This document shows, piece after piece, positions 1 through 32,000 of a stretch of DNA of 32,000 nt. The position numbers were made by a program, and so were the translations under genes. This DNA is from Moraxella nasicaprae (GTDB taxonomy: Bacteria; Pseudomonadota; Gammaproteobacteria; Pseudomonadales; Moraxellaceae), in contig NZ_CP089977.1 in NCBI RefSeq assembly GCF_025643275.1, positions 1,020,001 to 1,052,000 of the forward strand, given 5' to 3'. Positions within the stretch are counted from its first letter, which is position 1, and each line of letters begins with the position of its first letter. Below the pieces are notes generated by a model. It did not search any database. It had not been told where the DNA came from and was given only the letters and a program-made list of their open reading frames with translations.

Positions 1-864
1 GGATTTTTATAATTATCAAATGTTTTTTCATCACCAATTAAAAATACATTTTCTTTTATTTTTGCAAAAATCAAAACATATTCATGTTGGATATTTAATC
101 CCGTTTTAACATCATTGGCGGTTGATTTCGTTTTTCTAATCAACTCTCCAATAAAATTATTACGCCCAAAAATTTCGTCCATTAAAACTTTTAAATAAGC
201 ATGCTCATTTTCATCAATTGAAACAAAAATCACCCCATCATCAGCCAATAATTCTTTGGCGATTTCTAGGCGGTTTTTCATAAAAACCAGCCACGATGAA
301 TGGTTAAAATTATCATTATATTTAAAACTGTCATTACTGGTATTATAAGGCGGGTCTATATAAATCAGTTTGATTTTTCCACTTAATCGAGATTTAAGCG
401 AATGCAAGGCAAGTAGATTATTGCCTTTGATGAGTAGATTTTGAGTTAGGTTATTATCATCATCAAAAAAATTGATTTGACTGACTTGACTTAGGTCTAA
501 ATCAGGCGATAATGGTTGGTTGGTTGGTTGGTTGGTTGGTTGGTTGGTTGGTTGGTTGGTTGGTTGGTTGGTTGGTTGGTTGGTTGCCAATATTGTGTGC
601 GTGATATTCAAAGCCTGTCAATACTTTTTGTTCAAAAAGTACATCGATGTCTTTGCCGTCCATTTCAAGGTGCAAAAAGCGTTCATTTCGTCCTGCATCT
701 TCCTTATTCATGCCTGCTTCTAATACGCAGTCTTTAAACGGAAAATTCAAAACCACATCATTTTGTGTTTGTACAAAGCCTATACGCTCTGGATTGGTGC
801 TATACAAACCAATTTTATTGCTATGCGTGGTGTAATGCCCTTTTTTCAATGAATTATCAGACAT
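1..864 (-). CDS. mod: Type III restriction-modification DNA methyltransferase (Mod). It is partial at the window edge and frameshifted at an internal tetranucleotide repeat, so it is phase-OFF as sequenced.
   Basis: ATG at 864..862 lies 7 nt after a GGAG (876..873). The N-terminal frame reads [11 protein letters not shown]...[11 protein letters not shown]...HNIG(NQPT)x6 IIA, then stop TGA at 504..502. A second frame (codon first bases 512, 509 ... 5) is open from the repeat to base 1. It reads LSPDLDLSQ...[78 protein letters not shown]. This contains the DPPY motif IV of N6-adenine methyltransferases, as in Type III Mod proteins. Confidence 0.85.
515..586 (-). repeat. Simple sequence repeat: 18 perfect 5'-CAAC-3' units on the coding strand (GGTT/GTTG on the plus strand), inside the mod reading frame.
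   Basis: Counted directly. GTTG units run from 515..518 through 583..586 (72 nt) without interruption. They translate as NQPT x6. Confidence 0.98.
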
Positions 865-883
865 ATTATATACTCCTGTTTTT

Positions 884-922
884 GTAAAAATCAAAACAGA
901 CCAATAAGCATTGATCTGTTTT
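884..922 (-). terminator. Putative intrinsic terminator after argH, directly abutting the mod RBS.
   Basis: The minus strand reads AAAACAGA-TCAATGCTTATTGG-TCTGTTTT (8-bp stem, 922..915 and 900..893), followed by GATTTTT. Confidence 0.5.
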
Positions 923-935
923 ATCAATCTTAAAA

Positions 936-2318
936 TCAAGCAATCCGCTCTCGCCCTTTGGCAATCGCCAATTTTACCGCCTGTGGGGCTGTACCGCCAA
1001 GATGGTTACGAGCGTTTAATGAACCTTCAAGGGTCAAACACTCAAACACATCATCGCCAATCAAATCACTAAATTGCCTTAATTCATCAAGCGACAATTC
1101 TGCCAAATCCACGCTTTTTGCCACGCCAAGCCCCACAGCTTTACCCACGACTTCGTGAGCGTCCCGAAACGGCAAGCCTTTTTTAACCAAATAATCCGCC
1201 AAATCGGTGGCGGTGGCATAGCCTTTTAAGGTCGCTTGTCGCATATTTTCGGAGTTTGGCACAAGGTTTGGGAGCATATCGGCAAACGCCAAAAGCGAAC
1301 CTGTCAAAGTATCCACAATGTCAAACAAAGGCTCTTTGTCTTCTTGATTGTCTTTATTATATGCCAACGGCTGATTTTTCATCAAAGTCAAAAGCGTGGT
1401 CAAATCGCCAAATACTCGTGCCGCCTTGCCTCGTACCAGCTCTGGCACATCAGGATTTTTCTTTTGGGGCATAATAGATGAGCCTGTACAAAAGCGGTCA
1501 GGCACTTGTACAAAGTTAAATTGAGCCGACATCCACAAAATAATCTCTTCGCTCATTCTGGATAAATGCATCATCAAAATGCTGGCGGAGCTTGCAAATT
1601 CAATGGCAAAATCACGGTCAGAAACTGCGTCCAGCGAGTTTTGGCAAATGCCTTCAAAACCCAAAAGACGAGCGGTCATCGTACGGTCAATCGGATAAGT
1701 CGTGCCAGCAAGGGCGGCACTGCCTAGTGGCATTTGGTTAATTCTTTTACGAGTGTCCGTCAATCTTTCACTATCACGCACCAGCATTTCAAACCACGCC
1801 ATCAAATGATGGGCAAAGCTAATCGGCTGGGCGGTCTGTAAATGGGTAAAGCCTGGCATAATGGTATCGGTGTGCTTGTCGGCAAGGTCAAGCAGTCCGC
1901 TTTGCAGGCGTTTGAGTAGTGCCAAAATGTTGTCGGTCTCATCTCTTAGCCATAGGCGAATGTCGGTCGCCACTTGGTCGTTGCGACTTCTGCCCGTGTG
2001 CAGTTTTTTGCCAACATCGCCAACAATGGCGGTCAGACGGCTTTCAATGTTCATATGCACATCTTCAAGCTCCACACGCCAGACAAATTGACCGCTTTCT
2101 ATTTCATCTTTGACTTGATTTAGACCGTCTATAATCGCTCTACTTTCGTCTTTTGTGATAATGCCACACTCGCCAAGCATGGTGGCGTGGGCGATGGAGC
2201 CTTGTATGTCGTGGGCGTACAGGCGTTTATCAAAATTGACCGAGGCGGTAAATTCGGCAACAAATTTGTCGGTGGCCTCAGAAAAGCGTCCGCCCCACAT
2301 GGAGGAAGTTTGGGTCAT
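936..2318 (-). CDS. argH: Argininosuccinate lyase.
   Basis: WGGRFSE near the N-terminus and the lyase signature [12 protein letters not shown]. The length is typical. I chose the ATG at 2318 because GGAG (2329..2326) lies 7 nt upstream; the alternative ATG at 2324 is too close to it. Confidence 0.95.
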
Positions 2319-2462
2319 CGTCATACTCCAACAATGGTTAATTCTTACAAAAAGTATATCATAAAGGATTTTTTTGATGATAGTTTTTATCCTAAATATT
2401 TTTTCACTTGCAAGTTTGGCAAAAAGCCATTAGAGTAAGTCCATTTATGCCAATGATGACTC

Positions 2463-3182
2463 ATGCGTATTTTATGCCATTTATCGGATTATGATGCCCA
2501 ATTTGATGCATTGCCACCAGATTGGCAGGTGGTTTTTTTGCCCAGCCATCACCTTGATGATACCAATCTACTAGATGTCATCATGTGTCACCTTGCCCAA
2601 GACAGCACCATCGTCGCTGTCATGTTGCCAGCTGCTTGTGCCGTCATGCAACATCTTGATGCACTCAAATCGCACGCCATCATCTTGGTGCATGACGATG
2701 AATCTTTGGCAATGAAAGCATGGGAGCTTGGTGTGGACGACTATCTTGTCACGCCCATCACCACAGAAAAATTAGCCAATAGCTTAGCCAAAATCAGTCA
2801 GCCCACGCTGGCAACCTTAGCTTGGCACACCCAAAATCAGCCAACCAACCATCTCATCACCAACAACAAACACGGCACAAAACTCATTGATGTATCAAAC
2901 ATTTATTACATCATCGCTGATCACAAATACCTGACGGTTCATCATACCCAAGGCACGACACTGTTTGGTGGCACACTCAAATCGTTGGCTGATACCTACC
3001 CAACCTTATTACGCATTCATCGAAATACCCTCATTAATCCTGCTTATCTGCACGCCATTGACCAGCATTTGGGGCAAGTGATGGCGGTTGTGGCAGATGA
3101 TGCTCGCAAATTTTATCAACCCTTGCCAATTTCGAGGCGAGCCTTGCCAAGCGTTCGCAAATGGCTACGCAAGGCGTTTTGA
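2463..3182 (+). CDS. LytTR-family (AlgR-like) DNA-binding regulator with a degenerate receiver domain.
   Basis: The C-terminus has a LytTR-type segment: IDVSNIYYIIADHKYLTVHHTQGTTLFGGTLKSLADTYPTLLRIHRNTLINPAYL. The position between argH and hemCD matches the algR position in Pseudomonas and Acinetobacter. The N-terminal half lacks the canonical receiver residues (see findings). Confidence 0.8.
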   Translation: MRILCHLSDYDAQFDALPPDWQVVFLPSHHLDDTNLLDVIMCHLAQDSTIVAVMLPAACAVMQHLDALKSHAIILVHDDESLAMKAWELGVDDYLVTPITTEKLANSLAKISQPTLATLAWHTQNQPTNHLITNNKHGTKLIDVSNIYYIIADHKYLTVHHTQGTTLFGGTLKSLADTYPTLLRIHRNTLINPAYLHAIDQHLGQVMAVVADDARKFYQPLPISRRALPSVRKWLRKAF

Positions 3183-3247
3183 TTGGCTATTTTGTCAAGA
3201 AAGTTTTATAATGATGATGATTGATAGACCAAAAAATAGGAAATCTT

Positions 3248-4192
3248 ATGACCACGCCCAAGACATTAACCATCGCCACTCGTCAGTCTCCGCTGGCTCT
3301 GTGGCAAGCCAATTTTGTCAAAGATGAACTGCAAAAATTATACCCACAGATGGACATTCGCCTGTTGGAGTTGGTGACCAAAGGCGACAAAATCCTAGAC
3401 ACCCCTCTTGCCAAAATTGGCGGAAAAGGCTTATTTGTCAAAGAGTTAGAAACCGCCCTTTTAACAGGACAGGCAGACATTGCGGTGCATTCCTTAAAAG
3501 ATGTGCCAATGGTTTTGCCAGAGGGTCTCACCATTGGGGCATATCTTGACCGTCATAGCCCTTTTGATGCTTTTGTCAGTAACGATTTTGAGAGTTTAGA
3601 TGAATTGCCACAAGGGGCAAGAGTTGGCACTTCAAGCCTACGCCGTGAATGTCAGCTTAGAGCCTACCGCCCAGATTTGACCATCATCAGCTTGCGTGGT
3701 AATGTTGGCACTCGCCTATCCAAGCTTGATAATGGCGACTATGATGCCATTATCCTTGCCCAAAGTGGCTTGGAGCGATTGGGGCTACACGAACGCATTC
3801 GCCACAGCCTACCTGCTGATATTTGCCTGCCTGCGGTCGGTCAAGGAACGCTTGCCATCGAATGCCGAGACGATGAGATTAAAGCACTCATCAAACCTTT
3901 AAATCATGACACTTCCGCCCTAAAAGCCATCTGTGAACGGGCGATGAATCATGCCTTAGAGGGTGGCTGTCAGGTGCCGATTGCTGGATTTGCTACTTTG
4001 GTGGATAATCTTTTACACTTGGAGGGGCGAGTGGGTACGCCTGATGGCAACACCCTCCTAAAAGTGGTCAAACAAATAAGCATCACAGACAACGCCCATC
4101 ATGATGCCATCGAACTGGGTCAACAAGTCGCCACAGAACTCTTGGCACAAGGGGCGGACAAGATTTTGGCGACTGTTTATGCCAATGCCTAA
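3248..4192 (+). CDS. hemC: Porphobilinogen deaminase (hydroxymethylbilane synthase).
   Basis: [19 protein letters not shown] matches the HemC N-terminus. ATG at 3248 is preceded by AGGAAA. The track start at 3221 is a TTG and is unlikely to be used. Confidence 0.95.
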
Positions 4193-4925
4193 ACCCATCT
4201 TAATCAACACTCGCCCCAGTCATCGTGCTGGGGCAATCGGTCAGTTGTCTGACTTGTGTGTATTGGACTTACCCCTTTTGACCATTTGTGACCTACCCAT
4301 CGGTGCAGCTGAGCGACAGATGATGCTTGATTGGCAAGCTGGTCATTACCAACTGCTCATCATCACCAGCGTAGAGGCGGCACGAAGAGCATTACTATTT
4401 TTAAAAAACACAGACTTATCCACTCTGCCTGCCACACCCATCATCGCTGTTGGCGATGCTACCGCTGATGTGCTGACACAAGCAGGTCTGACAGCGACCA
4501 CACCAGCCATCGCCAACAATGAAGGCATGCTGGCAATGCCTGTGGTACGCTCGCTACAAGCCAAAGACAAGGTGCTGATATGGCGTGGGATTGGTGGTCG
4601 TAGGCTAATGCATGATACTTTGGTCAAAAAAGGTGTCATGGTCGATGCGTGCGAGTGGTACAAAAGAGACAGACCCGATGATTTGACCGCAAATTTTGCC
4701 AAACTACAACCCAAACTTGATGGCACGCCTTTTGTTCTCATCAGTAGCCAAATGGCACTAGAACACTGGCAAACCCTACCGCACACACACGATTATCACT
4801 ATTTGGCATTGGGCGACCGACTGACCAAGCTTACCAAACAAGTCTATCCAACCAGCCTTGTTAGCTGCATTGCCAACCTTGACCCCAAGACGATTGCATC
4901 AAGCATTACCAAGATGACAGCCTAG
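4179..4925 (+). CDS. hemD: Uroporphyrinogen-III synthase.
   Basis: It follows and overlaps the hemC stop (ATG 4179, hemC TAA 4190..4192). The protein begins [13 protein letters not shown], and its size and hemC-hemD synteny fit. The start could instead be 4185. Confidence 0.8.
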
Positions 4926-5032
4926 CCAATCTTATCATGGTGCAGTATCTTTGCATCTTTTTATCCTTTGTCACGCCCAAATCACCCAAAAAACCGCCCA
5001 ATTTGACAAAAATATCAAAAACTTTTGTTTTT

Positions 5033-5063
5033 TGTCTTGAAAATTACCGCCTTAACCTTTATC
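5033..5063 (+). promoter_or_regulatory. Possible sigma-32-type heat-shock promoter upstream of grpE.
   Basis: CTTGAAA at 5036..5042 matches the sigma-32 -35 core. The downstream -10 (CCTTTATC around 5056) is a poor match to CCCCATnT. Confidence 0.3.
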
Positions 5064-5104
5064 AAGTTGGGGAATTTAATTGTTAAACATTGGGGCAACG
5101 AAAA

Positions 5105-5617
5105 ATGACGACCGAACCAACCACCGAAGAAATCATCGAGCAGACGACCGAGCAGGACGAAACCAGCCAATTACAAGAGCAGCTCATTGCCTTGCAAGAA
5201 GAAGTCAAAGCAGCCAAAGAAGCTGCCGCTCGTGCCAATGCCGAAAGCTATAACGCTCAGCGTCGCATGGAACAAGAAACCGACAAAGCCAAAAAATACA
5301 CCCTACAAAAGTTCGCCAAAGACTTGCTTGATGTGGTGGATAACTTGGAGCGAGGCTTGGAGGCTTCTGAAAAAGCAGGAGCGGACGAGAGTGTGTTGGA
5401 GGGCTTGCGTTTGACTCACAAATCATTGCTCAGCGTCCTTGAAAAGCATGGCGTGAGCGTCATCAACCCAGCAGGCGATAAGTTTGACCCAGAAAAACAC
5501 GAAGCGGTCGGCATCGCACCTGATGTGGAAAAAGATGTGGTTGGCACAGTATTGCAAAAAGGCTATGCCCTTAATGACCGCACGCTACGCCCTGCCATCG
5601 TGATGGTGGGTGGCTAA
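5105..5617 (+). CDS. grpE: Nucleotide exchange factor GrpE.
   Basis: An acidic coiled-coil N-terminus, then KFAKDLLDVVDNLERGL ... FDPEKHEAV ... VLQKGYALNDRTLRPAIV, directly upstream of dnaK. The start is ATG 5105. Confidence 0.9.
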   Translation: MTTEPTTEEIIEQTTEQDETSQLQEQLIALQEEVKAAKEAAARANAESYNAQRRMEQETDKAKKYTLQKFAKDLLDVVDNLERGLEASEKAGADESVLEGLRLTHKSLLSVLEKHGVSVINPAGDKFDPEKHEAVGIAPDVEKDVVGTVLQKGYALNDRTLRPAIVMVGG

Positions 5618-5690
5618 GGATTTTATCAATAATTTCAATGGGTTAAAGACAAATAATTTTTTAAAAATATAAAAAATTTTTGATAATCTG

Positions 5691-5720
5691 CCCTTGAAAA
5701 GCAAATTTGCAACCAAATAT
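5691..5720 (+). promoter_or_regulatory. Sigma-32-type heat-shock promoter upstream of dnaK.
   Basis: TCTGCCCTTGAAAA (CCCTTGAA at 5691..5698) matches the extended sigma-32 -35. After a 14-nt spacer comes CCAAATAT (5713..5720), against a consensus of CCCCATnT. Confidence 0.5.
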
Positions 5721-5791
5721 AGCACTCAAAGTCCAAGCGAATGTATGACTTGGAAAGCTGAACAAAATTTTAAAATAATCGGAGAAAAATT

Positions 5792-7699
5792 ATGGGTAAA
5801 GTTATCGGTATCGACTTAGGTACAACCAACTCTTGTGTGGCAGTGCTTGAAGGCGACAAAGTTAAAGTCATCGAAAATGCAGAAGGTGCTCGCACCACGC
5901 CATCAATCGTTGCCTTTAAAGATGGTGAAACGCTGGTTGGTCAATCAGCCAAACGCCAAGCCGTCACCAATCCAAAAAACACCCTATTTGCGGTCAAACG
6001 CCTGATTGGTCGTCGCTATGATGATAAAGTCGTTCAAAAAGACATTTCACTTGTGCCTTTTAAAATCGTCAAAGCTGACAATGGTGACGCATGGGTAGAA
6101 GTCAACGACAAAAAACAAGCACCGCCTCAAATCTCGGCAGAAGTTTTGAAAAAAATGAAAAAAACCGCCGAAGACTATCTGGGCGAGACCGTAACCGAAG
6201 CAGTTGTGACTGTTCCTGCTTATTTTAACGATGCTCAGCGTCAAGCCACCAAAGATGCAGGTAAGATTGCAGGTCTTGATGTCAAACGCATCATCAACGA
6301 GCCAACCGCTGCTGCCCTAGCCTATGGCGTGGACAAAAAAGGCGGCGACCGCACCGTAGCAGTTTATGACTTAGGTGGTGGTACTTTTGATGTCTCTATC
6401 ATTGAGATTGCTGATGTGGACGGCGAACAACAGTTTGAAGTGCTGGCAACCAATGGCGATACGCACTTGGGCGGTGAAGACTTTGACCTTGCGTTGATTG
6501 ACTTCTTGGTTGATGAGTTCAAAAAAGACACAGGCGTCAATCTAAAAGGCGACCCACTTGCCATGCAACGCCTTAAAGAAGCTGCCGAAAAAGCCAAAAT
6601 CGAACTGTCAGGCAGCCAATCTACTGAGGTAAACCTGCCATACATCACTGCTGATGCGTCAGGCCCTAAACACCTTGAAATCACCATCAGCCGTGCTAAG
6701 CTAGAAGGCTTGACCGAAGAGTTGGTATCTCGCACCATCGCACCGTGCAAAATCGCCCTAGAAGATGCAGGTCTATCAGCGTCTGAGATTGACGATGTCA
6801 TCTTGGTTGGTGGTCAAACTCGTATGCCACTTGTCCAACAAAAAGTGCAAGAATTTTTTGGCAAAGAGCCTCGCAAAGACGTGAACCCTGACGAAGCAGT
6901 AGCGATGGGTGCTGCCATTCAAGGTGCGGTACTTTCTGGCGACAAAAACGATGTACTATTGCTTGATGTAACACCACTAACCCTAGGTATCGAGACCATG
7001 GGTGGCGTGATGACTGCCATTATCGAAAAGAACACCATGATTCCTACCAAAAAATCACAAGTGTTCTCAACCGCTGCCGACAACCAGCCTGCGGTCAGCA
7101 TTCAGGTGTATCAAGGCGAGCGTAAGATTGCCAATCAAAACAAACTGCTTGGCAACTTTGACCTAACCGACATTCCGCCAGCACCTCGTGGCGTGCCACA
7201 GATTGAGGTTACCTTTGACATCAACGCAGATGGCATCATGAACATCTCTGCTAAGGATAAAGGAACTGGCAAATCACAGTCTATCCAAATCAAAGCAGAC
7301 TCTGGTCTGTCTGATGAAGACATCGAAAGAATGATTCGTGAAGCCGAAGAAAATGCCGAAGCAGATAAGAAATTTGCTGAGCTTGCAGGTGCTCGTAACG
7401 AAGCAGATGGTCGAATCGCTGGCGTTCAAAAAGCCCTAAAAGATGCCGCTGACAAAGTCACTGATGAAGAAAAAGCCTCAGTAGAAGCTGCCATCAGCGA
7501 ACTAGAAGCAGCCACCAAAGAAGATGATGTTGATGCCATCAAAGCAAAACTTGAAGCATTGGACAACGCTTTCTTGCCAATCGGTCAAAAAATCTATGCT
7601 GACACTGGCAATGCTGGTGCAACAGAGCAGCCGACTGCCAACCAAGCTGCCGATGATGGCGTGGTCGATGCTGAGTTTACCGAAGTCAAAGATAAATAA
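5792..7699 (+). CDS. dnaK: Molecular chaperone DnaK (Hsp70).
   Basis: [25 protein letters not shown] and [11 protein letters not shown] signatures in a 635-aa protein. GGAGAAAAATT precedes the ATG. Confidence 0.98.
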
Positions 7700-7728
7700 T
7701 CTTTTGACATCGTCTTAAAAAAATAAAT

Positions 7729-7761
7729 GCACCGTCCAACATAATTTGGGCGGTGTTTTTG
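7729..7761 (+). terminator. Intrinsic terminator after dnaK.
   Basis: CACCGTCC (7730..7737) pairs with GGGCGGTG (7748..7755) with one G:T wobble, followed by TTTTT. Confidence 0.6.
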
Positions 7762-7825
7762 ATGATACCAAGCAAACTTTGTATCAAGCATAAACAAACT
7801 TAATACAAAATACTGATGCTGTATT

Positions 7826-7834
7826 TGCTATAAT
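7826..7834 (+). promoter_or_regulatory. Extended -10 promoter element (TGcTATAAT) upstream of nqrM.
   Basis: TGC TATAAT at 7826..7834, about 50 nt upstream of the ATG at 7886. Confidence 0.35.
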
Positions 7835-7885
7835 GTGTCCAATATTTAAACAACAAACCAACGATAGCAACGAATAAGAGAGCCA

Positions 7886-8143
7886 ATGATGAGCGATATT
7901 CTTAGCCAATTCCTACCAATCCTTGCGGTAACTTTTGGGGTGTTTTTGCTGTTCTTTTTATTCATGGGCGTGGGTTATCTGGTCAAAAAACAACCACTCA
8001 AAGGTTCATGCGGTGGTGTTGCCAATCTGATGGGCGATGAATATTGCCAATTTTGTGGCAATGACCCAAATAAGTGCGAAAGTCAAGCCAAACTTAGCCC
8101 AGAAATTCAGCACAAGGCTCAAGCCATCTCAAAATCCGCCTAA
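7886..8143 (+). CDS. nqrM: NqrM-like (DUF539) Na+-NQR maturation protein: a small single-pass membrane protein with a 4-Cys motif.
   Basis: 85 aa. It has an N-terminal TM helix (FLPILAVTFGVFLLFFLFMGVGYLV), then KKQPLKGSCGG...YCQFCGNDPNKC. This matches the NqrM family pattern as I recall it. Confidence 0.6.
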   Translation: MMSDILSQFLPILAVTFGVFLLFFLFMGVGYLVKKQPLKGSCGGVANLMGDEYCQFCGNDPNKCESQAKLSPEIQHKAQAISKSA

Positions 8144-8148
8144 CACAA

Positions 8149-8186
8149 ACAGCCACAACTTTTTTTGTTGTGGCTGTTTTATTTTT
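8149..8186 (+). terminator. Intrinsic terminator after nqrM.
   Basis: ACAGCCACAAC-TTTTTT-GTTGTGGCTGT forms an 11-bp perfect stem, followed by TTTATTTTT. Confidence 0.75.
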
Positions 8187-8366
8187 GGTACATCTTGCAC
8201 AAGATTTGGCATACTCACTTTGAATACCACTATTTTATGACAAGCTACCAACAAACCAAAAAATAAAATTCAGCGTTTTGCCTTAAAATAGCTTTTTATT
8301 TTTATGATTCATATAAAAACCCTTATCTGATGTGCTAAATTTTATCAATTTTATCCATCACTGAAC

Positions 8367-8389
8367 GCTTTTTGATATAATCAAAAAGC
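8367..8389. promoter_or_regulatory. Perfect 10-bp inverted repeat spanning a TATAAT box. It is a candidate operator and -10 element upstream of the MFS transporter gene.
   Basis: GCTTTTTGAT-ATA-ATCAAAAAGC at 8367..8389. TATAAT lies at 8375..8380, 24 nt before the ATG at 8413. Confidence 0.3.
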
Positions 8390-8412
8390 TTTTTTTACTC
8401 CTACCACTACCC

Positions 8413-9594
8413 ATGAAATCCAAGCCTGCTTCCAACACGCCTGCTCTTATTATTCTGCTCATTGGGCTAGTCTTGGCTGCGGTCAATATGCGTTCGCCTC
8501 TTGTGATGATTGGCTCAATCGCCAGCACCTTACAAGAACGACTGGGATTGACCGCCAGCGACATCGGCTATCTTGGTGCGTTGCCCATGCCTTTATTTGC
8601 AGTCGGCTCACTGTTTGCCCCAGTGCTTGCCAGACGCTTCGGCTTAGAAAAGATGATGATTGGCATGACATCACTGCTGGCAATCGGGGTGGCTACTCGG
8701 GTTTGGTTTGGCGTGATGGCGTTGTACATCGGCACACTGATTCTATCTTTTGCCATTGGCATGCTCAACGCCTTAACCGCCCCATTCATCAAACAATATG
8801 CACCCAATAACATCGCACTTGCCACAGCAATATTTAGCCTTAGTATGTCCACCATGGCAGGTATTGGTGCATGGGTGGTACTGCCCATCGCTACAAGCAC
8901 CTCATGGCAGATGGCGATGAGTTTTTGGGGAATATTTGGATTGGCAGCGGCACTGGTGTGGCTTTATGTGTATCGCACCCATCACAGTCCTCGCCAAAGT
9001 TCACTCATCACCAATCATCAAAAATTTAATGCATGGCGGTCGGCAGCAGCTTGGCAAATGGCGGTATTGCTAGGCTTGCAGTCATTTTTATTTTATGCGG
9101 TGGCAAGTTTTTTACCGTCCATCGCCACTTGGTCAGGATTATCCACCAGCGACGCCAATTTTTCGGCATTTTTATTTCAAATCATGGCACCCTTAGCGAT
9201 TTTATCCCTAACCATTCTCATCAAACAAGGCTGCCCTACTCGTCTGATTGGTGTGACAGGGTGTGTATTTAATGCTTTGGGAATATTTGGCATCATCTAT
9301 CTGCCCACTTATTTGCCCTATTGGGCAGCGATGATGGGTTTTGGTTGTGCGATGGTATTTACGCTTAGTCTGATGATGTTTTCGTTTCGCACGCAAAATA
9401 CCGACCACGCCCGAGATTTGTCAGGCATGGTGCAGGCGGTAGGGTATTCATTGGCGGTATTTGGACCGCTTGGAGTGGGGCTGTTGTTTGAATATACAGG
9501 CGACTGGCAAGTAGCGTTGTGGCTACTTGCAGCATTGATGCTCATCAATCTGCCATTTGGCTATTTGGCAACTTCTGATAGGCAGATTGATTGA
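8413..9594 (+). CDS. MFS transporter, CynX/NimT-like (cyanate-transporter family).
   Basis: 393 aa and highly hydrophobic, with about 12 predicted TM segments. The N-terminus LLIGLVLAAVNMRSPLVMIGSIASTLQERLGLTASDIGYLGALPMPLFAVGSLFAPVLARRFG resembles the CynX family. Confidence 0.8.
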   Translation: MKSKPASNTPALIILLIGLVLAAVNMRSPLVMIGSIASTLQERLGLTASDIGYLGALPMPLFAVGSLFAPVLARRFGLEKMMIGMTSLLAIGVATRVWFGVMALYIGTLILSFAIGMLNALTAPFIKQYAPNNIALATAIFSLSMSTMAGIGAWVVLPIATSTSWQMAMSFWGIFGLAAALVWLYVYRTHHSPRQSSLITNHQKFNAWRSAAAWQMAVLLGLQSFLFYAVASFLPSIATWSGLSTSDANFSAFLFQIMAPLAILSLTILIKQGCPTRLIGVTGCVFNALGIFGIIYLPTYLPYWAAMMGFGCAMVFTLSLMMFSFRTQNTDHARDLSGMVQAVGYSLAVFGPLGVGLLFEYTGDWQVALWLLAALMLINLPFGYLATSDRQID

Positions 9595-9647
9595 TTTGAA
9601 GATGAATAAACTGCCAACCACCAACCGACCGTCACGGCAGGATTGTT

Positions 9648-10280
9648 TTAGGGTTGCCATTTGATGAAATTGGACAACAGTCTTAATCCTGCTTCATGGC
9701 TTTTTTCGGGGTGAAACTGAGTGATGAACAGATTATCACGAATGACGCTGGCACAAAAAGACTGCCCATAATGGGTATTTGCCACAATCAATCCAGCCGT
9801 ATCATCAGGGTCGCAATAATAACTGTGGGTAAAATAAAAATGCTGATGATTGCAGCCTTGCCACAGTGCATGATTGGTGTCGGCACTCACCACATTCCAG
9901 CCTACATGAGGAATTTTGATGGGCGTGCCATTGTCACACCACGCATCATCAAATCGTCGAACCGTACCAGATAAGACACCAAGACACGCCACATCGCCCT
10001 CTTCAGAGTGATTAAACATCGCCTGCATGCCCACACAAATCGCCATCACAGGCTTGCTATCAAGTGCTTGCTTAACCGCCACATCAATGCCATGCAATCG
10101 CATATTTGCCATCGCATCACGCATCGCACCCACACCTGGCAACATCACTTTATCAGCAGCGTTGATTTGCTTTGGGTCGCTGGTGATGACAACATTACCT
10201 CCTGCCACAGTCAAGGCATTGGCAACAGAATAAAGATTGCCCACACCATAGTCAAGCAGGGCGATGGTTGGTGATTTCAT
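9648..10280 (-). CDS. hisH: Imidazole glycerol phosphate synthase, glutamine amidotransferase subunit.
   Basis: IALLDYGVGNLYSVANAL, a GVGA..D motif, the catalytic ICVGMQ, and FHPEKS at the C-terminus. It is adjacent to hisB. Confidence 0.93.
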   Translation of the reverse strand: MKSPTIALLDYGVGNLYSVANALTVAGGNVVITSDPKQINAADKVMLPGVGAMRDAMANMRLHGIDVAVKQALDSKPVMAICVGMQAMFNHSEEGDVACLGVLSGTVRRFDDAWCDNGTPIKIPHVGWNVVSADTNHALWQGCNHQHFYFTHSYYCDPDDTAGLIVANTHYGQSFCASVIRDNLFITQFHPEKSHEAGLRLLSNFIKWQP

Positions 10281-10307
10281 GATATTTTCCCAAAATCCAA
10301 AAAAGAG

Positions 10308-10901
10308 TTATAGCATTTCTTTGGTTGATGGCAACACGCCTGCGGCTCTTGGGTCGTATTCAACCGCCATACGCAAGGCTCTTGCCAATGCCTTAAAAAC
10401 GCTTTCGATTTGATGGTGGCTGTTTTTGCCTTTTAGGTTATCAATGTGCAGCGTGATAAAAGCGTGATTGACCAGACCATAAAAAAACTCACTGAACAAA
10501 TCCACATCCATTGTACCAATGTGCGAACGAGTAAATGGCACTTGCATGTGCAGACCTGGACGACCAGAAATGTCCACCACCACACGGCTTAGGCTTTCAT
10601 CAAGTGGTGCATAAAAATGCCCATAACGGCGAATGCCTTTTTTATCGCCCAAAGCGGCTTTAAGTGCTTGCCCAATGGCAATGCCAACATCTTCGACACT
10701 GTGATGGTCATCAATGTGTGTATCGCCCACACATTTGACATCAAGATCAATCAGTCCGTGTCGCTTGATTTGATCAAGCATGTGATCCAAAAATGGTACG
10801 CCTGTGTCCAACACGCCCTGACCTGTGCCATCAAGATTGATGCTGACACTGATTTGAGTTTCGGCGGTATTACGAGTGATGGTGGCGGTGCGTGCGGTCA
10901 T
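10308..10901 (-). CDS. hisB: Imidazoleglycerol-phosphate dehydratase (monofunctional).
   Basis: [35 protein letters not shown] and [17 protein letters not shown] motifs. ATG 10901 is preceded by AAGGA. Confidence 0.93.
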
Positions 10902-11090
10902 AAAAATCCTTGTAACTAATGGCAAAATACAGGTTGAATGGCTTTATATTTTTGCACAAAAGGTAAATTTTTCCAACTGATTTTTATTCATTATCTACGG
11001 TCAATGAAGGGGCGGTACAGTCAGATTTTTATTTTTGCGTTTTTTGTTTTATAATGAGACACAGTCACTTAATAACATAAAGAGTATCCC

Positions 11091-11612
11091 ATGGCACTAC
11101 TTCCTATTTTAGCATATCCTGATCCACGCCTACGCACCATCGCTCAGCCTGTGGCACAGATTGATGACGACATCAAGACTTTGATTGATGATATGTTTGA
11201 GACCATGTATGCCGCCAAAGGCATCGGTCTTGCCGCCACCCAAATCGACCGCCATGTACAGGTCATCGTGATGGACTTGGCTCGTGATGGCGAAGAACCT
11301 GCTCCACAGGTGTTTATCAACGCCAAAGTCACTCCCTTGACCGAAGAGCTTGCCCCCTACCAAGAAGGCTGTTTGTCAATTCCTGAGGTGTACGACACCA
11401 TCGAACGCCCAAGCCGTGTACGAATTGAGGCATTAGACAAAGAGGGTAAGCCATTTAGCATCGAAGCAGATGGCTTGCTGGCGGTGTGTATCCAGCACGA
11501 GATGGACCATCTAAACGGCGTATTGTTTGTGGATTATTTATCTTCGCTCAAACAAAGCCGAGCCAGAGATAAGGTCAAAAAAGTCATCAAAGCTCGTGAA
11601 AGAAACAGCTAA
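11091..11612 (+). CDS. def: Peptide deformylase.
   Basis: [16 protein letters not shown] and QHEMDHLNG motifs in a 173-aa protein. No fmt gene follows it here. Confidence 0.95.
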
Positions 11613-11616
11613 CCAC

Positions 11617-11639
11617 AAGCCCCAACTGGGGCTTTTTTA
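11617..11639 (+). terminator. Intrinsic terminator after def.
   Basis: AGCCCC-AACT-GGGGCT followed by TTTTTT. Confidence 0.7.
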
Positions 11640-11725
11640 GAAATCAGGCACGCTCCCACCGCCCAAACCATACGCCCCAAACTCGCCACTCTTACACCGC
11701 ATAGGTGGTTAAATCAATACTGATA

Positions 11726-11756
11726 CAAAAAACCACCAGTTCATCGCTGGTGGTTT
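11726..11756 (-). terminator. Intrinsic terminator after the YgiW-family gene.
   Basis: AACCACCAG (11731..11739) pairs with CTGGTGGTT (11747..11755). The minus strand continues with TTTTTTG. Confidence 0.6.
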
Positions 11757-11760
11757 TGGT

Positions 11761-12099
11761 TTAGTGGATTTGCACAAAATCAGCATCGATTTCCACACGA
11801 TTGGATTTACGACTGATGTCCACCTCGCCTGTGATGGTGACATTTTTGCCGACCAGCTCTTGTGGGTTATGGTAATAATCATCATCAATCTCCACAATAA
11901 CCTTGCCTGAGGTATCTTGTAGTTCAAATTTCTCTCTACCAAGCACTCGCACAATCTTGCCCGTGATGCTTACATGGCTGTCGTCCATCATTGTTTTGAC
12001 GGCAGCGGCTTGCACAGTCTGTGTGCCATAGTTTGCCTGTGCAGTCATTGCAGTGGTGCCAATCAGCAGGGTTGCTAGCATTGTCTTTAAAACTTTCAT
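11761..12099 (-). CDS. YgiW/YdeI-family periplasmic OB-fold (BOF) stress-tolerance protein.
   Basis: Signal peptide MKVLKTMLATLLIGTTAMTAQA, then the family pattern ITGKIVRVLGREKFELQDTSGKVIVEIDDD...VTITGEVD. ATG 12099 is preceded by TGGAG. Confidence 0.75.
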   Translation of the reverse strand: MKVLKTMLATLLIGTTAMTAQANYGTQTVQAAAVKTMMDDSHVSITGKIVRVLGREKFELQDTSGKVIVEIDDDYYHNPQELVGKNVTITGEVDISRKSNRVEIDADFVQIH

Positions 12100-12267
12100 A
12101 AAAATCTCCAAAATTAATTCTTTAATATACAAAACGATTCATCGTTTCGATGGATATATTTAATCACAGTAAACTTAAAGAAACCTTAAACACCCTTAAC
12201 ATTCGTCAAAAATATCAAAAAAGTTTGTAATCAATTGATTTATATAAGATATTTTTTATCAATCAGA

Positions 12268-14109
12268 CTATTCTTCCGCCAAGAATCCACCAGATTGCCT
12301 TGCCCAAAGACTGGCATACACGCCATTTTTGGCAATCAATTCATCATGACTACCCATCTCAACAATCCGCCCCTGATCCATCACCACCAGCTTATCCATT
12401 GAGGCGATGGTCGAAAGTCTGTGGGCGATGGCGATGACGGTTTTGCCCGCCATCATCTTATCAAGGCTGGTGGTAATGGCGTGTTCTACTTCGCTATCTA
12501 ACGCACTGGTCGCCTCATCAAGAAGCAAAATTGGTGCATTTTTTAGCATCACACGAGCGATGGCAATACGCTGACGCTGACCACCAGAGAGCTTGACACC
12601 TCGTTCACCCACTTGGGTGTCCAGCCCTGTATTGCCGTGTTTATCTTGTAGTGTCTGGATAAATTCCCACGCATGAGCTGCTTTAGCGGCGGCGATGATT
12701 TCGTCATCGGTGGCATTAGGGCGACCGTAAGCGATGTTTTCTCGTACGGTGCGATGCAAAAGCGAGGTATCTTGGGTAACCATACCAATCTGCTGGCGTA
12801 GAGATTCTTGGGTTAATGTGCTGATGTCTTGTCCATCAATCACGATTTTACCACCGCTGACATCATAAAATCTAAGCAATAGATTTACCAAAGTGGATTT
12901 GCCAGCACCAGAACGACCCACCAATCCCACTTTTTCGCCTGCGTTAATGGTCAAATTAAACCGTTCAAGCAGTCCGATTTTGTCATCGCCTTTACCATAA
13001 TTGAACGATACTTGGTCAAACTCAATCTTACCCTGTTCCACATGAAACATTTTGGCATCAGGGCTATCTACCACAGCGTGTGGCGTAGTCAAGGTGTTCA
13101 TGCCGTCTTGTACTGTACCTAAATGCTCAAACAAAGATGCCGTCTCCCACAGCACCCAGTGTGTCAGACCTTGTAAGCGAATTGCCAATGCACCAGCTAC
13201 TGCCACCGCACCAGCACCCACCACGCCTGTATACCACAGATACACACTCATGGCGATACTGCCCGATACAGTGATGACTGCAATCAAAGACACCAAAATT
13301 TCAAGAATGGAGACCAGACGCATCTGGTTATGCACCTTACCCAAAAAATGCTGCATGGCTTCTTTGGCATAAGACAGCTCACGGCGAGAATGACTAAACA
13401 GCTTGACCGTGCTGATGTTGGCATAGGCATCGGTGATGCGTCCTGTCATCAAAGCTCGTGCGTCCGCCTGCTCTTGGCTGACTTTTTGTAATTTTGGCAA
13501 TAAAAACACCAAAAGACCAACCACCATCAGCACCCACGCCACAAAAGGTATAGCAAGTAGCGGATGAATGCTGACCAGCACCGTGCCAGCCCCCACCAAA
13601 AAAGTACCAATGAATACAAATACACCAATGAGCGTCATCGCCACATCACGCACCGCCAAAGCAGTTTGCATCACTTTGGCAGAAACTCGACCAGAAAACT
13701 CATCTTGATAAAACTGCATGGACTGTCCTAGCATATGCTGATGAAAAATCCAGCGAAGTCTCATCGGTACAACACCTTGTAGCACCTGATGATGAATGGT
13801 GGTTTCAAATAAAAGAACCATAGGAATGATGGCGGTAATGGCAAGCATGGTTAGCAGCTCAGTCTTTTTGGTTTGCCAAAACTCCTGTGGGCTATACATA
13901 CCTAGCCAATCAACAATTTGCCCCACCCATGAATAAATAAATGCCCAATAAAGCCCAGAGATTGCGGTTAATACCGTAAACAAAAGTAGCCAGCCACGAT
14001 AGCCTACTGTACAAGCATAAATGAACGAAAACAGTCCACCTGAATACTTAGGCAGGTTAATGTCTGGATAGGAGTCTAGGCGTTTTTCAAAATACGAAAA
14101 AAAAGACAT
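12268..14109 (-). CDS. ABC transporter, fused permease/ATPase half-transporter (exporter type).
   Basis: The N-terminal transmembrane domain is followed by Walker A GRSGAGKST, the signature LSGGQRQRIAIAR and Walker B ILLLDEATSALD. 613 aa. Confidence 0.9.
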   Translation of the reverse strand: MSFFSYFEKRLDSYPDINLPKYSGGLFSFIYACTVGYRGWLLLFTVLTAISGLYWAFIYSWVGQIVDWLGMYSPQEFWQTKKTELLTMLAITAIIPMVLLFETTIHHQVLQGVVPMRLRWIFHQHMLGQSMQFYQDEFSGRVSAKVMQTALAVRDVAMTLIGVFVFIGTFLVGAGTVLVSIHPLLAIPFVAWVLMVVGLLVFLLPKLQKVSQEQADARALMTGRITDAYANISTVKLFSHSRRELSYAKEAMQHFLGKVHNQMRLVSILEILVSLIAVITVSGSIAMSVYLWYTGVVGAGAVAVAGALAIRLQGLTHWVLWETASLFEHLGTVQDGMNTLTTPHAVVDSPDAKMFHVEQGKIEFDQVSFNYGKGDDKIGLLERFNLTINAGEKVGLVGRSGAGKSTLVNLLLRFYDVSGGKIVIDGQDISTLTQESLRQQIGMVTQDTSLLHRTVRENIAYGRPNATDDEIIAAAKAAHAWEFIQTLQDKHGNTGLDTQVGERGVKLSGGQRQRIAIARVMLKNAPILLLDEATSALDSEVEHAITTSLDKMMAGKTVIAIAHRLSTIASMDKLVVMDQGRIVEMGSHDELIAKNGVYASLWARQSGGFLAEE

Positions 14110-14246
14110 TCTCTTTACCTATTTTTTAATTTTTTCATATTATAGCAGATTTTTAGACACGCCTTATTGACAAAGTATTCATCTATCAAACCAAAATAGT
14201 ATAAATAAAACAACTTTTCTAATAATAGTGTATCGCTTGACAATCC

Positions 14247-14256
14247 AAAAAAAAAA
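14247..14256. repeat. A10 homopolymer in the divergent promoter region, inside a candidate promoter spacer.
   Basis: Counted directly (14247..14256). It lies between TTGACA (14237..14242) and GATAAT (14258..14263). Confidence 0.9.
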
Positions 14257-14301
14257 CGATAATAAATTTTTATGTTCTTTGTGTTTATCAAGGAATTTAT
14301 C

Positions 14302-14652
14302 ATGAAAAAGCTACTGGCAATTCTAGCATTTACCCTACCCATGACTGTTTTAGCAAATGGCAATCTGCCTTTTGTGGGCAAGAAGCAGTTTTGGAGCTAC
14401 TGCATCAGCGGTATGGGCTACACTCATTATCTGGAAATCAAAAAGAATGGCAATGCCAAAATCTATACGGTCAGCAATAAAACAAACAGAGTGGGAATGG
14501 TCGAATATCAAGGCAAGTATCGCACAGTGATGGAAGATTCAGAAGGTCGGTATTTTAAAGTGTTAAATCGCCGACAAATTGCCCTAACTGACAGTCAAGG
14601 TAATATTGACTATGATTCTTGCGGCGAAGAGGCTGTGATGAGATTACAATAA
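14302..14652 (+). CDS. Hypothetical small secreted protein.
   Basis: ATG 14302 is preceded by AAGGA. The signal peptide is MKKLLAILAFTLPMTVLANG. The mature part is about 96 aa with two Cys residues. I recognise no family. Confidence 0.55.
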   Translation: MKKLLAILAFTLPMTVLANGNLPFVGKKQFWSYCISGMGYTHYLEIKKNGNAKIYTVSNKTNRVGMVEYQGKYRTVMEDSEGRYFKVLNRRQIALTDSQGNIDYDSCGEEAVMRLQ

Positions 14653-14665
14653 TTCAAACCGCTCC

Positions 14666-14707
14666 ACAAAAAAACAAAGCCATCAAAAAACGGCTTTGTT
14701 TTTTTAT
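14666..14707. terminator. Bidirectional intrinsic terminator between convergent genes.
   Basis: AACAAAGCC (14673..14681) pairs with GGCTTTGTT (14692..14700). An A-run lies upstream and a T-run downstream. Confidence 0.7.
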
Positions 14708-14717
14708 TGAGATACAT

Positions 14718-16592
<1,875 letters not shown>

Positions 16593-16628
16593 CTAATAAA
16601 CAAATCAAGCCATCAAAAATCTTATGAT

Positions 16629-16660
16629 GAAAAAGTATGATTGATGTAATACCAATCATT
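16629..16660 (-). terminator. Candidate expression-platform terminator of the thiC riboswitch.
   Basis: The minus strand reads ATGATTG-GTATTACAT-CAATCAT (16659..16653 and 16643..16637), followed by ACTTTTT. It lies between the aptamer and the thiC RBS. Confidence 0.45.
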
Positions 16661-16683
16661 AAAAGACTTTGTAAGATTTTGAA

Positions 16684-16786
16684 AACTTGATTTCCTACGG
16701 CGGTACGAACCGCATCAGGTTCAACGGATTGCCAATGGCTCTCAGCGGTTTTTATTTGCACAGCAAAAACCGCACTCCGTCAAGTT
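16684..16786 (-). ncRNA. TPP (THI-box) riboswitch aptamer.
   Basis: The minus strand reads AACTTGA CGGAGTGCGG...CCGCTGAGAGCC...GAACCTGATGCGG...CCGCCGTAGGAAA TCAAGTT. The P1 stem is AACTTGA/TCAAGTT. The conserved CUGAGA, ACCUGAU and CGUAGGAA elements are all present. A TACAAT -10 lies just upstream (16798..16793). Confidence 0.9.
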
Positions 16787-16951
16787 GTGTTTATTGTAGC
16801 ACAATTTTTAGGCAAATTAGACATTTAGCCAGATTGGTATTTTTAATCAAAAGACCACTTTTATTCAAGATAAAATAATTAAAAAACCCACCAATACATG
16901 TTATGATGGCAATTCTATGAATGTTTTTTCGTGTAATGTTGGAGGTGGGAT

Positions 16952-18202
16952 ATGAATATCATTGTCTTAGGGGGCGGAGTCATCGGCACAACCACCGCCT
17001 ATTATCTTGCCAAATCTGGGGCAAAAGTTACCGTCATTGACCGCTGTGCCAATGTTGCCGAAGAGACAAGCTTTGGCAACGCAGGGCAGATTTCGCCCGG
17101 CTATTCAACGCCTTGGGCAGCTCCAAGCATTCCAATGAAAGCGGTCAAATGGCTGTTCCAAAAGCACGCTCCCCTTGCCATTTCTCCTGACGGCACAGGC
17201 TTTCAGCTTTCGTGGATGAAACAAATGCTTGCCAACTGCAACGCCCAAAAATACGAGATTAACAAAGAACGCATGATGCGAGTTGCCGAATACAGCCGAG
17301 ATTGTATCCGTGCTTTGCGTGATGAAATTGGCATTGATTACGAACACCGCACAGGCGGAACTTTACAGCTCTTTCGTAAACCTGCTCAGCTTGAAGCAAT
17401 GAAACTAGATACCAAAGTGCTTGATGAGTGCGGTGTACCTTATGAAGTCTTGGACAAAGATGGGCTTGTGCGTGCTGAACCCGCCCTCGCTTATGCCAGT
17501 GCCGAGCTTTTGGGCGGTCTAAGACTACCCAATGACGAAACAGGCGACTGTCATTTATTTACCAAACGCCTTGCCGAACACTCTAAAACTTTGGGCGTAG
17601 AATTTAAATTTAACACCGTCATTGACAAAATTATCTTTGATAATCAAAAAGTTACAGGCGTGGTGGCAAATGGCGAAACCTTGACGGCAGACGGTTTTGT
17701 CTTGGCGTTAGGGAGCTATTCTCGGGCAATGGCAAAGGATTTGGGGCTTGATTTGCCTGTGTATCCTGTCAAAGGTTATTCCTTAACCGTGCCAATCGTG
17801 GACGAAACAAAAGCCCCTGTTTCCACCGTGCTTGATGAAACTTATAAAATCGCCATTACTCGCTTTGATAAGCGGATTCGTGTGGGCGGAATGGCAGAGC
17901 TATCAGGCTTTGACAAATCCCTAAACCCTGCTCGCCGTGCCACACTGGAAATGGTTACAAAGAGCCTATTTGACGGAGGCGACTTGCCCAATGCCAAATT
18001 TTGGACAGGACTGCGTCCAATGACCCCAGATGGCACACCCATCATCGGAGCGACCAAGTTTGATAATTTATTTATCAACACAGGACACGGCACGCTGGGC
18101 TGGACGATGGCGTGTGGTTCTGGTAAGTTGCTTTCTGATATTATTTTAGGTCAGCCGACACAGATTAAGATTGATGGGCTTAATATTGAGCGTTATCGGT
18201 AA
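16952..18202 (+). CDS. dadA: D-amino acid dehydrogenase (FAD-dependent).
   Basis: N-terminal Rossmann motif [26 protein letters not shown]. The 416-aa length and overall DadA-like sequence fit. GGAGGTGGG precedes the ATG. Confidence 0.9.
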
Positions 18203-18208
18203 TTGGTT

Positions 18209-20026
18209 ATGTTAAAATTTTTGTTATCAAGTTGTTTGTTGTTTGCCAATATTGCCTTTGCCAATTCGGTATTTTTTGAAATATTTGATAAAAAAGACGA
18301 CCAAGAAGTTGTTGGCATCATTACCGCTAATGGCAAAACCATTATTCCCACAAAATATCAGCACATTATCCAAAATAATGATGATATTGATGGCAATAAG
18401 GATAGAAAATGGGTTGGTATTTATGAAAATGACAACAAAGAATATACCGACTACTACACATTAGATGGTCAATTTTTAAAATCACAAGCAAGCACTATAC
18501 CTTATTCAGAATATGAATTACCCAATTTAATGCTTGATTATCCCGATATTAATGATAAGGAAAAGCTTGCAAAAGTTAATTCTGAAATAGAACAAAAAAT
18601 CAATCAATTAAGTGAAGAAGATAGAGAGTACAGTTATAAAACAAATGTTATTATCAATAGTTATTTGTCTTTAATCAATCGCAAAACTGGCAAACAAACA
18701 CCTTTAACCGATAAAAAGATTGCCAAGCTGTCTCGTTTTCAAAATGTTGGCGAGCGAGAGCTTGGGGTTATTGGTGCAAGGGACGAAAATGGCAAATGGG
18801 GCTTTATTGATGATGATGCCAATTGGGTTATTCCACCCCAGTTTAATGATTTGAATGATGACCATCGCTCTTTTGCAAAACCCTTACCCAATCATATTTT
18901 ATCCATTTATCAATTTTATAAAAAAATTGATGATAATTATGAAAGGTGTTGGAGTTTTGTTTTTAAAGATGGTAGTACAGCAGGGGAATTTGATTTTTTT
19001 AAAGGTTTTGAAAAGCACTCAAAATATGGCAACATTGGCTTTGCCGAGCCGTGTGGTGCTTACTTGTCAGACCATAATGGCATTATTAACGATAAAGGCG
19101 AATGGCTAATTACACCACAAAAAGGTAGGCAGTTACTCTCACTTCCTGATGAACAAGATTTTGTCGCCATTCAGAATGTTGCCATTGATGAACAATACAA
19201 TGATAAGCATATAGACAAAATTGGTTTTATGGATATGTCGGAAAGTATCAAAATTCCCGTTAAATTTTACTTTCCCAATTCTCGTGAGATGAATTTTGAT
19301 AGCAATAATGCACAAGTGGCATTTACTAATGAGTTAATGGCGGTTAGTGAAGAGAAAAACAGCCCTTATTATGGCTTTATTGACCGCACAGGTGATTGGG
19401 TCATTGAGCCAAACCTAATTACCAATAATTCTAATAGTTACAATTTTGATAATCACGGGTTTTCTTATACTTTTTTGCCCAATAACGAACACCAAGCCAA
19501 AGAATATGAAATTGCCAAATCACAATTTGGCTTATCCGATTTTTTATTTCCCAATAGCCTTTCTGGTAGGCGAGTGATTGATAAAACAGGCAAAGAATTA
19601 TTTAAGGATTTGGCTGGCGATTTTTATAATTTTAATGATAAAGGTTATGCGGTTTTTATCAGTCATAAAAATAAAAATTTGCAAGGCGTTGTTGATAAAA
19701 ATGGGCATTTTGTCATACCGCCCCAATATGATAATTTGGATTTAGCCGACAATGTTATCATTGCCACCTTAGAAAAATCCAATAAAGAAGAAATAAAACA
19801 CATGGGCTTATTGGATTATCAGGGCAATGTTATTTTGCCTTTTGAATATCAAACCATTACCGATTATACTTTTATGCTTGATGATAATGCCGTTTTTGTT
19901 GTGCGACATCATAATGGTAAATATGGTATATTAGATAAATTTGGTAATTGGCTATTGCCTTTACAAGACAAAAATTTAAGAATTTTTGATGAAGGCATTT
20001 GGTTTAAAACCATTGGATTTAATTAA
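18209..20026 (+). CDS. Secreted WG-repeat (KWG / WG_beta_rep-like) protein.
   Basis: Signal peptide MLKFLLSSCLLFANIAFA. There are at least 8 degenerate repeats, for example GKWGFIDDDANWVIPPQFNDL, YYGFIDRTGDWVIEPNL, LQGVVDKNGHFVIPPQYDNL and GKYGILDKFGNWLLPLQ. The gene is strongly AT-rich. ATG 18209 lies 6 nt after the dadA stop. Confidence 0.8.
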   Translation: MLKFLLSSCLLFANIAFANSVFFEIFDKKDDQEVVGIITANGKTIIPTKYQHIIQNNDDIDGNKDRKWVGIYENDNKEYTDYYTLDGQFLKSQASTIPYSEYELPNLMLDYPDINDKEKLAKVNSEIEQKINQLSEEDREYSYKTNVIINSYLSLINRKTGKQTPLTDKKIAKLSRFQNVGERELGVIGARDENGKWGFIDDDANWVIPPQFNDLNDDHRSFAKPLPNHILSIYQFYKKIDDNYERCWSFVFKDGSTAGEFDFFKGFEKHSKYGNIGFAEPCGAYLSDHNGIINDKGEWLITPQKGRQLLSLPDEQDFVAIQNVAIDEQYNDKHIDKIGFMDMSESIKIPVKFYFPNSREMNFDSNNAQVAFTNELMAVSEEKNSPYYGFIDRTGDWVIEPNLITNNSNSYNFDNHGFSYTFLPNNEHQAKEYEIAKSQFGLSDFLFPNSLSGRRVIDKTGKELFKDLAGDFYNFNDKGYAVFISHKNKNLQGVVDKNGHFVIPPQYDNLDLADNVIIATLEKSNKEEIKHMGLLDYQGNVILPFEYQTITDYTFMLDDNAVFVVRHHNGKYGILDKFGNWLLPLQDKNLRIFDEGIWFKTIGFN

Positions 20027-20052
20027 CTCTTTAATCAATGTAGGTAACTTTT

Positions 20053-20412
20053 ATGAGTGAAATCATTAAACTAGACAGCAACGAAACCATTGCCGAAATC
20101 GCTGTTTATAATGGCGTGGTATATTTGGCAGGGCAAGTGCCTGATGATGACAGCCTTGATATTGTTGGGCAAACTCGGCAGGTTCTTGCTAATATTGACA
20201 AAGCCCTTGCCAAAGCAGGCACGGACAAATCTCGCCTTTTGACCGCCCAAGTGTTTATCAAAGATTTAAATGATTTTGATAAATTTAATGCCGAGTACAA
20301 GGCGTGGATACAGGGTAATGTTCCGCCCACCCGTGCCACCGTGCAAGCCAATCTGGTCAATCCAAACTGGCTTGTGGAGATTGTGGTGACGGCAGCTACA
20401 AAACCAGCCTAA
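20053..20412 (+). CDS. RidA/YjgF-family reactive-intermediate deaminase-like protein.
   Basis: 119 aa. VYLAGQVP...QTRQVLANIDKALAKAG...LLTAQVFIKD...RATVQA..LVEIVVTA is the typical family pattern. Confidence 0.85.
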   Translation: MSEIIKLDSNETIAEIAVYNGVVYLAGQVPDDDSLDIVGQTRQVLANIDKALAKAGTDKSRLLTAQVFIKDLNDFDKFNAEYKAWIQGNVPPTRATVQANLVNPNWLVEIVVTAATKPA

Positions 20413-20422
20413 AAAACCACCT

Positions 20423-20456
20423 AAAAAATCCGCTCAAATGGCGGATTTTTATTTTT
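20423..20456. terminator. Bidirectional intrinsic terminator between convergent genes.
   Basis: AAAAAATCCGC-TCAAATG-GCGGATTTTT followed by ATTTTT. Confidence 0.7.
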
Positions 20457-20457
20457 A

Positions 20458-21741
20458 TTACTGCATCGCATAGAGTTCTCGCACAACCCTGCCAATGGTT
20501 GCAATACCGTCTTTGAGTGTCTGGTCGTCTTGGGCGATGGATAGGCGAATGCACTGTGTGGCGTGCGGATAATCTTTGGTATCCACGCCAACAAAGAAAT
20601 GCTCGCTTGGAATGATGAGCGTGCCTTGTTCTTTTAAGATTTCATAGAGTTTGGTGGTCGATATTGGTAAATCCTCAAACCATACCCACAAGAAAATCGC
20701 CCCTTCGGGTTTATGAATTTTGACTGGAAAATTGGCAAATTCTTTCTGCAACAGCTGAATTGCCAAAGCAGCTTGCCCATGATAAAACGGCTGAATCACC
20801 GTATCTGACAGCTCTTTGATGCGGTCATTGGCAAAAAGCGGTGTTGCAACCGCTGCCCCAAAACGCACCGGAGAAAGATTGACAATCGCATTCATATTGC
20901 TGATTGCTTGCACAATCTGTGGATTGGCGACAATAATGCCTGTTCTGGCTCCTGGCAAACCCACTTTGGATAGACTAAAACACAGCACCGTATCTGGATT
21001 CCATGACAAGGTCGTCTTAGGATAAATCACATTAGGAAACGGCATGCCATAAGCATTATCCACAATCAATGGCACTTGATACCGCTTGGCAATCTGAGCC
21101 AGTCTTTGCATCTCATCATCGGTCAAGACATTGCCTGTTGGGTTGGTTGGACGAGAGCAGCAAATCGCTCCGATAGTGCCATTTTTTAATTCTTCTAAAT
21201 TTTCAAGGGCTTCAAAATCAATTTGATATTTAAAAAATCCTTCACGACCCTCATGCGTGGCTGAACGAATAATAGGCTTAACACCCACAAAATGCACGCC
21301 ATCGATATGCACATCAGCATAGCCCACATACTCAGGTGCTAAGGGCAACAAGATGGATTTGTTGGTACCGTCAGCAAACTGCCCTGCAAACAAATTAAAT
21401 AGATAAAAAAACGCATTTTGCGACCCATTGGTCAGCACAATATTATCCGCGGTCAGTTTCCAATCATAATGACGATTAAAAAACTCAACCAAAGTCTGGA
21501 TAAACTTAGCATCGCCTTGCGGGGTGGAATAATTGGCAATACTCTCCAAGGCATCATGTTGCTCGATGATGTCTTGCAATATTTCTTGATACACTTCATT
21601 GAGCTTAGGAATGCTGGCAGGATTGCCACCACCCAGCATGTTGATGGGTTGGTCGCTATTTAACGCATTGCCTAAGTCGTCCATCAACTGTAAGATGGCA
21701 CTGTCTTGGGTAAATTTTTGACCAAATTTTGAAAACTGCAT
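20458..21741 (-). CDS. avtA: Valine-pyruvate (alanine-valine) aminotransferase.
   Basis: From ATG 21741 the protein begins MQFSKFGQKFTQDSAILQLMDDLG...MLGGGNPA. This aligns with my recollection of the E. coli AvtA N-terminus (MTFSLFGDKFTRHSGI...). It has the fold-type I aminotransferase SLSK lysine motif. Confidence 0.8.
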   Translation of the reverse strand: MQFSKFGQKFTQDSAILQLMDDLGNALNSDQPINMLGGGNPASIPKLNEVYQEILQDIIEQHDALESIANYSTPQGDAKFIQTLVEFFNRHYDWKLTADNIVLTNGSQNAFFYLFNLFAGQFADGTNKSILLPLAPEYVGYADVHIDGVHFVGVKPIIRSATHEGREGFFKYQIDFEALENLEELKNGTIGAICCSRPTNPTGNVLTDDEMQRLAQIAKRYQVPLIVDNAYGMPFPNVIYPKTTLSWNPDTVLCFSLSKVGLPGARTGIIVANPQIVQAISNMNAIVNLSPVRFGAAVATPLFANDRIKELSDTVIQPFYHGQAALAIQLLQKEFANFPVKIHKPEGAIFLWVWFEDLPISTTKLYEILKEQGTLIIPSEHFFVGVDTKDYPHATQCIRLSIAQDDQTLKDGIATIGRVVRELYAMQ

Positions 21742-21749
21742 AAAACTCA

Positions 21750-22379
21750 CTATCTATTATCTGCTTGTTCTAATTTAGCAAGCTCAGCTCGAACCTGCCA
21801 CACTTTGACATCGGTCAGCAATCTGTCAATATTTTTCCAAATGGCGTGATAGCCAAAATGACCATTTTGCATCTCTTTTTTGGCTTCATCAATCGACCAA
21901 TGTTGATAGATGATGCGATACATTGCCACCACAATACCTGTGCGATCAGCACCATGATAGCAATGCACCAACACCGCACCATCTTGTTGGGCATATCTGA
22001 TGGCATACAAAACCCGAGCCAAATCTTTGGGAGAAATACGCCACGCCAATAGTGGCTCATTGAGCAAAACAACCGAGCCATCACGAAACACTTGCTGGTC
22101 ATCATCACGGTCAAAATATCGCAAATTGATGACAGTCTTGATGTTATTATCCAAAATCAACGGTTTATCATCGATGATTGGCTGCTCGCTTCGATAGAGT
22201 TTATCATCAACCTGATAAAAGTTGGCTGATTTATCCATCAAGACCGCCCAATGTTTTGGGTGTGCATTCACCTGATGCGTGCTACATGCAGACAGACCGA
22301 CAGCCATCATCAATAGCACCATGCCCATTGAGCGGGTTGCAAACTTTTGGTCATTGTTGCCATGTTTCATGTGAAACAT
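21750..22379 (-). CDS. Cysteine-based (CX5R) protein-tyrosine/dual-specificity phosphatase-like lipoprotein.
   Basis: The P-loop VHCYHGADRTG matches HCxxGxxR(S/T). The lipobox LSAC follows a hydrophobic N-terminal segment (MGMVLLMMAVGLSAC). Confidence 0.7.
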   Translation of the reverse strand: MFHMKHGNNDQKFATRSMGMVLLMMAVGLSACSTHQVNAHPKHWAVLMDKSANFYQVDDKLYRSEQPIIDDKPLILDNNIKTVINLRYFDRDDDQQVFRDGSVVLLNEPLLAWRISPKDLARVLYAIRYAQQDGAVLVHCYHGADRTGIVVAMYRIIYQHWSIDEAKKEMQNGHFGYHAIWKNIDRLLTDVKVWQVRAELAKLEQADNR

Positions 22380-22390
22380 ACCAGACCTAC

Positions 22391-23566
22391 TTACTCAATA
22401 TACTTGACTTTTAGTGGCGGAAAACCGTTAAACTCCACCGATGAATATGAATTGGTGTAAGCCCCTGTGGTTAGCCAGTACAACTTATCGCCAATTTCTA
22501 AATCTTGGGGTAGTTTGTAAGCAGCGTGTTCGTACATGATGTCCGTACTATCGCAAGTCGGTCCTGCCAAAATCACTGTACCTTTTTCGGTGGCGGTTTC
22601 CATTTTTGGGGTATAAACAGGATATTTAATCGCCTCTCCCAAAGTCTCAATCAACCCCTGAAACAGCCCCACATCAGTATAGACCCAACGAGTCAAATCG
22701 GTGCGAGACTTACGACTGATTAGCACCACTTCTGACACCAATACACCACTATCGCCCACCATGGAACGACCTGGTTCTAGGATAATCTCTGGCATTTCAT
22801 CTTCATCAAAATCCTCTGACAAATAACGATGAATCTCTTCGGCGTACACGCTGACTGGGTTTACTTCACTGATGTAATTGGTTGGAAAACCACCGCCCAA
22901 GTTAATCATTTGCAGCTTGATACCCTCTTCATACTTCATCCAGTCAAACATATATTTGACTTTGGCAAGTGCATCGTCCCACGCTGCCACATCTTTTTGT
23001 TGGCTGCCTACATGAAATGAGATGCCATAGGGAATCAGACCCAGATTTTTGGCTTGCACCAGCAAATCAATCGCCATATCAGGGTGGCAACCAAACTTAC
23101 GAGACAATGGCCATTCTGCGGTATCCGCCCCATGTACCAAAATACGCACAAACACCTTTGAGCCTGGTGCATGCTTAGCAATATTGATTAGGTCAGATTT
23201 AGAATCTGTGGCGTATAGTTTGATGCCTTTTTCGAAGGCATACTTAACATGCTCCGCCTTTTTAATGGTGTTGCCATACGAAATGCGTTCAGGTTCCACA
23301 CCGCAATCCAACACTCTATCAAGTTCATAAATAGATGCACAGTCGAAGTTTGACCCTAAATCTGCCAAATATTTCACCACCTCAACAGCAGGGCTGGCTT
23401 TCATGGCATAATGAATTTTTGCCTTAGGAAATAGTGCCACCATCTCTTCGTACTTTGCCTTGATGCGACTTAAATCCACAACAAGTAACGGAGTTTCTTG
23501 ACCTTGTGCAGCATCGGTGAATTTTTGCCACTGTGCTTGGCTAAAATATTGTTCAATTTTAATCAT
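22391..23566 (-). CDS. Type III PLP-dependent decarboxylase, ornithine/lysine decarboxylase-like.
   Basis: It has a PLP-lysine motif HYAMKASP, a glycine-rich loop NLGGGFP and GPTCDSTD near the C-terminus. 391 aa. Confidence 0.85.
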   Translation of the reverse strand: MIKIEQYFSQAQWQKFTDAAQGQETPLLVVDLSRIKAKYEEMVALFPKAKIHYAMKASPAVEVVKYLADLGSNFDCASIYELDRVLDCGVEPERISYGNTIKKAEHVKYAFEKGIKLYATDSKSDLINIAKHAPGSKVFVRILVHGADTAEWPLSRKFGCHPDMAIDLLVQAKNLGLIPYGISFHVGSQQKDVAAWDDALAKVKYMFDWMKYEEGIKLQMINLGGGFPTNYISEVNPVSVYAEEIHRYLSEDFDEDEMPEIILEPGRSMVGDSGVLVSEVVLISRKSRTDLTRWVYTDVGLFQGLIETLGEAIKYPVYTPKMETATEKGTVILAGPTCDSTDIMYEHAAYKLPQDLEIGDKLYWLTTGAYTNSYSSVEFNGFPPLKVKYIE

Positions 23567-23723
23567 AAAAAACCTCCGTCATTTTGGCGAGCATCTACAT
23601 CGCCAAGATTCAAAGAAAAAAGCACCTTTAACCCCAAACCAAACTGGTTTGTTATTAAAAATGCCATCAGTAGGAATTTATTATAACAATCTTTATGAGT
23701 GATAACTAGCTTTTTGATGTTTT

Positions 23724-23963
23724 TTATTGTGTATTTAGCAGGGCAAATCTAGGCAAATATTCGCCCGACACCAGCACTAATTCAGTAAACATCGCAGCAG
23801 GTCTGACCCACAATTTTTCTGATACAGGCTCATCAATGTACAATGGCTGGTACAACACCAGCCATTCTTGCGTTTCACTATGGCGAACCAATCCAAGTAC
23901 TTGGTATAGATTGCCCTTATAGTGTCGATAGATGCCTGTATCAATCTTAGGCTTAGTCATCAC
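23724..23963 (-). CDS. DUF1653 domain protein.
   Basis: YRHYKGNLYQVLGLVRHSETQEWLVLYQPLY...WVRPAAMF matches the DUF1653 pattern as I recall it. 79 aa. Confidence 0.7.
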   Translation of the reverse strand: MMTKPKIDTGIYRHYKGNLYQVLGLVRHSETQEWLVLYQPLYIDEPVSEKLWVRPAAMFTELVLVSGEYLPRFALLNTQ

Positions 23964-24315
23964 GAGTGCGAACTTCCAACAATTCTATCTCAAAATACAA
24001 TGTTGAATTTGGCGGGATTTTACCAATCGCACGTTCACCATAACCCAAATGTGCTGGCACAACCAAACGGCGTTTGCCACCAACTTTCATTGGGGCAACC
24101 TGAACATCATCGTCAGTAAAGCCTAACACACCCAAATCCCAGCCTTTGATGACTCGCCCTGTGCCAATCACGCATTCAAACGCCTTGCCACGACTGACTG
24201 ACGAGTCAAATATCGTGCCATCAGCCAGTTTGCCTGTGTACTGCGTGCTGATTAACGCACCCTTTACGGCTGTTTTGCCAGTGCCAATCTCAATATCTTC
24301 TACAATTAGAGTCAT
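23953..24315 (-). CDS. FKBP-type peptidyl-prolyl cis-trans isomerase.
   Basis: YTGKLADGTIFDSS...GRVIKGWDLGVLG...MKVGGKRRLVVPAHLGYGERA...IPPNSTLYFEIELLEV are canonical FKBP blocks. Confidence 0.9.
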   Translation of the reverse strand: MTLIVEDIEIGTGKTAVKGALISTQYTGKLADGTIFDSSVSRGKAFECVIGTGRVIKGWDLGVLGFTDDDVQVAPMKVGGKRRLVVPAHLGYGERAIGKIPPNSTLYFEIELLEVRTRDD

Positions 24316-24810
24316 TTATTGCTCGCTGGTGTTGCTGGATAAAGTAATGGTGACCGTCTGAGAAATGCTCAACGGCTCAATCGCAGGTAACGCTTGCTCC
24401 ACCTGCTCGCTATTAGCTTGATTTGACGCCATCACCTCTGCCTGCTCCACCACTGGTGCAACCGCTGGCACATCACGCACAGGCGTGATGGTTACTCTGG
24501 CACGACCCTGAGACAGCGGAGCGATTTTAGCAAATGCTGCTTTGGACAAATCCAGCGAAATACCGTACTTGCTAAATCCACCACGGTCATTGACACGACA
24601 AATGACAGATTTACCATTTTTGACATTGGTTACTTTTAGTCGAGTACCAAATTTGTGTGAATTACTGGCACAAGTCAGGGCATTTTGGTTAAAGCGTTCG
24701 CCACTGGCGGTTTTTTTACCATGAAAGCCTGCTCCATAATAGGTAACCACCTGTGCATTAGCAGACATACCCATCAGCACCATTGTTGCTAAAAGAAGTT
24801 TTTTCATCAT
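24316..24810 (-). CDS. rlpA: RlpA-family septal-ring lytic transglycosylase-like (DPBB domain) protein.
   Basis: Signal peptide MMKKLLLATMVLMGMSANA, then TYYGAGFHGKKTASGERFNQNALTCASNSHKFGTRLKVTNVKNGKSVICRVNDRG. The start is uncertain; in-frame ATGs extend up to 24867. Confidence 0.8.
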   Translation of the reverse strand: MMKKLLLATMVLMGMSANAQVVTYYGAGFHGKKTASGERFNQNALTCASNSHKFGTRLKVTNVKNGKSVICRVNDRGGFSKYGISLDLSKAAFAKIAPLSQGRARVTITPVRDVPAVAPVVEQAEVMASNQANSEQVEQALPAIEPLSISQTVTITLSSNTSEQ

Positions 24811-25167
24811 ACGACTCGCATTGTGATAATTTTCGCCCATCATAGACGAAAAATCCATCATGGACAAGTTTTTGGTTAAGATTTACTGATAATTGTATAA
24901 AAATCAATCAATTTGCTAATGATTTGAGCGATGATGTTGTCACTTTTTGATGATTTGCCCATTTTTTTAAATGACACACGCTCCCTGCATTGCTCCAAGC
25001 AGCTTTTCGGTTATCCAAAAACCCTTTTAAGCCAAGCAACACTTAGACATCTGATTGAATTGACCAATGTTTACACTTTGCAAATCCATATTGACCCAAA
25101 TACAGCCCGACAATCTTCATATCATCAACAAATCATCATCATTTTCATTATTTCACTCTTTTAACTT

Positions 25168-25206
25168 AAAAAAAACAAAACCGCCAATTTCTTGACGGTT
25201 TTTTGG
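25168..25206 (-). terminator. Putative intrinsic terminator after guaA.
   Basis: AAAACCGCC...GACGGTTTT forms an imperfect hairpin flanked by A-runs and T-runs, immediately after the guaA stop. Confidence 0.5.
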
Positions 25207-25207
25207 T

Positions 25208-26770
25208 TTACTCCCACTCAATCGTCGCTGGCGGTTTGCTACTTACATCATACACCACACGAGAAACATCGGTGATTTCATTCATAATACGGGTTGAGAT
25301 TTTATCTACCAAGTCATATGGCAAATGAGCAAAACGAGCGGTCATAAAGTCCACCGTTTCAACGGCACGCAATGCAATCACCCACGCATAACGGCGACCG
25401 TCGCCAACCACACCCACTGATTTGACAGGTTGGAATACGGCAAAGGCTTGGGCGGTTTTATCATACCAACCAGACGCACGAAGCTCCTGCATAAAAATAT
25501 CGTCCGCCACACGCAAAATGTCGGCATATTCTTTTTTGACTTCGCCCAAAATGCGTACGCCCAAGCCCGGCCCTGGGAACGGATGACGATAAATCATATG
25601 GTACGGAATGCCAAGAGCCACGCCAAGTTTACGCACTTCGTCTTTAAATAAATCACGCAAAGGCTCAACCAATTCAAAGGCTAAATCGTCAGGCAAACCG
25701 CCAACATTGTGGTGTGATTTAATCACGTGGGCTTTGCCCTGTTTGGATTTGGCGGACTCAATGACATCAGGGTAAATCGTGCCTTGTGCCAAAAACTTGA
25801 TACCGTCTAGTTTTCTGGCTTCTTCGCTAAATACTTCAATAAATTCTCGTCCGATGATTTTACGCTTAGCCTCTGGGTCGGTTACGCCTGCAAGGGCGGT
25901 CAAAAAGCGATTTTCGGCATCGGCACGAATCACCCGAATGCCCATATTCTCGGCAAACATTTGCATTACTTGGTCGCCTTCGTTGAGACGCAGCAAACCA
26001 TTGTCCACAAAGACGCAGGTCAATTTATCGCCAATCGCACGGTGCAACAACGCTGCTACCACTGATGAATCCACACCGCCTGATAAGCCAAGTAAGACTT
26101 CGCTGTTGCCAATTTGTTCTTGGAGTTGTTTGATACGAAGTTCAATGATATTCTCACTATTCCACAGACTGCCACAACCACAAATGCTATGGACAAAGTT
26201 TGAAATCAAGGTTTCGCCTTTATCGGTATGGGTTACTTCTGGGTGAAATTGCACCCCATAAAAATGACGGCTTTCATCAGAGGCAGACGCATACGGACAG
26301 CTAGGCGTACTAGAAGTAACACTAAATCCGTCCGCCAATTTGGTCACTTTGTCGCCGTGACTCATCCACACTTGTGATTGGTTGTGTTCGTCCGCCATAT
26401 TGGCAAGCAGTTTGTCAGCTTGGGAGATGTCAATTTTGGCATAGCCAAATTCTTTGACATCGCCTGCTTCCACCACGCCACCCAGCTGGGCGGTCATCGC
26501 CTGAAAGCCGTAGCAAATGCCAAGCAAAGGCACGCCAAGCTCAAACACGGCTTGTGGGATTTTGGGGCTATTGTCAGCGTACACGCTCTCAGGCCCGCCT
26601 GATAGGATAATGCCTTTTGGGGCGAATGCACGGATTTCGTCATCGCTTGCGTCATAGGCGTACATTTCAGAATAAACGCCTGCTTCTCGCACACGGCGGG
26701 CGATGAGCTGGCTATATTGTGAGCCAAAATCTAGGATTAAAATGCGGTCGGTGGTGATGTTTTGGGTCAT
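25208..26770 (-). CDS. guaA: GMP synthase (glutamine-hydrolysing).
   Basis: 520 aa. The GATase block is [20 protein letters not shown]...GICYGFQ. The ATP-PPase P-loop is [10 protein letters not shown]. The C-terminus is PPATIEWE. Confidence 0.97.
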
Positions 26771-26895
26771 TTAAGCGGTCCTTTGGTGTGTAAAACGATA
26801 GAGATATTTTGGGATATTTTAGCATTTTTTTGGTTGTTTAGCGAACAATAAATGGTGTAATATGTACGCTTAAACTTCATTTTTAAGGACGCAAC

Positions 26896-27929
26896 ATGAC
26901 CACCCCCCCCCAAATCTTTTTTCATTCGCCACTAGTGAGCTAAGTCAAGATGCATTTTTTGCATGGCTACTCAGTTTTGCTGATAAAAAATACCAAAACG
27001 ACTTTAAAGATTTGCACGACCTCGCCCAAGATTTGGTTTACACCATGATTCACATTACTGCTGTTGGGTTTGAACTTTACAACATTAACAAAGTTGAGGT
27101 TGTGCGTCAATATCACAATATTGACATTATGGTTATCATCAATGACGGATTTAGAATTCTGATAGAAAGCAAAACGAATAGCAAACAGCACAACGACCAA
27201 CTCGCTCGCTACTACAAATTTGCCAAACAGCAGCAAGACTGGAGTGGATTTTGCTTAGTCTATCTAAAAACTGGCAATGAATCACAGTATCATCTTGACA
27301 AGAACTGGGAGAATTTAAAAAAAATATCTCCCTTTGGTTACGCATCCATATCAAGAGAAATGCTTTTAAATAGGTTTAATAGGTACAAACATATTAAAAA
27401 TGACATTTTCCAAGCCTATTTTGAACACTTACAAGCCATACAAAATAGATCAGATGCTTATCTTACCCTTCCAATTAAAGACTGGGATCATTATTGTTGG
27501 CAAGGGTTCTTTATGCTGCTTGAAACAAGCCATGCCAATCCTATTTGGTGGGATTATGTTGATAATAAAAATGGTGGTTTTTGGGCGATTGATTGGCGTG
27601 AATCACAGTGGCAAGGGCATAAAATTGTCATGGCTTTTCATCAAACTCGCTTAGTGTTTGGCATTTTCGTTGATGATGAAAATATTCGCTCTCAAAAACG
27701 CAATGAATTTAGCGATTATTTATTATCCAAAGCCGATGCATTTTCAGAAAAGCACTATGTTTCACTTCACATTTCTCGCCCTACCAAATTTGGTAAGGGT
27801 AGATTTATGAAAGTTGCCGAGGTTGAGCAGCAATATTGGCTGGGTGGTGATAATCAAATATTTGACTGGCAAGATTTCTCACTAAATCTAAGATTTTATG
27901 AAATATTTTTCCTTTCTTTAAAAGACTGA
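26896..27929 (+). CDS. PD-(D/E)xK nuclease-superfamily protein (PDDEXK_4-like). As sequenced, the reading frame is broken by a C9 tract just after the start codon.
   Basis: AAGGA (26885..26889) plus ATG 26896 open a frame that stops at 26941..26943. The long frame is open from 26874 to 27929 but has no ATG, GTG or TTG before TTG 27012. One extra C joins them into 344 aa: MTTPPPNLFSFATSELSQDAFFAWLLSFADKKY...NIDIMVIINDGFRILIESKTNSKQHNDQLARYYKF. This contains a D...ExK nuclease core. Confidence 0.7.
26903..26911 (+). repeat. C9 homopolymer at codons 3-6 of the PD-(D/E)xK gene.
   Basis: Counted directly: a at 26902, c at 26903..26911, a at 26912. Confidence 0.97.
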
Positions 27930-28001
27930 TAAAATAAATCAGTACAAATCAACATACCAATCGAACCACATTTTAACGCATAGGCTCGGTTGGTGCAAAA
28001 T

Positions 28002-28032
28002 AAAAAGCAGACCTAAAAGCCTGCTTTTTTAT
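28002..28032. terminator. Bidirectional hairpin terminator between the PD-(D/E)xK gene and gyrB.
   Basis: AAAAAGCAG-ACCTAAAAGC-CTGCTTTTTT. Confidence 0.6.
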
Positions 28033-28037
28033 TTATT

Positions 28038-30503
<2,466 letters not shown>

Positions 30504-30591
30504 TTATCTGTTTTCTTAATAAAAAGAACGACCAAATTATAGCATTTTTTTGACCAAAAGTCATCGGATAATCGCTTGATTTATGGCTTTT

Positions 30592-31785
30592 TTATTCATC
30601 TTTGGCATCATTATTGGGTGCTGTTTGTGCGGTCAAAAACTCGCCTTGTTCCACATGAAACACACGACAAATGGCTGATGGCGACAGTATTGATAATTTA
30701 TCATCAATAACTTGGCAAATCTCTTGATTTAGACTGGTGATGATGACTTGGCATGGCAATGATAATATCGTATCCAGCAGCATTGATACCGCCCTTTGGT
30801 CAAGCTCTGCATCAATATCATCAATCAGCACCACAGGTAGATTTAGTTGATTGCCTTGGGTGTTTAACTGACAAATCAGTGTTAATTGTGACAGTTTCAA
30901 GGCAGTGATGAGTAGTTTTTTTTCGCCACGAGACAGAACATGACTTGCCTGCTCTCGCACCTTTTTGCCCTGCTCGTCCATCGTCTTAAATACAACGGAA
31001 ACATCAGCACGATGCGAGCCAACTCTGGTATAACCAAGCTCAATATCCTGCCAAATGCGTTCGGTCAAAGTGTGCAATAATGGCGTGCTAACATCAAAAC
31101 CTGCCTGATAAGATAAACTTAACATATCTTGATAAGCTGGCAACAGGCGACTGACCATCTGCTCAAATGCCAACTGCCATTGCTCAAAAATCTGCAATCG
31201 ATGCTCGTGTAAGGCATGAGCATAAAAAGAAAGCTGATTATCCCAAGCGGTTAGTTGGTGGGTATGCTGACGAATATTGGCTTGCTTTAACAGGGCATTT
31301 CGCTGTTTTAGCAGTCTTTGATAATTTAGCCATTGTTCATAAAAATCAGGTTTCACATGAAACACCAGCCAATCAAGCATCTGCCTACGAGTTGCACTCC
31401 CCTCGTCCAACACAGTCATGCTACTAGGGTCAATCAAAAGGACGGGCAAATGCTTACTTAGCACGCTTTGCCCCAACACCGTCTTATCATCAAATTTTAG
31501 TGTGGTGTCTGATTTTCCTGACAAATCCATCTGTTTTTTGATGGCGAGTGTGCAAGGCTGATAAAAATCAGTCATCGCCCAAACGATGCACTCTGTGGCG
31601 TGATGACTGATGTATCTTTTGGGTTCATGATGTCGAAAACTTTTGCCACGAGAAAGCAAAAACACCGCCTCCAACAGCGATGTTTTTCCGCTACCATTCT
31701 TGCCAATCAGTACATTATGCTTGGCAAGCGATAAGGTTGCTTGCTTGACATTACGAAACTGATGAATGTGTAACTTGCGAATCAC
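30592..31785 (-). CDS. recF: DNA replication and repair protein RecF.
   Basis: FRNV...LIGKNGSGKTSLLEAV (Walker A), the SRGEKKLL signature and VLIDDIDAELD. The GTG start lies 2 nt after the dnaN stop, in the conserved dnaN-recF-gyrB order. Confidence 0.92.
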   Translation of the reverse strand: MIRKLHIHQFRNVKQATLSLAKHNVLIGKNGSGKTSLLEAVFLLSRGKSFRHHEPKRYISHHATECIVWAMTDFYQPCTLAIKKQMDLSGKSDTTLKFDDKTVLGQSVLSKHLPVLLIDPSSMTVLDEGSATRRQMLDWLVFHVKPDFYEQWLNYQRLLKQRNALLKQANIRQHTHQLTAWDNQLSFYAHALHEHRLQIFEQWQLAFEQMVSRLLPAYQDMLSLSYQAGFDVSTPLLHTLTERIWQDIELGYTRVGSHRADVSVVFKTMDEQGKKVREQASHVLSRGEKKLLITALKLSQLTLICQLNTQGNQLNLPVVLIDDIDAELDQRAVSMLLDTILSLPCQVIITSLNQEICQVIDDKLSILSPSAICRVFHVEQGEFLTAQTAPNNDAKDE

Positions 31786-31787
31786 GC

Positions 31788-32000
31788 TTAGACACGCATT
31801 GGCATGATGACATGGCGATAAAACTCATCGCCATCTTGATAAATCAAGGTTGGAGAGCCTGGCTGGCTCATCTCGATACACACCTTACCCTCCAAGACTC
31901 CAAGTACTGCTCGCAAATAGCTTTCATTGAATGATAATTCAATCGGACCGCCCTGATAGCTGACCGCCAGCAATTCTTCGGCTTGGCTTTTACTGCGTTT
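31788..32000 (-). CDS. dnaN: DNA polymerase III beta sliding clamp, C-terminal fragment. It continues beyond the window.
   Basis: The C-terminus ...GSPTLIYQDGDEFYRHVIMPMRV resembles the clamp C-terminus (MPMRL in E. coli). The position upstream of recF fits. Confidence 0.88.
   Translation of the reverse strand, partial: KRSKSQAEELLAVSYQGGPIELSFNESYLRAVLGVLEGKVCIEMSQPGSPTLIYQDGDEFYRHVIMPMRV

Follow-up and report, generated by a model that had tools for sequence, protein, structure and literature searches.

Nuclease and restriction genes that are phase-variable are already a well-known kind of locus. Homopolymer-switched restriction-modification genes have been described in Helicobacter pylori, Campylobacter jejuni (cj0031) and Neisseria gonorrhoeae (PMC3936762, PMC8713573, bioRxiv 10.64898/2026.01.10.698759). 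Within the genus Moraxella, mid/hag of M. catarrhalis has a poly-G tract in the 5' part of its ORF (PMC7302503). A second group of related systems is formed by the minimal mobile elements of Neisseria, and by the drg ('dam replacing gene') endonuclease at leuS/dam (PMC3082526, PMC4269198). The nuclease family PDDEXK_4 (PF14281) has its function listed as 'Unknown' (PMC3424549), and it is mentioned in no other paper found by our literature search.

The locus described here lies in a 32-kb stretch of Moraxella nasicaprae DNA, referred to below as the window. It is an accessory cassette that encodes a two-domain PDDEXK_4 protein and, as sequenced, is OFF at a tract of nine C. We give about even chances to the reading that it behaves as a phase-variable locus.

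The cassette and its flanks

The features of the locus are as follows.

25208..26770, minus strand: guaA (GMP synthase), conserved gene on the left side, divergent in orientation from the cassette gene; identical to UXZ05771.1 of Moraxella nasicaprae
26762..28032, no strand: accessory cassette (promoter, gene, terminator), 1.27 kb, filling the entire guaA-gyrB intergenic space
26834..26863, plus strand: putative promoter, TTGTTT (26834-26839), 18-nt spacer, TAATAT (26858-26863), found by eye and kept in L001 and L004
26885-26889, plus strand: ribosome-binding site AAGGA, 6-nt spacer to the ATG, kept in L001, L002 and L004
26896..26943, plus strand: start codon ATG (26896-26898) and the frame it opens, MTTPPQIFFHSPLVS, a dead end of 15 codons closed by TAA (26941-26943)
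26903..26911, plus strand: C9 homopolymer, preceded by ACC A after the ATG; the sole lesion of the gene
26904..27929, plus strand: body reading frame PPPNLFSF...SLKD, with stop codon TGA (27927-27929) and no internal stops or frameshifts
26913..27341, plus strand: predicted PD-(D/E)xK nuclease domain, Pfam PDDEXK_4 (PF14281), residues 7-149, from the profile search
27462..27926, plus strand: Trp-rich alpha/beta domain, residues ~190-344, AF2 pLDDT 95.5
27998..28034, no strand: hairpin between an A-run and a T-run, bidirectional terminator-like and common to the convergent gyrB, from RNAfold
28038..30479, minus strand: gyrB, conserved gene on the right side, convergent in orientation with the cassette gene; identical to UXZ05772.1; recF is next

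The gene had been described from the sequence alone as standing by itself between the divergent guaA and a terminator shared with gyrB, and this arrangement holds, with the terminator-like hairpin now located at 27998-28034. Its folding energy is -9.3 kcal/mol on the plus strand and -14.6 kcal/mol on the minus strand (RNAfold). The hairpin is kept in L001 and L004, and the relatives with an empty site have a different one. The promoter/terminator scanner did not pick up the hairpin, and the strict consensus scan did not detect the putative promoter. The body gene is the only ORF in the 1.27-kb cassette; no integrase or transposase is present, and visual inspection of the cassette edges showed no duplication at the junctions. 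The GenBank record annotates no protein between guaA and gyrB.

The cassette gene has a G+C content of 36.5%; guaA stands at 48.2%, gyrB at 45.8% and the window as a whole at 43.6%. The spot counts given earlier for this difference, 15/60 at 27361-27420 and 39/60 at guaA 26461-26520, are exact. In the related loci L004, L090 and L093, dnaN and dnaA come after recF, and for this reason the cassette site presumably lies within a few kb of oriC. M. nasicaprae, here strain ZY201224, is a bacterium of the goat nose.

Start region and reading frames

The sequence-only reading had placed AAGGA, a 6-nt spacer, ATG 26896, ACC A and nine C in this order, and every position agrees with the sequence. It had also stated that the frame of this ATG ends after 15 codons (TAA 26941..26943), and that the neighbouring frame stays open over 26874-27929 with no ATG, GTG or TTG before TTG 27012. 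Both statements are correct. In-silico repair gave the proposed products as well, since C10 joins the ATG to the body frame as a 344-aa protein and C7 as a 343-aa protein. The motifs singled out in that reading (NIDIMVII, ILIESK and QLARYY) are present in the body frame.

The N-terminal block PNLFxFAxxELSQDAFFxWL is invariant or nearly so among homologs. All homologs begin 2-4 residues ahead of its near-invariant Pro-Asn, which is invariant in the 13-sequence alignment. Because of this block and the uniform position of the starts ahead of it, ATG 26896 is the true start. TTG 27012 is ruled out as the genuine start, as its use would delete the invariant N-terminal block and conserved helix. The C10 allele (ACC ACC CCC CCC CCA AAT) is collinear with the intact 344-aa ortholog P0001, whose corresponding codons are ACC ACC TCT TCT CCC AAT, and C10 is the predicted natural ON state of the gene.

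Apart from the C9 tract, the 32-kb window has no run of C or G that reaches 7 nt. One C9 run was observed where 0.11 was expected, and at least one occurred in 10 of 100 shuffles; a C9 somewhere in 32 kb is unremarkable by itself. What counts is that it occupies codons 3-6 and is the sole lesion of an otherwise intact 1-kb ORF.

Nuclease domain and C-terminal domain

Membership in PF14281 was taken as a score above the curated gathering threshold. The protein reaches 42.3 bits (E=1e-10) where the cut-off is 22.3, with residues 7-149 aligned to profile positions 2-153 of 183. The sequence-only reading had noted a resemblance to PDDEXK_4, and the profile search upholds this assignment with the catalytic motif intact. 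Conserved residues are E15 (26937), Q18, D19, D77 (27123), E91 (27165), K93 (27171), Q102 (27198) and Y106 (27210). The first seven are invariant in an alignment of 97 sequences, and all of them are present in the window ORF. Y106 is also present; it is invariant in the 13-sequence alignment and conserved in at least 90% of the 97 sequences. Nearly all homologs found carry PF14281. There was no match to the protein in NCBIfam or PHROGs.

An AF2 model made from the exact body-frame translation has a pLDDT of 92. The best Foldseek matches in the PDB are PD-(D/E)xK nucleases: MspJI, VC1899, Nt.BspD6I, EcoO109I, NucS, SfsA, Card1 and BamHI. The top match, MspJI (4f0p), has a Foldseek probability of 0.96 but is weak (E=4e-3, TM 0.24). 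A sequence search of solved structures with the family profile returned VC1899 alone, at E=0.8. The product is most likely a DNA-targeting nuclease of defence or restriction type that would be costly to express.

The C-terminal domain has no solved-structure match in the PDB (best E 0.55). Among 1.84 billion representatives searched, it was found solely fused to PDDEXK_4, at ~180-330 of proteins of ~330-345 aa, and the shorter matches look like fragments. Neither the structure searches nor the sequence searches gave a clue to the ligand or target of this domain.

Distribution and horizontal exchange of the cassette

The cassette is not present in all close relatives of this strain. Five of them (L086 and L090-L093) have 90 bp between gyrB and guaA in its place, as found by BLAST and alignment. 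The guaA-cassette-gyrB arrangement occurs in the window and in L004, from another Moraxella species. The gyrB side is seen in L001, and L002 has the arrangement guaA-cassette-PfkB. In a sliding comparison with L004, identity is 94-98% (~96%) within the cassette and 69-92% in the flanks, where the flanking genes themselves are at about 70-85%. The fall in identity comes right at the cassette edges, not inside the flanks.

Horizontal exchange of the cassette between species is strongly indicated, because five relatives have an empty site and the identity of the cassette is far above that of its flanks. The earlier proposal of horizontal acquisition is supported by these same two observations. 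A long-resident, vertically inherited gene is ruled out for the window/L004 pair by the discordance in identity. With no mobility genes and with guaA and gyrB as conserved flanks, the cassette is of the 'minimal mobile element' type, and its exchange may have occurred by recombination through the flanks. No homologs were found in phage genomes, and the plasmid search gave four distant megaplasmid matches and nothing else.

Copies of the allele itself were found only in this genome by the searches made. The exact products of 344, 343, 305 and 294 aa are absent from a collection of 15 billion proteins. A protein-seeded scan of metagenome contigs for other copies found nothing. An 18-nt DNA pattern over the ribosome-binding site and start matched metagenomes at 34 unrelated places by chance and at no true copy.

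Selection and state of related copies

The dN/dS of the window copy is 0.052 to L004, 0.133 to L001 and 0.10 to L002. Since the split from L004, the window lineage has accumulated 10 synonymous nucleotide changes and 2 amino-acid changes. Because dN/dS lies at 0.05-0.13, the gene was constrained by purifying selection until recently. The window copy has one lesion and a purifying signature; multiple lesions and relaxed selection are absent.

One of the four known clade copies is intact. L004 has a C6 frameshift, the nonsense codon Q45* and an A5-to-A4 frameshift, and L002/L003 has the nonsense codon W24*. When the guaA-gyrB interval was compared across relatives, as the sequence-only reading had suggested, both presence or absence of the gene and differing tracts were found. 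The tract region reads C9, C6, GCCCCC and TCTTCTCCC in four alleles, a comparison indicating that this region evolves fast. L001 and L002 are directly in frame at the start, and L004 needs a shift in the direction opposite to the window. The gene is intact in 74 other species; inactivation is therefore specific to this Moraxella clade. A tract comparable to C9 is present in none of the 74 species-representative homologs.

Defence-associated neighbours in other taxa

Six PADLOC models of PDC-S26 match the protein (best E=1.5e-13), with residues ~13-149 aligned to positions ~41-178 of models of 389-415 aa (13-141 on 41-170 in the narrower alignment). The match does not extend over the full length, as the C-terminal half is unmatched. 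PDC-S26 is a candidate single-gene defence system that is mentioned in one paper found by literature search.

A WYL/WCX regulator is encoded by 12 of 131 immediate-neighbour ORFs, in at least five lineages (raw count). In Psychrobacter, Polynucleobacter, Ursidibacter and Rodentibacter it is co-directional and immediately upstream; in Capnocytophaga and Vibrio, the gene directly downstream encodes a WYL regulator. Islands of the Pasteurellaceae that contain a homolog also contain an AAA ATPase and SIR2; the Rodentibacter island adds an adenosine deaminase, a second SIR2 and an LRR protein, and the Ursidibacter island adds GmrSD. In the window and in three other Moraxella, the neighbours are housekeeping genes and no defence genes were found. 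The domain-level PDC-S26 match and the neighbours in other taxa are circumstantial evidence for a defence role.

Proposed switch and alternative explanations

As sequenced, the gene is OFF because its 5' run of C lacks one base (C9, not C10); ribosomes begin at ATG 26896 and halt after 15 codons. The tract sits in a short, length-tolerant linker from the Met to the near-invariant Pro-Asn. Slipped-strand mispairing would restore a protein of 344 aa by gain of one C, or of 343 aa by loss of two C, and the restored protein would keep the active site (E15, D77, E91-x-K93, Q102...Y106). A run of nine C/G is long enough for frequent slippage, and a de facto ON/OFF locus with a minority of ON cells in any population is therefore expected. 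Slippage-driven ON/OFF switching is thus plausible from the tract and its placement, and the evidence that the ON allele may be functional and maintained by selection is indirect. A costly nuclease would also explain the patchy distribution, the exchange between species and the repeated inactivation within the clade.

A broader form of this proposal is improbable in our estimation. It holds that PDDEXK_4 is a widespread, costly single-polypeptide nuclease against phages or foreign DNA, which is WYL-repressed in most lineages and poly-C-switched where it occurs as a bare cassette in naturally transformable Moraxella. The WYL repressor found beside the gene in other taxa is absent from the copies of this Moraxella clade.

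Plain decay is somewhat unlikely. Under this explanation, the change from C10 to C9 is the first and likeliest loss-of-function step of a gene that is being lost, with no biologically meaningful ON subpopulation and with more lesions to come, as in the relatives. Inactivation affects three of the four clade copies, and the lesions of L004 (Q45* and two frameshifts) and of L002/L003 (W24*, in two separate runs) are irreversible by slippage. Five relatives have lost the cassette or never had it, the lack of an annotated protein fits a lost gene, and the confinement of inactivation to this Moraxella clade, with 74 other species intact, points the same way; the tract is perhaps merely the easiest breaking point of a gene under loss. 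The window copy, however, has no second lesion, and its 10 synonymous against 2 amino-acid changes would make any inactivation very recent. Its lone lesion is in the sole part of the gene where reversal is easy, and a C9 tract would physically still yield C10 revertants. The sequence-only reading had described a decaying pseudogene as one in which all related strains share the C9 and carry further disabling mutations. The irreversible lesions of the other two non-intact copies come near to this description but do not coincide with it. It is also unlikely, and slightly less probable than decay, that the tract is a sequencing or assembly error, in which long reads under-called a true C10 and the 344-aa ORF is ordinary and intact. 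The record consists of one complete 2.1-Mb contig, which usually implies long reads, and a G/C homopolymer of 9-10 nt is a classic error context. The tract is the sole such run in the window, which offers no second run of that length by which to gauge local accuracy. C10 also restores collinearity with the intact ortholog exactly. Against an error, the other genes of the window are all intact, and three 8-nt homopolymers, within an ABC-transporter gene, recF and the cassette gene itself, are in frame. The out-of-frame C6 allele, moreover, comes from a MAG that was assembled independently and, to judge by its SPAdes-style contig name, from short reads; natural frameshifts do therefore occur at this site.

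Constitutive low expression by recoding is highly improbable. It would require ribosomes to slip by -1 on C CCC CCC (26904-26910), or RNA polymerase to slip on C9, to give MTTPPPN.... At CCC CCC, a -1 shift would yield the very protein that the C10 allele encodes. Homopolymer runs of at least nine are known transcriptional slippage sites, mostly documented for A/T runs. Yet a stimulatory RNA structure downstream is absent (z = -0.63), and runs of C slip poorly in comparison with A/U runs. The arrangement is also unconserved, given the in-frame starts of L001 and L002 and the opposite shift needed by L004.

Should the tract reflect plain decay or an error in sequencing, the finding is ordinary. 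If switching is real, a widespread family that has been 'unknown' since 2012 gains a natural ON/OFF pair in one strain, which would be a handle on its phenotype (phage resistance, a transformation barrier or toxicity). Homopolymer phase variation would also extend to a veterinary Moraxella species. If the substitution for WYL is true, this would be the first SSR phase-variable PDDEXK_4 member, with phase variation replacing transcriptional repression of a toxic defence gene. Three separate inactivations despite long-term purifying selection form the pattern expected of a beneficial but costly gene.

Comparison with known systems

The locus shares with the genes of H. pylori, C. jejuni and N. 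gonorrhoeae a nuclease- or defence-type frame that is set by how many bases a G/C (or A/T) homopolymer within the ORF contains. Those genes are ON or OFF depending on the genome and are often horizontally exchanged. Unlike them, the cassette has no methyltransferase partner, its family is PDDEXK_4, and switching is a prediction here. M. catarrhalis mid/hag is similar in genus, in mucosal habitat (the human respiratory tract there, the goat nose here) and in carrying a G/C homopolymer early in the ORF. The SSR loci of M. catarrhalis are mostly adhesins or methyltransferases with demonstrated tract variation, whereas the present locus encodes a cytoplasmic nuclease-like protein of a different species and is known from one genome sequence.

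MspJI, a Type IV, modification-dependent enzyme, also combines a PD-(D/E)xK domain with a second domain in a single polypeptide without a methyltransferase. In contrast to MspJI, the domain order is reversed here, with the nuclease N-terminal, the C-terminal domain matches nothing solved, and there is no sequence similarity. PDC-S26 of PADLOC and the defence genes regulated by WYL (BrxR/CapW-like) proteins are comparable through the nuclease-domain match and the WYL neighbours in other taxa. They differ in that the match is at the domain level only and the window cassette has no WYL gene.

In its genomic organisation, the locus resembles the minimal mobile elements of Neisseria and drg, which are whole-gene cassettes without mobility genes that lie between housekeeping genes, vary among strains and have a lower G+C. 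The Neisseria elements are thought to move via transformation and homologous recombination, and drg is a stand-alone endonuclease. The genus and the flanks are different from those of drg, which is a characterised GmeATC-specific enzyme and is not reported to be frameshift-switched. Compared with the Neisseria elements, recombination through the flanks is only inferred for the Moraxella cassette, where identity drops sharply at the edges. Regardless of switching, the cassette is a clean example of a gene exchanged between species without mobility genes.

Frameshifted start of the PDDEXK_4 gene

The nuclease-like PDDEXK_4 gene (26896-27929, +) lies between guaA and gyrB, and its 5' end contains the following elements.

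26885-26889 (+): ribosome-binding site AAGGA, 6 nt from the start codon
26896 (+): start codon ATG, followed by ACC, A and nine C
26903-26911 (+): the C9 tract
26941-26943 (+): TAA ending the ATG frame, which reads MTTPPQIFFHSPLVS
26874 to 27929 (+): adjacent open frame, ending in TGA 27927-27929, with TTG 27012 as its earliest ATG, GTG or TTG

These elements are exactly as the sequence-only reading had claimed, including the early stop. The adjacent frame is joined to the ATG, again as claimed, by a change of tract length: one added C (the C10 allele) gives 344 aa and two fewer (C7) give 343 aa; residue numbers follow the C10 product. ATG 26896 is the true start because all homologs begin 2-4 residues ahead of a Pro-Asn pair that is near-invariant overall and has no exception in the 13-sequence alignment. 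TTG 27012 is rejected as a start, as its product would lose part of the active site. Spot counts of 15/60 G+C in the gene and 39/60 in guaA are exact on recount; overall G+C is 36.5% in the gene, 48.2% in guaA, 45.8% in gyrB and 43.6% in the window.

Apart from the C9 tract, no run of C or G in the 32 kb reaches 7 nt. With 0.11 expected per window against one observed, and a C9 present in 10 of 100 shuffles, such a tract somewhere in a 32-kb window is not rare in itself. Its weight lies in its location in codons 3-6 and in the lack of any other lesion in the 1-kb ORF.

In the public record, guaA (UXZ05771.1), gyrB (UXZ05772.1) and recF (UXZ05773.1) are exact matches from Moraxella nasicaprae. 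The first two accession numbers are consecutive, so no protein is recorded in the interval that separates these two genes; the nuclease-like gene either carries a pseudogene annotation or lacks any annotation. The conceivable products of 344, 343, 305 and 294 aa are absent from a 15-billion-protein collection.

Protein family and structure

The C10 product passes the Pfam PF14281 (PDDEXK_4) model with 42.3 bits (cut-off 22.3) over residues 7-149, which bears out the family named in the sequence-only reading. In alignments of 13 and of 97 homologs, the N-terminal block PNLFxFAxxELSQDAFFxWL is almost invariant and E15, Q18, D19, D77, E91, K93 and Q102 are invariant. Y106 is invariant among the 13 and at least 90% conserved among the 97. 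All eight residues are kept in the window ORF.

The AlphaFold model is confident (pLDDT 92.3, pTM 0.88). Nearly all of its top hits in the PDB are PD-(D/E)xK nucleases (MspJI, VC1899, Nt.BspD6I, EcoO109I, NucS/EndoMS, SfsA, Card1 and BamHI), with weak scores (best E 4e-3, probability 0.96). Conserved Trp and Gly residues abound in the C-terminal half (~residues 190-344). Modelled alone, this half has a confident fold (pLDDT 95.5) and no match among solved structures (best E 0.55). Across 1.84 billion representative proteins, this domain occurs solely at ~180-330 of ~330-345-aa proteins and is thus always fused to the PDDEXK_4 nuclease domain.

The protein has no match in NCBIfam, in PHROGs or in 50,697 phage genomes, and a plasmid search gives four, all distant and on megaplasmids. 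A subgroup of ~460-aa homologs (P0022, P0038, P0048 and others) combines PF14281 with Pfam PF20140, of unknown role; two homologs in this length range are from Bacillota (Cytobacillus and Ornithinibacillus). The function of PF14281 is listed as 'Unknown' (PMC3424549), and the literature search finds no other mention of the family.

Presence and exchange of the cassette

Five relatives with identical or at least 90% identical GyrB (L086, L090, L091, L092 and L093) carry gyrB, 90 bp and guaA. In the window, these 90 bp are replaced by a 1271-bp cassette (26762-28032). The cassette occurs at the identical site in L004, a Moraxella MAG (GCA_030525825.1). L001, a Logan contig, also carries it, with gyrB downstream. 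The L002/L003 copy (72% amino-acid identity) adjoins guaA and has a PfkB kinase gene downstream in place of gyrB. The proposed comparison of related genomes thus finds the cassette in some and an empty site in five.

The window and L004 cassettes share 94-98% identity (gene 96.5%, dS 0.17), whereas the flanks are 71-92% (guaA) and 69-87% (gyrB) identical. The cassette is far more alike than its flanks, which strongly indicates recent movement between the two species; with the empty sites, this identity gap upholds the earlier claim of horizontal acquisition. The cassette has neither an integrase nor a transposase, and its junctions show no obvious repeats. It fits the description of the Neisseria 'minimal mobile element' (PMC3082526), a kind that includes drg of Neisseria, a stand-alone, low-G+C endonuclease cassette (PMC4269198). 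The gene order dnaA-dnaN-recF-gyrB in L004, L090 and L093 places the insertion site presumably within a few kb of oriC.

Other features of the window

1-1000: 34.6% G+C, with a 145-aa ORF, 502-939 (-), containing PT repeats (PF04886)
14238-14263: promoter-like TTGACA-15 nt-GATAAT containing an A10 run (14247-14256)
14272-14652: 126-aa ORF just 3' of the A10 element; its N-terminus resembles a signal peptide, and Pfam gives no match
16674-16789 (-): TPP riboswitch upstream of thiC (Rfam RF00059, 68.3 bits), the sole Rfam match of the window
18203-20026: 607-aa ORF, ~34% G+C, WG-beta repeats (PF14903), between DAO oxidoreductase and L-PSP genes

As the spacing of the promoter would shift with the length of the A10 run, a second locus under SSR control may lie here. 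L004 lacks the 126-aa ORF, and thiC there adjoins the ABC-transporter gene. L093 holds just a 71-aa ORF at the site of the 607-aa ORF, which points to another accessory insertion.

Selection and repeated inactivation

By the Nei-Gojobori method, dN/dS is 0.052 between the window and L004, 0.133 between the window and L001, and ~0.10 to L002. Purifying selection has acted on the gene through almost its entire history. Window-L004 differences were polarised with L001 as outgroup.

Changes in the window and L004 lineages
Window: 10 synonymous nucleotide changes; 2 amino-acid changes; no extra lesions
L004: 14 synonymous nucleotide changes; 5 amino-acid changes; Q45*, an A5-to-A4 frameshift and an out-of-frame tract (ATGA-C6-AAT)

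The L002/L003 allele, seen in two sequencing runs (L002 ~650-770), starts in frame (MTNAPN, C5), yet its codon 24 is changed from TGG to TGA. L001 is the sole intact copy of the clade (344 aa). In the wider family, covered by 74 species-representative loci, truncation is confined to the copy in the Moraxella MAG. Judged from these alleles, the gene appears to have been inactivated three times in a small Moraxella clade, independently and recently.

The start region reads ACC ACC TCT TCT CCC in L001 and ACC ACC CCC CCC C-A in the window. Window positions 26905-26910 and L001 ~128-133 show four C/T differences in six bases (CCC CCC vs TCT TCT); elsewhere the two alleles differ at 13% of sites. 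The homopolymer may have been either built in one lineage or broken in the other.

Genomic neighbourhood and likely function

Six models of PADLOC PDC-S26 match the nuclease domain (best E 1.5e-13), at residues ~13-149 only, so membership in this system is not established. PDC-S26 is a candidate system, and a single paper in the literature searched mentions it.

WYL/WCX regulators account for 12 of 131 immediate-neighbour ORFs at the analysed loci, as a raw count. In Psychrobacter and a related MAG (8 loci), Polynucleobacter and Ursidibacter they directly precede the PDDEXK_4 gene in the same orientation; in Capnocytophaga and Vibrio they lie downstream of it.

Conserved neighbours of PDDEXK_4 homologs
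L063, L065, L071, L073, L075, L078, L079, L081 (~2812-3930 in most): homolog starting MTTPN, immediately preceded in the same orientation by the gene for a 372-aa WYL-type regulator
L088 8996-13982 (Rodentibacter) and L129 6924-11945 (Ursidibacter): co-directional WYL-PDDEXK_4-AAA ATPase (691 aa)-SIR2, a conserved block in islands

The first arrangement looks like a conserved two-gene module; its eight loci carry Psychrobacter or Oleiphilus labels. The second may be a multi-gene defence system and not a set of adjacent singletons. Also in the Rodentibacter island are genes for an adenosine deaminase, another SIR2 and an LRR protein; in the Ursidibacter island, GmrSD is nearby. A few further neighbours are Type I/II methyltransferases, IetA, PDC-S30 and PDC-S48. 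In the Moraxella copies (window, M. lacunata and Moraxella sp. ZJ142), the gene is alone among housekeeping genes, consistent with the stand-alone placement first noticed between guaA and gyrB.

The evidence on function is circumstantial. The neighbours and PDC-S26 matches, together with patchy distribution, exchange, absence from phages and repeated inactivation, lead to a working model of a defence- or restriction-type DNA nuclease, and a role in defence is about evenly poised. In this model, sensing or binding of the target would fall to the C-terminal domain, and expression of the predicted nuclease would be costly.

Origin of the frameshift

A genuine OFF allele, reversible by slippage, has an even chance of being correct, and on sequence grounds switching of the gene is plausible. 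The allele would be one base short in a tract long enough for frequent slippage, placed in the sole protein segment tolerant of length change; linker variants among relatives include MTTPN, MTNAPN, MTTSSPN and MNTPN. A C10 tract would give back a product collinear with the intact L001 ortholog. The tract region is the quickest-changing part of the cassette (C9, C6, C5 or interrupted), and the genus has a precedent, since the M. catarrhalis mid/hag ORF contains a poly-G tract (PMC7302503). The body frame of the window copy is free of further lesions, which supports a switch. Against switching, no ON allele and no other tract length of this allele is found in the 15-billion-protein collection or in metagenome scans. 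Also against it, the lesions in relatives make clear that losing the gene is favoured or tolerated, and the C9 tract may be just the weakest point. Plain decay of the gene is nevertheless doubtful.

It is unlikely that the assembly is short by one C through sequencing error. The remaining window genes look intact and three contain in-frame 8-nt homopolymers, so a general homopolymer error is not evident; the window has no other 9-10-nt run in which to see one. Programmed -1 slippage of the ribosome on C CCC CCC would likewise yield MTTPPPN..., but RNA structure 3' of the tract is absent (z = -0.63) and the arrangement is not conserved among relatives, which makes recoding highly improbable. 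Phase-variable restriction and nuclease genes are already a known kind; the PDDEXK_4 locus, if switched, would therefore be another case, in an uncharacterised family.
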